61,427 nucleotides of DNA, taken from positions 1-61,427 of the forward strand of contig DCUU01000065.1 in NCBI GenBank assembly GCA_002328565.1, written 5' to 3'. The position numbers and the translations under genes were made by a program. The DNA is from Candidatus Moranbacteria bacterium UBA2206. Lineage in GTDB: Bacteria > Patescibacteriota > Minisyncoccia > Moranbacterales > UBA2206. The notes beneath the pieces were generated by a model, which was given only the letters and a program-made list of their open reading frames with translations, had not been told where the DNA came from and searched no databases. Position 1 is the first letter of the stretch; each line of letters opens with the position of its first letter. Of the stretch, positions 1 through 61,427 are shown one piece after another.

Positions 1-140
1 TGAGATTAATAATATTTTTTTCATAAATTATGTCATTCCCGTGAAAACAGGAATCTAGTGTAAAAATTTATTATTTCTAGAAATGGCTATTTATTTTTTC
101 TTACTTAAGTATACCACAAACAGATAAAAAGCCAAACGCA

Positions 141-168
141 TTGACGAAAAATATAGTAGTGCTATAAT
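141..168 (+). promoter_or_regulatory. sigma70-type promoter upstream of tRNA-Lys
   Basis: TTGACG (141-146), 16-nt spacer, extended -10 TGCTATAAT (160-168), about 43 nt upstream of the tRNA 5' end. Confidence 0.6.
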
Positions 169-210
169 GCAAAAGTTGGTTAATTTCATTAACTACTTTT
201 TTTTATAAAT

Positions 211-283
211 GCGCCCATAGCTCAGTTGGTAGAGCAGTTGCCTTTTAAGCAAACGGTCCCAGGTTCGAGTCCCGGTGGGCGCA
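211..283 (+). tRNA. tRNA-Lys (anticodon UUU)
   Basis: 73-nt cloverleaf: acceptor GCGCCCA/TGGGCGC, D arm GCTC-AGTTGGTA-GAGC, anticodon loop CTTTTAA, T loop TTCGAGT. One mismatch each in the anticodon and T stems. CCA not encoded. Confidence 0.85.
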
Positions 284-288
284 CAAAA

Positions 289-311
289 AAATCCTCTTCA
301 TGAGGATTTTA
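289..311 (+). terminator. intrinsic terminator after tRNA-Lys
   Basis: Hairpin ATCCTC-ttcat-GAGGAT (291-307) followed by TTTT. Confidence 0.6.
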
Positions 312-332
312 AAATTTCTTCTACTTATTAAT

Positions 333-418
333 AAAAAAAGGTCCCGGAAATCGCATCAGTATAAATTTGGATACCTGCGCATTGTTTCCAAATTATATAC
401 TTCCACGATTCCCGGGGT
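333..418 (-). terminator. long hairpin terminator downstream of small ORF 423..620
   Basis: Arms CCCGGAAATCG (343-353) / CGATTCCCGGG (406-416) with inner TATAAATTTGGA / TCCAAATTATATA. A-run 333-339 gives a T-run on the minus strand. Confidence 0.5.
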
Positions 419-422
419 GGGT

Positions 423-620
423 TTAATTGTTTTGAGGGTTGTAAGCGCCCATCTTAAGTTCAAGATTGAATATGGCCTTGGCGAGTTTTCTTGATTGTCT
501 GCCAAGTATCTGCAACAAACGCAGATTTTTAGCTTTTTCCGCCACGTCCATTTTTTTATGGACCATTCCAATCTCCTCTCTTAAAACCGGCAACTTACCA
601 CAAATGTCACTACGCTTCAT
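423..620 (-). CDS. hypothetical small basic helical protein (65 aa)
   Basis: ORF preceded by GAAGGGG about 9 nt upstream of the ATG and followed by a long hairpin plus T-run. The other three overlapping ORFs in 300-675 look like shadows. No recognisable domain. Confidence 0.4.
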   Translation of the reverse strand: MKRSDICGKLPVLREEIGMVHKKMDVAEKAKNLRLLQILGRQSRKLAKAIFNLELKMGAYNPQNN

Positions 621-707
621 AACTCTTACCCCTTCTTATTTAAAAACCCCCATTTCAGCGTGCCTAAGATTCTAGGCTAAAGCATATACCATTATATGCT
701 AACGCTA

Positions 708-733
708 CAAAAACAATAGCACATTCGTGCTAT
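708..733 (-). terminator. intrinsic terminator after membrane protein gene
   Basis: ATAGCAC-attc-GTGCTAT (716-733) with a T-run on the minus strand (plus-strand A-run 708-715). Confidence 0.55.
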
Positions 734-754
734 TTTGTCAAAAGTAAAAATCCC

Positions 755-1246
755 TTAATTAAGCCTCTTTCGAATAAGATAAACAAAAAGCAAAGGGAGA
801 AAGAGCCACAGAAAATGAAATTCGGAAGAAACTAGATAGTCATAGGCGTTGGGAGAAATGTATTCTAGGGCTATTTTTTTAGGCGTAATTGTAAAAACAA
901 TACTCAGCATCAAAACTACTTCCAAAAAACTTACCACAAAAATCCGCCACATAAACTCCGCGCCAGAGATATAAATTCCAAAGATTTTTTTGCTAGAAAT
1001 TGTGACTAGAACCAGCGCGACAAAAAAGAAAACCAGTTCAAATGAATAATCACTCAAATATTTTTCCGGAAAAGCCGAAAGAAGCGCCAGCGCCACATAG
1101 GTACTAATGAGCATTTGAATGAGCCGATGGCGTCCAATCAAAAATGCCAAGCCAATCGTCAAAATAACAATCACCAAAAGAAGCGTGAAATCTTGCACGA
1201 AATTTTGTGAGATTCCAATCTTAGAAAGCAATAAATCTACATTCAT
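755..1246 (-). CDS. hypothetical integral membrane protein (163 aa)
   Basis: Four to five hydrophobic spans in the translation. No diagnostic motif. Confidence 0.6.
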   Translation of the reverse strand: MNVDLLLSKIGISQNFVQDFTLLLVIVILTIGLAFLIGRHRLIQMLISTYVALALLSAFPEKYLSDYSFELVFFFVALVLVTISSKKIFGIYISGAEFMWRIFVVSFLEVVLMLSIVFTITPKKIALEYISPNAYDYLVSSEFHFLWLFLPLLFVYLIRKRLN

Positions 1247-1426
1247 ATTTTTTGTTTATTTTATCTTTTTTTTATTTCACTACCATATATAGGCGAATGG
1301 TAGTAATTTATATATATTTTTAATATTTTGATCATTAACAATTTTCTGCGACCGCATTTTTTTGTTCACACGAAGATATCTTAAGCATCTCAGATATTTT
1401 TATCTTACTCCTTTTTCTTTCTTTTG

Positions 1427-2527
1427 TCATTCCCCCATTTTTTCCAACTCTTCAATCAGCCTTCTTTGTTCACGACTAAGTTTTTTTGGAATGCGCACAA
1501 TTATTTTCACCAGATGATTGCCCCGACCTCGGCCGTGCACATCAGGCACACCTTTTTCTCTGATGCGAAAAGTTTCACCAGATTGAGTTCCAGCCGGAAT
1601 TTTCAAGATTAAATTTCCCTCGATGGTTTCAATCTCAATTTCTCCGCCAAGTGTGGCACACGAAAAACTGATTTCTTCGGTGCTCAAGATATCATTATTG
1701 TGTCTGGTAAATTTTTTGTGATTTTTGACCCGAACCAAAATATATAAATCACCTGAGCGCGCACCTTTTCCACCAGCTTCACCCGCGCCTTGCATGGAAA
1801 TCGTTTGACCACTAGCAATTCCAGCGGGAATATTTATCTCTATCTCTTGTTCCTTTTTGATTCGGCCATCACCTCCACATTTAGAACATTTTTTCTCATA
1901 AGACTTTCCTTCTCCCAGACAGTCTGGACAAGTTATCACCTGAGAAAAAGAACCAAAAAAACTGCGCGTATTTTTTTGCACCTGTCCTGCACCGTGACAA
2001 GTCGAACAAGTTTTGATGCTGGAACCCGGTTCTCCACCAGATCCATCGCATTTGTCACACACAGCGCTTTTATATAAATTTATTTTTCTTTTCGCCCCAC
2101 TCACCATTTCAGAAAAATCTATCTCAACATCTACCTGAATATCCTGCCCGCGTTTTTGTTTTCGGCTTCTCCCACCACCAAAAACATTGGAAAAAATATC
2201 CTCAAAATCTGTTCCGCCAAATTCGAAACCGCCCGCGCTTTGGCCGAAATCGAAGCCAGAAAAATCAAAACCACCAGCACCCTGACCTTGCCCAGAAAAA
2301 CCACCTCCACCGCCCTGATCAAAAGTCTTGCCAAACTGGTCATATTGTTGGCGCTTGGACTTATCCGAAAGCACTTGATAGGCCTCGTTTATTTCTTTGA
2401 ATTTTTTTTCGTCTCCACCGGTTTTGTCAGGATGATGTTTGTGAGCCATTTTTCGATAGGCCTTTTTTATCTCATCATCCGATGCACCCTTAGAAACACC
2501 GAGAATTTTATAGTAGTCTTCTGACAT
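1427..2527 (-). CDS. dnaJ: molecular chaperone DnaJ
   Basis: J-domain HPD (HKHHPDK), G/F-rich linker, four CxxCxGxG repeats ([32 protein letters not shown]). Confidence 0.95.
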
Positions 2528-2585
2528 AATTATTGCATATTATCTTAAATAAATTTCCTATTAACTATACCACCATTCTTAAAAA

Positions 2586-2612
2586 TTAGCAATCCCTGTC
2601 ATTGAGTGCTAA
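2586..2612 (-). promoter_or_regulatory. CIRCE-like operator upstream of dnaJ
   Basis: TTAGCAATC-N9-GAGTGCTAA, one mismatch to the consensus TTAGCACTC-N9-GAGTGCTAA, 59 nt upstream of the dnaJ start. Confidence 0.75.
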
Positions 2613-2689
2613 TACAATTAGCATGCTAATAAATTCACAAACGCCTGAATATGTGCTATATTTAGTTTATTATCAATAACAATAAAAAT

Positions 2690-3151
2690 ATGACTAAACA
2701 CATCCAAATCTATGAAAATGAAATCTATGAAGATGATGTAGCTGAAATAAATAGCCTACTTAAACAACTCAGTCCTAATGAATCTGAATCAATTAACTGG
2801 GAGACGGTACAAAATGTTATGAAAAATGCTACCGTATTTATTCTTCGTGACCATTCACCGGAAATATTAAAAGGAAAACCTCGTGGACGTATCGTTGGCG
2901 AAGGTCTTCTTTTTCACAATTGGAAATTTATGTTTTCCACCGGATCGATTGATGATGTTGTCGTGGATGAAAAATATCGCGGTAAAGGTCTAGGAAAGAT
3001 ATTGACATATGCAATGATTGAAAAAGCCAAAAAATTAGGCATGAAACATATTGATTGTACAAGTCGTCCCCACAGAATCGTCGCCCATAAATTATATGAA
3101 AAAGCTGGTTTTGAAAAACGAGACACTAATGTTTTTAGACTAAAACTTTAA
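2690..3151 (+). CDS. GNAT family N-acetyltransferase
   Basis: 153 aa with acetyl-CoA binding motif region VVDEKYRGKGLGKIL. Divergent from dnaJ. Confidence 0.85.
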   Translation: MTKHIQIYENEIYEDDVAEINSLLKQLSPNESESINWETVQNVMKNATVFILRDHSPEILKGKPRGRIVGEGLLFHNWKFMFSTGSIDDVVVDEKYRGKGLGKILTYAMIEKAKKLGMKHIDCTSRPHRIVAHKLYEKAGFEKRDTNVFRLKL

Positions 3152-3260
3152 TATTTTTTACTTTCTTTTCTTTCTCTTTTTTCTAAGGGATAATTTTTAA
3201 TATTTTTAGCAAACTCCTGTTTGAGAATTTGATTTTTTTCACCATTCTTATTTTCTTAGA

Positions 3261-3399
3261 TGGTTTTATTTTTTAGAATTTTTTTAACTCGAAAGTTTAT
3301 TTTTTAGCTAAAATTTTTCTCGGTCGACGGCTGAAAGAGAAAAATTTTAGAAAAAATAATCTTTCTCAAACAAGAAAAAAATTCCAAAAAATAAAACCA
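3261..3399. repeat. long imperfect palindrome, family P1 (second copy 40954..41090)
   Basis: Arms TGGTTTTATTTTTTAGAATTTTTTT / AAAAAAATTCCAAAAAATAAAACCA. Inner 14-bp stem CTAAAATTTTTCTC / GAGAAAAATTTTAG around a GC-rich loop GGTCGACGGCTGAA. Confidence 0.7.
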
Positions 3400-3410
3400 T
3401 CGCCCCTCCC

Positions 3411-4406
3411 TCATTCCACCACTTCCATTTCCACCATCACCTTAGAAACTTGAACAAAATTAATTTTTCGAAGTATCCAAAAAACTAAAGCGGTCAGATA
3501 TCCACAAATAGAACCGAGAAAAGAACCAAGCGAAGCCACTGTCAAAAAAAGTATAAACGAAGCAATAAAAGGCAAGAACGGCATACTATCTTTCTCAAGA
3601 CTTGTAGAAAAAAATTCATTTATCTTGTTATTTATCATCTCAGAGAAAACATCTGAGATTTTTTCTTGACCTGTGAGCGGTACGCCCGCGATTTCACTAA
3701 AACTTTTTCTTTGCTCCGCCAGAATTTTTTCCTGATCATTTGCGAGTATCTTTTCTATCTGAGATTTACTAGCTCCAATTTGTTTTTCATCTAACCCCTG
3801 ACTTTCCAGAATATTTCCCAAAAAACTATCGGAATTTTCTTTGGACATTTTCAAAATAAATTCGTCTACCGTCAAGTCGCTTTTCTCACTGTCCTTGAGT
3901 TCAGGATAAATTCTCGGCAAAATTTGATTAACAGCGTCCCCTGCTTCGAATCTTGGAATGATATTTATTTTCCCCGTATCTTTTACTTCAACATAATATT
4001 GGGAAGTGATTATAATTGAAAGCGCCAAAATAAGCATTGTTTTTCCGGTGCGGACTGATTTAGTGATATCAAATTTAATATTAGATTTTATGTCGCTAGA
4101 AATTCTTTCCAGTCCTGCTAACGCCAGAAAAAAAGCAAACAGCAAAATCAAAACATGCCAAAAAGAAAAAACGAAAATAAGATTCGAAAGCAAACTAATT
4201 GCTAAAGCGGAAATCAGTATGGTTCTATTCTTGATAAGAATTGCGCCAAGAGAAAGCGCGATATAAAAAAAAGAAAAACAAATCAATGGAACTAGCCAGG
4301 TGCTTGATTCTGGCACATTAATCGCCCGTTCAACCGAAAGCCATGAAACCACCCCTAAAACAACAATAAGACCAGCTATCGCATATTTTGTAATTTTTGT
4401 TTTCAT
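3411..4406 (-). CDS. hypothetical multi-pass membrane protein
   Basis: ORF runs to 4550, but the first 48 codons are encoded by repeat X1. The ATG at 4406 (MKTKITKYAIAG...) begins the hydrophobic protein. Confidence 0.6.
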   Translation of the reverse strand: MKTKITKYAIAGLIVVLGVVSWLSVERAINVPESSTWLVPLICFSFFYIALSLGAILIKNRTILISALAISLLSNLIFVFSFWHVLILLFAFFLALAGLERISSDIKSNIKFDITKSVRTGKTMLILALSIIITSQYYVEVKDTGKINIIPRFEAGDAVNQILPRIYPELKDSEKSDLTVDEFILKMSKENSDSFLGNILESQGLDEKQIGASKSQIEKILANDQEKILAEQRKSFSEIAGVPLTGQEKISDVFSEMINNKINEFFSTSLEKDSMPFLPFIASFILFLTVASLGSFLGSICGYLTALVFWILRKINFVQVSKVMVEMEVVE

Positions 4407-4413
4407 TGTATTG

Positions 4414-4562
4414 GGAACTCGCGCGTTTGATTGCAGAAAAGATATTAACGCAGTCGCTAGGAAGATATTTTCCTTAAGCAATTTTTGATTACTGGCAAAT
4501 TGTTGCATCTTATAGTTGCTTTTGCGACGAGCATATCTTGATGCAAGCAAATGCGTGAGTCC
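4414..4562. repeat. about 150-bp hairpin-forming intergenic element, family X (copy X1)
   Basis: About 85 percent identical by eye to 55720..55869. Its terminal arms are mutually complementary. Confidence 0.75.
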
Positions 4563-4573
4563 TAATATTTTTT

Positions 4574-5776
4574 TTAAGACAGCCTTCCCTTGAAATCCTT
4601 ATGGCTGAATTTTTTTATTATTTTAATTTTATTTTTTTTGTCCATTATGGCAATCTGCGGAAGATTTATTCCATTAAAAGTATTATTTTTCACCATAGTA
4701 TAAATTGCCATATTAAGAAAAACTATTTTTTGTCCAATCTTAAGCGAATCATTGAAGGAATATTCCCCGATTACATCTCCAGTCAAACAACTTGGTCCTA
4801 CTAGGCGATAGCTATTCTCATTTCCTTTTTTGACTGGGATTTGCGCCCCAAGTATTTTTGGCATATAAGGCATTTCCAATACATCTGGCATATGCGTAGC
4901 TGCGGAAACATCCACCACAGCAATATTTATCCCATTTTTGAAAATATCCACCACTTGACCAACCAAAACTCCGGCGTTTAGAACAACTGCCTCACCCGGT
5001 TCAAGATAAATTTCCAAATGCGGATACTTCTTCCTGAATTCTTTTATAATTTTATATAACAAATTCAAATCATAATCATCTCTTGTGATATGGTGCCCAC
5101 CTCCAAAATTGACCCATTTCATTTTGGACAGAAATTTTCCGAATTTTTTTTCAAAAATTTCAAGTGATCTTTCCAGTGCATCGGCGTTCAACTCGCAAAG
5201 ATTGTGGAAATGCAACCCTTCAATGCCGGATAAATTATCCTCCTCGAAATTATCTATCGTCACTCCAAATTGAGAATAGGGACGACTAGGATCATACATT
5301 TCAACCTCAGATTCTCTGTGTTCCAAATTCACCCGCATTCCACAAGAAATTTTCTTTTTTGATTTTTCAACTATTTTTTTGAAATTATCCCATTGTGAAA
5401 AAGAATTAAACACTAAATGATCACAGTATTTCAAATATTCTCCAATATTATCCCGCGTATAAGATGGCGAGAAAACATGCGTTTCCTTGCCGAATTCTTC
5501 TTTGCCCAGCCGAGCTTCATTAATTGAACTAGCCTCTGAGCCGGCAAGATATTTTCTCATCAGCGGGAAAACACTGAAAGTAGAAAAACTCTTAAGCGCC
5601 ATTAGAATTTTGCATCCGGTTTCTTTTTGCACTCTCTCAAGAAGCTTGAGATTATTTTCCAGTTTCGAAACAGAAATCACATAAGTAGGCGTGACTAATT
5701 TTTCAAAATTTTCCAAATTCCAACCTTCTTCATTCACCCAAGGTTCGATAAATAGTTCGCTAAATTGTTTAGACAT
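4574..5776 (-). CDS. nspC: carboxynorspermidine decarboxylase
   Basis: 400 aa PLP-dependent decarboxylase-like protein (ILMALKSF lysine region, GGGHH). Adjacent to the carboxynorspermidine dehydrogenase-type gene. Confidence 0.8.
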   Translation of the reverse strand: MSKQFSELFIEPWVNEEGWNLENFEKLVTPTYVISVSKLENNLKLLERVQKETGCKILMALKSFSTFSVFPLMRKYLAGSEASSINEARLGKEEFGKETHVFSPSYTRDNIGEYLKYCDHLVFNSFSQWDNFKKIVEKSKKKISCGMRVNLEHRESEVEMYDPSRPYSQFGVTIDNFEEDNLSGIEGLHFHNLCELNADALERSLEIFEKKFGKFLSKMKWVNFGGGHHITRDDYDLNLLYKIIKEFRKKYPHLEIYLEPGEAVVLNAGVLVGQVVDIFKNGINIAVVDVSAATHMPDVLEMPYMPKILGAQIPVKKGNENSYRLVGPSCLTGDVIGEYSFNDSLKIGQKIVFLNMAIYTMVKNNTFNGINLPQIAIMDKKNKIKIIKKFSHKDFKGRLS

Positions 5777-5791
5777 TTTTTTGTCGCTAAA

Positions 5792-7042
5792 TTAATAATT
5801 CTTCTTCAATTCCCTTGGCAAATCTTTCAGGTTTTTCACTTTCCAAGTTAGACCGACCTTAGCCATTTCTTCCAAAAATATTTTTGAATCCAATGATTTA
5901 TCTTCAGAATTTTTCGTGCCTATGCCACTCCATTTTCTTTCAAGAACAAGTTTTGCGCAAGTGACTGTTGGAATGGCTGTGGTATACCCAATTGCATTAC
6001 CATTAGTTTCTTTGTAGGCCTCGGCGTGGTCGCAAACATTATAGATATAGACAAATTTTTTCTTGCCATTTTTGACGCCGGAAATGATATTGCCAATATT
6101 TGTTTTGCCAGTGTAGCTACTGTTGAAATCTTCGCCTTTTGGCAAAATAGCTTTGAGAAATTTCACCGGCACTACGTCACATCCATTATAGTCAACCGCA
6201 TCAATTCGAGTCAGACCAACATTATATAGCACTCGCAAATATGTCAGATAAGTTTTGGAAAATGTCATCCAAAAACGAATTCTTTTCAAATCAGGCATAT
6301 GAGTCGGAATAGTTTCCATTTCTTCGTGATACATCAAATAGGGATCAAATTTCCCCGCTTCCGGAAAGTTAAATTCAAAATGCGGAGCTTTCTCATCAAT
6401 TAGTCGTCCCTTTTCTTGCCATTTTTTTCCTTCCCAAAATCTAATCGGCAAAATCAATTCTCGCAAATTTATCTCCGGATCAAAATTCGGCGCAAATTTT
6501 ATCTTCTCATCTTTGGAACCACCATTGCAATCCAAAATATCCACCGCATAAACTTTGTCGAAAATATAATCTCTGGCATAGGCGCAAAAAATATTGGTCA
6601 CTCCCGGATCAAAGCCCATGCCCAAAATCGCCAAAAGTCCTTTTTTCTTGAAAGCTTCATTTTTGGCTAATTGCAATTTATAAGAAAAACCATATTTATC
6701 TTTTTCTTCATAACAAGCCGTGTCGATATAGTTCACGCCATATTTCAAGCAAGCGTCCATCACATCCAAATTGTCATATGGACTTCCCCAATTCACCATT
6801 AGCTTTGGTTTCAAATCTTGCAAAAGTTTGGAAAAGAATTTTTTGTCGCTCACATCCCCAACATGAACCCTGAGATCCATTTTGCCTTTTGATTTCTTTT
6901 TCACCGAAGCGCGAACTGCTTCCAATTTGGAAATAGTTCTTCCAACTACATGAATTTCCGAAAAAGTTTCCGGAAACTGCGCCATCTTGTGCAGTCCCAC
7001 ACTACCCACATTCCCACAACCGATAACGAGCACTTTTGACAT
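5792..7042 (-). CDS. saccharopine dehydrogenase family protein / carboxynorspermidine synthase
   Basis: 416 aa with N-terminal Rossmann motif VLVIGCGNVGS. Conserved pairing with nspC. Confidence 0.8.
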   Translation of the reverse strand: MSKVLVIGCGNVGSVGLHKMAQFPETFSEIHVVGRTISKLEAVRASVKKKSKGKMDLRVHVGDVSDKKFFSKLLQDLKPKLMVNWGSPYDNLDVMDACLKYGVNYIDTACYEEKDKYGFSYKLQLAKNEAFKKKGLLAILGMGFDPGVTNIFCAYARDYIFDKVYAVDILDCNGGSKDEKIKFAPNFDPEINLRELILPIRFWEGKKWQEKGRLIDEKAPHFEFNFPEAGKFDPYLMYHEEMETIPTHMPDLKRIRFWMTFSKTYLTYLRVLYNVGLTRIDAVDYNGCDVVPVKFLKAILPKGEDFNSSYTGKTNIGNIISGVKNGKKKFVYIYNVCDHAEAYKETNGNAIGYTTAIPTVTCAKLVLERKWSGIGTKNSEDKSLDSKIFLEEMAKVGLTWKVKNLKDLPRELKKNY

Positions 7043-7107
7043 ATTTTTTAAACTAAACTTATTAACTTTTTTATTCTAGCAGATTTATTTTATTTTACCA
7101 GCAATCA

Positions 7108-7162
7108 CTCTACCTCATCCGCCTCGGATTACCTCGGCACCTTCTCCTTATAAAGGAGAAGG
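7108..7162. repeat. solo GC-rich double-hairpin module (same family as the DUF559 flanks)
   Basis: CTCTACCTCATCC-GCCTCGG-atta-CCTCGGC-CCTTCTCC-ttataaa-GGAGAAGG. Homologous to 20016..20068 (inverted orientation) and 20435..20487. The second hairpin carries two mismatches. Confidence 0.7.
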
Positions 7163-7201
7163 AAAATTAATTCTTTCTATCTTGATTAACTTTTTCTAAA
7201 A

Positions 7202-7768
7202 TCAAAAATTATTCCCTCTAAATTTATTCCGCTGTTGATATAATCTTTCCGTAAAACCTCCTTGCTTCATAAATTCATTGCTGAGTTTTTGTAGTTGCTT
7301 ATCCAAGAGATAATTTGTTTGATGAATAAGACAAATAATCATATTAGCTGCAGATTCAGAATTTTCAAGATAAGTCGCATAGGACAAATTAGACCTATTT
7401 TTATCATAAACCAAATTTCTCACCATTTTTGCTTTTGGATTTTCTTTCGTCCATAATTCTAATTTATTTTGACGCAAAAAATCCTCATAATCCAAAAGTA
7501 ATTCTTCCAGGCTCGCTCGCGCTACATTAGTCAATTTTATTTCTGTTTTCTTTGAGGTTCCAGAAGCTTTGCTTCCTTCCGCAATATTTTGCCTTCCAGA
7601 CCGTGCTGCTTGTTCCATCTGATCCTTGGTACGACTTTTCCAGTTTATATATTTTTGACAAAATTCAATAGTGAAATCGCAAACTAAGGTTGCCGACTTA
7701 AAAGATTCTAGGTTTCGATATCCGCCATGCGTAAAAAATAATTTTTCTTGATTTGTCTTATTTGTCAT
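7202..7768 (-). CDS. four-helix-bundle protein with suffix domain (23S rRNA intervening-sequence protein family)
   Basis: Motifs SATLVCDFTIEF, QAARSGRQNIAEG and NVARASLEELLLDYEDFL. Likely start at ATG 7768; the ORF extends to 7810 through a TATAAT-containing stretch. Confidence 0.75.
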   Translation of the reverse strand: MTNKTNQEKLFFTHGGYRNLESFKSATLVCDFTIEFCQKYINWKSRTKDQMEQAARSGRQNIAEGSKASGTSKKTEIKLTNVARASLEELLLDYEDFLRQNKLELWTKENPKAKMVRNLVYDKNRSNLSYATYLENSESAANMIICLIHQTNYLLDKQLQKLSNEFMKQGGFTERLYQQRNKFRGNNF

Positions 7769-7810
7769 ATTCGACTTATAGGACTTATAAACTTCTTTAT
7801 TATACCACAA

Positions 7811-7841
7811 AAAAAGCAGGGTTTTTTATTCCCTGCTTTTT
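7811..7841 (-). terminator. intrinsic terminator after dnaK
   Basis: AGCAGGG-N9-CCCTGCT flanked by an A-run and a T-run (bidirectional). Confidence 0.7.
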
Positions 7842-7845
7842 CAAG

Positions 7846-9792
7846 CTATTCCTTTTTCTCACCTTCTTCCTTCTTCTCCTCAGTCTCCGCATCCTTCACT
7901 TCCGGTTCCGCCTTAGCCTCGCCTTCTTTTGACGCTCCGCCCGCCGATGAGGCGGGTTCTCCGGTTGCTCCTGGCGCTGGTTGCTCTGGTTGCGAAGCCT
8001 TGTAAAGTTTCTCGCCAATCTTTTGCGCTTCTTGTGACAATTCTTCGCTGGCTTTTTTGATGGCTTCGATATCATCACCGTCCTTAACTTTTTTCAAGGC
8101 TTCAATTTTTTCTTCGACTGGTTTCTTTTCGTCGGCTGTGATTTTGTCGCCAGCTTCGCGAATCGCTTTTTCGGTGGTGAAGATTAGGGTGTCAGCAATG
8201 TTTTTCGTTTCCACCACTTCTTTCTTTTTCTTGTCTTCTTCCGCATGAACTTCCGCGTCTTTTTTCATTTTTTCCACTTCTTCTTTGGAAAGTCCAGAAG
8301 AACCTTCAATTCTGATTGATTGTTCTTTGCCGGTAGCTTTGTCCTTAGCTTTGACACTCAAGATTCCATTAGCATCGATGTCAAAAGTCACTTCTACTTG
8401 CGGAATGCCTCGTGGAGATGGTGGAATACCATCTAAAATAAATCGACCGAGCGTTTTGTTGTCAACGGCCATTTCTCGTTCACCTTGTAAAACATGAATT
8501 TCTACGGATGGCTGATTGTCAGCGGCGGTGGAAAATATTTGTGATTTGGCAGTCGGCACAGTGGTGTTTCGATCAATTAGCGGTGTTCGCACGCCACCCA
8601 TTGTTTCAATTCCCAAAGTTAGCGGAGTGACGTCCAAAAGAAGCACATCTTTCACATCTCCTTGAAGCACACCACCTTGAATAGCGGCGCCCAAAGCCAC
8701 CACTTCATCAGGATTAACTGTAAGATTAACTTTTTTTCCAAAAAATTCTTCGACTGTTTTGATGACAAGTGGCATCCTAGTCATCCCCCCCACCATCACT
8801 ATCTCATTAATATCCTTCGCTTCTAGTTTTGCATCCGCCAATGCTTTTCTGGTTGGCTCAAGTGTTTTCTTTACTAAATCCCCCACCAATTCTTCCAATT
8901 TAGCCCGAGTAATTTTCATCACGAGATGTTTTGGACCATTAGCGTCAGTTGTGATGAAAGGTTGATTAATTTCAGTGTCCGCCGCGGTGGAAAGTTCTAT
9001 CTTGGCTTTTTCTGCTGCCTCCTTGATTCTTTGCAATGCCAAAGAATCATTGCTCAAATCAATGCCTTCTTGTTTTTTGAATTCCGCAATTATCCAGCTG
9101 ATTATAATCTGATCGAAATCGTCTCCACCAAGATGCGTGTCGCCATTAGTTGATTTCACTTCCACCGTATCATCGCCAACCTCCAAAATGGAAATGTCAA
9201 AAGTTCCACCACCAAGGTCATAAACCGCAATTTTTTCATCTTTCTTTTTATTGAAGCCATAGGCCAAAGCGGCGGCTGTCGGTTCATTGATGATTCGTCG
9301 CACTTTTAGTCCGGCAATTTCTCCCGCTTCTTTGGTAGCCTTTCTTTGCGAGTCATCAAAATAGGCTGGCACAGTGATCACCGCTTCTTCGATTTTTTCT
9401 CCCAATTTTTCTTCGGCGTCTGCCTTAAGCTTAGAAAGAATCATCGCAGAAATTTCTTGCGGGGTATATTCTTTATCACCCATCAAAACTTTTACGCCAC
9501 CATTGGCTTTGACAATTTTATATGGCATCAATTTCAAATCTCTTTGCACTTCTTCATCTTCGAATCCACGACCAATCAAACGCTTGATTGAATAAAGAGT
9601 GTTACCAGAATTTGTCACTGCTTGGCGCTTCGCCAAAAGCCCAACCAATCTTTCGCCAGACTTTGAAATAGCTACCATTGACGGCGTAGTTCTCGCTCCT
9701 TCTTTGCTTTCAATTATTGCCGGACTTCCACCCTCTACGATTGCCATTGCGGAATTGGTTGTACCAAGATCGATTCCTAATATCTTGCTCAT
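7846..9792 (-). CDS. dnaK: molecular chaperone DnaK
   Basis: [25 protein letters not shown]. The ORF-track start at 9813 is a TTG; the ATG at 9792 gives [10 protein letters not shown]. Confidence 0.97.
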
Positions 9793-9862
9793 ATATTTTT
9801 TGCCAGTGGACAATGATCAAAGATCAATGAACAACAGCTTTTTTAATTTTATTAATATTACC

Positions 9863-10756
9863 TTACTCCACCGCCACTCTTGCCACTCTAATTACTTTAT
9901 TATTAATTTTATACCCTTTCATCAAAACCTTTCTCACTTTATTTTCAGATATTTCCTGTTCACTATCTCCTGATTCCTGTTTTACAGCTTCCATAAAACT
10001 TGGATCAAATTTATCGCCAATATTCACTTCTATATCTAATACACCATAGCCTTGCAAAACTTTTTCCAATTGTTTTTGAATATGCATAATTCCTACTACC
10101 CAACCACCGTCTCTTTGATCTTCAGGAATATGATCCGTCGAAGCATGAAAGTTATCCAGAATTGGAATGAGCTCTGAAATCAAATTAACATTAGAAAAAG
10201 CAATTAAATCTTTTCTTTCCTCTGTTTGTCTTTTTTTATAATTTTCAAAGTCCGCCATACAACGCTTCCAGCCCTCAAGAGAATTTTTTAATTCTAAATA
10301 CTCCTTAGCTCTTTTAATTGTTTCTTTTTTATCTTTCGTAAAATCATTATCACCAAATTTTTCCACTGCCTTGTCAAAATCCAACCACTCATATTCTTGA
10401 TGTTCATGAGATAACTCTATCTCTCCATTTTTATAATATGCAATAAATCTCAAGCCTTTTCCGCCAATCTTAATTTTTTCTTTTCCAAACTCGTATTCTC
10501 GATCATATTTATTTTCAAAATCAAAGGCATAAATTATTGGACCAAGTTCAACTTCAATCCCTAATTCTTCCATAATTTCCCTTTTCATAGCAACTTCAAT
10601 ATTTTCCCGACAATCAATATTCCCCCCTGGCAGATCATACTCTCCAGCCTTAATCGAATCATTTTCTGATCTTTTAATAATCAAAACTTTCCCTTCTTGG
10701 TTTATAATCACCGCCTTGACTGTTAAACTAAAAAAATCTTTTTTTGTTTTTTCCAT
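9863..10756 (-). CDS. grpE: Nudix hydrolase domain fused to nucleotide exchange factor GrpE
   Basis: N-terminal Nudix box GGNIDCRENIEVAMKREIMEELGI. C-terminal GrpE motifs ADFENYKKRQTEE, FDPSFMEAV, GYKINNKVIRVARVAVE. Sits between hrcA and dnaK. Confidence 0.85.
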   Translation of the reverse strand: MEKTKKDFFSLTVKAVIINQEGKVLIIKRSENDSIKAGEYDLPGGNIDCRENIEVAMKREIMEELGIEVELGPIIYAFDFENKYDREYEFGKEKIKIGGKGLRFIAYYKNGEIELSHEHQEYEWLDFDKAVEKFGDNDFTKDKKETIKRAKEYLELKNSLEGWKRCMADFENYKKRQTEERKDLIAFSNVNLISELIPILDNFHASTDHIPEDQRDGGWVVGIMHIQKQLEKVLQGYGVLDIEVNIGDKFDPSFMEAVKQESGDSEQEISENKVRKVLMKGYKINNKVIRVARVAVE

Positions 10757-10761
10757 AATTT

Positions 10762-11514
10762 TTATTTTAAAAATATTACTCCGCCTTCCACTATAGAAAT
10801 TATTACAATCGAACTGCCCAAAAGTTTTCGGGCATAATCCAATAGCGACTTGTTTTTAGCATATTTCATCCTCTTGGGTCCGACAATCGCCAAGATTCCT
10901 CTTTCGCCTTCTTTGGTCGTATATGGACTCACTACCATTGAACAATTAGAAATCTCTTTGATCGGATTTTCTTTGCCGATAAAAATTCTGGTTTCGCCGT
11001 CTTTGATTTTCGAAAGAATCGTGTCCACATTTTCATCGATATAATCCAGCGCTTCGGCAATTCGACAGAACTCATCCACATTTTGAAATTCCGGATTTTC
11101 CAAAAGTTCGCCGATTCCAAAATCATAAAATTCTTTTTCTGATCCACTGATTGCCAGGCTTCCACTGAAAGACGATAGGAGTTTGGCCGCTGTGCGAGAA
11201 ATTCTTTTATTTTGCGCCTTGAGCTTCAAAACTTCCGTTTGCAGTTTTTTCTGATCCGTCAAACTCATTTTTTGATCTGTCATAATGCTTTCCACAAAAA
11301 ACCGATATCCTTTGTCAGTTGGGATGCGTCCGGCGCTGATGTGCGGTTGATGCAAAAATCCTTTTTCTTCCAATTCCGCCATATCATTTCGAATCGTAGC
11401 CGAACTTACTTTCAAATCATATTTGTCTTCCAAAACTTTTGAGCCAACAGCAACAGCCGAATTGGTATATTCTTCAATCACCGCCGCTAAAATTTTCTTG
11501 AGTCTGTCGTTCAT
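10762..11514 (-). CDS. hrcA: heat-inducible transcription repressor HrcA (short, 250 aa)
   Basis: N-terminal winged-helix region SSATIRNDMAELEEKGFLHQPHISAGRIPTDKGYRFFV. A CIRCE operator lies upstream. Confidence 0.9.
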   Translation of the reverse strand: MNDRLKKILAAVIEEYTNSAVAVGSKVLEDKYDLKVSSATIRNDMAELEEKGFLHQPHISAGRIPTDKGYRFFVESIMTDQKMSLTDQKKLQTEVLKLKAQNKRISRTAAKLLSSFSGSLAISGSEKEFYDFGIGELLENPEFQNVDEFCRIAEALDYIDENVDTILSKIKDGETRIFIGKENPIKEISNCSMVVSPYTTKEGERGILAIVGPKRMKYAKNKSLLDYARKLLGSSIVIISIVEGGVIFLK

Positions 11515-11522
11515 AAAATAGT

Positions 11523-11615
11523 GATGCTAATTTTGCTAATAAATGCGAATCTGCGAATTGCTAATTGTTTTTTATTCGCAATTAGCAGATTAGCGTATAT
11601 TTGTAGTTTAGCATC
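11523..11615. repeat. 93-bp TTAGCA/TTCGCA word array, family A (copy A1)
   Basis: 6 substitutions plus 1 indel relative to 48831..48922 by manual alignment. Forms the hrcA 5' leader. Confidence 0.8.
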
Positions 11616-11619
11616 TCAC

Positions 11620-11646
11620 TTAGCACTCGTCAAGTCCGAGTGCTAA
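11620..11646 (-). promoter_or_regulatory. CIRCE operator (perfect consensus)
   Basis: TTAGCACTC-GTCAAGTCC-GAGTGCTAA. Confidence 0.92.
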
Positions 11647-11650
11647 TTTA

Positions 11651-11678
11651 ATTTTAGCAGATTGTTTTTAGCTGTCAA
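11651..11678 (-). promoter_or_regulatory. sigma70-type promoter of the hrcA operon
   Basis: Minus-sense TTGACA (11678-11673), 16-nt spacer, TAAAAT (11656-11651). CIRCE starts 5 nt downstream. Confidence 0.7.
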
Positions 11679-11722
11679 GATTTGATTTTATCTTGAATTT
11701 AAAGTATTCTTTATAAGTGCAC

Positions 11723-11793
11723 TGGGGAATAGCCAAGCGGTAAGGCAACGGGTTCTGATCCCGTGATCGGGGGTTCGAATCCCTCTTCCCCAA
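11723..11793 (+). tRNA. tRNA-Gln (anticodon CUG)
   Basis: Acceptor TGGGGAA/TTCCCCA, anticodon arm ACGGG-TTCTGAT-CCCGT, T arm GGGGG-TTCGAAT-CCCTC. Confidence 0.9.
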
Positions 11794-11911
11794 CTAGATA
11801 CCAGCCATTTTTTGCAAACTCTTGCAATTTTTTTTGTTTTATGATAATTTGCAATATCGATTATTTTAAATAGAAAATAAACCCAGCACCTTAAAACTTA
11901 AAGGAATTGCC

Positions 11912-12217
11912 ATGCAGAAAAAAAGAAAAAGAAATTCAACGGTAAAAAGCACGCTCGAAATAAATTCAAAGGTTTTCAAATTGAACGTTAATGAATTAGG
12001 AATGATTCTGTTGTGTGCTGGCGTCATTAAAAATCAATTCTGGCGCGGAGGTAATGCCTTAAAATACAGGGAAAGGAATAAACCTTGCCCTCCGAACAAA
12101 ATTATTGATGCAAAAAAGGTCACCAATGGCAAGCAGACTTTTCATGTTCTGTTCCAAGAAGCCCGTGGCAAAATGACCTACAATATCTGCACGGTTTACC
12201 GTGCAAAACAAAAATAG
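11912..12217 (+). CDS. hypothetical small basic protein (101 aa)
   Basis: ATG preceded by AAAGGA and followed by a strong hairpin terminator. No recognisable domain. One of three plus-strand CDS. Confidence 0.5.
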   Translation: MQKKRKRNSTVKSTLEINSKVFKLNVNELGMILLCAGVIKNQFWRGGNALKYRERNKPCPPNKIIDAKKVTNGKQTFHVLFQEARGKMTYNICTVYRAKQK

Positions 12218-12228
12218 TTCCTTTACCG

Positions 12229-12270
12229 AAAAGTCCCCCGTTGTCAGCTGACGACGCGTGGGACTTTTTT
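12229..12270 (+). terminator. intrinsic terminator of ORF 11912..12217
   Basis: AAAAGTCCC ... GGGACTTTT with inner palindrome GTCAGCTGAC, followed by TTTTTT. Confidence 0.7.
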
Positions 12271-12273
12271 ACG

Positions 12274-12307
12274 CAAAAAAACACGCCTCATGCGTGTTTT
12301 TATTTTT
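12274..12307. terminator. bidirectional terminator (serves ftsX on the minus strand)
   Basis: ACACGC-ctcat-GCGTGT flanked by an A-run and a T-run. Confidence 0.65.
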
Positions 12308-12346
12308 TCGCTTTCTACTTTCTACTTACTACTTTCCACTTTCTAC

Positions 12347-13255
12347 TTAAATCTTAAGGTATTTCTGCATCGCAATCCAACTACTGGTAATCCCTAAAAA
12401 GGCGCCGATAGCAATTTGGAGTCCAAGGACATAAAGCGCGTGCGAAAGATAGAAGGTGAATAAGTTTCCAGAAGACACTACTGAAGACGCGTAGACATTT
12501 ATAAATTTAATGGCAATCATCAAAATAAGCGATGCAATAAGCGAAGCAATCACGCCATAGAGTATACCTTCGAAAATAAACGGCAAACGAATGAACATGT
12601 TCGATGCTCCAACTAGTCTCATAACTTCAATCTCTTGTTTGTGAGTGTAGATAGTAATTCGAATTGTATTGAAAATTATCAGAATTGAAACAGCACCAAA
12701 AATTCCCGCTACCACCAACCCGATTTTCTTGGATTGAAAAATAATTCCATTCAAACGATTTATCAAGTCCTTATTCTTGCCATAGTTAATCCGACTAACA
12801 TCATCTTTGAAAGATGCGTTCGAAACATAATCAGAAATCGATTGATATTGACTAGGATTGTTAGCTTTGATAACTAAAGATGCCAAAAGAGGATTTTCTC
12901 CAATCTCTTCCAGCGACTGCATAATAACCGGTTCATCAACATTGTCTCGTTTAAAAATTTCCAAAGCTTTGTCTTTGGAAATATATTCTATCGAACTTAT
13001 TTCCTTGAAACTTTCTAAATCTTTCTTATTCTGGGCGATCTTTTCTTCACTCACATCACTTTTGAAATATACGCTTACGTTCACTTTTCCTTCTACATTT
13101 TTTAGCACATTATCCGCCACCATCCCCATCGTGAAAACTGCACCCACCACAAAAAGCGAGAGTACAAGCACACTCACTGCCGCCACTGACAACCAACCAT
13201 TTCTCCAAAAATTTATTAAACTTTCTTTTATTGTCCTTCCTAAAATTAAAAACAT
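12347..13255 (-). CDS. ftsX: cell division permease-like protein FtsX
   Basis: 302 aa: N-terminal TM, extracytoplasmic domain, three C-terminal TMs. Immediately downstream of ftsE. Confidence 0.9.
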   Translation of the reverse strand: MFLILGRTIKESLINFWRNGWLSVAAVSVLVLSLFVVGAVFTMGMVADNVLKNVEGKVNVSVYFKSDVSEEKIAQNKKDLESFKEISSIEYISKDKALEIFKRDNVDEPVIMQSLEEIGENPLLASLVIKANNPSQYQSISDYVSNASFKDDVSRINYGKNKDLINRLNGIIFQSKKIGLVVAGIFGAVSILIIFNTIRITIYTHKQEIEVMRLVGASNMFIRLPFIFEGILYGVIASLIASLILMIAIKFINVYASSVVSSGNLFTFYLSHALYVLGLQIAIGAFLGITSSWIAMQKYLKI

Positions 13256-13267
13256 AGGTTTATTTTT

Positions 13268-14053
13268 TTAGCACATTTTATATTTCCCTTTGGCGTCGTC
13301 GCAAATTATTTTCCCATGATCTAAAACAACTACTCTCTTGGAAGCCTTATTAACAATATCATGGTCATGGCTGGCCAAAATCACAGTCGTTCCAAGCTTA
13401 TTTATATCTAAAAGTAATTTAACTATTTCCATGGAATTCATCGGATCTAAATTTCCAGTTGGTTCATCCGCCACAATCACTAGTGGTTTATGAATAAGTG
13501 CCCGCGCTAAAACTACTTTTTGTTGTTCTCCGCCGGAAAGTTGGCGCGGAAATTTTTCCATCTTATCTCCCAAGCCGACAATGTCAAGAATTTGAGGTAC
13601 ATCTTCCAAAATTTCAAGTTTAGGCGCTCCACAAACTTCCAGAGCATAAGCTACATTCTCAAAAACAGTTTTTTGCGACAGTAATTTAAAATCCTGAAAA
13701 ATCATACCAATTCTTCTTCTGTGGTATGATAGTTTTCGTCGGCTGATCATATCCAAAGAAATTCCATCAAAATATACCGAACCTTCCGTTGGCGATTCTT
13801 CAACATGAATCATTTTCAAAAGAGTAGATTTACCGGCGCCACTATGTCCAACAATTGAAACAAACTCTCCTTTTTTAATTTCCAAATTAATATCATCCAG
13901 AATAGCTTTGTCGTTTTTGAAAATTTTAGTGACGTGATCAAATCGAATAAGCGCAGAATCATTTTCCACTCTCAATTCTTCTATTTTGTCTTCCAATTCA
14001 ATATTATCCTCAACTTCAAAATCTTTTTCTTTTTTATTCAATTTATTTTTCAT
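13268..14053 (-). CDS. ftsE: cell division ATP-binding protein FtsE
   Basis: Walker A GHSGAGKST, signature LSGGEQQ, Walker [13 protein letters not shown]. The ORF-track start at 14083 lies inside a conserved intergenic motif, so ATG 14053 is preferred. Confidence 0.9.
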   Translation of the reverse strand: MKNKLNKKEKDFEVEDNIELEDKIEELRVENDSALIRFDHVTKIFKNDKAILDDINLEIKKGEFVSIVGHSGAGKSTLLKMIHVEESPTEGSVYFDGISLDMISRRKLSYHRRRIGMIFQDFKLLSQKTVFENVAYALEVCGAPKLEILEDVPQILDIVGLGDKMEKFPRQLSGGEQQKVVLARALIHKPLVIVADEPTGNLDPMNSMEIVKLLLDINKLGTTVILASHDHDIVNKASKRVVVLDHGKIICDDAKGKYKMC

Positions 14054-14092
14054 ATTATTTATTCGCGATTCGTAGATTCGCATCGCTTTTAT

Positions 14093-14121
14093 ATTATAAA
14101 CTATTTTTTCAAATACTTCAA
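14093..14121 (-). promoter_or_regulatory. sigma70-type promoter of ftsEX
   Basis: Minus-sense TTGAAG (14121-14116), 17-nt spacer, TATAAT (14098-14093). The -10 is part of a 27-nt motif repeated at 45990..46016. Confidence 0.6.
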
Positions 14122-15198
14122 ATAGCTTTCCATAAATTCATTCAAATCCCCCGCCAATACTTGTTCTGCCTGGGCAGTTTCGTGTTTTGTCCGATGATCC
14201 TTGACCATTTTGTATGGATGAATCACGTATGATCGAATCTGACTGCCCCACTCGGCGCTTAAAGATTCACCACGAAGTTTTCTTTTTTCTTCTTCCACTT
14301 CTTCCAAATATTTTTTATGCAATTTCGCTCGAAGAATTTTCATCGCCTGTTCTTTGTTTTGCAGTTGCGATCTTTCATTTTGACAAGCGGCCACAACGCC
14401 CGTTGGAATATGCGTAATTCGCACAGCGCTGTCAGTCGTATTGACGCTTTGTCCACCCGCACCGCTTGACCGATACACATCCACGCGCAAATCTTGCGGG
14501 TTAATTTGCACTTCTTTCATTTCAGAAATTACGGGCATAATTTCAACTAGTGCAAAAGATGTTTGGCGAAGATTGTCAGCATTAAATGGCGAAAGTCGCA
14601 CCAGCCGATGCACACCCGCTTCGCTTTTCAAATATCCATAAGCAAAGCTACCCGAAATTTCTAGCGTCGCACTTTTTATCCCCGCTTCCTGTCCGCGAGT
14701 TTCGTCAAGAAGTCTCGCCTTGAAATTATTCCTCTCCGCCCATTTGAGATACATTCTAAGAATCATTTCCGACCAATCCTGCGCATCCACTCCGCCCGCC
14801 CCACTCATGATATTTATAATAGCATCGTTTCGGTCATATTCCTGCGAAAAAAGAGTTTTGAATTCCAAAGCATTGATATTTTTTTCAATTTCCAAAATTT
14901 CTTTTTGAATCTCATTCTTATCCGCCGATGAGGCGGGCTCGTCCTGTGCCATATTTACTAATTCGCTCAAATTAGAAAGTTTATTTTCAATTTCTTCAAT
15001 TTCACTAATTTCTTTTTTCAATTCTTCAATTTCCTGCATAATTTTCCCCGCATTTTGCGAATCATTCCAAAAACCTTCCTCTTCACTCTTTTTTGTTAAT
15101 TCTGAAATTTTCTGTGTTTTTCCATCAACTTTTAAATAGTCCCGAATGATCGGGAGTTTAATCTTCAGTTCTTCGATTTTTTTCAATATCTCTGCCAT
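14101..15198 (-). CDS. prfB: peptide chain release factor 2
   Basis: SPF motif (RLSPFNA) and GGQ motif (SGAGGQSVN). Single uninterrupted 365-codon ORF. Confidence 0.95.
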   Translation of the reverse strand: MAEILKKIEELKIKLPIIRDYLKVDGKTQKISELTKKSEEEGFWNDSQNAGKIMQEIEELKKEISEIEEIENKLSNLSELVNMAQDEPASSADKNEIQKEILEIEKNINALEFKTLFSQEYDRNDAIINIMSGAGGVDAQDWSEMILRMYLKWAERNNFKARLLDETRGQEAGIKSATLEISGSFAYGYLKSEAGVHRLVRLSPFNADNLRQTSFALVEIMPVISEMKEVQINPQDLRVDVYRSSGAGGQSVNTTDSAVRITHIPTGVVAACQNERSQLQNKEQAMKILRAKLHKKYLEEVEEEKRKLRGESLSAEWGSQIRSYVIHPYKMVKDHRTKHETAQAEQVLAGDLNEFMESYLKYLKK

Positions 15199-15233
15199 TT
15201 TTGTCTGCGAACGAAGTGAGAAGATACAAAAAT

Positions 15234-15358
15234 GAGCATCCCTGCACTAATTCGCTTTTTTTTTAAAAATATTATTTTCAGACTAAGCCGAAGGCGACCA
15301 CGCGCATCAATTTACAAATTAGTAGAAACTTTCTTGGAATTAGTGCGGGACTGCACTC
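15234..15358. repeat. long intergenic hairpin between the ZIP gene and prfB
   Basis: Arms GAGCATCCCTGCACTAATTC / GAATTAGTGCGGGACTGCACTC about 85 nt apart, with a GC-rich centre (AGCCGAAGGCGACCACGCGC). Confidence 0.6.
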
Positions 15359-15359
15359 C

Positions 15360-16103
15360 TTATTCCAAAAACAACAACCCCGCCATCAGGGCCATACCCA
15401 ATACAAAGGCGATTGTTTGCCAAAAACCGGCCTTGAGCGAGCGATGCTTGTGAAGTTCAGGAATAAGGTCTGTTCCAGCGATATAGATAAACCCACCAGC
15501 GGCAAAAGGCACTAAAAATGAGGTTAAATCAGCCGTATTCAAATTTATCGCTAAAATTACAATCGCGCCAAGGACTGCTGTGAGCGCTGTGAGAAAGTTG
15601 AAAAACAAAGCTTTCGCCCTGGAAAAACCAGCATACACCAAAGAGGCAAAATCGCCAATTTCTTGAGGAATTTCATGGAAAATCACCGCTGTTGTTGTGG
15701 CAATTCCCAGCGGAACACTTACCAAAAAACTGGTAGCGATAATCATCCCATCGATGAAATTATGAATCGAATCTCCAATTAAAATTACATAAGAAAAAGG
15801 ATGAGGATGCTGTTCGCAAGGCTCTTCGTGACAATGGCGCCAACGAATGATTTTTTCAATCAGAAAGAAAATCAAAATTCCACCCAAAATTGAAAAGGAA
15901 ATTTCGATAGTATTTTGCGATTCCTCGAAAGCTTCCGGGATAAGATGAAGGAATGCATCCCCCATCAAAGTTCCAGCTGAAAAACTAACAAGATAAATCA
16001 AAACTTTATACAATTTTTTCTGATTCACAGATAGCGCAAAAACACCGACAAGCGAAATCAGACTAATAATTAAAACTGAAATAATTGTATAAATCCAAAT
16101 CAT
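15360..16103 (-). CDS. ZIP family metal transporter
   Basis: 247 aa multi-TM protein with HNFIDG and HEIPQEIGDF motifs. Confidence 0.85.
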   Translation of the reverse strand: MIWIYTIISVLIISLISLVGVFALSVNQKKLYKVLIYLVSFSAGTLMGDAFLHLIPEAFEESQNTIEISFSILGGILIFFLIEKIIRWRHCHEEPCEQHPHPFSYVILIGDSIHNFIDGMIIATSFLVSVPLGIATTTAVIFHEIPQEIGDFASLVYAGFSRAKALFFNFLTALTAVLGAIVILAINLNTADLTSFLVPFAAGGFIYIAGTDLIPELHKHRSLKAGFWQTIAFVLGMALMAGLLFLE

Positions 16104-16234
16104 AAAATTATAATTTTTATAATTTTTAATTTTGTAATTTTTAAATAAATCTTAAATTTTAATGTTTAAAAAATTTAGACATTAGAATATTATTTAAAAA
16201 TTAAAAATTGGAAATTAAAAATTCTAATAAAAAA

Positions 16235-16753
16235 TTATAAATAATTTTTTATTAACTCTATATGCCCCGCCTCCACTTGCATCAGCGCACCGAAAAATTT
16301 TCGAATATTCGGTTCTGTCGCTTCGGTGGTAAATTTTCTATAAAGTTCCACGGCATGATCTTCTAATTTAATTGTCTTTTGAAAATTTTCTAAATTTTCA
16401 TCCGCGCAAGTTTCTGGATTTATTTCCGGCATTGCAATGCCCAAAAGTTTTGTCACGATCACCGCATGTTCCAATTCCACTTTTGCCAAACGCTTATACA
16501 TCGCTTTGATTTTATATTCCGACGCTTTTCCCGCCATACAAAGATACATTGCATTGGCTCGAGTTTCAAGTGCCAATGTTTCCAAAAGATTTTTCTTAGA
16601 AAGCTCAGAGATCTCTTGTTTTTCATTCACAATTGGCCTAGCCTCATCAGCTAGTTTTATAAAATTATTCCTCGCCCCACAAAACGGACAGTCCGTCGGC
16701 TTCTCCTCCCCAATATACGCATCCCCGCAAATTTCACAAATGTATAGTTTCAT
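16235..16753 (-). CDS. rubrerythrin-family protein with N-terminal rubredoxin-like fold
   Basis: N-terminal CEIC...CPFC zinc/iron ribbon followed by a ferritin-like helices region (ELEHA, QVEAGH). Confidence 0.8.
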   Translation of the reverse strand: MKLYICEICGDAYIGEEKPTDCPFCGARNNFIKLADEARPIVNEKQEISELSKKNLLETLALETRANAMYLCMAGKASEYKIKAMYKRLAKVELEHAVIVTKLLGIAMPEINPETCADENLENFQKTIKLEDHAVELYRKFTTEATEPNIRKFFGALMQVEAGHIELIKNYL

Positions 16754-16777
16754 ATAATTTTAAATTAATTTAATCAA

Positions 16778-17896
16778 TTAAGACTGTTCCATAAAATTAG
16801 ATTTTTTATTTTCATTACTAGCTATCTCATCAAAAATTTTTTCAAAATATTCCGGTTTTGTTGTCTGTATAAAATCTTCCGCATCTTGAGAAAAATCCCC
16901 TATCAAATAGTGTTTCATCATTTTTTCATAGTGTTCTTGAGTAAATTTATCTCCATATTTTTTTATTCCCAATCTTTCCATTTCCATATCTAATAACTGC
17001 TTTCTCGCTAATCTCTCCGATGGATTACTCAAATATGCATCTATTCCTTCGCCACCTATCGCTTTATAAGATTCTATCAGCATTGTTCTTGCTTTTTCTG
17101 TTATGTCATAATCGCCCTCAGTGCTCGCATGAAGCATTTCGTGCATTCCGGCCATTTTATCTTTGGGAAGAGTGATTTCACGCTTGAATTGGTTATAATT
17201 ACCCATTGTAACATACTGATAATTTTCATCCCTCAAATCAAGAAGCTCTTTTATCCCATTTATAAATTTTATAATTGCACTGTCGCTTAGATTGTCCTTA
17301 TCAGAAAAAGAAAATTTAACAAAATCCAAATAAACAAGCCTGCGTTTTTGAGTTTTTTCTGCTTTTTCTAAATCTCCATCAAATTCTATTTTTAGTTTAT
17401 TAAGATATTCTTGACTGTCAATATGTTCTTTTAGATCGTCTAGTTCTTTTCTTATTTCTGGCTTATCCTTCAAACTCTCCGCTTGATCAGTCCTAGCTTT
17501 TTCTCTATCGAACTCAGAAGTTTTCTCTATTTTCTGATCGTATTCTTCTTTTGTCATTCCAACAATCAATATCCTCATTTCTTTTGTAGCTTTTTCAAAA
17601 AGATCCTGGGATTTTTTAGAAATATCTTCCAATTTTTTTATAATTCCATTTTTTTCAAGCGCTTCCTTTTTAACATCAGGATTAATTCCAACAGAATCAA
17701 CTGAATCATCCAGCTCTTTTTCTGTTTTTTTTAAACTTAAATCTTTTGTTTCTTTATCCATTTCCGCCACATTTGATTCAACCAATTTTTCTATATCAAT
17801 CTCTATTTTATCTTTTTCTGGATTTTTCTCGCCCTTATTTTTTTCAATTGAATCGGGATTTTCAACTTGATTAAATTTTTCTTCCATTTCATTCAT
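16778..17896 (-). CDS. hypothetical K/E-rich protein with HExxH motif (372 aa)
   Basis: No signal peptide. Coiled-coil-like acidic N-terminal half. MHEMLH at residues 251-256 (17146-17129). Confidence 0.6.
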   Translation of the reverse strand: MNEMEEKFNQVENPDSIEKNKGEKNPEKDKIEIDIEKLVESNVAEMDKETKDLSLKKTEKELDDSVDSVGINPDVKKEALEKNGIIKKLEDISKKSQDLFEKATKEMRILIVGMTKEEYDQKIEKTSEFDREKARTDQAESLKDKPEIRKELDDLKEHIDSQEYLNKLKIEFDGDLEKAEKTQKRRLVYLDFVKFSFSDKDNLSDSAIIKFINGIKELLDLRDENYQYVTMGNYNQFKREITLPKDKMAGMHEMLHASTEGDYDITEKARTMLIESYKAIGGEGIDAYLSNPSERLARKQLLDMEMERLGIKKYGDKFTQEHYEKMMKHYLIGDFSQDAEDFIQTTKPEYFEKIFDEIASNENKKSNFMEQS

Positions 17897-17900
17897 ATGA

Positions 17901-18113
17901 TTATAATTTTTCTTCTAGCTCCTTAATTTTTCTTTCCTCTAAGAGAGAAACAGCTTTTTTAATAACTATACCTTTCTCCTCTTTTAATTTATTAATCTGC
18001 TCCATAAATTCCTGTTTTATCCGATTTATTTTATTGATTTTATTTTTATTTTCCAACTCGAAAAAACCATACAATAAACCTGATTCCAGTTTTTTCTTTA
18101 TTTCTTCATCCAT
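17901..18113 (-). CDS. hypothetical small coiled-coil protein (70 aa)
   Basis: Heptad-like K/E/I/L pattern. Aligns by eye with the 62-aa product of 19571..19759. Confidence 0.5.
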   Translation of the reverse strand: MDEEIKKKLESGLLYGFFELENKNKINKINRIKQEFMEQINKLKEEKGIVIKKAVSLLEERKIKELEEKL

Positions 18114-18181
18114 AAAAAATTTATAAATTTTATAATAATTTCTCCCGCCTCTTTATCTATTTCTTATTTTTTAAAAATTAA

Positions 18182-19528
18182 TTATTTCTGTTTTAATCTA
18201 TTTTCAACATACTTTTCATCTATTTGTTTATTTGCTTTCATCATAGCTTTTAATAGTCGCTTATTTTCATACCATACTCTCGGAACTGTGCGAAAACCTG
18301 TTCCTCCAGCTACGTTAACTGCTTTCGCCGCATATTCTTCAGCCATAATCATTTCGCGCTCAGTTGCTTTATTTTTCAAAACGCGTTCGAATAATTTAGT
18401 TTTAATTTCTTCACGCGTTTTTTTCAAATCAGGATTAGTATTATTTTTTAACACCTTATCAATATTTATAGGTTCAATGCCATACACACTTTCAATTTCT
18501 TCTCTATCCTTAGTCTCATTCGCATCTATTTCTTTATCTAAGGCATCCGCTTTATTATATTGGTCAATAATTTCTTGGACCTGATTAAAATCTATTTCGT
18601 CAATAGGTTTGTAAAGTTCTGTCCATTTTTTGCCAGCCTCAGGAAACACCCCTGGTTGCATCATTAATTCTATTAATTTTTTAGTAATTTTCGAATTAAG
18701 CACCAATTTTCCTTTCTCACTGTCAAGTTCGCCTCGCATAGCCTTTACTTCTCGCATAATATTTTCTGCTTCTTGCCTAACTTCAAATTTCTTACCAAGA
18801 TTTTTTTCTAAATCAGCTTTTGATTTTTCATTAGCACTAAGATCTTTAGCAACTGACTCTTTTTTAGAAATCAAACGATCTTTTTCTTCTTCAATTTCAT
18901 CATATTTTTCTGCTAGCGGTTCCAATTCTTTTTCAAGTCTATCAATTTCTGCCTGATCTTCAGTCGAACCATGCCAAGATGAGTCTTGTTTGTCTAATTT
19001 TTCTTGACCAATCTTAAGTCTTAAACCATCTAACTGTCTACGAATTGGCATAATTTTTTGCACAAGAGTTTCTTTTCCTTCGTCCAATGAATTATATCCT
19101 TTTTCATCTTTCCCAGGTTCTTTATTCTCAACAGGCTCTTCTTGTATTGGCAATTCTTTTTTCTTTGGTTCTTCAATAACATCCTTTTCACTATTTGCTA
19201 TAAAAAATTCCATAGCCTCATTCTGAATTTTTTCAGTTGCTTCTTTGGTAATGGTTTGCTTTTTAGTCTCGATGTCCCCAATTTCTTTTTTAGCAGTTGA
19301 TATTTCTTCTGGACTTTCCACATTAAGTTTTTCTGCTGACATATCAATTTGTTCTGTTCCAGTTTGAATTGTTTTTTCACTTGCTCTTTTCATCTCTCCT
19401 AATTTAGCCTGTAAATCAGCAATTTGCGCTTCAATATTTTCAACTGTCAAAGGCTTTTCAACAATAGTTTCTGGAGTTTTTATTTCTTCTTGTTTCGCGT
19501 CCGCTGGTTTTATTTCTTCTTGGCTCAT
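18182..19528 (-). CDS. hypothetical K/E-rich protein (448 aa)
   Basis: Long acidic coiled-coil-like protein with no TM or signal peptide and no recognisable domain. Confidence 0.6.
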   Translation of the reverse strand: MSQEEIKPADAKQEEIKTPETIVEKPLTVENIEAQIADLQAKLGEMKRASEKTIQTGTEQIDMSAEKLNVESPEEISTAKKEIGDIETKKQTITKEATEKIQNEAMEFFIANSEKDVIEEPKKKELPIQEEPVENKEPGKDEKGYNSLDEGKETLVQKIMPIRRQLDGLRLKIGQEKLDKQDSSWHGSTEDQAEIDRLEKELEPLAEKYDEIEEEKDRLISKKESVAKDLSANEKSKADLEKNLGKKFEVRQEAENIMREVKAMRGELDSEKGKLVLNSKITKKLIELMMQPGVFPEAGKKWTELYKPIDEIDFNQVQEIIDQYNKADALDKEIDANETKDREEIESVYGIEPINIDKVLKNNTNPDLKKTREEIKTKLFERVLKNKATEREMIMAEEYAAKAVNVAGGTGFRTVPRVWYENKRLLKAMMKANKQIDEKYVENRLKQK

Positions 19529-19570
19529 AGTTTTTTTATTAACTTATTTATTAGTAATATTTTTATAAAA

Positions 19571-19759
19571 TTATTTTTCTTTAATAATATTTCTTATTTT
19601 TTCCATCTTTATTTGTTCAAGTTTTATAATGCAATTATCGATAATCTCTCTTTGTTTCTTTTCAAGCTCTTTAATTTCACTAACCGCTTCATTATAAATA
19701 GCTTCTATTTTTTTAGATTTTTCTTTTAAATCATCATCTGAAAATTTGTTATTTGGCAT
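19571..19759 (-). CDS. hypothetical small coiled-coil protein (62 aa)
   Basis: Paralog-like to 17901..18113 (shared pattern KI..I..E....I..L......II...I..LE..K). Confidence 0.5.
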   Translation of the reverse strand: MPNNKFSDDDLKEKSKKIEAIYNEAVSEIKELEKKQREIIDNCIIKLEQIKMEKIRNIIKEK

Positions 19760-19837
19760 ATTATTTTGTTTAATTTTTTTATATTTTTATATTATAGTCA
19801 GCACACCATACTTATTTTGAAATTTTTTCCAGGCTTG

Positions 19838-19866
19838 TTGATATTTGTCCATAATTATTCTATATT
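19838..19866 (+). promoter_or_regulatory. sigma70-type promoter of the tRNA-Thr locus
   Basis: TTGATA (19838-19843), 17-nt spacer, TATATT (19861-19866). Ends 9 nt before the tRNA 5'-half pseudo-copy. Confidence 0.6.
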
Positions 19867-19875
19867 AAGTAAAGT

Positions 19876-19924
19876 GCCATCTTAGCTCAGTTTCCGCCAA
19901 AGGCGGACAGGGTCCGAGCGACGG
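19876..19924 (+). pseudogene. tRNA-Thr 5'-half pseudo-copy interrupted by a GC hairpin
   Basis: 19876-19892 is identical to tRNA nt 1-17 (GCCATCTTAGCTCAGTT). A 23-nt insert (TCCGCC-aaa-GGCGGA...) follows, then GAGCGACGG, identical to tRNA nt 22-30. Confidence 0.7.
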
Positions 19925-19936
19925 CCGATTATACAA

Positions 19937-20009
19937 GCCATCTTAGCTCAGTTGGTAGAGCGACGGTATCGTAAACCGTAGGTCATCAGTTCGATCCTGA
20001 TAGATGGCT
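19937..20009 (+). tRNA. tRNA-Thr (anticodon CGU)
   Basis: Acceptor GCCATCT/AGATGGC, D arm GCTC-AGTTGGTA-GAGC, anticodon arm ACGGT-ATCGTAA-ACCGT, T arm ATCAG-TTCGATC-CTGAT. Confidence 0.92.
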
Positions 20010-20015
20010 CATTTA

Positions 20016-20068
20016 CCCCCTTCTCCCTTTGGGAGAAGGTGCCTCGGTAATCCGAGGCGGATGAGGGG
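20016..20068. repeat. GC-rich double-hairpin module, left inverted repeat of the DUF559 cassette
   Basis: CCTTCTCCC-ttt-GGGAGAAGG, then GCCTCGG-taat-CCGAGGC, then GGATGAGGGG. Confidence 0.8.
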
Positions 20069-20073
20069 AAAAC

Positions 20074-20433
20074 TCACAAAAATTCTTCTATCTTTAAAAA
20101 TACTCCTTCTAAATTATCATTAATTTCATTATTCCAAAATCTTATCACTTCATATCCTCGTCTTTCTAAAAATTCTGTTCTTATTTTATCATATCCCTCC
20201 TGTTTTTCTTCCTTATGCTGAAATCCATCAATTTCTATAATAATTTTCTTTTCAATACATATAAAATCTACCACATATTTTCCTATTTGATATTGTCTTC
20301 TAAATTTCAAATTTCTAAAATTTCTATTTCTTAATTTTGACCAAATAATTATTTCTTGCGGTGTGGAATTTTTTCTTAAACTCCTATTTCTTTCTAGAAT
20401 TTGTTCTGTCAATTTTGTTTTTATTTTTATCAT
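20074..20433 (-). CDS. DUF559 endonuclease-domain protein (Vsr-like fold family)
   Basis: 119 aa: RFWNNEI C-terminus, YVVDFICIEKKIIIEIDG core, RKNSTPQE N-terminus, all typical of DUF559. Confidence 0.85.
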   Translation of the reverse strand: MIKIKTKLTEQILERNRSLRKNSTPQEIIIWSKLRNRNFRNLKFRRQYQIGKYVVDFICIEKKIIIEIDGFQHKEEKQEGYDKIRTEFLERRGYEVIRFWNNEINDNLEGVFLKIEEFL

Positions 20434-20434
20434 T

Positions 20435-20487
20435 ACACTCTCCCTCTCCTGTCCGGAGTACCGGACATCCTCTCCCTAAGGGAGAGG
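20435..20487. repeat. GC-rich double-hairpin module, right inverted repeat of the DUF559 cassette
   Basis: CTCTCCCTCTCC, then GTCCGG-agta-CCGGAC, then CCTCTCCC-taa-GGGAGAGG. Mirror order of 20016..20068. Confidence 0.8.
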
Positions 20488-20505
20488 AGGAATATTATAT
20501 TTTTA

Positions 20506-21417
20506 TTATTCTTCACACAAATTCGCAATCCGAGCAAATTCTTCATTGACTAATCTTTGAATCTCTTCTAGATGAGGTTTATTTTCTTCTTTGAATAGAT
20601 GCTTAAAACGGCCTTGGGTTTTCAAAAATTCCGTCACGGGAGTTATTTTCTTTGGTTCGAAGCTTAATTTATGTTCACCATTCTCAATTTCATATAACGG
20701 CCAAAAATTTGTTTCCGTCGCTAGCTTTCCCACATTCACATATTGTGAAGTTGGAAATTTCCAATTATTAGTACAAGGTGAAAAAACGAGCAAGAAACTT
20801 GGCCCGTCAGTTTCCAGAGCTTTCTTAGCTTTCTTTTTGAGATCAGCTAAATAGGCGACATTAGCCTGAGCCAGATATTGAATTCTGTGAGCATTTACAA
20901 TCTCCATCAAATTCTTGCGCGTCTCAATCTTTCCAAAAGATTCTTTTCCGGTTGGCGTTGTTTCGGTGAAAGCTCCATAGGGTGTAGCCGATGATCTTTG
21001 ATTGCCCGTGTTCATATACCCACCATTGTCATAACAAACATACAGAAAATTATGTCCGCGCTCAAGCGCTCCTGACAAGCTCTGCAGTCCAATGTCATAC
21101 GTTCCACCGTCTCCGCCAAAAGCCACAAATTTAATTTTTTTATTTTTAGAAATCTTGCCTTTCTTTTTCAAAGCTTCGTAGGCTCTCTCCACTCCAGAAA
21201 TCGTGGCCGCCGCATTTTCAAAAGCATTGTGAATATAGGGCGCTTTCCAAGCTGAATATGGATAGAGCGTCGAAGTCACCTCCAAACACCCCGTCGCATT
21301 GGCGATAACCACATCGGTTTTGAGTTCCCCTAAAACTGCCCGCACAATCGCCGGAAACCCACAACCCGCACAAGCGCTGTGTCCCGCCGAATAATATTTT
21401 GTTAATTCTTTGTTCAT
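20506..21417 (-). CDS. porB: pyruvate:ferredoxin (2-oxoacid) oxidoreductase beta subunit
   Basis: TPP-binding subunit: GHSACAGCG and GGDGGTYDIG motifs. Confidence 0.92.
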   Translation of the reverse strand: MNKELTKYYSAGHSACAGCGFPAIVRAVLGELKTDVVIANATGCLEVTSTLYPYSAWKAPYIHNAFENAAATISGVERAYEALKKKGKISKNKKIKFVAFGGDGGTYDIGLQSLSGALERGHNFLYVCYDNGGYMNTGNQRSSATPYGAFTETTPTGKESFGKIETRKNLMEIVNAHRIQYLAQANVAYLADLKKKAKKALETDGPSFLLVFSPCTNNWKFPTSQYVNVGKLATETNFWPLYEIENGEHKLSFEPKKITPVTEFLKTQGRFKHLFKEENKPHLEEIQRLVNEEFARIANLCEE

Positions 21418-21465
21418 GATTTCTTTACTAATTACTAATTATATACAAATATACTAATAAAAAAA

Positions 21466-21753
21466 TTAATTTTTATCTACTAAATCAAATTGTGATAAAT
21501 CTTCAATATTGCAATTATGGACATACAAAGCCTTCCCTTTTTCATCCCAAATAGCATATGGAAATGCGGAATCGCTTAGATAACCAGAAAATACTTTCTT
21601 ATCTTCATAAAGAATTGTTTCTGCTAATGATTTAGGTTTATATAAAGTTATATCTCGTACATTATAATCTCCCTTTGTTTTAAATTTTTCACCTTCCAAC
21701 TCACGTATTGCAAAGTCCTTTTTTTCACTAATTATATTTCTTAGAGTTTCCAT
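21466..21753 (-). CDS. hypothetical protein (95 aa) between porA and porB
   Basis: Clean ORF filling the porA-porB gap. No recognisable domain. Confidence 0.55.
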   Translation of the reverse strand: METLRNIISEKKDFAIRELEGEKFKTKGDYNVRDITLYKPKSLAETILYEDKKVFSGYLSDSAFPYAIWDEKGKALYVHNCNIEDLSQFDLVDKN

Positions 21754-21760
21754 AACAATT

Positions 21761-22903
21761 TTATTTTATATATCCCCCTTCAATTTTACCTGCAAACACA
21801 TCTTCTATTTGTTTTTGGAAAATATCGCGTCCACCGAGGCCATAAACATAGGATTTGGTATTTTTTATTTCTTTGGCTTCGTATAAACTTTTCGTAATTT
21901 CACTATAAAATGGCGGGTAAGTTCCGATTGATTGAGCGCGATCCAGTACAATTATTTCCTTGGCATTTTTTAAGGCCTCGGCAATTTTTTTATGTGGAAA
22001 TGGTCTAAATAATTCTATTTTCAAAATTCCAACTTTTTCTCCCGCTTCTCTAAGTTTATCCACCACCACTTTAGCCGTTCCAGCTGCACTGCCAGTTATG
22101 ATCATTATTTTTTGTGCATCTTCCAATCTATATTCCTCAAAAATAGAATATTTTCTCCCGCTGATTTTTTCAAAATCTTTTGCAATTTTTTCATATTCAG
22201 CTTCCGCTGTCCGCATTGCTTCTTCTTGATCAATTCTAAATTCAAAATAGGAATTTTGTAGTGCTACTGCTCCATAGGTCACAGGATTTTCGGTGTCGAG
22301 TAGTGAGCTAATTGCCTCAAATTCTCCCACGAATTCTTGCACAACTTTTGTTTCCAAAATTTCCAAATTTTCCACGCTGTGAGAAGTATTAAATCCGTCC
22401 ATAATCACCATAATCGGCAGTTTCACTTTTTCCGCTAATTTCATTCCGATTATTGTTTTGTCATAAACTTCCTGACCATTTTCACAAAAAAGTTGAATCC
22501 AGCCGCTGTCACGACAGCCCATCACATCCGAATGATCCCCGTGAATGTTTATCGGTGAAGCCAAAGCTCGCGCGCTCACTAGCATCATAATCGGCAATCT
22601 AAAACCACTGGCGATATAGAGAACTTCATGCATCAAAGCTAAACCTTGCGAACTGGTGGCTGTGGCAGTTCTTGCGCCAGCCGAACTTGCGCCAATTGCT
22701 GCGCTCATGGCTGAGTGTTCTGATTCTACTTTTATCATCTCTGTTTCCACCTCGCCATTGGCCTCAAATCCAGCATAGGTTTCAATAATTGTAGTCTGCG
22801 GAGTAATCGGATAAATCGGCATCACGTCCAAATCAACTTGTTTCAAAGCCTCCGCCGCCGCCGCACCGCCCGTGAGCGCTATACGCTTAGTTTTATGTAG
22901 CAT
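21761..22903 (-). CDS. porA: pyruvate:ferredoxin oxidoreductase alpha subunit
   Basis: Typical PorA N-terminus RIALTGGAAAAEAL. The ORF extends to 22936 through CATGTT word-repeat DNA, so ATG 22903 is preferred. Confidence 0.9.
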   Translation of the reverse strand: MLHKTKRIALTGGAAAAEALKQVDLDVMPIYPITPQTTIIETYAGFEANGEVETEMIKVESEHSAMSAAIGASSAGARTATATSSQGLALMHEVLYIASGFRLPIMMLVSARALASPINIHGDHSDVMGCRDSGWIQLFCENGQEVYDKTIIGMKLAEKVKLPIMVIMDGFNTSHSVENLEILETKVVQEFVGEFEAISSLLDTENPVTYGAVALQNSYFEFRIDQEEAMRTAEAEYEKIAKDFEKISGRKYSIFEEYRLEDAQKIMIITGSAAGTAKVVVDKLREAGEKVGILKIELFRPFPHKKIAEALKNAKEIIVLDRAQSIGTYPPFYSEITKSLYEAKEIKNTKSYVYGLGGRDIFQKQIEDVFAGKIEGGYIK

Positions 22904-22955
22904 GTGTTTTGTATTTAATTTTGTTTCATGTTTCATGTTATATGTTTTATGAAAA

Positions 22956-23219
22956 TTATTTCTTTTTCATAATTATCGCTTTAACTGGGCAAACTTCCGC
23001 GCAAACACCACAGCCCTTGCAATATTCATAATCAACATCTGCTTTATCCCGCTGTCCTTCTTTATATTTTTTCATTTCAATGCAAGCATCCGGACAAAAC
23101 GGCACACAAGTACCACAGCCGATACATTTTTCTTTATCCACTTCCGGATGCATATATCGCCACGCTCCGGTTTTAGGTGATTTTTCTTGATTGTGTTTTA
23201 TAACTGCGCCAAACTCCAT
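22956..23219 (-). CDS. porD: pyruvate:ferredoxin oxidoreductase delta subunit (2x[4Fe-4S])
   Basis: CIGCGTCVPFCP and CKGCGVCAEVCP clusters. ATG 23219 is preferred over the ORF start at 23273. Confidence 0.88.
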   Translation of the reverse strand: MEFGAVIKHNQEKSPKTGAWRYMHPEVDKEKCIGCGTCVPFCPDACIEMKKYKEGQRDKADVDYEYCKGCGVCAEVCPVKAIIMKKK

Positions 23220-23360
23220 AGTCGTAAAATACAAGATGCAAGAAACAATAATCAAACAAAATCCAATTATCAATTTTCAATAATCAAGTTACTTGAATTT
23301 TGATTATTAATTCTTAGAATTTATTTGTATCTTGTACCTTGTATCTTGTTTCTTAATTAT

Positions 23361-23945
23361 TTATATTGTATCATACGCCTTCTCAATCGCTTGTATATTT
23401 TTGTCACAATTTTCTTTGCCTAGTTTTTTCTCAAAAATCCGCCTAAATTCTTCTATCATACTTTCCATTTTTACCACTCCCGAAACTTGCACAAATTTTC
23501 CCAAAATTACGGTATTGGGACGAGGTTGACCAATAATCGAAAGTGAAATTCCGCTCGCATCAATCGGGTGAATTTTTCCTTCAAATTTTCCACCTTTTTG
23601 AATTAGTTTTTCTCGCACTTCGTGTTCGGCCATTTTCGTGTTTATAATCAAAAACTCATCTTTGTCTAAATTGAAAGACACTTCCTGTGAGTCCAGAAGG
23701 GTGTCATCGAGCACTACCACCAAATCCGGATCAACGACCGGTTCATGCGTTCTAATTTCATGCTCAGAAATTCGCAAATATGTCTTAGTCGGCGCGCCGG
23801 ATCGCTCAGGTCCGAAACTTGGAAAAGCTTGAACGAATTTATCCTCGTGAGTTCCCGCTTGCGCCAAAATTTCCGCCGTCGTCTTTGCACCTTGTCCCCC
23901 ACGAGCAAAAAAAATAACTTCAAAAATATCTTTATGATTTTTCAT
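23361..23945 (-). CDS. porG: pyruvate:ferredoxin oxidoreductase gamma subunit
   Basis: FFARGGQGAKTTAEILAQA N-terminus typical of gamma subunits. Confidence 0.9.
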   Translation of the reverse strand: MKNHKDIFEVIFFARGGQGAKTTAEILAQAGTHEDKFVQAFPSFGPERSGAPTKTYLRISEHEIRTHEPVVDPDLVVVLDDTLLDSQEVSFNLDKDEFLIINTKMAEHEVREKLIQKGGKFEGKIHPIDASGISLSIIGQPRPNTVILGKFVQVSGVVKMESMIEEFRRIFEKKLGKENCDKNIQAIEKAYDTI

Positions 23946-24034
23946 AGATTACGAAATACTAAATTAATATGAAATTCGTAAATTTATTATAGCACAAAAA
24001 TAAAATATTGAAAAAGATTATTTTTGTATTTTTT

Positions 24035-24270
24035 CCCACCCCATAAAATAAAGAATTATAATTGGGACTTTATCGCATTAATTCTTTTTGTATTCCATTC
24101 AGCCTTGCGAAACGTGCCACTATAAATTCGAGTGAGCTGGCGTTAAAAATTTACTCATTCGTGTCCTAAGTGGAGTTTAGTAAATTTAGCCAGCAAACGA
24201 AGAATTTATTGGCACATGAGCTCGGCTGAGAGTTCTTTTTGTTACTTTTTCTTGCGGAAAGAAAAAGTAA
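24035..24270. repeat. mosaic structured intergenic repeat, family R (copy R1)
   Basis: Four modules shared with 35191..35405: 27-nt CCCACCCCATAAAATAAAGAAtTATAA, 18-nt TTCAGCCTTGCGAAACGT, a 50-nt core, and a 12-bp hairpin. Confidence 0.8.
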
Positions 24271-24311
24271 GGCTAAGTTTTTGAGAAAATAAAATCCATA
24301 AGGAGATTCTT

Positions 24312-24344
24312 ATGAAAAAATAAAAAACCCAAAAAATATGGGCT
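24312..24344 (-). terminator. intrinsic terminator after the DsbA-like gene
   Basis: Minus-sense AGCCCA-tatttttt-TGGGTT followed by TTTTATTTTTT. Confidence 0.6.
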
Positions 24345-24367
24345 TTTTAAAATATTTTCAATAATTT

Positions 24368-25381
24368 CTATTTCACCAATTGATCCTCAATATCTTTTTT
24401 CAAATCCTCCGCGCTAAGCGCTCCAGTTTCTACTTTGTCACCTACAAAAATTGTCGGCGTTCCCGTGATGCCAAAATTTTGCGCATCGCTAACATCAGCA
24501 TTAATTTTATCCTGGTATTTTTTGTTATCCAAGCAACCATTGAAATCATTAGTGTTAAGTCGAAGTGTTTTTGCGTATGATTTGAAACTAGCATTGTCTT
24601 TTGCTTCTCCCCATTGAGATTGTTTAGTATAAAGGATATCCGCATATTCCCAAAACTTTCCTTGTTCCTGTGCGCACATTGAAGCCAAAGCAGCACTTGA
24701 AGCCTGCGGATGAATTTCGCTCAGTGGAAATTGCTTAAAACTAAACAGAACTTTTTCCTGATAATTTTTCATCGTATCGCGAAGTGCTTTGTAGAAAACT
24801 TTGCAATATGGACATTGGAAATCAGAAAAAATAACCACCTTAACTTTAGCATCTTTGTTACCAAAGGTTGGGTCGCTCGAGCTTATCTGTGGTAATTCCA
24901 AATATTTCCCCACGGGCGCACCCAGCGCTTGCACATTCAAAACGTATTTGTCGCCCTTAGCATAAAATAGCGCCTGGGCCTCAGTATAAAATTCAGTTTG
25001 ATCAAGATTTTTGGCAAAGATGAAAGCTGGCAAAGTTTTGATTCCAAATTCGCTAATTAGATTTTTTCCTTGTTCGCTATCAAAACTTATTTTCTCTGCG
25101 CTAATTGTTGGTGAAACCCTTCGAAGCCAAGCCAAAATTTCTCCCGGGTCGCAAGCCTCGCAAGCGTCATCCGTAATGACAGAAATTGGCACGGCTAAAC
25201 TCTCATAGGCTACCCAAGTTTTTCCATTCGCTTCAAAAATATCAGATTTATTGAGATTTTTTTGCGAATAACCACTACTTTTTATAATTTGCCCGATGTC
25301 CACAAAAAGACTGCCCAAAAGAAGTCCGAACAAAAGAATTGCCAGAGAAATTAGATTTTTAATCTTATTTTTTTCTTCCAT
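24368..25381 (-). CDS. membrane-anchored DsbA-family thiol:disulfide oxidoreductase
   Basis: N-terminal TM and a thioredoxin-fold CPYC active site (FSDFQCPYCKVF). Confidence 0.8.
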   Translation of the reverse strand: MEEKNKIKNLISLAILLFGLLLGSLFVDIGQIIKSSGYSQKNLNKSDIFEANGKTWVAYESLAVPISVITDDACEACDPGEILAWLRRVSPTISAEKISFDSEQGKNLISEFGIKTLPAFIFAKNLDQTEFYTEAQALFYAKGDKYVLNVQALGAPVGKYLELPQISSSDPTFGNKDAKVKVVIFSDFQCPYCKVFYKALRDTMKNYQEKVLFSFKQFPLSEIHPQASSAALASMCAQEQGKFWEYADILYTKQSQWGEAKDNASFKSYAKTLRLNTNDFNGCLDNKKYQDKINADVSDAQNFGITGTPTIFVGDKVETGALSAEDLKKDIEDQLVK

Positions 25382-25402
25382 AGTTTTAATATATTGAAAA
25401 AA

Positions 25403-25771
25403 TTAATTGCTACTTTCCGAACTTTCATCGCCAACATCTCCCTCACTTTGAATACTCTGCTCTCCGCCTGAGCCAGTTTCTAAATCTTTTTGCGCCTCAT
25501 CTTTTTGTTTTTGCAAAATATCTTTTTCAATCTTATTTATATCAAAATCGCTTTTCATAATTTTCATTTTATAATCATCATATCCAATCGTAATTCTTTT
25601 CACCGCTTCAGTCTTGAGAGCAATCCCAATCAAAATTCCCAAAATCAAAAACAACCCAAGTTCAATATAGAAATCGTATTTTCCCTTTTTCGGTTTTTCC
25701 ACTATCTCATCTTTCTCTTTCTCCAATTCGGAAGTCACCGCTTCTTGAATTTTTTCCTCATTATTTTCCAT
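25403..25771 (-). CDS. hypothetical single-pass membrane protein (122 aa)
   Basis: One central hydrophobic span with acidic tails. Confidence 0.5.
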   Translation of the reverse strand: MENNEEKIQEAVTSELEKEKDEIVEKPKKGKYDFYIELGLFLILGILIGIALKTEAVKRITIGYDDYKMKIMKSDFDINKIEKDILQKQKDEAQKDLETGSGGEQSIQSEGDVGDESSESSN

Positions 25772-25833
25772 ACCACTAGGCTACCACACATCAAAAAACC
25801 CCGCAATCTTGCGGGATTTATGGTTTATGGCGT

Positions 25834-25865
25834 AATAAAACACTGACGAAAAAATTCCGTCAGTG
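25834..25865 (-). terminator. intrinsic terminator after the purC-purE fusion gene
   Basis: CACTGACG / CGTCAGTG stem with TTTTATT on the minus strand. A second, weaker hairpin lies at 25793..25816. Confidence 0.65.
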
Positions 25866-25896
25866 CTTAAAAATATCATTCCCCTAAAGATCCATC

Positions 25897-27219
25897 TTAG
25901 ATATCCATTTGTTCAATGGTATATTGTCTATGCATATAAACTATTGGATTTTTCTGCGCCAAAATATTAAGTGCGACTAAAACAGCATTTTTTGGTGACA
26001 ACACCGTCACCATTGGAACATTACTAGGCATCCTGAGACTACTCCAAACATCTTCAGAAAATTTTTCAGTAGTCATCGGCACTCCAACAACCGGCCATGT
26101 TGTTCTAGTAGACAATATTGGACCAAGACCATTAGACATACCCACAAAAGCGAGAATAACTCCTCCACTAGAATATTGCGTAAAAACCTTCTCTAGTCTA
26201 TCTAACGATAAATTAGTTGACTTATGACCAGACAAAGTTATCTCCTCAATAGAAATATTGTCTAATTTTTTAATTTGAGACATATCAGGAAACTCATCGC
26301 TATCTGATCCTCGCCACATCACTAAAGCCTGTTTAGGTATTCTAAAGTTTTGCGAAAGCTCAGCAACAAAACCATATTTTTTTTCGACTTCATCTAATTT
26401 TTCACCTTGTCTAAATGCTTCCTTGCTCAATTCTTGCCAATTAGCATCCCGAAGCCTCCAGCTATCATTGTCAATAACATCCGCTACCACAAGATTGCCT
26501 TTTCTATCCAATCCGTATTCTATTTTCATATCAATAATTCTATAGCCTAAAATATTCCAAGCGCCTTCAAGAACTAAAAATACTTTTCTACTCATATCAT
26601 CAATCTCTTTTGTCATCCTTGTTAAGCCATTTGGAAAAATTCCTTTAGCCTCTATAGTTTTTCCCAAGACAGCTTCCTCTTCCCATTTCGGTTTTTTAGA
26701 ATGATATAAATTCCAGTTATTTTCAAAAGGATTGTCGATAAATGGATCTTCCTCCCCTTTTTTAGGATCGAGTCCCTTTAATATTTTTATTCCCTTATAA
26801 TTTACTAATTCTCCCTTAGTGGTTTTTAGAAAAAATTCTATAACTAATTTATGAAATCTATGCGGAAGTTCTTCTTTATTTACTAATTCAGGATGTCTTT
26901 TTAGAAAACTACCTACAGCAAAACGCCTAGGCACAACTTCCAATGGAATCATTTCACAACTCGGAGCAACAAATTGATTGGCGGATATTTGTTTTTCGAA
27001 AGCCACCGGTATCCCTGCTTTTTTTAATAATTCAAAAACTCTACAAGTAACCGTAGTGGCATGCTCGGCTTTAGTTTTAAATTGCTTAGTAAAAGATGGG
27101 TCATCAAAAGCGGTAATATCATTTTTATTTTCAATAATTACCAAGTTCGGCTTATCCTTGACTTTCCAAACTATTTTGGTTTTACCCTCGTTTAATTTGG
27201 ATCCTTTTTTGTAGTCCAT
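25897..27219 (-). CDS. bifunctional SAICAR synthetase / AIR carboxylase (PAICS-like PurC-PurE fusion)
   Basis: N-terminus: EGKTKIVW, CEMIPLEVVPRRFAVGSFLKRHP, VADVIDNDSWRL. C-terminus: GSDSD, SGHKST, VGMSNGLGP, PVVGVP, DVWSSLRMPSNVP. Confidence 0.85.
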   Translation of the reverse strand: MDYKKGSKLNEGKTKIVWKVKDKPNLVIIENKNDITAFDDPSFTKQFKTKAEHATTVTCRVFELLKKAGIPVAFEKQISANQFVAPSCEMIPLEVVPRRFAVGSFLKRHPELVNKEELPHRFHKLVIEFFLKTTKGELVNYKGIKILKGLDPKKGEEDPFIDNPFENNWNLYHSKKPKWEEEAVLGKTIEAKGIFPNGLTRMTKEIDDMSRKVFLVLEGAWNILGYRIIDMKIEYGLDRKGNLVVADVIDNDSWRLRDANWQELSKEAFRQGEKLDEVEKKYGFVAELSQNFRIPKQALVMWRGSDSDEFPDMSQIKKLDNISIEEITLSGHKSTNLSLDRLEKVFTQYSSGGVILAFVGMSNGLGPILSTRTTWPVVGVPMTTEKFSEDVWSSLRMPSNVPMVTVLSPKNAVLVALNILAQKNPIVYMHRQYTIEQMDI

Positions 27220-27223
27220 ATTT

Positions 27224-28684
27224 TTAAATTAATTTATTAGAAATTTTTTTAGCATTTTTTATTATTTCTAAGGATTTTTTTTTGGCATCACCGATATAAT
27301 TTTGTGGATTTTTAAATAATTTCAATATCTCCGGTTCAATTTTTGATATTAATATTTTTATTTTTTTATCCTTCTTAGCCATATCATTCAATACATCAAT
27401 CATAGAACACTTTTTTTTCTGCGCCTCGGGAACTAGTTCATGGTTAACTAATTCATGCGCATCACCAGAATAACCAGCCATTTGCAACGCAATATATAGC
27501 GGTTCTGCCAAAATGACATTAGCATTTTTTTGAAAATTCAACTTACATATTTCTTCATTAATTGACAATCTTTCCAGAAATGTCTCCCCTGATTTATTTT
27601 CTTTAAGTAGAGTGTTTAGCTGTTGCTGAAGATTTATCAAAATTATTGGATAATCTCTCATCATTGAACTTCCAACTAAATCACGCTGATGTTCACTGAT
27701 AAAATTATCTAGAACTTTTCCAAATTCATTTTTATTTCGCAACCACATACCCTCTAAGTTTTCAAAATTAATTGGGTTTCTTTTGTGCGCCATAGTAGAT
27801 GACCCAACCTGTCCTTTTTCAAATGATTCCACTATTTCACCTATTTCACTTCTCATTAGATGTCGAGCATCTCTTCCAAATTGCCCCAAGACTGCCGACA
27901 AGCTAATACAAGAAAAAAGAAAATATCCTAATTGCTCTGGGGGTAGTATTTGCGTGCTAATGGGAGCCGGTTTTAGATTCAATTTTTCTAAAAGTTTTTT
28001 TTCAAAATCATTTTGAGATTTTTTAAAAGAAAAACCCAGTCCAAACTGAGCATTGTGTGCGCCAACTGCTCCTGATATTTTTCCTGTTAAATTATCACAA
28101 AAATAATCTAACTTTTCCCAATTATAAACAACTCTATTTAATATCGTCGCCAACCAAAAACCTACCGTAATCGGCAAGGCGTGTTGGCCGTGCGTTCTCC
28201 CTATTTGAATTTTTCCTGAATTTTCCTCAACTAATTTTGAAAAAATATCAACCACCCTACCAAGAGATGGCTTGATAGAAATTTCGTAAGCTTCTCTAAA
28301 TTGCAAAATTCTAGCTGTATCCAAAGCATCGTAGCTAGTTAGTGGTATATGCACCCATCGAGCAACATCTTTATCAAGAATTTTTTGAGCGCATCTTACC
28401 CACGCTCGAATATCATGATGGGTTATTTCTCTTTCTACTATATCTACCTCTGAAGTTTTTATATTAAGTAATTTTTGCTTAACTTCTCTTGTTAATTTTT
28501 TGAAATCTTTCAGCGGAATTATTTTCATCTCACCTAGCGTTTCCAGTGCTGCTATCTCAACCTGAGCTACTTTTTTATATAAATTATCATATCCAAAAAC
28601 TGGAATCATTTGTTTTGGTTGATATCTGGGATTTCCAGGTAGCATTGTGTTTAAATTTTCCATAAAAAATGAATCGTTATTCAA
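27224..28684 (-). CDS. purB: adenylosuccinate lyase
   Basis: Fumarate-lyase signature GSSTMAHKRNPINFE. The start may be the internal ATG at 28663. Confidence 0.9.
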   Translation of the reverse strand: MNNDSFFMENLNTMLPGNPRYQPKQMIPVFGYDNLYKKVAQVEIAALETLGEMKIIPLKDFKKLTREVKQKLLNIKTSEVDIVEREITHHDIRAWVRCAQKILDKDVARWVHIPLTSYDALDTARILQFREAYEISIKPSLGRVVDIFSKLVEENSGKIQIGRTHGQHALPITVGFWLATILNRVVYNWEKLDYFCDNLTGKISGAVGAHNAQFGLGFSFKKSQNDFEKKLLEKLNLKPAPISTQILPPEQLGYFLFSCISLSAVLGQFGRDARHLMRSEIGEIVESFEKGQVGSSTMAHKRNPINFENLEGMWLRNKNEFGKVLDNFISEHQRDLVGSSMMRDYPIILINLQQQLNTLLKENKSGETFLERLSINEEICKLNFQKNANVILAEPLYIALQMAGYSGDAHELVNHELVPEAQKKKCSMIDVLNDMAKKDKKIKILISKIEPEILKLFKNPQNYIGDAKKKSLEIIKNAKKISNKLI

Positions 28685-29723
28685 AAATTACCTCGCCATT
28701 GCCTTTTATAATTTCTCCTATCAATATTCCTTCTTTTATTTTTTCTTTTGAAACTGCAATAAGCCCAATTCCGCAGTTGAAAGTTCTTAGCATTTCATAA
28801 TCAGAAACATTTCCTGTTTTTTGTATTAGATCAAAAATAGCAGGACGTTTCCAGGAATCTTTTTTTATTTTAATTGCGCATCCTTTTGGTAAAATTCTAG
28901 GAGGATTTTCTACTAACCCCCCGCCTGTGATGTGAGCAAAACCTTCAATTTTATATAATGAAATTAATTTTTTTATAATCTTTATATAAATTTTTGTAGG
29001 AGTAAGCAACTCTTCTCCTAAAGGCTTAGAAAGACCGCTAAATTTGGAATTTAGAATTTTTTTCGCTCTTGTTCTATCCTTAAAATTAATCCCAAATATT
29101 TTTCTTACCAAGCTATAGCCATTTGAATGAACCCCGGAAGAGGCAAAGCCATAAACCTTCATACCAGGTTTTATATTTTCTCCAAGGATTAAATCCTTTT
29201 TCGATTCTGCAAATCCCGTAGCAAACCCTGCTAAATCATATTCCTCCTCAGTATATACATCTGGCATTTCTGCCATCTCTCCACCCATTAGAGCGCACTC
29301 GCAATCATGGCAACCCTTAATTATACCATTTACTATTTTTTCAGTTCTTTTTGGTAGTTGCTTTCCCATAGCAATATAATCCAAAAAAATAGCAGGCATC
29401 ACACCAATAACGGCTAAATCATTAACGCTCATCGCTACTAAATCAATTCCTATCGTATCGTGTTTATTCATAAGACAAGCTAAAACTAACTTCGTTCCAA
29501 CGCCATCAGTAGAAGAAGCAACTATTTTTCCTCCTTTTAACTCCGCCACTCCACCAAAAGACCCAATTTTAGTCAAAACTTTACCGGGAAAATATTTGAA
29601 AGTTTTATGCACATTTTTTTTAATGAGATCGACTGCCAAATTTCCCGCACTAATATCCACCCCACTATTAGCATAAGTTATTTTTTTATCATTTTTTTTC
29701 ATAATTATTTTTTTTGACACCAA
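28677..29723 (-). CDS. purM: phosphoribosylformylglycinamidine cyclo-ligase (AIR synthetase)
   Basis: YANSGVDI, STDGVGTKL. The start may be ATG 29702. Confidence 0.92.
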   Translation of the reverse strand: MVSKKIIMKKNDKKITYANSGVDISAGNLAVDLIKKNVHKTFKYFPGKVLTKIGSFGGVAELKGGKIVASSTDGVGTKLVLACLMNKHDTIGIDLVAMSVNDLAVIGVMPAIFLDYIAMGKQLPKRTEKIVNGIIKGCHDCECALMGGEMAEMPDVYTEEEYDLAGFATGFAESKKDLILGENIKPGMKVYGFASSGVHSNGYSLVRKIFGINFKDRTRAKKILNSKFSGLSKPLGEELLTPTKIYIKIIKKLISLYKIEGFAHITGGGLVENPPRILPKGCAIKIKKDSWKRPAIFDLIQKTGNVSDYEMLRTFNCGIGLIAVSKEKIKEGILIGEIIKGNGEVIFE

Positions 29724-32700
29724 TTATAAGCATTTTGAAACATTTTAAGCCAAGGAGAAACTTTCAGTTTCTTTTTCATATCTTCAGGCATATAGGCCCA
29801 TTGCCACTTGAGAAAAGCTCTTTCAGGATGAGGCATCATTGCTAAGTGTCTTCCGTCTGGCGAACACAGGGCAGCGATACCGTTTATCGATCCGTTGGGA
29901 TTGAAAGGATATTTTTCTGTTGCTTTTCCTTCATCATCGCAATAAGCTAGCGAAGTCAAATTTTGTCTAATCGTTTGCTGATAGATTTTTTTATCTGGAA
30001 AAATAAATTGCCCTTCTCCATGTGCCACCCAAATTCCCAACACAGAGTCTTCCATACCCTGAAACATAATTGCTGGACTAGGATTTATTTTTACACTTAA
30101 CCATCTTGATTCAAATCTACTTGATTTATTTTTGATAAGACGGGGTTGTTTTTTAGTTTCAATTCCTTTCCATGGAACCCACCCAATTGAAGTCATTAAT
30201 TGACATCCATTACAAACCCCCAAAGAAAAAGTTTCTGATCTTTTATAAAAATCATTAAACATTTTCACTAATTTTTTACTGTATTTTATAGAAGATGCCC
30301 AACCCTTAGCGCTACCAAAGACATCGGCGTAAGAAAATCCTCCCACAAAGGCAACGCCTCTAAACTTTTTCAAATCAACTCTCCCTTCCAAAAGATCTGC
30401 CATAGAAACATCCCACACCTCGAATCCTGCCATATGAAAAGAACTTGCCATTTCCCTATCTCCGTTGCTACCTTCTTCACGCAAAATTGCGACTTTCGGT
30501 TTATTTTTAATATTTCCAGATTTTTTGTCAGCTTTTGGCACAAAATTTATTTGATATTTTTGCCCTAATCGCTTGAAAATATTTTCTTTTTCTTCTAGCG
30601 CTACCTGAGGATTTGTTTGTAATCTATTCAATTGATACGACGTTTCTTCCCAGATTCTTCGTAATTTATTACTTTCTTTTTCTAATATTTTTTTGTCATT
30701 ATATTGAATTTTTATAAGATCAGCTTTTTCCGTTTTTCCCAATAGTCTAGTAATTTTTTCTAAGCCGAATTTATGAATTATTTTTCTAAAATGTTCTTTT
30801 TTATTTTTTTCTATTTCCATAACATACCCAAGCTCTTCGTTAAAAAAGAAAGCGAATGAATCTTTCTTGTTTTTAACTTTCAAATCCAATCCGCAATTTC
30901 CAGCAAATGCCATTTCCAAAACAGTTGTGATCACTCCTCCATCAGACCTATCGTGACCTGAAAGCAAAACATTTTCATCTATCATTAACTGCACTGCTTG
31001 GAAAAAATTCTTAAGAATTTTTGATTTTTCTACATCCGGACATTCATTTCCAATTTGACTCAGAATCTGAGCCAGTGCCGAACCACCCAATCTGCATCTA
31101 TCTTCACCTAAATCTATAAACCAAAGTTCACTATCTCCTGGTTTTTTTATATCTGGAGTGATGACTTTTTCAATATTTGGAACAGAAGCATAAGCAGAGA
31201 TTACTAGCTGACCAGGAGATTTAACTATTTCTTTTCCCACCTTAGCAGCCATAGATAAACTATCTTTTCCTCCATCAATTGCAATGCCGAGCTCAATCAT
31301 AAAATCACGAGTGGCGCAGGCAGCTTCATAAACCTTTGATCCTTCACCTGGTAGTTTCGCTGGCCACATCCAATTTCCTGAACATTTTATACTTTCTAAA
31401 GAAGAAATTCTAGCTGAAACAATATTAGTCAGAGCTTCCCCAACTGACATTCTAGCTCCAGCTTCAGAATCAATCAGCATCTTAATCGGTTGTTCCCCAA
31501 TTGATATGGCGGCACCAGTTTTTCCAAAATGGCTTTGAGCAATAACTGAAACATCCGAAACTGGCAAATCCAAAGGTCCACAGCACTGTTGTCTAGCAAT
31601 AAGCCCAGTGACACTTCTATCAACCTTAGAAACTAAAAATCTTTTTGAACATACTGATGGTAATTTCAAAACATTTCCCAGGGCTTTTTCGAAAGATAAT
31701 TTTTTAGGAATTTTCAATTTAGGAAAATTCATTTTCATTTTTTCATCCCTAAATTCTTTTTGAGGCATTTTTCCTAAAATCTTAGCAAGTTCCAAATTTA
31801 CCGGATAAGAATTGTCAGATTCATCATGAACAATAATTCTTCCATCTCCTGTTATTCTACCCAGAACTTCAAAATCAGATTTTTCTCTTTGGCAAATTTT
31901 TTCAAATTTTTTCAAATCCTTTGGATAAATAAGCAAAGCATTTCTTTCTTGGTATTCCGCTCCCCAAATTTCTAAAACTGACATCGTTTCATCTCCCAAT
32001 TTTATTTTTCTTATTTCTATCTTCCCTCCAGCAGGTTCGATAATTTCCGTTAGAACATTACATGGGCCACCAGCCCCTTGATCATGAATGCTTATTATTG
32101 GATTTTCTTTTCCCATTTCTGAACATGCCCTAATCACTCTATTCATTTTTTGTTCCAATTCGGCATCGCCTCTTTGTACCGCGTTAAAATCTAATTCTGC
32201 TTTATTTTCCCCCTGGATCATGCTAGAAGCTGCGCCACCCCCCATACCAATCCGATAAGCTGGACCTCCAACCTGAATAATTAGCATATCTTTTTCGGGA
32301 TTGCCCTTTTTAATATGTACGTTTTCAATTTGTCCCACTCCACCACTAAATAATATCGGCTTATTCCATTCTCGTCTTTCTCCGCCCGGTAATAACATCC
32401 CAAAAGAACGATTAAATCCTTGGATCATTGGTTCCCCAAATTTATTTCCATAATCAGAAGCCCCATTACTTGCATCAATTTGTATTTTTTGAGGAGAAGC
32501 TAAATTTTCCGGATATTTAAATTTCTTATTCTCCCATGGCAAATTATAACCATGGATATTTAAATTTCCCACGCAATAACCGGATGTTCCCGCAACAACC
32601 AACCCACCTCTGCCAGTTCCTTGAACATCCCTTATTCTTCCGCCCGCTCCAGTTTCAGCACCAGGAAACGGAGCAACTCCAGTAGGAAAATTATGTGTTT

Positions 32701-33514
32701 CGGCTGTGAAAATAAGATGATAAACTTTGTCAACATTTTTGAATTTTGAAGATTTGGATGTTTCACTTGGAATAATAGTTTTTATCTTATACCCTTTTAT
32801 AGCGCTAGAGTTATCATTAAAAGCAATCAGACTATTTGAAAGATTTTTTTTGAGAGGAGCCTGAACAACTTCAAGCAAACTTTGATTTTGTTCTTTCCCA
32901 TTAATTATTTGTTTACCCTTAAAAAACCAATGCCTTGAATGCTCACTATTAGCTTGACCTAATTGAAAACATTCCACATTAGTAGGATTTCTTTTTAAAT
33001 CTTTAACAAACAAATCATGGTAAAAATTCAAATCCCACGCATCCATTCCAAGCCCCATGTCTTGGTTGATTTTTTTCAAAGCCTCAACGCCGTTTTTTAG
33101 CAAATCAACTTCAAACACTGCCTCTGGATTGATATCAATTTTGAAACTTTCTAATTTTTTCGGATAAGTTGTCTCAGTCATTCTATCTTTATTCTTCAAA
33201 ATAAATTCTTCTTTTTTTCCATTATCCAAAACAACAAACCGTTTAGATTTTTCAATTCTTTTCACCTTACCAAGACCACAGGATCTACAAATTGAAACTG
33301 CATTAGTAGAAAAAGGCGTAGCAAAGTTTAATCTTGGGCCGATTTCCACAACATTTTTTGTTAGTTTATTTTTTGTGTTTATTTTTTCCACAAGAAATCC
33401 TTCAGCCAAAAGCTGAGAGAGCTTGAGTATTTCATCCTTATTAAGAGTTTTTGACGTTTCAATATTAAAACAATGTTCTTCTTTGCTATTTAAGAATGAA
33501 TATAAATGATACAT
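29705..33514 (-). CDS. purL: phosphoribosylformylglycinamidine synthase, single-chain large form
   Basis: 1269 aa with a C-terminal glutamine amidotransferase domain (GVCNGCQ, HPER). Confidence 0.95.
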   Translation of the reverse strand: MYHLYSFLNSKEEHCFNIETSKTLNKDEILKLSQLLAEGFLVEKINTKNKLTKNVVEIGPRLNFATPFSTNAVSICRSCGLGKVKRIEKSKRFVVLDNGKKEEFILKNKDRMTETTYPKKLESFKIDINPEAVFEVDLLKNGVEALKKINQDMGLGMDAWDLNFYHDLFVKDLKRNPTNVECFQLGQANSEHSRHWFFKGKQIINGKEQNQSLLEVVQAPLKKNLSNSLIAFNDNSSAIKGYKIKTIIPSETSKSSKFKNVDKVYHLIFTAETHNFPTGVAPFPGAETGAGGRIRDVQGTGRGGLVVAGTSGYCVGNLNIHGYNLPWENKKFKYPENLASPQKIQIDASNGASDYGNKFGEPMIQGFNRSFGMLLPGGERREWNKPILFSGGVGQIENVHIKKGNPEKDMLIIQVGGPAYRIGMGGGAASSMIQGENKAELDFNAVQRGDAELEQKMNRVIRACSEMGKENPIISIHDQGAGGPCNVLTEIIEPAGGKIEIRKIKLGDETMSVLEIWGAEYQERNALLIYPKDLKKFEKICQREKSDFEVLGRITGDGRIIVHDESDNSYPVNLELAKILGKMPQKEFRDEKMKMNFPKLKIPKKLSFEKALGNVLKLPSVCSKRFLVSKVDRSVTGLIARQQCCGPLDLPVSDVSVIAQSHFGKTGAAISIGEQPIKMLIDSEAGARMSVGEALTNIVSARISSLESIKCSGNWMWPAKLPGEGSKVYEAACATRDFMIELGIAIDGGKDSLSMAAKVGKEIVKSPGQLVISAYASVPNIEKVITPDIKKPGDSELWFIDLGEDRCRLGGSALAQILSQIGNECPDVEKSKILKNFFQAVQLMIDENVLLSGHDRSDGGVITTVLEMAFAGNCGLDLKVKNKKDSFAFFFNEELGYVMEIEKNKKEHFRKIIHKFGLEKITRLLGKTEKADLIKIQYNDKKILEKESNKLRRIWEETSYQLNRLQTNPQVALEEKENIFKRLGQKYQINFVPKADKKSGNIKNKPKVAILREEGSNGDREMASSFHMAGFEVWDVSMADLLEGRVDLKKFRGVAFVGGFSYADVFGSAKGWASSIKYSKKLVKMFNDFYKRSETFSLGVCNGCQLMTSIGWVPWKGIETKKQPRLIKNKSSRFESRWLSVKINPSPAIMFQGMEDSVLGIWVAHGEGQFIFPDKKIYQQTIRQNLTSLAYCDDEGKATEKYPFNPNGSINGIAALCSPDGRHLAMMPHPERAFLKWQWAYMPEDMKKKLKVSPWLKMFQNAYNWCQKK

Positions 33515-33531
33515 TATTTTGAAAAAATTAA

Positions 33532-34059
33532 TTATAGGTTTTTTAAAATAATCTCTATTCTTTCTTCCAGTCCAACATTCCCCAATTCAATCAGCTCATA
33601 TCCACTATTTATATAAGTTTTTTTCAATAAATAATGAATCATCTTCTGTTGCTCTTCGCTTTCTATTCTAGCATAATCCTTCTTATATGGAAGAGTGCTG
33701 AGTAAGAAAACTTTTTTATATTTTGCATTCTTTATCGCATCTCGCAAAAATTTATCCTCCGCAAATCCCAGCATTTCATAATAAGCGAGACTATCAGGAA
33801 TTCCCCTGTCCCAAAAAACTATTTCGCTTCGCGATTCTTTTTTTTCGTTTTCAATCTTTATCTCTAAAATCTTTCTTTGGAAATCCAGTTCGTTCTTTCT
33901 AATATCTTCCAGTGTTTTTCCTTTTTCAATTTCTTCATCAATATAAACTCTAGCCGCTTCCAAGACTACTTTGTATCCTAATTCTCTCAATTTTTCAATC
34001 AGGGTAGTTTTTCCCGAATGAGGAGCGCCCGTAATTACATACCAATTATTTTTGTTCAT
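33532..34059 (-). CDS. AAA/P-loop ATPase (NadR-type kinase-like)
   Basis: Walker A GAPHSGKTT at the N-terminus. 175 aa. Confidence 0.65.
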   Translation of the reverse strand: MNKNNWYVITGAPHSGKTTLIEKLRELGYKVVLEAARVYIDEEIEKGKTLEDIRKNELDFQRKILEIKIENEKKESRSEIVFWDRGIPDSLAYYEMLGFAEDKFLRDAIKNAKYKKVFLLSTLPYKKDYARIESEEQQKMIHYLLKKTYINSGYELIELGNVGLEERIEIILKNL

Positions 34060-34217
34060 ATTTTCAAACTTTATTCCTTATTAATAATTTAACACTATTT
34101 TATTATTTTATCAATAATACTATTTATTTGCTTGATATGCTATCTTATGATTAAATGATTTTAGGGAGGATGTTCTTTTTACTAAAATAAATCAATCGAA
34201 AGAATAGGAGGGGTATC

Positions 34218-34963
34218 ATGCCAAAAAGAATACGGTTAGTAATGGATTTTGACGGAACCATGGCTGATACATTTCAGCCAAGTCCCAATGAAATCGGGGT
34301 CAGCGAGGCATATTGCCTTGCTGTAGAAGCACTTTTTGGAGAAGATGGCCGAGGCGCTTTTTGTGCAGTGGGTGGTTTAAAAAATCGAGCACCCATTGAA
34401 CTCATTGACGCTCTCCAAAAGCATGGCTTAACCACAGGAAATTTGGAGGATGCGGCTGAAAAACTCGTTTTTGCTAAAATGCAGGTACTGCTTGGCGAAA
34501 TAGGATCAGTATGGCCGCTGCCATGTGAAGGTTACAAGGAATTTAACGCTAAAATTTTCCAGCTTCGTCAAAATGGCACAGATATACACCTAGGAATATT
34601 ATATCCTCTGGACATACGGAATTTATCAAACAAACATTTTCCGTATGGGAAGAGCAGTGGAAAGAGCCGGTTTTTTGGCCGAATGTCATTATATCTGATG
34701 ATAATTTGCGTCACTTGAAATTACCTGTGACTCAAAAAGTCAAGCCATCCCCGCTTTTATTTAATTTACTGAGGGAAAGAATGGGTAAAGGATCGTATTT
34801 TTATTTCGGGGACGATCCCGAAAAAGATGGGAGACTTGCCATAAATTCTGGCATTCCTTTCGGATGGTTCAAAGATGATAAAAACAGCAAGCCTTGCCCT
34901 CCAGACATTTCTCCTTCTTTAATTTTCGATGACTGGAGGAATGTAAAAATTGAAGAATTTTAA
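34218..34963 (+). pseudogene. HAD-superfamily hydrolase interrupted by a single frameshift
   Basis: Motif I DFDGT lies in frame A (34218..34718). Motifs II (ISSGH), III (KPSP) and IV (GDDPEKD) lie in the -1 frame, open from 34553 to 34963. The switch is near 34593-34606. A strong AGGAGG sits upstream. Confidence 0.7.
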
Positions 34964-34970
34964 CTGGATC

Positions 34971-35000
34971 GGGGGGATGAAATTCTCGAATTTCACCCCC
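34971..35000 (+). terminator. GC-rich hairpin after the HAD gene
   Basis: GGGGGATGAAATTC / GAATTTCACCCCC. No T-run follows. Confidence 0.45.
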
Positions 35001-35190
35001 TCACTCAATTATTCACAATCAAGCTACAAAGGCTTTTTTTTATTATTAAAAATATTTTTTTAACTATCATCAAACAAACAACAAAAAATCAAGTTTTTTA
35101 TTACTGAACTTGTTACTTAACAAATTACTTAAACAATCCGCTAACTTTTTCTCTCGAGCAAATAAACTCCTCGCCATTTTTCTTTTTAAA

Positions 35191-35405
35191 TTCAGCCTTG
35201 CGAAACGTACTCTTAAAAAAATTTTCATTTTCCCCACCCCATAAAATAAAGAACTATAAATTTAGATTTTAGAGCGTTAAAAATTTACTCATTCTGTGCC
35301 TAAGGGGAGTTAGTAAATTTAGCGAAAAAATCGAAAATTTATTTCTTTATTTTATTAGGGTGGCCGCTTTCTTTTGTTACTTTTCTTTGAGGCAAAGAAA
35401 AGTAA
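35191..35405. repeat. mosaic structured intergenic repeat, family R (copy R2)
   Basis: Same four modules as R1, with the first two in swapped order. The 12-bp hairpin carries compensatory changes. Confidence 0.8.
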
Positions 35406-35414
35406 GTGGAGAAT

Positions 35415-36668
35415 TTATTCTTTCCTCAAGGCTTCCATTGGTGAAAGTTGCGAAGCTTTCTTGGCTGGAAAATATCCAAAAATTATTCCGGTTCCAGCGG
35501 AGAAACCAAGACCGATCAAAGCTGACCACCAAGTGATGGGAAATTTTAGGGCAAAACCATAACTCACCGCGATTATTTCTCCGATTTTGGAAATTCCAAA
35601 ACCCAGCGCCAGCCCAATGATGCCACCAAGAAGTGTGATGAAAATTGCTTCGAAGAGAAATTGAAAAAGAATTTGCGAATTTTTTGCGCCGATTGCTTTT
35701 TTTAGCCCAATCTCAAATGTTCGCTCCGTCACTGAAACATACATCACATTCATAATTCCCACTCCGCCCACAACAAGCGAAATGGAAGTGAGCGCGATAA
35801 GAAGCAAATTAACGGAGAAAAAAATCTTGTTGAGAATTTCCAAAACTTCCACAATTGAATTGACTGCAAAATCATCATCATCCGGATTTTCAATATCATG
35901 CTCTACGCGAAGCACATCAGTTGCCTGCGCAACAGTTAGATCAAGTTTTCCCATATCTTTTAGTTTGAAAATTGCAAATTGCAAATGATCTATTCCGGCT
36001 AATTTTTTTTGCACTGTACGAAGAGGCACATAAACCGTTTGATCGAAATTGAAAAATCCTGTAGCACCCCGCTCTTTCAAAACTCCGACCACACGATAGG
36101 TTTGACCCTTAATTTTCACATCTTTTCCTACCGCTTCATTTTCGCCAAAAAAATCTTTTTTTGCTTCCGAACCCAAAACTACCACTTGCCGAAGACTCTT
36201 GTCATCATCCTCACTAAACATCACGCCTGATTCTATTTCTGCCTTCTTATCCGCTTCGGAAACCCCCGCAGTTGTTCCCATTATAAATACCTGTTTGTTT
36301 TTATTCTCATAACTAATTACTTGCTGATTCATAATCGCGCCATACCACGCTCCAATATTGGAAAGCTTAGCCACCTCCTCAACGTCTTCTAGCTTCAAGG
36401 TAGTAATCTGCATTCCGCCCATTTGTCCACTGGCATTCTGAGTGGAAGTTTTAGAAACTTTCGGCACTTTGACTTCAATTTGAATTATATCCGACCCAAA
36501 AGAAGAAACTTGATCCACCAGAAATCCTTTAACTCCCGAGCCAAAAGACAAAACTAAAATTACACTCACCACGCCAATCACGATTCCAAGAAGCGACAAA
36601 ACCGTCCGCCCCAAATTATTGCGAAGACTTTTGAAAGCGAGTCTGATTGGAATTATAAAAGTGTACAT
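35415..36668 (-). CDS. ABC transporter permease, MacB/FtsX-like
   Basis: 417 aa: N-terminal TM, large periplasmic domain, three C-terminal TMs. C-terminal ...PAKKASQLSPMEALRKE. Confidence 0.9.
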   Translation of the reverse strand: MYTFIIPIRLAFKSLRNNLGRTVLSLLGIVIGVVSVILVLSFGSGVKGFLVDQVSSFGSDIIQIEVKVPKVSKTSTQNASGQMGGMQITTLKLEDVEEVAKLSNIGAWYGAIMNQQVISYENKNKQVFIMGTTAGVSEADKKAEIESGVMFSEDDDKSLRQVVVLGSEAKKDFFGENEAVGKDVKIKGQTYRVVGVLKERGATGFFNFDQTVYVPLRTVQKKLAGIDHLQFAIFKLKDMGKLDLTVAQATDVLRVEHDIENPDDDDFAVNSIVEVLEILNKIFFSVNLLLIALTSISLVVGGVGIMNVMYVSVTERTFEIGLKKAIGAKNSQILFQFLFEAIFITLLGGIIGLALGFGISKIGEIIAVSYGFALKFPITWWSALIGLGFSAGTGIIFGYFPAKKASQLSPMEALRKE

Positions 36669-36810
36669 AATTTAAATAAGAAAATAGTTAAGAGGAAATT
36701 AGAAAGTAGTTCAAGAAATAAGAAATTGGAAATTAGAATTTGAAATTTTTTCCTCTTTCTATTTTCCTTTTTCTTAAACCAATTTCTCTTTTCTTTTTTA
36801 CTAATTTCAG
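36669..36810. repeat. purine-word arm followed by pyrimidine-word arm (AGAAA/TTTCT spacer, family E)
   Basis: Left half is rich in GAAATTAGAAA-type words; right half is their complement (TTTCCTCTTTCTATTTTCC...). Confidence 0.6.
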
Positions 36811-38058
36811 CTACTCGTATCTCAACGCTTCCATCGGACTAATCCTCGAAGCTTTTCCCGCAGGATAAATTCCAAAAATTATTCCAATTGCAAAGGAAAC
36901 TCCGATAGCGGCGACAATTGATTGCCAAGAAATTATAAACGGCCAAACATATTGCAGGGACTGAATGATAATTGCCGTTAAACCAGAAATCGCAATGCCA
37001 ATGATAATCCCAATCACTCCACCCAAAAAAGAAATGAATACCGATTCAATCAAAAATTGCGTCCAAACGTCGCTGTTTTTTGCGCCCACTGCTTTTCGTA
37101 GCCCCACTTCTCGAATTCTTTGATTAACTGCCAAAAGCATTATGTTCATAATCCCCACTCCGCCCACAATAAGAGAAATTGTCCCAATCGCTAAAAGAAA
37201 ATATCGGAGAACATTTGTAACCTTCGTGACTATCTCCACCGCCGAAGCCATATCGCGCACGGAAAAATCATCATTAGCCGGATCATCGATGTCGTGGCTT
37301 TCTCGAAGCGTTCGAGCAATATTTTCCTTAGCTAAAGAAATGAGACTAGCGTCCCTCACTTTAAGACGAATAAATCCTAAATGATTAATGCCCAAAAGAA
37401 GTTTTTGGGCAGTTTTCAAAGGGACAAAAACTGTGTCATCTTGACTACTGACGCCAAAACCAGATGAGCCTCTTTCTTCCAAAACACCAACAACCGTGAA
37501 ATTTTGATCTTTGATTTTTATAACTTTATTCAGTGGATCATCTCCACCAAAAAGATCTTCCTTCAGATTAAATCCAATCACCGCCACGCGAGACATATTA
37601 GTTTCTTCATCTTCAGAAATAAATCGACCTTCCGCTACTTTGGCATTTTCCACATTAACATAACTGGCGGTCGCTCCCTGAAAAGAAGCATTGAGATTAG
37701 TGCCATCATATTCAGTGGTGGCTGTTCCTAGGACATAACCAGCTCCATCTGTCACTTCCGGCACATCCTTGCCGTTTCGTAAAACTTTCAAATCATCATA
37801 TTTCAAAGTTGTGATAGAAATTCCCATCGCAGTCGCCGGCGGACCATTCTCATCTGACGCACCGGGCAAAACCCCAATTAGATTTGAACCAATACCAGTG
37901 ATTTGATCAAGAATTAATGCTTGCGCCGACTGACCAATCGCCATAATAATAATCACCGATGCCACACCAATAATAATTCCCAAAATCGTCAAAAAAGAGC
38001 GAAACTTCGCCGCTAATAAATATTTTAGGGAAATCTTGATTGAACTAATTAAATTCAT
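36811..38058 (-). CDS. ABC transporter permease, MacB/FtsX-like (second copy)
   Basis: 415 aa with the same architecture. C-terminal ...PAGKASRISPMEALRYE. Confidence 0.9.
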   Translation of the reverse strand: MNLISSIKISLKYLLAAKFRSFLTILGIIIGVASVIIIMAIGQSAQALILDQITGIGSNLIGVLPGASDENGPPATAMGISITTLKYDDLKVLRNGKDVPEVTDGAGYVLGTATTEYDGTNLNASFQGATASYVNVENAKVAEGRFISEDEETNMSRVAVIGFNLKEDLFGGDDPLNKVIKIKDQNFTVVGVLEERGSSGFGVSSQDDTVFVPLKTAQKLLLGINHLGFIRLKVRDASLISLAKENIARTLRESHDIDDPANDDFSVRDMASAVEIVTKVTNVLRYFLLAIGTISLIVGGVGIMNIMLLAVNQRIREVGLRKAVGAKNSDVWTQFLIESVFISFLGGVIGIIIGIAISGLTAIIIQSLQYVWPFIISWQSIVAAIGVSFAIGIIFGIYPAGKASRISPMEALRYE

Positions 38059-38123
38059 AACGGTAGAAATAAGTTAAAAAGAAAGAAGAGAATGGTTCAG
38101 GAAATTAGAAATTAGAAAAAAGA

Positions 38124-38528
38124 TTACTGACGATTATCATGAAAATTTTTCCATGTTTCTTTGAGTTTATAAGCTTGTTTTCCTGATAAAATATACAACT
38201 CTTTCAAATCTTCACATTTAGATATATCGACATAATTATCATAAACATCTATACAAACATCTAGATGATGTTGCATTTCATTTATTTCTCCGATAGCATC
38301 TTCTAGATATTTATTCCAATTTCTTTTTTGATATCTTTTCGCAAAACCCTCCGCCACAAGAGCAGGACATGCTTTGCAACATCTTCTCATTTGATCAACT
38401 AAATCAAATTTTTCTTCCTTTGGTAATTTTAAAATTATTTCTTTTAAAACAACCAGCATAGCTTTGTAAGTATTTTGATATACAAACAAATCTTTATAGC
38501 TATTTATCTTTGGTTTTTGATTTTCCAT
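38124..38528 (-). CDS. four-helix-bundle protein (23S rRNA intervening-sequence protein family)
   Basis: 134 aa: YQNTYKAMLVV, DQMRRCCKACPALVAEGF, EMQHHLDV. Confidence 0.85.
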   Translation of the reverse strand: MENQKPKINSYKDLFVYQNTYKAMLVVLKEIILKLPKEEKFDLVDQMRRCCKACPALVAEGFAKRYQKRNWNKYLEDAIGEINEMQHHLDVCIDVYDNYVDISKCEDLKELYILSGKQAYKLKETWKNFHDNRQ

Positions 38529-38602
38529 TTTTATTTCTATTTTCTTTTTTCTACTTTCCTAAGTTATTTTCCAATTTCTTCTTCACTATTTTCCAACACT
38601 GC

Positions 38603-39340
38603 TTATTTCAAAATTTCCTCCGTCCCATCCGCAATCCTTCTATTTTTAACCTGATCATCGGCGACGATTTCTCCGTCTTTCATATAGATGATTCTTTTGG
38701 CGTGCTCGGCGGTATAGGTTTCATGGGTGACGAGAATAATTGTTCGTCCCTTATTGTTCAAGTCTTGCAAAATTTTCATCACTTGCAATCCAGATTTTGA
38801 ATCTAGATTTCCCGTTGGTTCATCGGCAAAAATAATTTCCGGGTCATTGACCAGCGCGCGCGCAATCGCCACTCTTTGTTTTTCTCCACCAGAGAGTTGA
38901 TTGGAAAGATATTTTTCGCGATGTTCCATTCCAACAGATTCCAAGGCTCGCATCACTTTGTCCCGATTTTTTCCATCTGGTTTCAAATCATAGAGAAGTG
39001 GCAACTCCACATTTTCAAAAACCGAAGTTCGAGGGAGTAGATTGAAAGATTGAAAAACAAATCCAATTTTTTTGTTTCGAATTGATGCCAAAGTATCATC
39101 ATCAAAATCAGCCGTGTCCTTTCCTTCCAAAAAATATTTCCCTTCTGTTGGACGATCAAGTAGCCCCACCACCTGCATCAGAGTTGATTTCCCACTTCCG
39201 CTCGGCCCCATAATCGAAAGAAATTCCCCCTTTTCAAGAGAAAAATTCGCATTGCAAAGCGCCGGTGTTTTCACCCCCTCATTTTCATAAGTTTTGCAAA
39301 GATTTTGAATTTGAATTAAAGACATAGGATTATTTCTCAC
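38603..39340 (-). CDS. ABC transporter ATP-binding protein (MacB/LolD-type)
   Basis: Walker [10 protein letters not shown], signature LSGGEKQR, Walker [13 protein letters not shown]. Confidence 0.93.
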
Positions 39341-40328
39341 TCGAAAGTATTATAATGTTTTCTCCACCAGTAAGCCCTGAAATAATTTCCACCATTCCCT
39401 CATCGCCTCTTGCGCCGGTTTTCACATTAATTTTCTCCACAACATTTTCTGCTTTCAAAATTTCCACATATTCTTGGTCTCCATCATTTTTCACAGCGCG
39501 ATAGGGAATTGTCACGACACCATCTTTTTGAAAAATATTAATATCCGCGTCAGAGCTCATTCCGATTTTCAATCTTTCGTCTTGTTTAGCCAGTTTTATC
39601 TTAGCTTTATAATAAACCACGTCAGAAATCACAGTTGAAGCCGGCTCAATTTCAAAAATTTCCCCTTCCAACTTTTCATCGCTTGGCAAGGCATCAAAAG
39701 TTATTTCGGCCTTTTGGCCAATTTTTACATCCACAATATCCGATTCTGGAACATCAATTTGAATATATGGTTCACCCAAGCTAGACACAGTCAAAACGGG
39801 GCCATTGGCTGTGATATTTTCTCCCAATTCTGCAATTTTTTTTGTTACTATGCCATCCAGCGGGGAATAAAGAGTTGTCGATTTAATTTGCGTAAGAATG
39901 ATATTCACCGCATCCTGCGCTTTTTTTATTTGCGCTTTTTGTGCACTTCTTTGATCATCGTTATATATATCATCCTCATCCTTCATATGCGAAAGAGTCT
40001 TTTTTTGCACTTCAATTTCATTATTAGCTCGGGATAATTCTTCTAGCAAAGTTCCTTTGTCAATGGTCGCAATTTTTTGTTTGGCTATAACCCGATCCCC
40101 CACATTCACTAACATAGAATCTATTCGTCCGCTTAACTTAAATGACAAATCGGCCTGAATTTCCGGCACAATTTCTCCCGTAGCTGAAACAGTTTTAGCA
40201 ATTGTCCCCACCTTCGCAGTTTCAGTTGTATAAGTTATTTTCTTTGGTTGCGATTTCCAATAATAAACTCCACCAATAATTAGAATTATTAGAACTAGAA
40301 TTATATAGGTTTTTTTCTTTTTGAACAT
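39330..40328 (-). CDS. efflux periplasmic adaptor (HlyD/MacA family)
   Basis: N-terminal TM, a coiled-coil region, then beta-barrel motifs. ATG 40328 is preferred over the ORF start at 40385. Confidence 0.85.
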   Translation of the reverse strand: MFKKKKTYIILVLIILIIGGVYYWKSQPKKITYTTETAKVGTIAKTVSATGEIVPEIQADLSFKLSGRIDSMLVNVGDRVIAKQKIATIDKGTLLEELSRANNEIEVQKKTLSHMKDEDDIYNDDQRSAQKAQIKKAQDAVNIILTQIKSTTLYSPLDGIVTKKIAELGENITANGPVLTVSSLGEPYIQIDVPESDIVDVKIGQKAEITFDALPSDEKLEGEIFEIEPASTVISDVVYYKAKIKLAKQDERLKIGMSSDADINIFQKDGVVTIPYRAVKNDGDQEYVEILKAENVVEKINVKTGARGDEGMVEIISGLTGGENIIILSSEK

Positions 40329-40465
40329 AAGCCTTGCAACAACCAAGGACCAAGCTACAAGATACAAACAATTTTCAATAACCAATTTCTAAATTTCAAA
40401 TTTTGATTATTGTAATTTTAGAATTGTGATTTGTTTGTTTCTTGTTCCTTGTTTCTTGATAATTT

Positions 40466-40897
40466 TTATAACAAACTTTTTTGTTTTTCTTTTGCGTCTA
40501 ACGCTTCGTTCACTAATGCATCCGCCACAGAATTTTTTTCTCTTGGTATATGTATAAATATAACATTTTTGAAGTCTAACATCAAATTCCAAATTTCAAT
40601 GAAATTCTTCTGCACATTTTCATCTTTGATTTTGTACTCATGATTCATTTGCCTGACAATCAGTTCACTGTCCAAATTGCATTCGATTTCATATTGCTTA
40701 GTTTTGTCCTTGCCCAAAAGTTGTTTCAATTTTTTGAGGCCATATATCAAAGCGCTGTATTCCGCCACATTATTGGTAGTCTCGCCAATACACTCACCAT
40801 ATTTTTTGTCCAAAGTTTCCACGTAAATTCCGATTCCCGCTGGTCCTGGGTTACCCCGCGACCCACCATCGGTAAACATCACGATTTTTTCTGACAT
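40466..40897 (-). CDS. rnhA: ribonuclease HI
   Basis: TDGGSRGNPGPAGIG, NNVAEYSALIYGL, DSELIV, NSVADALVN. Confidence 0.85.
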   Translation of the reverse strand: MSEKIVMFTDGGSRGNPGPAGIGIYVETLDKKYGECIGETTNNVAEYSALIYGLKKLKQLLGKDKTKQYEIECNLDSELIVRQMNHEYKIKDENVQKNFIEIWNLMLDFKNVIFIHIPREKNSVADALVNEALDAKEKQKSLL

Positions 40898-40953
40898 AAT
40901 TTTATTTATTAATAATTTTTTCTAAATTATCCTACCCCCCTCCCCTAGAGATT

Positions 40954-41090
40954 AAGGTTTTATTTTGTAAAAAATTCCTGTTTGAAAAGCTTAATTTTGT
41001 CTAAAAATTTTCTTTGCCTGCCGTTGATTGAGGAAAATTTTTAGCTACAAAATTAGGCTTTGAGTTAATTTTTTTCAAAATAAAATCTTA
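40954..41090. repeat. long imperfect palindrome, family P1 (second copy)
   Basis: Arms AAGGTTTTATTTTGTAAAAAATT / AATTTTTTTCAAAATAAAATCTT. Inner stem CTAAAAATTTTC / GAAAATTTTTAG around a GC-rich loop. Shares modules with 3216..3399. Confidence 0.7.
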
Positions 41091-42806
41091 ATCGACCCTC
41101 CTCAAATCAATCAAATTCAACTGTATTTTTTTATTCCCACTCCATTCGTCTTCTTGAATATTAAAAACCATCTCTATTTTATCATCCTTTTTCAAATCAG
41201 GAAATTTTGTCGCCAAAGAAAATCCAATCGCGTCAAAAATTTTCGGACTACCGGAAGTGCTCATCAAAGAAAGTTTCCAGTGCTTACTTCCATTACCGAC
41301 AATTTTCAAATCACTAATGACCACATTTTTTGCCAAAAAAACTGGAACTTCATTGCCAATGCCAAATGGCTCCATTTTCTTTAGCTCGGCCACAAATTCC
41401 CAATTGATATCATCCAGTGTTATCTCGCAATCAACGTCCAAAACTGGCACAATTTCTTTGCCAGCCAGTTCTTCCTCGATGAGTTGAGACATTTTTTCAT
41501 AAAATTTTTCAATATTTTCCGGCTTAACCGTCACACCTGCCGCTTGCGAATGTCCGCCAAATCTTTCCAGTAACTCGGAACATTTTCCCAGTGTCTCGAT
41601 GATATTTATCTCTGGAATACTGCGAAGCGATCCGACAAATTCAGTTTCTTGGCGTTGCAAAACAATAGTTGGTTTTTGAAATTCATCAGCGATTTTTCCC
41701 GCTACGAGTCCCAAAATTCCCACCGGCCAATGCGGGCTCTCGGCAAAAATAAATTTCTTGTCTTTGAAAGAATTGGTTGCCAAGACTTGAATTTCTCGAA
41801 AAATTTCCGCGGTTATTTTTTGTCTTTTTTGATTGTTACTCTCCACTTCCAATGCCATGTCACGTGCCATCACCGAATTTTTTTCAATGAGCAAATTATA
41901 AGCCACATTGGCATGATCCATTCTGCCGGCCGCATTGATTCTGGGCGCAACTTGAAAAGCCACCTTATGCGCATCAGGAATATTATTCTCCGAAATATCA
42001 ATTCTTCCCACCTTAAACATTTCCAAAAATCCCACTCTTTTTGTTTTTGAAAGCACAATTAGTCCATATTTTGCCAGCACTCTATTTTCACCAAGCAGTG
42101 GCACACAATCCGCAATTGTCCCGAGCGCTACAAGATCCAGTGCCCATTTCAATTGTTCCTGTTTTTCCGGCGCTTGTTTTTGACACAGGGCCTGCGCTAA
42201 TTTGAAAGCCACACCCACCCCAGCTAATGACTTGAACGGAAAACCAGAATCTGGGATGTTCGGATTTATAAGCGCATAAGCTTGTGGCAGAATTTCCGGC
42301 GCGTGATGATGATCAGTGATGATCACATCAATTCCCATTTCTTTGGCCTTTTCCACTTCGACGATATTAGTTATCCCACAATCAACCGTGATAATTAGCG
42401 TTATTTTTTTCTCACTCAAATATTCCACCGCTTTTTCATTCATACCATAACCTTCCAATTGACGGTCAGGGATATAGCAAGTAATTTTTTTCAATCCTAA
42501 ATTTGTCAAAGTTTCAAAAAGCACAGCCGAGGATGAAACGCCATCCGCGTCATAATCGCCAAAAATAGCCACGCTTTCTTGATTTTCAATGGCCTTGGAA
42601 ATTCTTCCCACTGCTTTTTCCATATCAGTAATTTTGAAAGGATCGCTTAAATCTTTTTCATAATCAAAATTGAAATATTTTTCAATTTCTTCTGGCGTTT
42701 CCAATCCGCGATTTTTGAGAAGTTGCAAAATAATTGGACCATATTTTTCCAATAGCTCACCCGAAAAATTACTCTCCTTATTATTCTTTATTTCCCAATT
42801 TGTCAT
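41088..42806 (-). CDS. recJ: single-stranded-DNA-specific exonuclease RecJ
   Basis: DHH family motifs (GDYDADGV, ITDHHH) and DHHA1 (GGHSQAAG). Confidence 0.93.
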   Translation of the reverse strand: MTNWEIKNNKESNFSGELLEKYGPIILQLLKNRGLETPEEIEKYFNFDYEKDLSDPFKITDMEKAVGRISKAIENQESVAIFGDYDADGVSSSAVLFETLTNLGLKKITCYIPDRQLEGYGMNEKAVEYLSEKKITLIITVDCGITNIVEVEKAKEMGIDVIITDHHHAPEILPQAYALINPNIPDSGFPFKSLAGVGVAFKLAQALCQKQAPEKQEQLKWALDLVALGTIADCVPLLGENRVLAKYGLIVLSKTKRVGFLEMFKVGRIDISENNIPDAHKVAFQVAPRINAAGRMDHANVAYNLLIEKNSVMARDMALEVESNNQKRQKITAEIFREIQVLATNSFKDKKFIFAESPHWPVGILGLVAGKIADEFQKPTIVLQRQETEFVGSLRSIPEINIIETLGKCSELLERFGGHSQAAGVTVKPENIEKFYEKMSQLIEEELAGKEIVPVLDVDCEITLDDINWEFVAELKKMEPFGIGNEVPVFLAKNVVISDLKIVGNGSKHWKLSLMSTSGSPKIFDAIGFSLATKFPDLKKDDKIEMVFNIQEDEWSGNKKIQLNLIDLRRVD

Positions 42807-42822
42807 AATTTCATTTTAACAA

Positions 42823-42847
42823 AATTAGGGGATAATTTCCCCTAATT
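42823..42847 (-). terminator. hairpin between the response regulator gene and recJ
   Basis: AATTAGGGGA-taatt-TCCCCTAATT (10-bp stem), followed by TTGTT on the minus strand. Confidence 0.5.
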
Positions 42848-42900
42848 ATTATCATTTTTTTTGTAAATTCGTACTTTCGCTCAATTCGTATTTTCGTAAA

Positions 42901-43461
42901 TTACCCACACTTAGGACAAACAAATTTCGCCTTAAATTCTTTTTTACTTGCATCAAGAATCTCCAGATTCATAGTCATCTCTCCTGCGCAATTAGGACAA
43001 ACAAAATTTTCACCATATCCAAAATCTTTTGATAATCTTGGCGCATCCATTTCAATTGTATTAAATTTCACTCGATAAGCTCCGTTGCCAAAGATATTTC
43101 GTACCAACTCAAGTACTTGTTTTGGCGTCACCATACCTTGCACGATAAAATTTCGTATCCCCAACTCTTGAGCTTTTATCCTATCCTCTTCTCGCCCCAT
43201 ATGTGACAACATCATCACCGGAATACTAGAAGTATTAACATTTTTTGCTAATGATTCCTTAAGTGAAAATCCATCCATTCTTGGCATAATAATCCCCGTG
43301 AAGATAATGTCTGGGATTTCTTTAGTCGCCTTATCCATTCCATCTAATCCATCCACCGCCTCACTCACTTCAAAACCAACTTGTCGAAAAATATCCGCAT
43401 AAGTTCCGCGCACTATTTCATCATCATCAACAATCAAAATCTTTATTTTTTTATCTTCCAT
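42901..43461 (-). CDS. response regulator receiver domain with C-terminal zinc ribbon
   Basis: ILIVDDD ... MPRMDG receiver motifs. C-terminal CPNC-x22-CPKC. Confidence 0.85.
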   Translation of the reverse strand: MEDKKIKILIVDDDEIVRGTYADIFRQVGFEVSEAVDGLDGMDKATKEIPDIIFTGIIMPRMDGFSLKESLAKNVNTSSIPVMMLSHMGREEDRIKAQELGIRNFIVQGMVTPKQVLELVRNIFGNGAYRVKFNTIEMDAPRLSKDFGYGENFVCPNCAGEMTMNLEILDASKKEFKAKFVCPKCG

Positions 43462-43534
43462 ATAATTTATTTAGTTTATTATTTTTATTATTCGCAATTC
43501 GCAACATTCGCATATATTCGCAGATTAGCATCGC

Positions 43535-45592
43535 TTATATAATTATTTTCACATCCACGGCAACGGCTTCCTGACTATTATTATATACAATTAGCGGATT
43601 TATATCAAACTCACTAATTTCTGGAATTTCCAAAGAAAAAGAGCTAATGCCCATGAGTATTTTGGCCATTTCTTCAACGTTATATTTTTTCTGTCCCCGC
43701 GCTCCTTGAAAAAGAAATTTAATCTTCCCCGAAAACAAAGCTTTTTCCACTTGACCCAAACTTATCGGCGGCACTAAATAATCCACCGTTTTCAAAAATT
43801 CCGCATAAATTCCACCTAGGCCATAAACAATCACTGGCCCAAAAATTTCATCCTTTTTTATCCCGATAATTAACTCTGCTCCTTTTTTCGCCATCGGCTG
43901 AATTATCAGATGACTTTCGGGAAAATTAGTTCTCATTTGCGAAACAGCCCGCGAAAGTTTCATTTCATTTTCAATGTTGAGTATCACGCCATTCTTGTCA
44001 GTTTTATGCAAAACTTTGTCGCTATCAACTTTCAAAACTACCGGGTATCCCAAATTTCTTCCATGATAATTTTCAATCTCAAAACTTTCTACCGTATTTA
44101 TCCCATAAATCTCCATGACTTCGGCGCTTTCACCAAAATAGAGTGCTTGGCGATTTTCCGATTTAGCTTTGGCAATTATTTCCAAAACCTTGGCTCGTCT
44201 TTTTTCATTGATCATCTGCGTCGGATTTTTTGTTTTGGCTGTGCGAGATTCATTCCACTGACTATAACTGTCAATTGCCGTCACAGCTAAATCTGGAAAA
44301 CTAAAATTGCAAACTTCATTTTGTTTAAGTTTAGTGATGGCTTTCTCCACTTTTTCTCCACCCAGAAAAACTGTCGCAATATTTTTGTCAGTCTTGTCCT
44401 TGAATTTTATTATCTCCTTAGCAATTTCTGCTACGGGAGTTTGTTCTTGTGGAGTAAGAAGACAAATCACTGAGCCAATTTCAGGAGCATTGGAAATTAT
44501 TTCTAAAGCTTTTTTGTACCGATCTGCGCGCGCATCGCCCAAAAGATCAATTGGATTTTCCACTGATGATTCGGCTGGAAGAAATTCCCGTAGTTTATTT
44601 TTAGTTTCATTTTCCAAGTCTGCCAACTGAATCTTTTTTCCACTAAAAGCATCTGAAACTAAAACTCCCGCTCCGCCAGCGTTAGTGATCACCGCCACTT
44701 TCTGATTGGGCACAGTATTTGAAAAACTAATGAAATTTAACAAGACAAAAAATTCCTCCAAATTATTGGCCCGAATTATACCACTTTTTTCAAAAACAGC
44801 TGAAACAATTTCGTCATTCCCCGCCAACGCGCCCGTGTGAGAACTGATGGCTTTTTGCGTTTTTTCATTTTTCCCCGCTTTCAAAATCACAATCGGTTTT
44901 ATTTTTGCAATTTTTCCGGCAATCTCAATGAATTTTTCTCCTTCTTTTATCCCCTCAAGATACATTCCAATCACTTTAGTGTTTTCATCTTGTCCCAAAA
45001 ATTCCAACATCTCAGTTTCTGAAATTTGCATTTTGTTGCCTACTGAAACGATACTGGAAAATTTCGTACCTTCTTTTTTGGCCGCATCCATAATCGCCAC
45101 TGCCAGAGCCCCGGATTGCGAAACAAAAGCAATGTTGCCCGCTTCCGGCATTCCACCAGCAAAAGATGCATTGAGCTTTAGGCTTGGGATTATAAAACCT
45201 AAACAATTTGGACCCAAAATATTCAACTCATTTTCCTTGGCAATTTTTTTGAGTTCTTCTTCTTGTTTTTTTCCTTCTTCCCCAATTTCCGAAAATCCCG
45301 CCGAGATAACCACATAGTTTTTTATATTCTTGGAATTATTTAGAATCTCTTGATTCACAAATTTAGCTGGGATTGCAATTATTGCTAAATCAACATCATT
45401 TTCTATTTCTGATAAAGCTTTATAACATTTTTTCCCAAAAATTTCCGCGTATTTTGGATTGACCAAATACACTTCGCCACTATAGCCAAGTTCCAAAATA
45501 TTTTTCGCAATCACATTTCCAACCTTTCCCTCTTCGCTCGAAGCCCCAATAATTGCAATTGATTTTGGATTAAAAAGTTTTTCCAAGGACAT
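43535..45592 (-). CDS. acetyl-CoA synthetase (ADP-forming), fused alpha/beta
   Basis: 685 aa: CoA-binding N-terminus (KSIAIIGAS), a succinyl-CoA-synthetase-like middle region, and an ATP-grasp C-terminus. Confidence 0.88.
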   Translation of the reverse strand: MSLEKLFNPKSIAIIGASSEEGKVGNVIAKNILELGYSGEVYLVNPKYAEIFGKKCYKALSEIENDVDLAIIAIPAKFVNQEILNNSKNIKNYVVISAGFSEIGEEGKKQEEELKKIAKENELNILGPNCLGFIIPSLKLNASFAGGMPEAGNIAFVSQSGALAVAIMDAAKKEGTKFSSIVSVGNKMQISETEMLEFLGQDENTKVIGMYLEGIKEGEKFIEIAGKIAKIKPIVILKAGKNEKTQKAISSHTGALAGNDEIVSAVFEKSGIIRANNLEEFFVLLNFISFSNTVPNQKVAVITNAGGAGVLVSDAFSGKKIQLADLENETKNKLREFLPAESSVENPIDLLGDARADRYKKALEIISNAPEIGSVICLLTPQEQTPVAEIAKEIIKFKDKTDKNIATVFLGGEKVEKAITKLKQNEVCNFSFPDLAVTAIDSYSQWNESRTAKTKNPTQMINEKRRAKVLEIIAKAKSENRQALYFGESAEVMEIYGINTVESFEIENYHGRNLGYPVVLKVDSDKVLHKTDKNGVILNIENEMKLSRAVSQMRTNFPESHLIIQPMAKKGAELIIGIKKDEIFGPVIVYGLGGIYAEFLKTVDYLVPPISLGQVEKALFSGKIKFLFQGARGQKKYNVEEMAKILMGISSFSLEIPEISEFDINPLIVYNNSQEAVAVDVKIII

Positions 45593-45601
45593 ATATATTT
45601 T

Positions 45602-45946
45602 TTATTTTAATATTTTTACTTTATCTAAATCAAAAATTTCTTTTATAGTAATAAGAATAGCATTTTTAACTTTATAATCACCTTCTTTCACGATACATAA
45701 TTTAAAGTATTTACCGCTAGAAAATATTTTTACTACTCCTTTTAATCTGATATATCCACCAACCACACAGATATTTTTATTCTCTTGAAGATTTTTAATT
45801 GTTTTATCCATCTGACAATCTGCCACCAATAATTTTCCATCTATAAAGCCACGAGAAATTACCACATTAGCATTTGGCATACCTTTTTTAGAAGAAGTCG
45901 CTAAAATTATTTCTTTTCCTTTCTCGAAATTATTTTTCCAATTCAT
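45602..45946 (-). CDS. pyridoxamine 5'-phosphate oxidase-like FMN-binding protein
   Basis: 114 aa small split-barrel-like sequence (ILATSSKKGMPNANVV). Weak assignment. Confidence 0.6.
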   Translation of the reverse strand: MNWKNNFEKGKEIILATSSKKGMPNANVVISRGFIDGKLLVADCQMDKTIKNLQENKNICVVGGYIRLKGVVKIFSSGKYFKLCIVKEGDYKVKNAILITIKEIFDLDKVKILK

Positions 45947-46048
45947 ATTTTCATATTATTATTCGCAATTTGCAGATTAGCATTTATTAGTAGATTCGCA
46001 TCGCTTTTATATTATACCTGATTTCCACCCAAAAAACCACCGCCTATT

Positions 46049-47656
46049 TCAACCCCTTTTCTTTCCCATCTTCGCAATCGCTAGCCGAATTTTCTCATAG
46101 CCGATACTTTCCGGCAATTTGGCTTTGATTGGGGACAGTTTTTCAGTGCTTCCGAGTTGCAAAATTACTTTCTCAATTTTTTCTTCTTCCGCTTGAGACA
46201 AGAAATCTTCCACCTTCAATTTTCCGCCCGACGCATACCAATCAATCAAATGACCATAAATTGTTCTGATGCCCAGCCCTCTAATTTTGGCAATTTTTTC
46301 CACGCTATAATTTTGTTCATATAAGTTCACGGTTTCTTTGATCGTGCCGGAAATAAATCCTTGGCTTTTCTCTCCCTTGGTTTTTTCAAATTTTTCCTGA
46401 CCTTTAGTAGCTTTCCAATTGAGACACACGTCACACCCGCGACAATTGTCAGGATGATTTTTCAAGTCCGGATCATTGAAATATTCCAAAATCATTTTCC
46501 GCCGACATTTTTTTCGTGTGGCATATTCAACCACCTTGTCCAGTTTGCTATATTTTATATCCAGAACTTTCTGAATTTCATTCCAATTTTTTCCACCATC
46601 CATCATTTCACCCCGACTCATCCGAATGAAAAATTTGTGCGTGTTGGTGTCTTTCTTGGCATGAAGCAAAACACAATAGGCTTTTTCGCCGTCTCGTCCG
46701 GCGCGACCGGCTTCTTGATAGTATCCCTCAAGACTCCCGGGCATACCAGAGTGGATGACAAAGCGAATGTCGGCTTTGTCCACGCCCATACCAAAAGCAA
46801 TGGTCGCCACAATCACCTGAATTCTGTTTTCCATAAAATCATCTTGCACTTTTTCTCTTCTCTTGGCTTCCATTCCAGCGTGATAGGCCACGGCCTTGAT
46901 TCCATTTTCTTTCAGATATTTTGCAATAACTTCCGTTTCTTTTCTAGTGAGCGAATAGACAATTCCCGAACCTGATAGACTTTTTATGATACGTAAAATT
47001 TCTTCATATCTTTCTTTAGTTTTCAAATCACATTGCACCAAAAATTTCAAATTCGGCCGATCAAATCCACGGATAAATATTTTTGGATTTTTCATTTCCA
47101 ATCGTTCCACGATATCCCCTTGCACTTCTGGCGTAGCGGTGGCCGTGAACGCCGCCACAATCGGACGGTTTTTCAAATTGCGAATATATTTTTTGATTTC
47201 CAGATAATCTGGTCGGAAATCATGCCCCCACTGCGAAACGCAATGTGCCTCATCTACTGAAAACAAAAAAATATCCAGTTCTGAAAAAAGTTTTTGAAAC
47301 TCAAAACTACCAAATCGCTCCGGCGCCACATAAAGAATTTTCACGCTTCCCTTTTTTATCTTTTCGAAATTTTCTCCAATTTCTTCAAAAGTTAGCGAGC
47401 TATTGATGAAAACCGCCGGAATTCCCCGCGCATTAAGTGCGTCCACTTGATCCTTCATTAGAGCAATAAGCGGAGAAATAACCACCGATAATTTATCCGC
47501 GATTATTGATGGCAATTGATAACACAAAGATTTTCCCCCGCCAGTCGGCATAAGCGCCACCGTATCATGCCCGCTGAGAATTGCCTCCACGATTTCTCTT
47601 TGCCCCGGTCGAAACTCAGAAAAATTGAAATATTTCTGCAAATTTTTTTCCAGCAC
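46049..47656 (-). CDS. recQ: ATP-dependent DNA helicase RecQ
   Basis: FRPGQ, PTGGGKS, VDEAHC, cysteine cluster CRRK...CRGCDVC. GTG start. Confidence 0.92.
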   Translation of the reverse strand: MLEKNLQKYFNFSEFRPGQREIVEAILSGHDTVALMPTGGGKSLCYQLPSIIADKLSVVISPLIALMKDQVDALNARGIPAVFINSSLTFEEIGENFEKIKKGSVKILYVAPERFGSFEFQKLFSELDIFLFSVDEAHCVSQWGHDFRPDYLEIKKYIRNLKNRPIVAAFTATATPEVQGDIVERLEMKNPKIFIRGFDRPNLKFLVQCDLKTKERYEEILRIIKSLSGSGIVYSLTRKETEVIAKYLKENGIKAVAYHAGMEAKRREKVQDDFMENRIQVIVATIAFGMGVDKADIRFVIHSGMPGSLEGYYQEAGRAGRDGEKAYCVLLHAKKDTNTHKFFIRMSRGEMMDGGKNWNEIQKVLDIKYSKLDKVVEYATRKKCRRKMILEYFNDPDLKNHPDNCRGCDVCLNWKATKGQEKFEKTKGEKSQGFISGTIKETVNLYEQNYSVEKIAKIRGLGIRTIYGHLIDWYASGGKLKVEDFLSQAEEEKIEKVILQLGSTEKLSPIKAKLPESIGYEKIRLAIAKMGKKRG

Positions 47657-47678
47657 TGTAGTAAAATTAATTCTTATT

Positions 47679-47821
47679 AGGACTTAGATATTTTTCTGAA
47701 AATCTATTTATGTAGCCATAGCAATGACAGGATTAAAATCCATATTTTCTTTTTATAATCTTAGTTGAATTTTTTTGTAATTTCAGCGAACAATAGATTT
47801 GAAGAAAAATGCGTAAGTCCT
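47679..47821. repeat. hairpin-forming intergenic element related to family X (copy Z)
   Basis: Termini AGGACTTAGATATTTTTCTGAAAATCTATT / AATAGATTTGAAGAAAAATGCGTAAGTCCT are complementary. The right end matches the X1 right end (AAATGCGTgAGTCCT). Confidence 0.65.
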
Positions 47822-47838
47822 GAGAACATGAGCCTCTT

Positions 47839-48822
47839 CTAAATTTCCCCTTTCAAAAGTCCTTCGATTGCACCATAGTGTTGAATCACGCTCGTGCTGT
47901 TTTCGATGCCCCAACGCAAACACTCTTCCAAGCTTTTTTCTTTGAGATGCGCTGAAATGAAGCCACTGGAAAAGGCATCGCCTGCTCCCAATGAATCAGC
48001 GACTTTTTCTCTTCTAGCATCAATATGCAAAAAGTTCTCTCCATCAAATCCCCACGCACCTCTAATTCCATCCGTGAGAACAACCACCTTGGCACCCACG
48101 CTATTTAGTTTTTCTGCCAAAAATTTTTCATCATTAAGCATTTCATCACTAACATCATTCAGCTTGTCCACTATTTCAATCGCCTCGTCCTTGTTGATTA
48201 TCAGCATTTCTGATTGAGCAACAGCTTCCAAAACTTTTTGCGGATTGCTTTTAATGTTTTTTTGTCCAGGATTGAAAATCAATTTAATTTCTTTTTCGGA
48301 AACTAAATTCAAAATTTTGTCCAATTTTTTGTCCCAACTTTCATTTTCATTCCCGTTCAAAGAACTCACAAAAATCCACTGCGCGTCAACTCTTTCCAAA
48401 TCTTGTGTCATTATTTCCAATTTTTCATTGGAATCACGATCGGAAAAAATTATCCGGTCTTCACTGGGAATATTTGCAATGATAGCTGACAGATCGCTTC
48501 TATGATTTTTCCCTATTTGCACCAAGCTGGTTTCCACGCCATTTTTTTCCAACTCTTTTTTCATCCAACTCCCTGCATCATCGTCGCCTACTCGGGTAGC
48601 ACAAAAAGTCTCCATGCCAAGGCGCGCGAGTCCCGAAGCCACATTAGCCGCGCAACCACCAATTGATTCTTGGCGGGAAAGAGCAACTTGATATTTAGCC
48701 CCGAGTTCAAAAACAATTTTTTTCTGTGCCTCTAAATCATTGGGCGTTTCCAAAATTTCCCCTTCATTAATTGGAAAGATGATATCTTTCGCCATTGAGC
48801 CAATACATATTATTTTAGTCAT
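47839..48822 (-). CDS. PfkB-family carbohydrate kinase
   Basis: GGCAANVA and DSLGAGDAFSSGF motifs. Confidence 0.85.
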   Translation of the reverse strand: MTKIICIGSMAKDIIFPINEGEILETPNDLEAQKKIVFELGAKYQVALSRQESIGGCAANVASGLARLGMETFCATRVGDDDAGSWMKKELEKNGVETSLVQIGKNHRSDLSAIIANIPSEDRIIFSDRDSNEKLEIMTQDLERVDAQWIFVSSLNGNENESWDKKLDKILNLVSEKEIKLIFNPGQKNIKSNPQKVLEAVAQSEMLIINKDEAIEIVDKLNDVSDEMLNDEKFLAEKLNSVGAKVVVLTDGIRGAWGFDGENFLHIDARREKVADSLGAGDAFSSGFISAHLKEKSLEECLRWGIENSTSVIQHYGAIEGLLKGEI

Positions 48823-48830
48823 AATTGTAT

Positions 48831-48922
48831 GATGCTAATTTGCTAATAAACGCGAATCTGCGAATTGCTAATCGTTTTTTATTCACAATTAGCAGATTAG
48901 CATATATTCGTAGATTAGCATC
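48831..48922. repeat. 92-bp TTAGCA/TTCGCA word array, family A (copy A5)
   Basis: About 92 percent identical to 11523..11615. Confidence 0.8.
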
Positions 48923-48923
48923 G

Positions 48924-50480
48924 TTATATTATTAATGATTCTTTTTCCATCACCTTAGGCTTTTCAATTTTCATTATATCCAAAATTGTCGGTGCGATGT
49001 TGCCCAAGATTCCGCCGTCTTTTAATTTAACATTCTTAAATTTATCTGAAACTAAAAGAAAAGGCACTGGATTTTTAGTGTGATATGTATAGGCTTGATT
49101 AGCTTTTTCATCAAACATTTTTTCTGCGTTTCCATGATCGGCTGTGATGATTAAATTTCCACCACGCTTCAAAACTTCTTTTGAGAGAATTTCAATTTGC
49201 TGATCCAAAATTTCACAAGCTTTGACTGTCGCAGAGAGATCCCCAGTGTGCCCCACCATATCCGCGTTGGCAAAATTAACCGTATAAAAATCATATTTTT
49301 CTTTACGCATTTTTTCCAAAAGAGTATTGGTAATTTTTGGCGCTGACATTTGAGGCATCTTAGCATAAGAATCAATTTTCGGTGAAGGAACCATAATTCT
49401 TTTTTCGTCATCCACTGGCTCGGCGTACCCGCCATTCAAAAAATATGTGACGTGAGCAAATTTTTCTGTTTCTGCGATATAGAGTTGCTTGATATTTCGA
49501 AGTGCCATCGGCAATGTTCCAACGAGCGGTTGATCATTCCAAATAGTATGCACATCAAGATCTGGTCCGAAATCCGTGAGTGCTACGAAATATAAATTTT
49601 TAATATGATCAATCACTGGCATGTCGTCACTTAAAATAGAATTTTTGTTAGAAGCAATGAACAATTTGGAAAATTGTCGTGCTCGATCTGAACGCAAATT
49701 GAAAAATACAATACTATCATTTTCTTTTAATCTTGCAATCGGCTCATTATTATCCAAAATTACCGTTGGCAAAATATATTCGTCACTAAGTCCATCAGCA
49801 TATGCCTTTTCAATTGCTTTGTCTGGACTATCAACTTTTTCTCCGCGGGAAAAAACAATAGCTTCGTAGGCTTTTGCCAATCGATCCCAATTTTTTGATC
49901 GATCCATTGCATAAAATCTGCCGGAAAGGGTGACAATTTTTCCAATTCCCTCTTCTTTCATTATTTGTTGAAAATTTTGCAGATGCGTGAGAGCGCTTTT
50001 CGGATAGGAGTCTCTTCCGTCAGTAAAGAGATGACAATAAACTTCTTTCAACCCATTTGTTTTAGCTAATTGCAAAATTGCACGAAAATGCGCCGGGTCA
50101 CTGTGTGGACTGTCATCATCTCCCATTAGTCCCATTAGATGAAAATTTCCACCGCTTTCCTTGACATGTCTAATTGAGCCCATCAGCGCCGGATTCATAA
50201 AAAAACTTCCATCCGCAATGCTTTGGGTAATATAAAAATTATCTTGCAGAGCAATTCGACCAGCACCAATATTCATATGCCCAGCTTCTGATCCGCTCAT
50301 CATATGATCAGGTAGTCCTACATCTTGCCCAGTCGCACCCAACAAAGTATGTGGGTAAAGTTCAAACAAACGATCGAGTGTCGGTCGCTTGGACAAAGTT
50401 ATAGCATTATATTTGCTCGCTTGAGCAACGCCATAACCATCTAGAATAACAAGCATTGTAGGAGATTTCTGCTTAGACAT
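48924..50480 (-). CDS. gpmI: 2,3-bisphosphoglycerate-independent phosphoglycerate mutase
   Basis: LVILDGYG, SGSEAGHMNIGAGR, TADHGNAE. Confidence 0.95.
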   Translation of the reverse strand: MSKQKSPTMLVILDGYGVAQASKYNAITLSKRPTLDRLFELYPHTLLGATGQDVGLPDHMMSGSEAGHMNIGAGRIALQDNFYITQSIADGSFFMNPALMGSIRHVKESGGNFHLMGLMGDDDSPHSDPAHFRAILQLAKTNGLKEVYCHLFTDGRDSYPKSALTHLQNFQQIMKEEGIGKIVTLSGRFYAMDRSKNWDRLAKAYEAIVFSRGEKVDSPDKAIEKAYADGLSDEYILPTVILDNNEPIARLKENDSIVFFNLRSDRARQFSKLFIASNKNSILSDDMPVIDHIKNLYFVALTDFGPDLDVHTIWNDQPLVGTLPMALRNIKQLYIAETEKFAHVTYFLNGGYAEPVDDEKRIMVPSPKIDSYAKMPQMSAPKITNTLLEKMRKEKYDFYTVNFANADMVGHTGDLSATVKACEILDQQIEILSKEVLKRGGNLIITADHGNAEKMFDEKANQAYTYHTKNPVPFLLVSDKFKNVKLKDGGILGNIAPTILDIMKIEKPKVMEKESLII

Positions 50481-50561
50481 AGATAATTTTATAATTTTTA
50501 AATAAATATTAAATCTAAATTTTTAAATAAATTATAAACTAATTGGTTTTGAAATTAAAAA

Positions 50562-51824
50562 TTAAAAATTTATTTCTTCTTCTATTCTCAAAAGTCTATT
50601 ATATTTACAAATTCTTTCTCCTCGAGACAGTGATCCAGATTTCATATATTCAGCGCCTGTTCCCACTGCTAGATCAGAAATAAAATCATCAGTGGTTTCT
50701 CCACTGCGATGAGAAATAACTGTTTTCATCTTATTCTTCTTAGCCAATTTTATGCATTCAATAGTTTCACTTAGTGTTCCGATTTGATTGACCTTAATTA
50801 AGACGGCATTACAAGATTTTTCCAAAATCGCCATCTTAACTCTTTTCACATTTGTCACTAATAAATCATCTCCTATATTCATCGCTCGATTCCCAATTTT
50901 TTCATTCATCGTTCGCCAACCAGAAAAATCATTTTCATTTAGTCCATCTTCTACTGAAATTACATTATATTTTTCAATCCATTCGTTATAAATATTAATC
51001 AGCATTTCGCGCGTGAGCGTGGAGTTTTCCGGTTTGAAAATATATCTTTCTTCTTTTTCATCATAAAAAGAATTAGCCGCCGCGTCTATTCCAATACTCG
51101 CCTCCTTACCCTCCTTATATCCTGCTTTAGCAATTGCTGTGTTGATAAGTTCCAACGCCTGCGCATTACTTTCTAGTTTCGGCGCGAAACCACCCTCATC
51201 TCCCACGGCCGTGCTATAACCTTCACTACCTAAAATTTCCATCAGCGCATGAAAAATTTCACTGCCAGCTCGCAGTTGTTCCTTAAAAGTTTTTATTCCA
51301 TTTGGCACTAATTTATATTCCTGAATTGAAAGTCCGCTGTCGCTGTGTTTTCCGCCGTTTATAATATTAAACATTGGCATTGGCAATTTATATTTTTTTG
51401 TGGAGAATTTATATGTCTTGGCAATATAAGCATAAAGCGGTAGCTTATTTTCCAACGCCGACGCCCGACAAACAGCCAGGGAAACTCCCAAAATTGCATT
51501 AGCCCCTAGGCTAGATTTATTTTCTGTCCCGTCAAGCGCCAACATTTTTTCATCAATTTCCTTTTGGCTTTCCACTTCCATTCCAACTACTATTTTAGAA
51601 ATTTTTTCGTTAACATTCGAAACTGCACTTAGCACACCTTGCCCATGATATCTTTTTGGATCCTTATCGCGAAGTTCCAACGCCTCATATGCACCAGTTG
51701 ACGCCCCACTTGGCACCGCCGCACTCGCTTTTGCTCCTGATTCCAACTCAATCTCTACTTCTACCGTTGGATTCCCCCTTGAATCCAAAATCTCCCGCGC
51801 AAATATTTTTTTGATTTTACTCAT
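50562..51824 (-). CDS. eno: enolase
   Basis: REILDSRGNPTVEVE, SHRSGETTD, IKVNQIGT. Confidence 0.97.
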   Translation of the reverse strand: MSKIKKIFAREILDSRGNPTVEVEIELESGAKASAAVPSGASTGAYEALELRDKDPKRYHGQGVLSAVSNVNEKISKIVVGMEVESQKEIDEKMLALDGTENKSSLGANAILGVSLAVCRASALENKLPLYAYIAKTYKFSTKKYKLPMPMFNIINGGKHSDSGLSIQEYKLVPNGIKTFKEQLRAGSEIFHALMEILGSEGYSTAVGDEGGFAPKLESNAQALELINTAIAKAGYKEGKEASIGIDAAANSFYDEKEERYIFKPENSTLTREMLINIYNEWIEKYNVISVEDGLNENDFSGWRTMNEKIGNRAMNIGDDLLVTNVKRVKMAILEKSCNAVLIKVNQIGTLSETIECIKLAKKNKMKTVISHRSGETTDDFISDLAVGTGAEYMKSGSLSRGERICKYNRLLRIEEEINF

Positions 51825-51846
51825 ATTTTTATATATTATATATTTT

Positions 51847-52314
51847 TTAATTTTTTGCTATTAAATATTCAAAATAATCTTGCCCCCATGCAATAATCTT
51901 TCCATTTTTTTTCAATATTTTATTGGCTTTATTTTTAAATTTTATGTAATCATTTAAAAATTGCTTAGAAATATCCGGCCAAATATCACCAATCACGCAA
52001 TCGAATTTTTTATTTTCGGATATTTTATAAAAATCTTCTACAATAATTTTTCCGTAAAGAATATCAGTTCTTTTTATTTCATCTAATACTTCCCTATATT
52101 TTTCAATAGTAATAATACTTTTAACTTTTTTATTTTTAAATAAATATTTTTGTAAAATTCCAAAACCATATCCAGCGACCAAAACATCTCCGAACGACTT
52201 TTTTGCCAATTCTTTTTGAAGATTTTGTTCTTGAGGAGTATCCCACATCCAAAGATATTCATCTAACCACATGAATTTATGTTTTTTATGCTCTAAAATT
52301 TTTATTTTTACCAT
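51847..52314 (-). CDS. hypothetical protein, possible class I methyltransferase-like fold
   Basis: 155 aa with a glycine-rich VLVAGYGFG and later FDCVIGD. Weak assignment. Confidence 0.5.
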   Translation of the reverse strand: MVKIKILEHKKHKFMWLDEYLWMWDTPQEQNLQKELAKKSFGDVLVAGYGFGILQKYLFKNKKVKSIITIEKYREVLDEIKRTDILYGKIIVEDFYKISENKKFDCVIGDIWPDISKQFLNDYIKFKNKANKILKKNGKIIAWGQDYFEYLIAKN

Positions 52315-52370
52315 ATTGCTTTATATTTAATAATCTTTATTCAGTGTAATCATGTGAACTCACGTGTTAA

Positions 52371-53411
52371 TCAGTGGTTCAGACATTCTATCCCCGGCAT
52401 TTCGCCTCCTCCTAAATAATCCAGCATTGCTCCACCACCAGTGGACACAAAACCAATTAAATCCTGCGCATTATTTTTTTCCAAAATTTCCAGTGTCTCT
52501 CCTCCACCAACCACAGTGTACGCGCCTGACGCTAAGACTGAGCGCAAAATTTCATTAGAACTCATCGCATATTTTTCATCTTCAAATTTTCCCGTTGGTC
52601 CATTCCAAGCAATCGTCTTGGCATTGGAAATTATTTCTTGAAATTTTTTCAAAGTTTTTGGGCCAATATCCAATCGGTCATCCACAAAATCAAACGGCAA
52701 AATTACTTTTTCACTAAATTCTTTTTTTTGATCCAGTGCTTCGTTGGCAATTTTTCCGCCTACTAAAATATTATCATACTTCTCTTCAAAAAACTTAATC
52801 ACAGGTAGTTTCGTTTCAATTTTGGCTCCGCCGATAATCGCCACAGCCGGATGTGAAAAATCATTTTTTATCTTTTCCATCTCCTCAATTTCTTTTTGTA
52901 GTCGCAGTCCTGCAAAACTTGGAATTAACTTTGCCACTCCAGACACGCTAGCATGGTCTCGGTGAGATGCAGAGAATGCGTCGTTTATAAAAATATCAAA
53001 ACCTTTTGCAAGTTTTTCGGAAAATTCGGCATCATTGTTTTCATCTCCTGCATAAAAGCGAACATTTTCCAAAAGAATGATTTCTCCCTGGGATAAATTT
53101 TCCAAATTATTTTCTCTCTCCCCACTTATGCAATCAGAAATAAATCTGACTTTTAATCCTAAAATACTTTCAACATCATCTACAATTTGTTGCAAAGAAA
53201 ATTCTGAATTATTTTTTCCTTCGGGTCTACCCAAATGAGAAATCAAAGCCACCTTGCAATTTTTTTCTAATAAAAATCTTACCGTTTCTTTACAAGCTTC
53301 GATTTTAAATTTTTCCTTCACCTTTCCATTTTCCAACGCCACATTAAAATCAACTCTGAGTAAAACTTTTTTATTTTCTAATTGCGCATCTTGTATTTTT
53401 TTTATATTCAT
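52371..53411 (-). CDS. pgk: phosphoglycerate kinase (short form, 346 aa)
   Basis: RVDFNV, SHLGRP, STGGGAMLDYL. Confidence 0.93.
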   Translation of the reverse strand: MNIKKIQDAQLENKKVLLRVDFNVALENGKVKEKFKIEACKETVRFLLEKNCKVALISHLGRPEGKNNSEFSLQQIVDDVESILGLKVRFISDCISGERENNLENLSQGEIILLENVRFYAGDENNDAEFSEKLAKGFDIFINDAFSASHRDHASVSGVAKLIPSFAGLRLQKEIEEMEKIKNDFSHPAVAIIGGAKIETKLPVIKFFEEKYDNILVGGKIANEALDQKKEFSEKVILPFDFVDDRLDIGPKTLKKFQEIISNAKTIAWNGPTGKFEDEKYAMSSNEILRSVLASGAYTVVGGGETLEILEKNNAQDLIGFVSTGGGAMLDYLGGGEMPGIECLNH

Positions 53412-53469
53412 AATTGTTCAATTTTATTATTTTATTTGTATATTTGTAATAGATTCGTAATTCGTAAGG

Positions 53470-54579
53470 TTAATGGAAATGTTTCCCCGCCCCTAAAATT
53501 CCAATAATCACTCCGAAAAGTGAAGTTATGATTGTAAAAATCCAAACGCGCATAGTCACCTTTGTTTCCGGCCAGCCCAAGGCTTCAAAATGATGATGAA
53601 TTGGTGCCGCTAAAAAAACTTTTCGTTTGAAAAATTTTTTGCTGGTAAGTTGAATAACCACCGAACTTGATTCAATTACATATATAAAAACAATGATCGG
53701 CAAGACTAAGGCAGAATTGGTAAGCATCGCTACCACTCCCAAGGTTATCCCTAGTGACATTGCTCCGGTATCTCCCATAAAAAATCTGGCCGGATAAATA
53801 TTAAACCAGAGAAAGGCCAGAAGCGCCCCAGAAATCGCCGCGCAAAAAGAAGCCAAATCCATTTTATTTTGAAAAAAAGAAATTAACGTAAAAGATCCAA
53901 AAGCCATCAGCAGTACTCCGCCGTTTAGTCCGTCCAGTCCGTCAGTTTCATTAGAAGAAATAGCGGCAAATAAAATAGTAAAAATAAACAGTGGTATATA
54001 CCAAAGACCGATTGAAAAATCACCCACGGCCGGAACATGAATTTTATCCCAACCAAGTTTATAAAAAAACCAAAAGGCACCTAAAATTGAAATCACAATC
54101 AGCCAGCCAAAACGCACCAAAAACCTCATCCCGCCTCCCTTATTTTTCCCAATTCCTTTGACGCTCATATAATCATCAAACAATCCAAGAATTCCCGCCG
54201 ATACCAAAGCGAATAGCGGAAGCCAAACCTGTGGACGACTGAAAAAATCCAACCTAGCCACAAAATTAGTTTCAAATATTTTCGCAATATGTGGAAATAC
54301 ATAATGCGAAAGAATGGCCAAAATCGCCACCGTGAACCAAACCAAAACACCACCCATTATCGGCGTTCCGGATTTATGTTTGTGAAGTTCATTTATATAA
54401 GTAAGTTTTTTTCCATCGACTGAATTCTCTTTTATCTTTACTCCAATTTTATATTTATACAGTATATGTGTCCAAAAAGGCGTCAAAATAAAAGCTAAAA
54501 TAAAAGCTAAAAAACCAGTAGTGAGAATTTTCATCACATCCACCACCTCAGGAATAGTTTGTATTTGAGAAATGTTCAT
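53470..54579 (-). CDS. mraY: phospho-N-acetylmuramoyl-pentapeptide-transferase
   Basis: NETDGLDGL, MGDTGAMSLG, APIHHHFE. ATG 54579 is preferred over the ORF start at 54612. Confidence 0.92.
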   Translation of the reverse strand: MNISQIQTIPEVVDVMKILTTGFLAFILAFILTPFWTHILYKYKIGVKIKENSVDGKKLTYINELHKHKSGTPIMGGVLVWFTVAILAILSHYVFPHIAKIFETNFVARLDFFSRPQVWLPLFALVSAGILGLFDDYMSVKGIGKNKGGGMRFLVRFGWLIVISILGAFWFFYKLGWDKIHVPAVGDFSIGLWYIPLFIFTILFAAISSNETDGLDGLNGGVLLMAFGSFTLISFFQNKMDLASFCAAISGALLAFLWFNIYPARFFMGDTGAMSLGITLGVVAMLTNSALVLPIIVFIYVIESSSVVIQLTSKKFFKRKVFLAAPIHHHFEALGWPETKVTMRVWIFTIITSLFGVIIGILGAGKHFH

Positions 54580-54681
54580 ATCATATAGCATTAAACATAT
54601 AGCATGAAACAATAAATTTCATTTATATATTTTATGTTTTTTTTATTTATGTTGCATGTTGCATGTTTCATGTTACATGAC

Positions 54682-55713
54682 TTACCGCCACTCATGATTA
54701 GCAAAAGTCCAATCGACTAATTTTTTCATATCCTCCCAGCGATTTTCATCATTTAAAATTACAGAAATTATCTTGTGCTTTCCCGTCGGATCAGCCGCCA
54801 CCGTGAGCAGTGATTTTCCTGCCAGCGGTGTAAAGCCGGTTTTTCCTCCCAAGCAATTTGGCATTTCACGAAGAAGCATATCCGTGTTTTTGAGTTGATG
54901 CATATACTTTCCGTCAACTGAATAAACCTGCTCCTCTTCCACTCTCATTATATCCCAAATTATATCATATTGTAAGGAATGAGATGCAATGCGCGCAATG
55001 TCATAAGCTGATGAATAACAATCCATTTCCTTGCCATCAATTTCTAGACCTGAAGGAGTGCAAAAATTAGTATCCTTAAGTCCCAATTCTTTCGTTTTTG
55101 CATTCATTAGTTTCACAAAATTTTCTGGCGCATCAGAAACATGAATTGCTAAAGCCGTTGCCGCATCATTGGCGCTGTTTAGAAGCATAGCTTTCAAAAG
55201 ATTCCGCACGGATATTTTTTCTCCTGCAAACATTTGGTTGGCATTGCAAAAAACACTCGTTGGACAACCCACTACCGTACCGTCAACATTCAAAGCTGTT
55301 TTTGTAATCGTTGCCGTTTCATCCAAATTCTTCACATTTTCCACAACCAAAATCGCCGTCATAATTTTAGTGAGCGATGCAATCTGAGTTTGTTTTCTGC
55401 CTTCTGCATAATGCAAAATCGTCCCACTATCCGCATCAATTGCTACTGACGCCCCCGACCAAATTTTCACGTCAGCATAATCAATTCTTCTTTTAGGCAT
55501 AAGGTCAGATGATTCTCTTTCCTTTAATGGAAAAAGATCTCGAGAAACAATATTTTTATTTACATCAACCTTGCAATCACTACTTTCCTCTTTTTTAATT
55601 TCCTCACCCAAAACTTGATTTTGTGCAAAAACATTTTTAATTGACACTAAATCACCATACATAAATATGGGCACAAAAGGGACTATTAAAATTGTAAAAA
55701 TAATATTAAGCAT
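54682..55713 (-). CDS. D-alanyl-D-alanine carboxypeptidase (serine type, PBP5-like)
   Basis: SxxK (ASLTK), SxN (NSAND), KTG (GGKTGFT). N-terminal TM. Confidence 0.85.
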   Translation of the reverse strand: MLNIIFTILIVPFVPIFMYGDLVSIKNVFAQNQVLGEEIKKEESSDCKVDVNKNIVSRDLFPLKERESSDLMPKRRIDYADVKIWSGASVAIDADSGTILHYAEGRKQTQIASLTKIMTAILVVENVKNLDETATITKTALNVDGTVVGCPTSVFCNANQMFAGEKISVRNLLKAMLLNSANDAATALAIHVSDAPENFVKLMNAKTKELGLKDTNFCTPSGLEIDGKEMDCYSSAYDIARIASHSLQYDIIWDIMRVEEEQVYSVDGKYMHQLKNTDMLLREMPNCLGGKTGFTPLAGKSLLTVAADPTGKHKIISVILNDENRWEDMKKLVDWTFANHEWR

Positions 55714-55719
55714 AAACAC

Positions 55720-55869
55720 AGGGCTTACGCATTTGATTGCGGAAAAGATATTAACGCAGTCGCCGGAAAAATATTCTGTATGAATAATTTTTGATTACTG
55801 GCGAATTGCTACATTTCATAATCGCTTTCGCGACGAGCATATCTTGACGCAAGCAAATGTGGAAGTCCT
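55720..55869. repeat. about 150-bp hairpin-forming intergenic element, family X (copy X2)
   Basis: About 85 percent identical to 4414..4562. Arms complementary, with a compensatory A:T to G:C change. Confidence 0.75.
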
Positions 55870-55883
55870 AATAAAAAAATATT

Positions 55884-56426
55884 CTAACTTTCAACCACAT
55901 TTTCTATCCGAGGATCTTTCGATAGTGTTTCAAAATCTGGCAATTTTTCAATACTATCCAATCCGAGTTTTTTCAAAAAATCAAAAGATATTTTATACAG
56001 ATATGATCGGTTGTCCGATGGGTTGTCTACTTTTTCCAAAAGCCCACGCATCATTAGATTTCGCAGTGTAAACGTACAGTTAACTCCGCGAATCGCTTCA
56101 ATATTAATACGCGTTATCGGTCCGCGATACGCTATGATTGAAAGAACTTCTAGCGCCGCCTTACTCAAATTTTCTTGAATTTCACTTTTTACTAATTCAG
56201 AAATAATCTCAGAATTTTCCGGTGCCGTCGCCATTTGAATTTGATCTTCTTTTTTGATGATAATTATCCCACGATTAGCGCCGTATTCACCCTGCAAAAT
56301 CATAATTGCATTTTCCACTTCTGGAATTTCCACGCCGGTTATTTTGGCAATCCGCGAAATTTTCACCGGCTCACCACTCACAAACAAAATACTCTCAATG
56401 ATTGATTTTATTTTTTCAATTTCCAT
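55884..56426 (-). CDS. scpB: segregation and condensation protein B
   Basis: IESILFVSGEPV N-terminus and two winged-helix repeats. Confidence 0.9.
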   Translation of the reverse strand: MEIEKIKSIIESILFVSGEPVKISRIAKITGVEIPEVENAIMILQGEYGANRGIIIIKKEDQIQMATAPENSEIISELVKSEIQENLSKAALEVLSIIAYRGPITRINIEAIRGVNCTFTLRNLMMRGLLEKVDNPSDNRSYLYKISFDFLKKLGLDSIEKLPDFETLSKDPRIENVVES

Positions 56427-56428
56427 TT

Positions 56429-56713
56429 TTATAAATTAATATATTTTTTAAAATTTTCCAATTCCTTATTATAAGCTACTTCCAAGTCAATATCAAGCAT
56501 ATTAGCAAGAGTAAGCAAATCAAAAAGAATACCGCACATTTCAGCTTGAATTTTTTCTTTTGAAGTTTCTCCTTTTTTCTTTTTTAAATACATAGCTAAA
56601 ATATCGCTTAATTCTCCCGCTTCTTCAAATAAATGCAATAACCTAGTCTGTTCATCCCATCGATTAGGAAATTTATCCTCTATTTCTTTTGTTAAATCTT
56701 GATACTTTTTCAT
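56429..56713 (-). CDS. MazG-like nucleotide pyrophosphohydrolase domain protein
   Basis: 94 aa: LFEEAGELSD and EMCGILFDLLTLAN helices. Confidence 0.7.
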   Translation of the reverse strand: MKKYQDLTKEIEDKFPNRWDEQTRLLHLFEEAGELSDILAMYLKKKKGETSKEKIQAEMCGILFDLLTLANMLDIDLEVAYNKELENFKKYINL

Positions 56714-56722
56714 ATAAAAAAA

Positions 56723-57430
56723 TTAATTATTTTTTAGGCTTAATTTTATATCTTCGAATAAATCAGTTTGTTCCACCTCGATCAGCCTTTGCTTTATCAT
56801 TTCCAGCATTGCCAGAAACGACACGATAACCTCCACCTTATCCGTTGATTTTTCCACCAAACTAGAAAAGGATGATTGAATTTTATTCCTCAGGAAATTT
56901 TCCAATTCATTTATTTTCTCTTCCAGTGTCACCACTTCATTCACAATCTCTTCAGACAATTTTTCTATAATCGGAATTTCACTTAAAATTGCCAGAAAAT
57001 GTTTTTTGAAGTCATAAACATTGAAATCTTCTGGCGGATAGAAAATTGATTTTACGGCGGAGAAACCTTCCCGAGAATAGCAAATTTTCCTACTTTCGGC
57101 AATCTTCCCAATCTTAATTGAAATCTCTTTGAATTTTCGATATTCTTCCAATTGCTTTGTGAGGTCTTTGATTTCCGCTTCCTCCTCTTCGCTGAATTTT
57201 AGCATTGGCAAAAGCGCCCGCGACTTAATGAGAATGAGACGCGAAGCCACCGACAAAAAATCTGCCAGATGTTCTAGGTTGATGGATTGATTATCTTTAA
57301 TATGATCCAAATATTCACTGGCCACTCGAGATAAACTTAATTCTGTGATTTCCAATTTATCTTTTTGAATAAGTTCCAAAAGTAAATCCATCGGGCCTTC
57401 AAATTTGTCTGTTTTTACATTATATGTCAT
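56723..57430 (-). CDS. scpA: segregation and condensation protein A
   Basis: FEGPMDLLLELIQKDKLEI N-terminus typical of ScpA. Confidence 0.9.
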   Translation of the reverse strand: MTYNVKTDKFEGPMDLLLELIQKDKLEITELSLSRVASEYLDHIKDNQSINLEHLADFLSVASRLILIKSRALLPMLKFSEEEEAEIKDLTKQLEEYRKFKEISIKIGKIAESRKICYSREGFSAVKSIFYPPEDFNVYDFKKHFLAILSEIPIIEKLSEEIVNEVVTLEEKINELENFLRNKIQSSFSSLVEKSTDKVEVIVSFLAMLEMIKQRLIEVEQTDLFEDIKLSLKNN

Positions 57431-57513
57431 GTTTTATAAGTTATCTCATTTACGAAAGTACGAATAAATACAAGAAAGGATTAGTAATTTCGTTAAATTC
57501 GTATTTTCGTAAA

Positions 57514-58011
57514 TTATTTCTTTTTATTAAAACTTCCCTTGATTATTGTTTCTTTTTTCATATATTCACTAACACTAATCAAAAATGACTGGGTATACTC
57601 TCCTGAGCCGACATATATTTTCTTGTTTTTGAGCAGTAAACTATCCACAAAAATTTCCATCTTAAGTAAATCGCAAAACGGCGGTGTCGCTCCAACTTTT
57701 CCCAAGAGATTCTTCTTCATCCAAACTTCTTTGGCAAAATCAATTTTTTTGGAATTTTTCAATCCCTGCTTTTTTCTTTGAGCATTCACCGCTTTCAAAA
57801 GTTTTTGCTTGTCCAGATTTTTGTTGCTGGGAATTAGTGCCAAAAAATAGTCCTTATCCGCTCTCATTACCAAAGCTTTCACCACTGTTTTTGGATCAAC
57901 TTTTTCCGTCTGCGCCGTATCCCAAGCCGTAAAAGTAGTCTTATGCTCGATTATATTAAATTTATACTTCTTATCCTCTAAATATTTCAATATTTTCTTG
58001 GAAATAGCCAT
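57514..58011 (-). CDS. YbaK/EbsC-family aminoacyl-tRNA deacylase domain protein
   Basis: 165 aa: KALVMRADKDYFLALIPSNKNLD pattern. Confidence 0.75.
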   Translation of the reverse strand: MAISKKILKYLEDKKYKFNIIEHKTTFTAWDTAQTEKVDPKTVVKALVMRADKDYFLALIPSNKNLDKQKLLKAVNAQRKKQGLKNSKKIDFAKEVWMKKNLLGKVGATPPFCDLLKMEIFVDSLLLKNKKIYVGSGEYTQSFLISVSEYMKKETIIKGSFNKKK

Positions 58012-58081
58012 AATTTTGAATTATTTTTTACTCTACTATCATATCATAACTAGCTATTTTTTCCAAGATAAAGCACACAGA

Positions 58082-58115
58082 CAGACACGCCGTGTCCAAT
58101 TGGACACGGCGTGTC
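58082..58115. repeat. perfect 15-bp GC-rich palindrome
   Basis: AGACACGCCGTGTCC-aatt-GGACACGGCGTGTCT. No adjacent T-run on either strand. Confidence 0.8.
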
Positions 58116-58179
58116 TAAAAATTTTGATAAATTTTTTTGTTATGTCTTTGCTCTAGGGTTATTTCTATTAATTAGATAT

Positions 58180-59982
58180 TCATTTTCCATATTGTTGTTT
58201 AAAGGTATCAGCACTTTTTATCTCGCTTGTGGCCCTGATTCCTCCACCTGACTCATCCCAATTTTCCTTATTTGATTCCCAACTAGCTCCCATATTTTTA
58301 ATATATGATTTGTAATCATTTTCGTTGTAAAATGCCATTTTTACACTCCCAAGATTTCCACTTTCATATTCAACTAAATCATAATAAATATAAATGATAC
58401 GACCATTATTATCAGTAGTTTTAACATCCGGTACTCCTAAATGTTTTTCTACCGATGAAATGTTTTTAAGTATTCCTTTATCGTCCATTTCATTGTAATC
58501 AGCAATGGGCATAGCGTCTTTGCTGGATTGAGAGTCCTCATCTTTTGCACCTGATTTTCTATCTAGAAAACCTCCTGGGGCAATCCCTCCCATGTATTCT
58601 TCTCCAGGTTGTATTATCTCATCCCCAATAACAATTTTGGTTAAGAGAAGATCTTTTTTCCCAATTTTAAATTCGTAATATCCCATTGATTCGTCTTCAC
58701 CATATAATTTAATTCTATCTCCTTCTTGTTTCCATTTTTTAAACGAAGTTCCATTAACACTGCCATCTTGATTTAATGTAAAATCAAAATCTATAGTGCG
58801 TTTTTCATTATCGCCTCCTGACATACTACTCAATGTTCCTTTCCATCCCGAACCTGCAACACTATTTTCCGTATTGTTGTCAGATTTTTCAGCCACCTCC
58901 TTTTTTTCTTTTGCTTGCTTAACCTCATTTTCTTTTTCTATGACTTTTTTTTCAATAGCCAATTTGGCGTTATTAATCACTTCTTTGGCAGATTCATTGC
59001 TTTTTATAGCCTTGTTTTCTTCTCGCCATTTTGAAAGTTCTTCTTCAGTTAGTCCTGCAATTTCAGCCTTTGCTTCGCCTTTTTCATCTGTTTTGATGCT
59101 TATTCCTAAAACTTTTTCATCTTGAATAACGGATTTAACCTGATCGGCACCAAAACTGACAGCTGATAGTTTGTCAATTCCTTTGCTCAAATTTCCGGGG
59201 ATATTGGCCAATGTCAAAATAGCAGCCGCTGGTTCAGTGACTGTTCGAACACCGCTAACCATTTCAGAAACTTTATTTTTATCACCGAGGGCAATTCGGG
59301 CTTCATCATCAGTCACTTCCAAAACTAAATCCGCTCCAACCACCACGGTGGCGGTAGTTGCCAAAGCACCGGAAGCTACTATGGCCGAAGTTCCTCCAGA
59401 TAAAACCACACCACCGACAAAACCAACTACCTTACAGCCATTTTTAATTCTCATTGAATTTTGTTCGCATTTTTCAAAAACATCCCCCTCCTCACCATAA
59501 GCCTCTCTGGATGTTTCATCTTGAGCTTGGTTTAATATTAGTTGAGCGTGTTTTGCATCGGTTCCCAGATGTTTGGCCAAAGTCATAATCTTTTTCCCCA
59601 TAGGGGCGCTATCGATAATTTTATTAATTTCTTCTTTTTCATAAGCCAAAACCGAAGGAATAATTTCCATTCCAACTTCTTCATTCGCAATTTCATTGGC
59701 CGTTTTTTCCAGTTCGCTTGATTTTTGTTCCAAATTCTTCCAATTTTTTGTAACTTCTTCCATTTCTGCTTTCCAACTATCATAATCGCCAAAACTCTCG
59801 GCTTTTTCTAAAACATTTTCTGTTTGCTGACGCAAAGAAAGATATTCTACTGAAACTGCATATGATTGCGCCAAAACAACTTGCTCCTGTGTTTGGTCTG
59901 GTGTTTTTTTGTTAAAAAAATAAAAAGCTCCGACGAGAAGAACAAGTGCAACTCCAACCACGGCCATTATTGTTTTTTTCAT
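58180..59982 (-). CDS. hypothetical membrane-anchored or secreted protein (600 aa)
   Basis: N-terminal hydrophobic anchor MKKTIMAVVGVALVLLVGAF, G/A/V-rich central stretch, K/E-rich linker, C-terminal globular region. No recognisable domain. Confidence 0.6.
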   Translation of the reverse strand: MKKTIMAVVGVALVLLVGAFYFFNKKTPDQTQEQVVLAQSYAVSVEYLSLRQQTENVLEKAESFGDYDSWKAEMEEVTKNWKNLEQKSSELEKTANEIANEEVGMEIIPSVLAYEKEEINKIIDSAPMGKKIMTLAKHLGTDAKHAQLILNQAQDETSREAYGEEGDVFEKCEQNSMRIKNGCKVVGFVGGVVLSGGTSAIVASGALATTATVVVGADLVLEVTDDEARIALGDKNKVSEMVSGVRTVTEPAAAILTLANIPGNLSKGIDKLSAVSFGADQVKSVIQDEKVLGISIKTDEKGEAKAEIAGLTEEELSKWREENKAIKSNESAKEVINNAKLAIEKKVIEKENEVKQAKEKKEVAEKSDNNTENSVAGSGWKGTLSSMSGGDNEKRTIDFDFTLNQDGSVNGTSFKKWKQEGDRIKLYGEDESMGYYEFKIGKKDLLLTKIVIGDEIIQPGEEYMGGIAPGGFLDRKSGAKDEDSQSSKDAMPIADYNEMDDKGILKNISSVEKHLGVPDVKTTDNNGRIIYIYYDLVEYESGNLGSVKMAFYNENDYKSYIKNMGASWESNKENWDESGGGIRATSEIKSADTFKQQYGK

Positions 59983-60102
59983 AATAATTTAAATCAATTA
60001 ATTAATATAATAGTTTTTAGTTTTCTCTTTAATGTAAGTAATTAATTACGTATTTCTGTTTTTTCAATTTTATTTCTTCCAATCCTTCACCAGGACCCTA
60101 TC

Positions 60103-61296
60103 CTAGCATTTTTTCATATCCTTTTCACTCCGATTGTTTGTAAGGTGAAAAGCTGGGTAAAGAGCGGACAGAACAATGATTCCAGTGAGCACAAAAACGA
60201 ATTTGATTGGTAAGAAAAGAAAAACAAAAGAAGAAAAAATAGTGGCAAAAATATATGCCGTTGGCAAAGAAGTTCGAAAAAAATCAATCACATCTACATC
60301 TCGACAATCAATTCTTTTATAGAAATATGAGTCTCGCAAAATTTCAATGAGCGACGCTCCGATTCTTGTGATAAATAAAATCAAGGCCCACCTGACGACA
60401 CTGCCAGTCCCGATAAAATAAATTAACATAGTTGAAATTCCCATAATCAGAATAGAGAAAATCAATAATCCCTTTTCGCCCATTTTTTTGTCTGCCAAAA
60501 GCCCAGCCGGATATTGAAAAATCACAAAAGGAATGAGCATCACGGTGAAAATTCTTCCGATTTCCCCCCAAGAAAAACCTAGATCGCGAAGATAAATCGG
60601 CGTATAAATGACCATCAAGGCATAGAAAAATTCCAGCACAAAAGAAATATAGTATATCCGCATAATATTTTTCCGAGCTAAAACTTTTTTCAAAATATCC
60701 AAAACCTTCAATTTTTGTTCAAATTTTTTGTTCACATTGCGAAAGCCAATAAGCGCAAAAATGAAAACGAAAATATTGAAAATTAATGCAAAGATGAAAA
60801 CGCCGTGAAAATTTATCTTATCCAAAAAATAGGTTGAAACAAATGGGCCAAACAAAAATCCAGCATTGAGAATAGTAAGATGCATTCCACGAATCCGGCC
60901 TGACATTCGATCAGTGGAAACTTCTTCGATGATAAAATCCAGCGCCACCCATTCAATGTGCCCCAAAATTATATAAAGAATCATCAGCAGTATTCCAATC
61001 TTGGAAGGCTCTACTAAAATTAATCCAAAAATAACAAACAGTTTGGCTAAAAGAGAAAAATAAAAAACATTAGACTTGCCTAATGTTCTCACAAATTTAT
61101 GTAGATTAAGAAGAATGACTAAAAATATGATGTAGGAAACAGCATAAAAAATGCCTACATTCTCTGTTCCGATTGACAATTTGAAATACGTCGACATCAC
61201 ATAAATGAGCATTGCCTGTGCAAATCCCATGAGGAATGTGACGAAAGTCACCAGCTTTATTTTGCCTTCATCTAATTTTTCTTTATGTTTTTTCAC
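60103..61296 (-). CDS. MFS transporter
   Basis: 397 aa with about 12 hydrophobic spans and a DRMSGRIRG-like loop between TM2 and TM3. Confidence 0.85.
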   Translation of the reverse strand: MKKHKEKLDEGKIKLVTFVTFLMGFAQAMLIYVMSTYFKLSIGTENVGIFYAVSYIIFLVILLNLHKFVRTLGKSNVFYFSLLAKLFVIFGLILVEPSKIGILLMILYIILGHIEWVALDFIIEEVSTDRMSGRIRGMHLTILNAGFLFGPFVSTYFLDKINFHGVFIFALIFNIFVFIFALIGFRNVNKKFEQKLKVLDILKKVLARKNIMRIYYISFVLEFFYALMVIYTPIYLRDLGFSWGEIGRIFTVMLIPFVIFQYPAGLLADKKMGEKGLLIFSILIMGISTMLIYFIGTGSVVRWALILFITRIGASLIEILRDSYFYKRIDCRDVDVIDFFRTSLPTAYIFATIFSSFVFLFLPIKFVFVLTGIIVLSALYPAFHLTNNRSEKDMKKC

Positions 61297-61310
61297 AATT
61301 TTTATTTTTT

Positions 61311-61374
61311 ACCCTGTTGAATAATTTTGCTAAAGCAAAATAAAAAATGTATTCTATTTTTTATTCAACAGGGT
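61311..61374. repeat. long hairpin upstream of the MFS gene
   Basis: ACCCTGTTGAATAA / TTATTCAACAGGGT 14-bp stem enclosing the smaller hairpin TTTTGC-taaa-GCAAAA. Confidence 0.65.
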
Positions 61375-61427
61375 GAATTTTTTAGTTTGATTTTTTTTGA
61401 TCACTATGGCGCCAACCTCTTCACATC

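Follow-up and report, generated by a model that had tools for sequence, protein, structure and literature searches.

GrpE, the nucleotide-exchange factor of the Hsp70 chaperone DnaK, is among the most architecturally uniform of co-chaperones. It is a parallel homodimer in which the long helix forms the dimerisation stalk, touching both NBD-IA and the substrate-binding domain (SBD) of DnaK, and the nucleotide cleft of DnaK is opened by the β-domain. Solved DnaK-GrpE complexes have the N-terminus of the long helix next to the DnaK SBD, with the C-terminal β-domain holding the nucleotide cleft (PMC10803776). The N-terminal tail of GrpE enters the DnaK substrate groove in E. coli and in M. tuberculosis (Mtb), and controls the release of clients from DnaK (PMC12915176, PMC10803776). 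Enzymatic fusions go unmentioned in a review of GrpE-like exchange factors from 2025. A precedent for an accessory domain on GrpE is Anabaena All4144, which carries an extra helix-turn-helix domain (bioRxiv 10.1101/2025.04.14.648684); that domain binds DNA, is no enzyme and comes from an unrelated lineage.

The gene described here, from Candidatus Moranbacteria bacterium UBA2206, joins a Nudix hydrolase domain to GrpE. The window, the whole stretch of DNA that was analysed, comprises 61,427 nucleotides, and the nudix-grpE gene extends from 9863 to 10756 on the minus strand as a single ATG-initiated open reading frame of 297 residues plus stop, with no in-frame stop codon. The stop of hrcA precedes it by 5 nt and dnaK follows downstream, both neighbours being likewise on the minus strand, an orientation that the sequence-only reading left unstated. 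The heat-shock repressor gene hrcA (10762-11514, minus strand; Pfam HrcA PF01628, 82 bits) is the first of the operon, and dnaK (7846-9813, minus strand; Pfam HSP70, 842 bits), of which the true start is likely the ATG at 9792, encodes the partner Hsp70. The cognate DnaJ is encoded elsewhere in the window, at 1427-2527. A CIRCE operator with no mismatches, TTAGCACTC-N9-GAGTGCTAA, occupies positions 11620-11646, ~105 bp upstream of hrcA; the pattern search returned two matches, compared with 0.01 expected by chance. In this hrcA-grpE-dnaK operon, controlled by CIRCE and HrcA, the fusion gene takes the place of grpE, and this gene order with its perfect CIRCE displays the heat-shock control together with dnaK that marks the GrpE family, a position and mode of control found likewise for canonical GrpEs. 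The sequence-only reading had placed a Nudix-GrpE fusion in this operon; both Pfam domains score above their thresholds and the HrcA and HSP70 neighbours are confirmed. No second grpE and no further Nudix were seen within the window, and a protein identical to the fusion (cluster P0001) occurs in public assemblies. Elsewhere, hrcA is directly upstream of the fusion in 21 of 21 fusion loci and dnaK is on the other side in all of them. At locus L001 an hsp20 gene is inserted between grpE and dnaK.

All the elements of a canonical GrpE (long helix, helical bundle and β-domain) are present in residues 138-297, which match the whole ordered part of the GrpEs from E. coli (PDB code 1DKG), G. kaustophilus (4ANI), T. 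thermophilus (3A6M) and Mtb (8GB3). The Pfam GrpE profile (PF01025) aligns to residues 141-296 (E 2e-34, 119.1 bits, cut-off 25.8), covering profile positions 14-163 of 165. The long N-terminal helix, residues 138-188 (10193-10345, minus strand), is defined by the AlphaFold (AF2) model and by alignment to the four GrpEs named above. It is followed by the helical bundle, residues 190-236 (10049-10189, minus strand), which comprises helices 190-208 and 218-236 in AF2 and aligns to E. coli GrpE by BLASTP, and by the C-terminal β-domain, residues 239-296 (9869-10042, minus strand), which is delineated by the AF2 strands and by the Pfam match reaching profile position 163 of 165. The GrpE motifs quoted in the sequence-only reading, ADFENYKKRQTEE (168-180), FDPSFMEAV (250-258) and GYKINNKVIRVARVAVE (281-297), are all present in the translation. 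GrpE motifs do not vary among 114 orthologues; G281 and Y282 of the β-domain are invariant, as is G222, which aligns by BLASTP with the glycine of the E. coli ‘VEGIE’ motif, a bundle glycine that we take to be G122. In the long helix, R165, K174, K175 and R176, at least 90% conserved, align to R64, R73, K74 and R75 of Mtb GrpE, which are DnaK-contact residues (PMC10803776).

The AF2 model, with a pLDDT of 88, presents a helix at residues 127-133 and then the GrpE helix at 138-188 (DSSP), so that the C-terminal helix of the Nudix domain is connected to the long helix through a linker of only 4 residues (134-137; 10346-10357, minus strand). The pTM of 0.63 makes the orientation of the Nudix domain relative to the helix in this model unreliable. 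The junction is conserved among orthologues, with K143 invariant and E140, A150 and L154 retained in at least 90%. The long helix is intact, 51 residues in the model, and its alignment with E. coli GrpE starts near residue 40. Only ~7 residues precede the Nudix fold in the AF2 model, and the tail competing for the DnaK substrate groove is absent. Canonical GrpE has a disordered N-terminal tail where the fusion has a folded enzyme domain of 125 residues, and in plain GrpEs from this clade the tail is disordered, charged, K/E-rich and 31-76 residues long. The folded Nudix domain replaces only this disordered tail, which is an accessory feature and does not define the GrpE family. The earlier proposal that the N-terminus of GrpE had been replaced holds for the tail and fails for the long helix, which has its full length in both the AF2 model and the E. 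coli alignment. From the length of that helix (51 x 1.5 Å, ~75 Å) and the published DnaK-GrpE complexes, the AF2 model being single-chain, we infer that the Nudix domain is placed at the substrate-binding end of DnaK, with roughly 75 Å between it and the nucleotide cleft.

The Nudix half, residues 8-133 (10358-10735, minus strand), is assigned an α/β/α fold by Pfam, Foldseek, a profile search against the PDB and an AF2 model with pLDDT mostly above 90. The Pfam NUDIX profile (PF00293) matches residues 12-135 with an E of 3.5e-17 and 63.1 bits (cut-off 21.1). The Nudix box, which is the metal-binding and catalytic element and is read from the translation as G45-x5-E51-x7-R59-E60-I61-x-E63-E64-x-G66-I67, covers residues 45-67 (10556-10624, minus strand); it is complete, as the sequence-only reading had it, and ends one residue before the limit of 68 given there. 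That reading had staked itself on the conservation of the box glutamates, and G45, E51, R59, E60, E63 and E64 are invariant in the 114 orthologues (48-87% identity), as are R103, E118 and W124. The box is also retained in divergent fusions of types B and C, two of the Nudix types described below. Judged from conservation alone, the domain is apparently catalytically competent. The orthologue alignment also reveals a variable inserted hairpin at ~81-98.

Foldseek relates the Nudix fold with a probability of 1.00 to many Nudix structures, the best matches being 3grn, NudI, BdRppH and an Ap4A hydrolase, with a maximum target-normalised TM of 0.79 for 3grn. The profile search against the PDB ranks 3grn at E 9e-25 and NudI, NudG, MutT and BdRppH at 1e-10 to 1e-13. 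The fusion therefore shares the complete Nudix box and the α/β/α fold with MutT-like NTP pyrophosphohydrolases (3GRN, NudI, NudG/CTPase, MutT, BdRppH), from which it differs in being covalently bound to GrpE, in the variable hairpin and in scoring below equivalog cut-offs. None of the NCBIfam Nudix equivalogs attains its cut-off (MutT TIGR00586, 45.8 versus 97.9 bits; NudI NF012016, 48.2 versus 95), and by these profiles the domain resembles MutT/NudI but belongs to neither equivalog. Nudix-type asymmetric Ap4A hydrolases possess a conserved Tyr ~17 residues past the box. A tyrosine, Y84, is found 17 residues past I67 in the window protein, but is only ~30% conserved among orthologues; the Aquifex Ap4A hydrolase 3i7u presents a target-normalised TM of 0.78-0.79, and the Ap4A hydrolase profile E-values of 1e-9 to 3e-6 are far weaker than those of the MutT-like enzymes. 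ADP-ribose pyrophosphatases carry a Pro ~15-16 residues past the box; membership of this group was rejected, residues 82-83 being N and K and the corresponding structures ranking low, at 3e-8 or worse. Nothing at the positions of these two specificity rules (Tyr +17 for Ap4A, Pro +15 for ADP-ribose) is conserved in the orthologue alignment. An NTP-type substrate seems somewhat likelier, a weak indication since the nearest structure, 3grn, is an M. mazei ‘MutT related protein’ that is itself uncharacterised.

The same continuous Nudix-GrpE architecture is displayed by all 120 of the 120 best database clusters (NCBI, JGI, ENA and Logan; 45-100% identity), no fewer than 124 clusters, drawn from independent assemblies, encode the fusion, and it is present in 19 GTDB species representatives at 36-63% identity. 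The fusion is confirmed as real, conserved and undescribed in the literature. A literature search found no description or characterised example, in agreement with the sequence-only reading, and databases name these proteins only ‘GrpE’ despite automatic Pfam matches. The expectation that the architecture would prove neither common nor already annotated is correct in that it is recognised nowhere, and incorrect in that it is common within its clade and receives those automatic matches. All carriers are Moranbacteria and related Patescibacteria; several MAG labels (‘Bdellovibrionales’, ‘Bathyarchaeia’, ‘Fimivivens’) disagree with both the operon context and the GrpE tree, and are not taken to indicate an occurrence beyond Patescibacteria. 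Within the same GrpE clade 28 of 49 species representatives lack any fusion, and the extra domain is therefore dispensable for GrpE function as such. No grpE-adjacent Nudix gene that could represent an unfused precursor was found within 5 kb around grpE in GrpE-only relatives, the only candidate being a weak stand-alone Nudix ~4 kb off at locus L045. The fusion locus L022 has a stand-alone Nudix gene ~4.5 kb away. The two halves co-diverge (Mantel r 0.47, 0 of 500 permutations). In a neighbour-joining tree of GrpE domains, fusions are interleaved with plain GrpEs, and this tree, based on 158 columns and lacking support values, cannot decide between gain and loss.

Sister lineages carry, at the same position, Nudix domains of types A, B or C, tandems of types A-C and C-A, or a nucleotidyltransferase (NTase). 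Nudix paralogue types A and C each abut the GrpE helix, in different lineages, and the A/C paralogy deduced from tandem proteins is firmer evidence on gain versus loss than the neighbour-joining tree. For type B, considered as a possible separate acquisition, the best fused matches (70-78 bits) and the best free ones (63-71 bits) are alike. The closest free relatives of the fused Nudix are tandem di-Nudix proteins of ~270-295 residues from metagenomes, which lack GrpE, whereas the window protein has one Nudix domain per chain. Metagenomic Nudix-Nudix-GrpE proteins of ~440-450 residues combine both features, in the order A-C-GrpE (P0133) or C-A-GrpE (P0079). This co-occurrence of A and C in tandem suggests that the Nudix unit works as a pair, which a GrpE dimer would recreate. 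The NTase-GrpE proteins of sister Moranbacteria (loci L026 and L034; clusters P0268-P0278) resemble the Nudix-GrpE fusion in belonging to the same clade, in occupying the hrcA-[X-grpE]-dnaK slot and in having the extra domain attached where the long helix begins, at its N-terminus. They differ in their N-terminal domain, predicted to be a Pol-β-fold nucleotidyltransferase performing nucleotide transfer rather than hydrolysis. This domain contains an invariant GS...DxD motif, and its fold is nearest to TM1012, LnuA, ANT(2'')-Ia and MenT1 (Foldseek); its Pfam score is sub-threshold (18 bits versus a cut-off of 21), so that the call rests on the motif and Foldseek. Cluster P0302, considered as a glycosylase-GrpE fusion, was rejected, having only the NTase domain and not GrpE in common. 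The recurrent attachment of nucleotide enzymes at the GrpE tip suggests selection on the arrangement.

With moderate confidence, we favour the explanation that the fusion is the cell’s GrpE, the DnaK nucleotide-exchange factor, in the form of a bifunctional protein bearing a predicted active Nudix domain for NTPs or polyphosphate nucleotides at the tip of its stalk. Because GrpE is a parallel homodimer, two Nudix domains would stand side by side at that tip, mimicking the tandem di-Nudix proteins, and in the complex with DnaK the pair would be located beside the SBD, ~75 Å from the nucleotide cleft. Each is predicted from sequence to be an active pyrophosphohydrolase of the MutT/NudI/NudG/RppH-like class, for which candidate substrates would be (d)NTPs that are damaged or non-canonical, or else an alarmone made under stress, for instance Ap4A or (p)ppGpp, rather than the departing ADP of DnaK. 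The fusion would secure heat-shock-induced, 1:1, dimer-scaffolded expression of the Nudix activity with the chaperone machine, and tail-mediated substrate release by GrpE would necessarily be altered or lost. A mere convenience of co-expression in streamlined genomes is a possible alternative.

The sequence-only reading had offered another role, in which the attached Nudix domain would break down the ADP (or else some regulatory nucleotide) expelled from DnaK, rendering exchange irreversible or coupling it to nucleotide pools. Both activities of this single polypeptide concern nucleotides, the catalytic residues are invariant, and nucleoside diphosphates are indeed substrates of some Nudix enzymes; however, the Nudix domain is expected at the far, SBD-proximal end of the 51-residue helix when the cleft is engaged by the β-domain (PMC10803776), and free ADP diffuses far too fast for a tether to exploit. 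The closest relatives, moreover, are NTP pyrophosphohydrolases, neither NDP-ases nor ADP-ribose pyrophosphatases, and the NTase at the same position in sister GrpEs cannot scavenge ADP, which together make the degradation of released ADP very improbable. A merger of two genes by sequencing or assembly error, or by a missed stop, has nothing in its favour beyond the prior that metagenome assemblies hold errors. Its probability is negligible, as the 120 best clusters come from four independent sources and agree with the 19 GTDB species in architecture, the frame has no stop and the junction residues are conserved; the frameshift or missed stop that the sequence-only reading wished to see excluded is thereby dismissed.

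It is also conceivable that, in a streamlined genome, grpE accidentally acquired a housekeeping Nudix gene and has kept it only because both products are needed, without functional interaction. The small genomes of Patescibacteria, the tolerance of heat-shock operons for insertions such as the hsp20 of L001 and the many related species without fusion (28/49) would fit such a neutral event. It is nonetheless rendered doubtful by the fact that paralogous Nudix domains of no fewer than two types (A and C) abut the helix in different lineages and that both tandem orders exist, by type B and the unrelated NTase at the same site, by the short conserved junction between co-diverging halves and by the absence of a grpE-neighbouring Nudix gene as an unfused precursor in GrpE-only relatives. 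A regulatory module is possible, if on the unlikely side: the Nudix would stand in for the release tail, and a stress nucleotide bound or hydrolysed at the tip would gate client release via the DnaK SBD. The Nudix domain is located exactly where the SBD-binding tail normally emerges (PMC12915176, PMC10803776), the 4-residue linker implies rigid coupling, the junction is conserved, nucleotide-binding enzymes recur at the site and Ap4A has been reported to crosslink to DnaK (PMC10148737). Yet the Nudix-SBD contact is putative, the invariant full catalytic box suggests real turnover over mere sensing, and many members of the clade manage with a plain tail.

Returning to the favoured bifunctional GrpE, a broader proposal can be made only tentatively, and is rather unlikely to hold in full. 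The end of the GrpE stalk may, in Moranbacteria and related lineages, serve as a docking platform that holds interchangeable nucleotide-processing enzymes against the DnaK SBD, making their catalysis part of the chaperone cycle. These enzymes would be three Nudix types, tandem Nudix pairs or an LnuA/ANT/MenT-like nucleotidyltransferase; a stress nucleotide might gate client release, or the enzymes might act on DnaK, on bound clients or on nucleotide-linked modifications thereof. If true, Hsp70 would here be regulated in a way for which no counterpart is known. The exchange of the tail for a Nudix domain, for other Nudix paralogues or for an NTase constitutes a natural experiment on the capabilities of the tail position, and gives a hint of a connection between stress nucleotides and the function of Hsp70, one long suspected for Ap4A and DnaK yet never settled (PMC10148737). 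The label ‘GrpE’ assigned by annotation pipelines conceals an enzyme domain, and the fusion gives a functional context to an uncharacterised MutT-like Nudix subfamily whose only solved relative is 3GRN.

The Nudix-GrpE protein is encoded on the minus strand (9863..10756; the strand is a correction to the sequence-only reading) by a 297-residue ORF whose ATG start lies 5 bases past the stop codon of the upstream gene, hrcA (10762..11514, Pfam), and which is followed by dnaK (7846..9813, Pfam). Both domains exceed their Pfam cut-offs, NUDIX (PF00293) at residues 12-135 (63 bits, cut-off 21) and GrpE (PF01025) at residues 141-296 (119 bits, cut-off 25.8), which bears out the proposal of a single Nudix-GrpE ORF in the grpE slot between hrcA and dnaK. 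A PDB sequence search matched the N-terminal half to the MutT-related protein 3grn and the C-terminal half to the GrpE structures 4ani, 3a6m, 8gb3 and 1dkg. The motifs quoted in the sequence-only reading are all present in the ORF; the Nudix box, G45-x5-E51-x7-R59-E60-I61-x-E63-E64-x-G66-I67, lies one residue before the position then assigned. The mechanical dnaK ORF opens at TTG 9813; the ATG at 9792, which begins the conserved Hsp70 N-terminus, is probably the true start. A 202-residue ORF (7202-7810, minus strand) lies directly 3' of dnaK on the same strand.

About 105 bp upstream of hrcA lies a perfect CIRCE element (TTAGCACTC-N9-GAGTGCTAA, 11620-11646), and a second, with 1 mismatch (2586-2612), ~60 bp upstream of dnaJ (1427-2527, minus strand), which stands apart from hrcA-grpE-dnaK; 0.01 matches were expected by chance in the pattern search. 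The first element indicates, at the sequence level, that the fusion is made together with DnaK under HrcA heat-shock control, and the second that the dnaK system is split into two HrcA-controlled units ~5 kb apart. A tRNA-Gln (CUG) gene was identified by ARAGORN at 11723-11794, just upstream of the CIRCE/hrcA promoter region, on the plus strand and thus opposite to the operon.

Whether a missed stop codon or frameshift joins two separate genes was assessed by comparison, and the data support one continuous ORF. Among 5.8 billion proteins searched, 616 relatives were retrieved, and the best 120 of these, from NCBI, JGI, ENA and Logan assemblies (280-320 residues, 45-100% identity), all contain both Pfam domains. 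Scanning one genome per GTDB species revealed Nudix and GrpE in one ORF in 19 species representatives. The junction is itself conserved, with K143 invariant and E140, A150 and L154 at least 90% conserved, and divergence of the two halves is correlated (Mantel r 0.47, reached by 0 of 500 permutations). In all 21 loci where an N-terminal domain is fused to GrpE, hrcA is directly upstream, and dnaK follows wherever sequence is available, with a gene occasionally inserted before it, for example hsp20 in L001, the grpE locus of a close relative (60% identity), where a small Hsp20-like/alpha-crystallin ORF (3731-4144) was called from its translation. These comparisons show that the fusion is real.

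The AlphaFold2 model (114-sequence alignment, mean pLDDT 88) comprises a Nudix alpha/beta/alpha fold (residues 8-133), a four-residue linker (134-137), an uninterrupted 51-residue GrpE helix (138-188), further helices at 190-208 and 218-236, and the GrpE beta-domain (239-296). The long helix aligns to that of E. coli GrpE from approximately residue 40, so the entire ordered GrpE is present. The earlier suggestion that Nudix replaces this helix is thus not sustained: the full helix is kept and the disordered tail alone is missing. Plain GrpEs of the same clade, which carry no fused enzyme, have 31-76 K/E-rich residues ahead of the WKR..ADFENYKKR motif, in contrast with ~7 residues ahead of the Nudix fold in the fusion. 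Mtb GrpE residues R64, R73, K74 and R75, which contact DnaK NBD-IA and SBD (PMC10803776), align with R165, K174, K175 and R176 of the fusion, all at least 90% conserved; G222 is invariant.

The Nudix box had been judged catalytically plausible, and its glutamates are indeed conserved: G45, E51, R59, E60, E63 and E64, as well as R103 and W124, are invariant among 114 orthologues (down to 48% identity), and E118 is invariant in an 18-sequence Nudix alignment and at least 90% conserved in the larger one. None of the NCBIfam equivalogs reached its cut-off (NudI 48/95 bits, MutT 46/98 bits). A profile built from the fused Nudix alone best matched 3grn (9e-25), followed at 1e-15 to 1e-10 by MutT, NudI, NudG-CTPase, BdRppH, NUDT18 and NUDT1, then by Ap4A hydrolases (1e-9 to 1e-6), with ADP-ribose pyrophosphatases lower. 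Foldseek agreed, and the fused Nudix therefore resembles NTP-type pyrophosphohydrolases. A relative of the domain occurs in the metagenomic protein P0141 (1157 residues; Nudix-Nudix-RelA/SpoT(synthetase)-...-RyR), an architecture that possibly hints at a link of this subfamily to (p)ppGpp-type alarmones.

All named sources of the fusion are Moranbacteria/Moraniibacteriota, Parcubacteria, Paceibacterota or 'Patescibacteria group', with a GC content of 35-54% across loci. Among the MAG records for L001, L003, L004, L009, L013, L016, L019 and L021 are the implausible labels 'uncultured Bdellovibrionales', 'Bathyarchaeia archaeon' and 'Fimivivens'; by GrpE and by operon context they belong with the Moranbacteria-like Patescibacteria, in the same GrpE clade as the other fusions, so these labels are probably wrong. 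The GrpE clade comprises 49 species representatives, of which 19 encode Nudix-GrpE, 2 another fusion and 28 plain GrpE. The Nudix domains fall into type A (the window, L001-L011, L013), type B (L012, L014, L016, L019, L021) and type C (L015, L022), scoring 73-123 bits within a type and 18-57 bits between types, no higher than against a free Nudix of the L022 genome. The joint presence of types A and C in single Nudix-Nudix-GrpE proteins, in either order (P0133, A-C-GrpE; P0079, C-A-GrpE), marks them as true paralogues. Metagenomic Nudix-Nudix-GrpE proteins of 438-450 residues are P0121, P0123, P0133, P0079 and P0114. Exhaustive searching with the type A domain gave just 4 clusters at E<=1e-30; among free proteins, tandem di-Nudix proteins of ~280 residues are its closest relatives.

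The other fusion, in two GTDB Moranbacteria MAGs (L026:4572-5501, L034:3156-4148) and ten database clusters (301-326 residues; proteins P0268-P0278), carries a ~150-residue non-Nudix domain before the GrpE helix, again in an hrcA-[X-grpE]-dnaK slot. Pfam gave only sub-threshold nucleotidyltransferase (NTase) matches to it. Its invariant P-x-L-x-G-S-L-G-L...G...D-x-D signature and an AF2 model (pLDDT 81) with fold matches to TM1012, lincosamide adenylyltransferase LnuA, ANT(2'')-Ia and the MenT1 toxin identify it, by sequence and predicted fold, as a Pol-beta-fold nucleotidyltransferase. The domain is also joined to an HhH-GPD DNA-glycosylase domain in metagenomic P0302 (490 residues; 60% identity over 169 residues), which makes it a mobile module.

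In solved complexes, it is the beta-domain of GrpE that opens the nucleotide cleft of DnaK; the disordered GrpE tail enters the substrate groove, promoting client release (PMC10803776; PMC12915176). Being joined through the four-residue linker to the N-terminal end of a helix of 51 residues (~75 Å), Nudix would therefore sit at the SBD end of DnaK, far from the nucleotide cleft. This modelled geometry, together with the NTP-type affinities of the domain and the NTase at the same site, argues against the proposal that Nudix degrades ADP released by DnaK. Our preferred reading, from sequence and model, is a bifunctional GrpE in which the GrpE part would be a normal exchange factor and the dimeric stalk would place a pair of active Nudix domains next to each other, as in the di-Nudix relatives. 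Nudix would be expressed on heat shock 1:1 with GrpE, and its substrate may be a damaged or alarmone-type nucleotide; this chemistry might also take over what the tail does in client release. Ap4A, which is degraded by Nudix enzymes and crosslinks to DnaK, GroEL and ClpB (PMC10148737), is an attractive candidate, though one unsupported here.

The database names of these proteins are 'nucleotide exchange factor GrpE' or 'molecular chaperone GrpE', with 'nucleoside triphosphatase' in one case. No description of a Nudix-GrpE fusion was found in open-access papers and bioRxiv, nor by term search of a 2025 GrpE review, in agreement with the sequence-only reading, which knew of no characterised example; within that literature the component families are known and their combination is not described. 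Limited to uncultured lineages and with a putative functional coupling between Nudix and GrpE, the fusion is of interest as a real and conserved architecture at a mechanistically topical site, where fusion recurs with different enzymes.

Follow-up and report, generated by a model that had tools for sequence, protein, structure and literature searches.

A DUF559 gene between inverted BoxC-type hairpin modules: a putative mobile cassette beside tRNA-Thr

In the AT-rich genome of a CPR bacterium, a small DUF559 gene lies immediately behind a tRNA-Thr gene and is framed by two inverted double-hairpin modules. The locus raises the question of whether the gene and its modules form a mobile unit and, if so, what kind of unit it is. 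The original prediction, which concerned the same window (the whole stretch of DNA analysed here, 61,427 bp), proposed a minimal mobile cassette, a nuclease gene between structured terminal inverted repeats, inserted 6 nt after the tRNA. All of its elements were found, and the gap follows from the tRNA 3' end at 20010. The features concerned are:

7106-7164, minus strand: solo module, a third copy of the repeat, with a four-helix-bundle (23S_rRNA_IVP-like) gene on one side and a saccharopine-dehydrogenase-like gene on the other
19876-19936, plus strand: truncated copy of the 5' half of tRNA-Thr, a GC hairpin replacing the D-loop; exact 17-nt repeat (D8)
19937-20010, plus strand: tRNA-Thr(CGT) (ARAGORN; Rfam tRNA model, 65.7 bits), bordering the polymorphic insertion site on its left
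20017-20068, plus strand (module orientation): 3'-side module, downstream of the DUF559 stop codon
20074-20433, minus strand: DUF559 gene (YcjD-like, Vsr-fold PD-(D/E)XK), 119 aa; ORF intact, conserved motif residues present
20435-20492, minus strand (module orientation): 5'-side module, upstream of the DUF559 start codon
20506-21417, minus strand: porB-like gene for the beta subunit of pyruvate:ferredoxin oxidoreductase (Pfam TPP_enzyme_C); the insertion site is bounded on its right by the stop codon of this gene

Structure and family of the modules

In the left (3'-side) module, hairpin 1 consists of the pyrimidine arm CCTTCTCCC (20019-20027), the loop ttt and the purine arm GGGAGAAGG (20031-20039). 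It is followed by an inserted hairpin 2, GCCTCGG (20041-20047)/taat/CCGAGGC (20052-20058), and by the tail GGATGAGGGG (20059-20068), which gives the mirrored third strand GGATGAGGG(G). The right module comprises the tail CTCTCCCTCTCC (20438-20449), the inserted hairpin 2 (T)GTCCGG/agta/CCGGAC(A) (20450-20467) and hairpin 1, CCTCTCCC (20469-20476)/taa/GGGAGAGG (20480-20487). Its third strand, GGAGAGGGAGAG, is the reverse complement of 20438-20449 and also provides a Shine-Dalgarno-like GGAG 5-10 nt ahead of the DUF559 ATG. The solo module, predicted near 7108 and located at 7106-7164, has hairpin 1 CCTTCTCC/ttataaa/GGAGAAGG, a degenerate hairpin 2 and the third strand GGATGAGG. A pyrimidine arm forming a hairpin with a complementary purine arm is present in all three modules, and their folds are more stable than those of shuffled sequence (z = -3.2 to -5.1). 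In an alignment with the reverse-complemented left module, the right module and the solo copy proved to be its homologues (column identity 76%), and the cassette ends are terminal inverted repeats (inverted repeat I1) bounding a conserved unit. The unit had also been described as far more GC-rich than its surroundings, which holds for the flanks (52-55% GC) but not for the gene (about 20-30%, against 36% for the genome), which is as AT-rich as the genome, and hence not for the unit as a whole.

The tail, previously regarded as a loose end, turned out to be the antiparallel purine-motif mirror of the hairpin-1 purine arm (G.G, A.A and T.A triplets), the third strand of a triplex motif; the pairs of purine arm and mirror strand are GGGAGAAGG/GGATGAGGG (left), GGGAGAGG/GGAGAGGG (right) and GGAGAAGG/GGATGAGG (solo). 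Among 167 modules, the tail mirrors the purine arm at 85.5% of positions, compared with 75.7% after permutation (maximum of 200 permutations, 77.4%), and the mirror is perfect in 26% of them compared with 6%. Since the G-rich strand mirrors the purine arm, the single-stranded DNA could fold as a hairpin plus a purine-motif triplex. Triplex formation is therefore predicted for the window modules from their sequence, while its demonstration in vitro concerns the E. coli sequence only (PMC4666352).

A structure-based detector, which looks for a pyrimidine arm, a purine arm and a mirrored third strand, identified exactly three sites in the window and gave 2 hits in 1,600 shuffled flanks. The same three modules were recovered with an nhmmer profile built from the modules of relatives (E = 7.5e-18, 5.8e-11 and 1e-7), so that two independent detectors give just three modules in 61 kb; a fourth nhmmer hit is a weak opposite-strand echo of the palindromic hairpin 1 of the right module. 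The structure-based detector tolerates G.T and penalises C.A, which biases wobble counts, and a comparison of hairpins at the RNA and DNA levels was dropped for this reason. Rfam families other than tRNAs gave no match at the gathering score in the window and 20 related loci, and the best sub-threshold match in the window in E-value mode, whalefall-1 with 12 bits, is at chance level.

The modules are members of the known BoxC / PIT / intrastrand triplex motif (TM, TMECO) family, within which those of the window form a variant subtype, and are therefore not new. Such repeats have been catalogued from 1992 onwards in E. coli, cyanobacteria and hundreds of further genomes (Bergler 1992; Hoyne and Maher 2000; Holder et al. 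2015, PMC4666352), with the published consensus CCCTCNCCC-N3-6-GGGNGAGGG-N3-GGGNGAGGG (the history of the literature is given in PMC4666352). The three-part design of pyrimidine arm, complementary purine arm and G-rich mirror strand is shared, as is the type of arm (CCCTCTCCC/GGGAGAGGG/GGGTGAGGG in E. coli, CCTTCTCCC/GGGAGAAGG/GGATGAGGG in the window). Both groups also have solo copies and heterotypic inverted pairs with short spacers, an intergenic position, and presence/absence variation from strain to strain. However, the literal E. coli TMECO consensus has no match in the window modules because their second loop is 15-21 nt long and carries its own hairpin, whereas that of BoxC has 3 nt (TTA/CCG); the AT-rich CPR host is a further difference. 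Second loops of 4-12 nt, found in Legionella and in viral contigs, are intermediates bridging the two subtypes. The conserved core GGGAGAAGGTGCC...GGCGGATGAGGG of the left module recurs in the flanks of Legionella DUF559 genes (L063, L082), and more than 120 viral/prophage contigs contain it as well.

The BoxC literature reports neither a function nor a link to mobile elements or DUF559, and a search of papers readable without subscription found no link between DUF559/YcjD/COG2852 and BoxC/PIT/triplex repeats. To our knowledge, BoxC-type repeats have been assigned neither an origin, nor a function, nor a mobilising enzyme.

The DUF559 protein and the mobility of the unit

DUF559/YcjD proteins are among the commonest small bacterial proteins of the 'domain of unknown function' type, and E. 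coli K-12 has one. The protein encoded in the window matches Pfam PF04480 over profile positions 4-107 of 109 (E = 6e-37), while its top NCBIfam match, the YcjD model PRK09767, reaches 97 bits and stays below the equivalog cut-off of 218. A match to PDB 3HRL was also obtained (E = 8e-20). In a Foldseek search with the AF2 model (pLDDT 88.7), 3HRL was again the top fold match, followed by the I-Bth0305I homing endonuclease (PDB 3R3P; E = 4e-5, TM 0.60-0.75), and Vsr was matched with E = 9e-3. A profile match to 3R3P (E = 3e-4) and a weak PADLOC 'HEase' match were found as well. The residues D56, E67, D69 and H73 are invariant across 52 homologues, and the gene is under purifying selection (dN/dS = 0.11-0.29). 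The protein is thus a predicted nuclease; the literature searched contained no published activity of small DUF559 proteins, and we know of no biochemical activity for any of them. It is the only protein encoded by the cassette, which contains no transposase of a known class (DDE, HUH, Ser, Tyr or Cas1); neither a recombinase nor an integron integrase gene was found in its neighbourhood in the window. We also know of no transposase family that relies on a Vsr-type fold alone.

The search for empty sites in relatives, suggested along with the original prediction, was successful. In L090 and L091, porB (90% and 83% identity) is directly followed by tRNA-Thr, while the cassette occupies this site in the window and in L001-L004, L006, L007 and L225; other small ORFs take its place in L087-L089 and L093. 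Homologues of porB therefore exist both with and without the cassette downstream. The unit, about 475 bp long, is not confined to this site: in another Moraniibacteriota genome (L005/L008), module, gene and module are flanked by a LexA-like gene on one side and by uvrA on the other, and the similarity to that cassette begins and ends at the outer module ends. Identity between the window and cassettes elsewhere climbs at about -60 to -79 and drops past about +420. The 5' module is about 100% identical to that of cassettes elsewhere (L005/L008, L068), compared with a dS of about 1-1.1 for the gene; the non-coding modules are better conserved than the gene that they enclose.

The exact 24-nt core of the 5' module is present at 32 metagenome loci, only 3 of which have an intact gene. 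In L218, which represents the same porB locus, and in L220, L235, L239 and L243, only the first 15-55 nt and the last 10-25 nt of the ORF are left, and the endpoints of the deletions vary. About 20 further loci are gene-less module pairs, each in a distinct context; gene-less pairs with inward tails span 105-190 bp and have the topology of E. coli BoxC pairs, one of which lies at hrpB|mrcB (164,547-164,631). The unit decays into such pairs by independent internal deletions. Every gene-sized element recovered in an unbiased scan for 5' modules contained DUF559 or remnants of it.

A target-site duplication, also proposed as a check, was not detected: about 28 (at least 20) element ends have no consistent direct repeat and at most an AT preference. 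Between the window and L006 the dS is 0.14 for DUF559 and 0.50 for porB, a contrast that is only suggestive of conversion or transfer. Between the window and L003 both values are saturated, and the two proteins have diverged alike (80% amino acid identity for DUF559, 79% for porB). Several losses of an ancestral cassette, instead of repeated gains, could also account for its distribution at the porB site. Taken together, the empty sites, the other loci and the deleted derivatives support the predicted mobile nuclease cassette, and it is well supported by these comparisons that the module-gene-module unit is, or formerly was, mobile.

Association of the modules with DUF559 genes

The association was quantified at 80 DUF559 loci from Moranbacteria, Melainabacteria, Legionella, Micavibrio and others, counting sense modules at most 170 nt upstream and antisense modules at most 120 nt downstream of the gene. 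An upstream module was present at 60 loci, a downstream module at 53 and both at 49, whereas 0.018 were expected per flank; module density in DUF559 flanks exceeds the local background about 40-fold, with a defined orientation. The remark in the original prediction that DNA coding for 'PLP-GEG' often precedes DUF559 genes in other phyla thus has a strong quantitative basis (60/80 upstream). The orientation rule is not absolute, given the reverse arrangement at 2 of the 80 loci and in one Synechocystis plasmid copy. Other modules in a locus resemble those flanking its DUF559 gene (0.755 versus 0.627 permuted; permutation maximum, 0.695).

The reverse relation does not hold, as most modules have no adjoining DUF559 gene; at 80 viral/prophage loci, none of 107 modules had one within 200 nt. 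Among the observations that would count against it, the original prediction had named modules occurring independently of DUF559 genes together with a lack of polymorphism among relatives. The former is largely what was found, since the modules mostly stand without the gene, but the site is polymorphic. Alphaproteobacteria-like contigs contain mostly module pairs with outward tails. Cargo other than DUF559 between modules was considered and rejected, the modules of alphaproteobacteria-like viral contigs merely punctuating phage intergenic spaces. A search for phage-borne DUF559 gave no match, and plasmids and chromids gave only 4 (E <= 1e-10), so that neither phages nor plasmids are supported as vehicles.

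In E. coli, BoxC/TMECO copy #9 (1,351,204-1,351,239) lies 167 nt from ycjD, the DUF559 gene of this species, and is the only one of the 23 BoxC copies of K-12 that adjoins a DUF559 gene. Of 5,426 complete genomes, 3,378 carry ycjD, and ST69 and ST182 are lineages that have regained or kept it. Grouped by the phylogroups to which we take the strains to belong, the published BoxC counts are 0-2 copies in B2, 13-30 in A, B1 and C (mostly 18-30; UMNK88 has 13) and 6-15 in D, E and F, from which ycjD is reported absent. The counts track the presence of ycjD, although this correlation is confounded by phylogeny because few independent events underlie it, and the retention of BoxC in D, E and F indicates that the modules persist in the absence of the gene. 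According to PMC12817139, ycjD is present in phylogroups A, B1 and C and the eef operon takes its place elsewhere.

Explanations and comparison with known systems

The cassette is probably a selfish element in which a Vsr-fold nuclease gene with inverted BoxC-type ends is copied by nuclease-triggered repair and leaves non-autonomous derivatives behind. The DUF559 nuclease, whose part in mobility we infer from the sequence comparisons, would recognise or cut DNA at or near the folded modules, and the break would be repaired by recombination, so that the unit is copied in the manner of homing or gap repair. The modules may act doubly, as recognition structure and as homology, and interrupted repair would produce internally deleted non-autonomous pairs and solo copies.

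The behaviour of cassettes that leave gene-less repeat pairs suggests an origin for BoxC-type repeats. By analogy, DUF559 may be to these repeats what RAYT is to REP/REPIN. It is conceivable, and we propose it tentatively, that YcjD-like DUF559 proteins are the missing enzyme partners of BoxC/PIT/triplex-motif repeats throughout Bacteria and form with them an unrecognised class of selfish elements. Members of this class would have hairpin-triplex ends and a Vsr-fold nuclease of 110-120 aa as their sole protein, solo and paired repeats being their relics. If so, the 30-year-old BoxC puzzle would be explained, and there would be a candidate mechanism for the hypervariability of triplex-motif loci from strain to strain. 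If DUF559 and BoxC belong together, the long-standing question could be tested directly in E. coli, and the combination of a Vsr-fold nuclease with non-B-DNA termini would be a new design of mobile element.

Alternatively, the modules may spread without DUF559, either because replication switches templates where a triplex or hairpin forms or through another enzyme, while the nuclease, as a host or passenger function, processes the structures or rides along and the association arises by co-selection or capture. The modules far outnumber DUF559 genes and are mostly distant from them, as would be expected, and phylogroups D, E and F keep their BoxC copies without ycjD. Triplex-motif loci are moreover hypervariable in E. 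coli, which the authors ascribe to the DNA structure itself (PMC4666352). However, this explanation, which we consider unlikely, does not account for the finding that inverted modules in different phyla enclose one and the same small gene family in a uniform orientation (both flanks at 49/80 loci), for flanking modules of the genome's own subtype, or for the content of the gene-sized elements, all with DUF559 or its remnants.

It is improbable that the modules are expression signals with no role in mobility, the upstream one acting as 5'-UTR or promoter and the downstream one as terminator. In the window, as in other CPR copies, the upstream tail brings a GGAG to within 5-10 nt of the ATG, the downstream module begins 5 nt past the stop codon, and GC-rich hairpins are able to pause RNA polymerase. 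Yet a single DNA element, present in inverted orientation, forms both ends of the cassette, an argument for a role at the DNA level, and the mirrored third strand has no rationale in RNA, in which purine-motif triplexes do not form (PMC4666352, introduction). A -10-like box lies 3-13 nt before the ATG, between module and gene, at 22 of 60 loci, which places the module outside the gene's own transcript; at 17 of 60 the tail provides the Shine-Dalgarno sequence instead, and the two arrangements are nearly exclusive. A scan of the modules revealed no T-run and no promoter or terminator consensus, solo and gene-less copies are common, and no Rfam family matches. In E. coli, PIT/BoxC elements acted neither as promoters nor as terminators (work cited in the introduction of PMC4666352).

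Programmed inversion of the DUF559 gene, driven by the flanking inverted repeats, is very improbable. 'DUF559 domain-containing protein' is enriched among predicted targets of programmed inversion (PMC9881135), but the odds ratio of 14.3 is to be expected, as any gene flanked by inverted repeats would score. All assemblies with an occupied porB|tRNA-Thr site have the gene in one orientation, no recombinase gene is nearby, flipping would alter nothing because the expression signals sit inside the repeats, and the empty sites, other loci and deletion derivatives would be left unexplained. A chance neighbourhood of a generic GC-rich intergenic repeat and an unrelated small gene, to which the very wide spread of the repeat family might point, is effectively refuted by the oriented flank enrichment at the 80 loci, the conservation of the block at other loci and the retention of both ORF ends in the deletion derivatives.

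Read as a selfish cassette, the unit is analogous to REP/RAYT or to a free-standing homing endonuclease gene. In common with REP/REPIN and RAYT it has palindromic repeats, short and rich in GC, that are scattered singly or as inverted doublets, and a single- or low-copy gene between two inverted repeats of the genome's own subtype. However, the gene encodes a Vsr-fold PD-(D/E)XK nuclease and not the HUH/Y1 transposase of RAYT, the GTAG-type tetranucleotide is lacking, and the modules have a third strand predicted to form a triplex; membership in REP/RAYT was rejected on the nature of the gene, leaving an architectural resemblance. Free-standing homing endonuclease genes are similar in the nuclease fold, which belongs to a family with proven homing endonucleases such as the Vsr-like I-Bth0305I, and in being small selfish genes whose presence varies at a site that is conserved in other respects; the internal-deletion derivatives are consistent with break-repair copying. 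I-Bth0305I differs in being intron-encoded and in having an extra DNA-binding region, and homing genes, unlike the cassette, normally have neither terminal inverted repeats nor dispersed non-autonomous copies at unrelated sites.

Terminal inverted repeats around one ORF, empty orthologous sites and internally deleted gene-less derivatives (105-190 bp, in many contexts) are shared with IS elements and MITEs. In contrast to these, the cassette lacks a target-site duplication, its 119-aa ORF does not encode a DDE, HUH, serine or tyrosine enzyme, and its ends are conserved across phyla and predicted to adopt non-B DNA. E. coli Vsr has the same fold and type of catalytic core, but belongs to PF03852 and not PF04480 and is encoded in a dcm-vsr operon, whereas the cassette is flanked by repeats and has no adjacent cytosine methyltransferase gene. 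An integron gene cassette (attC) was considered and rejected on the lack of a nearby integrase, the two inverted modules in place of one attC, and the lack of an Rfam match.

Outside the cassette, the truncated tRNA-Thr copy beside the intact tRNA is a sign of past rearrangement at this hotspot; it is missing in L090. In practical terms, gene callers often read the modules as N- or C-terminal extensions of DUF559, so that its ORFs are lengthened, and invent small ORFs across the repeats ('PLSLRER...', 'GEGWGEG').

The DUF559 cassette in the window

The DUF559 gene and its flanking modules lie between a tRNA-Thr gene and a porB-like gene, and a third module stands alone.

Features at the cassette (19,700-20,800, in order) and the solo module
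19937-20010 (+), tRNA-Thr(CGT)
20017-20068, left GC-rich module, between tRNA-Thr and the DUF559 ORF
20074-20433 (-), DUF559 ORF, 119 aa, full-length PF04480 match (E = 6e-37)
20435-20492, right GC-rich module, between the DUF559 ORF and the porB-like stop
20506-21417, porB-like gene (TPP_enzyme_C) beyond the right module, stop codon at 20506
7106-7164, solo module, third copy, homologous to the left and right modules

All of the hairpins named in the original prediction are present in the flanks, whose folds are far more stable than those of their shuffled versions (z = -3.2 to -5.1), and the proposed DUF559 cargo is borne out by the full-length PF04480 match. The third, solo module was also recovered, and aligns as a homologue with the right module and the reverse complement of the left one at 76% column identity. 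A structural rule-set detector identified exactly three modules in 61 kb (shuffled flanks gave 2 hits per 1,600), and an nhmmer profile, derived mainly from modules of relatives and independent of these rules, found the same three (E = 7.5e-18, 5.8e-11 and 1e-7); neither detector revealed a further module in the window. The unit had been described as GC-rich, which is true of the modules but not of the gene, which is AT-rich like the 36%-GC genome. The observation is confirmed, and its interpretation as a mobile or homing unit is supported with caveats. Going by the names given to close homologues, the host is a Moranbacteria-like bacterium of the CPR (Patescibacteria).

Among solved structures, 3HRL, from a Neisseria DUF559 protein, is nearest in sequence, and a profile of 52 homologues also matches the homing endonuclease I-Bth0305I through its catalytic domain (3R3P). 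The predicted fold (confident AF2 model, pLDDT 88.7) matches 3HRL, I-Bth0305I (E = 4e-5) and Vsr (E = 9e-3). Residues D56, E67, D69 and H73 are invariant, and dN/dS values of 0.11-0.29 indicate purifying selection on the gene. Neither a cytosine methyltransferase gene nor a recombinase gene adjoins the cassette.

The solo module adjoins a 202-aa ORF (7202-7810, minus strand) with a weak match, below the cut-off, to PF05635 (E = 5e-7), the four-helix-bundle family of 23S rRNA-intervening-sequence proteins, which is often found in odd, insertion-like contexts. A perfect palindrome with a 10-bp stem, ACGCCGTGTC-CAATTG-GACACGGCGT, unusually GC-rich for this genome, is located at 58087-58112.

The module family and its association with DUF559 genes

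In every module the tail mirrors the hairpin-1 purine arm in antiparallel orientation, following the purine-motif triplex rules (G.G, A.A, T.A).

Purine arm and tail of the window modules
Left module, GGGAGAAGG / GGATGAGGG
Right module, GGGAGAGG / GGAGAGGG
Solo copy, GGAGAAGG / GGATGAGG

This mirroring covaries across 167 modules (85.5% match versus 75.7% when permuted), as in the pairs GGGAGAGGG with GGGTGAGGG, GGGAGAAGG with GGATGAGGG, and GGGGAGGG with GGGTGGGG. The three-block design defines a repeat family called first BoxC and later PIT (potential intrastrand triplex) and TM/TMECO 'intrastrand triplex motifs', with the consensus CCCTCNCCC-N3-6-GGGNGAGGG-N3-GGGNGAGGG (PMC4666352). The family is known from more than 260 genomes and occupies loci that are hypervariable from strain to strain, and its E. 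coli sequence forms a triplex in vitro; the same paper reports no known function and no mobile-element link, and names neither ycjD nor an endonuclease in its main text (PMC4666352). E. coli K-12 has 23 copies, five as inverted pairs (Holder et al. 2015, PMC4666352). The window modules represent a variant with a self-pairing second loop of 15-21 nt, the 'hairpin 2' of the original prediction. Forms with second loops of 4-12 nt, which flank DUF559 genes of Legionella and occur in over 120 viral or prophage contigs, bridge this variant and the published type. A search of Rfam gave no matching family; we assign the window modules to the BoxC/PIT type with high confidence.

Both the repeats and the protein belong to families described before, and in openly accessible papers our literature search found none linking BoxC-type repeats to DUF559. 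Among 80 DUF559 loci of species-representative genomes, including Moranbacteria, Melainabacteria/Gastranaerophilales, Legionella, Micavibrio, Deinococcus and others, a sense module ended no more than 170 nt upstream of the start in 60, an antisense module lay no more than 120 nt past the stop in 53, and both were present in 49, while local background density predicts 0.018 modules per flank. A cruder detector gave 50, 44 and 35, respectively. The canonical arrangement is tails-inward, the reverse being rare (2/80 loci, plus one Synechocystis plasmid copy), and further modules near a DUF559 gene share the subtype of its flanking modules. The annotated proteins of many DUF559 homologues are extended at the N or C terminus by what is in fact translated module, e.g. 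SLRERMPEGQVRE and PPRPYSGEGWGEG. The association is general across the phyla sampled. The converse fails, since most modules are not beside a DUF559 gene: none of 107 modules in 80 viral or prophage loci is adjacent to one, and of the 23 E. coli K-12 copies a single one is. These low counts favour the main rival explanation, in which modules spread by themselves and DUF559 is a caretaker or passenger; we consider it possible but less likely, in view of the tails-inward flanks found on both sides of the gene at a frequency far above background.

Alphaproteobacteria-like prophage contigs of 63-67% GC (viral contigs L098, L101, L121, L126, L132, L141, L142, L154, L174 and L176) carry the subtype GGGAGAAGGTGCC..GGCGGATGAGGG mostly as tails-outward pairs with spacers of ~25 nt, whereas the pairs of CPR bacteria, and most of those in E. 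coli, are tails-inward. A Sphingomonas locus, L250, has a tails-outward pair on each side of its DUF559 gene, [- +] gene [- +].

The surroundings of E. coli K-12 ycjD, the type DUF559 gene, contain decayed versions of the module-gene-module arrangement. The 3' end of ycjD carries a degenerate module, with the stop codon inside the loop of a degenerate hairpin-1-like palindrome, and between ycjD and fabI a duplicated fragment of this 3' end (ETVLENI...GLNR) is followed by BoxC/TMECO copy #9, 167 nt from ycjD and directly upstream of fabI (L086 ~11315-11360 and 11205-11240; E. coli K-12 1,351,2xx-1,351,3xx). The gene is present in 3,378 of 5,426 complete genomes, in single copy. With strains grouped by phylogroups that are in part our own presumed assignments, published TMECO counts are 0-2 in B2 (CFT073, UTI89, S88, SE15, NA114 and others), 6-15 in D, E and F, and 13-30, mostly 18-30, in A/B1/C (MG1655 23, IAI1 29, W 30, UMNK88 13, and others). 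ycjD is reported in phylogroups A, B1 and C plus ST69 and ST182, with eefRABCD instead elsewhere (PMC12817139). That the TMECO count tracks ycjD presence is a supporting hint, striking but phylogenetically confounded.

A -10-like box lies 3-13 nt before the ATG, between module and gene, in 22 of 60 loci, 16 of them TG-extended, which argues for leaderless transcripts excluding the module. In 17 of the 60, including the window, the module tail provides a Shine-Dalgarno sequence, and the two arrangements are almost mutually exclusive. Melainabacteria-type cassettes (L020, L027, L036, L053, L054, L077-L080 and others) lack a Shine-Dalgarno sequence and have a TG-extended -10 box, TGnTATAAT, whose end is ~6 nt from the ATG, which points to leaderless DUF559 mRNAs. 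A scan of the modules for promoters and terminators gave no consensus of either kind, and PIT elements in E. coli showed neither activity (as cited in PMC4666352). Because both ends carry the same element in opposite orientations and a function in RNA would not explain the symmetry of the third strand, the modules probably act at the DNA rather than the RNA level.

Presence, absence and decay of the cassette

The nuclease cassette, conserved and bounded by inverted BoxC-type modules, is present or absent at orthologous sites and decays into MITE-like pairs. When the window is compared with cassettes from unrelated loci (L068, L009, and L008, which lies between uvrA and a LexA-like gene), identity rises from background to 80-100% where the 5' module begins on its outer side and returns to background where the 3' module ends on its own. 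The porB|tRNA-Thr site is occupied in the window, L001, L002, L006, L007, L225 and the more distant L003/L004. The empty sites sought following the original prediction exist: in L090 (porB 90% identical) tRNA-Thr begins 16 nt after the porB stop, and L091 (83%) is cassette-free. In L087-L089 (92%) and L093 (82%) the gap contains unrelated small ORFs instead. Target-site duplications, also looked for, were not found at the element ends.

A metagenome scan with the 24-nt 5'-module core yielded 32 loci, of which only L225 and L231/L242 have an intact DUF559 gene. L218, L220, L235, L239 and L243 keep both modules, with the ORF reduced to its first 15-55 and last 10-25 nt and different deletion endpoints in each; L218 is a close relative with its deleted copy at the same porB|tRNA-Thr site. 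About 20 further gene-less tails-inward pairs (105-170 bp), of the same topology as E. coli BoxC pairs, occur in varied flanking contexts. Mobility of the cassette thus has good comparative support. Even with a gene dS of ~1 between them, copies have almost the same 5' module. The 3'-module subtype differs between close relatives at the same locus (window and L218), which points to turnover or conversion among copies.

The gap ORFs of L087 (3925-4254, 109 aa) and L093 (3924-4130, 68 aa), equivalent to window 20011-20505, had no match in Pfam, and the gap is a hotspot for small insertions. Decay is seen in the start codon of L007 (ATG to ACG, 2495-2497) and of the internally deleted L239 (ATG to ATA), and in L068, where the stop codon comes three codons early. 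Between the window and L006, dS is 0.14 for DUF559 (20074-20433) and 0.50 for the adjacent porB (20506-21417), which could reflect recent cassette conversion or transfer, or noise in a 119-codon gene.

Proposed copying and neighbouring tRNA fragments

The DUF559 nuclease would act on folded or duplex modules, and the cassette would be copied by recombinational repair of the break, through homing or gap repair. Ectopic conversion would account both for the extreme module conservation and for subtype exchange among modules. Internal deletions that arise independently and keep both ends are the classic footprint of repair synthesis interrupted on its way from the ends inward, and the end-preserving deletions in the cassette copies fit such interruption. 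Judged from sequence comparison, a role of the nuclease in mobility is plausible, and the full model of a selfish nuclease cassette with BoxC-type ends and repair copying is, in our estimation, moderately probable. The best analogy is REP/REPIN with RAYT, a family to which the cassette does not belong because the enzyme differs. We class the unit as a selfish nuclease cassette with non-autonomous derivatives; a stronger reading, that it represents a new class of element, is a possibility.

Directly upstream of the intact tRNA-Thr gene, the window contains a truncated 5'-half copy (19876-19936) that opens with an exact 17-nt copy, GCCATCTTAGCTCAGTT, has its D-loop replaced by TCCGCC-aaa-GGCGGA and continues with GAGCGACGG; it is kept in L087, L091 and L093 and missing in L090. 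In L087 (~4262-4325) a tRNA-Thr 3' fragment carries the palindrome CCCTGCCTGCCGGCAGGCAGGG in place of the T-loop. This palindrome, noted also in L228, L232, L245 and L026 and nested within BoxC-type modules at several metagenome loci, looks to be a further GC-rich palindromic insertion sequence of these CPR genomes, smaller still than the modules. In L003, a relative with an 80%-identical cassette, the intact tRNA-Thr stands within an array of tRNA fragments (6420-6750), consisting of a single 3' fragment and a number of 5' halves, some of which contain hairpin insertions. L003 also carries a 128-aa PDDEXK_3 (PF13366) gene (2909-3295) in its pyruvate:ferredoxin oxidoreductase operon, between the genes for POR gamma and ferredoxin, absent from the window operon, which looks like another inserted small nuclease gene.
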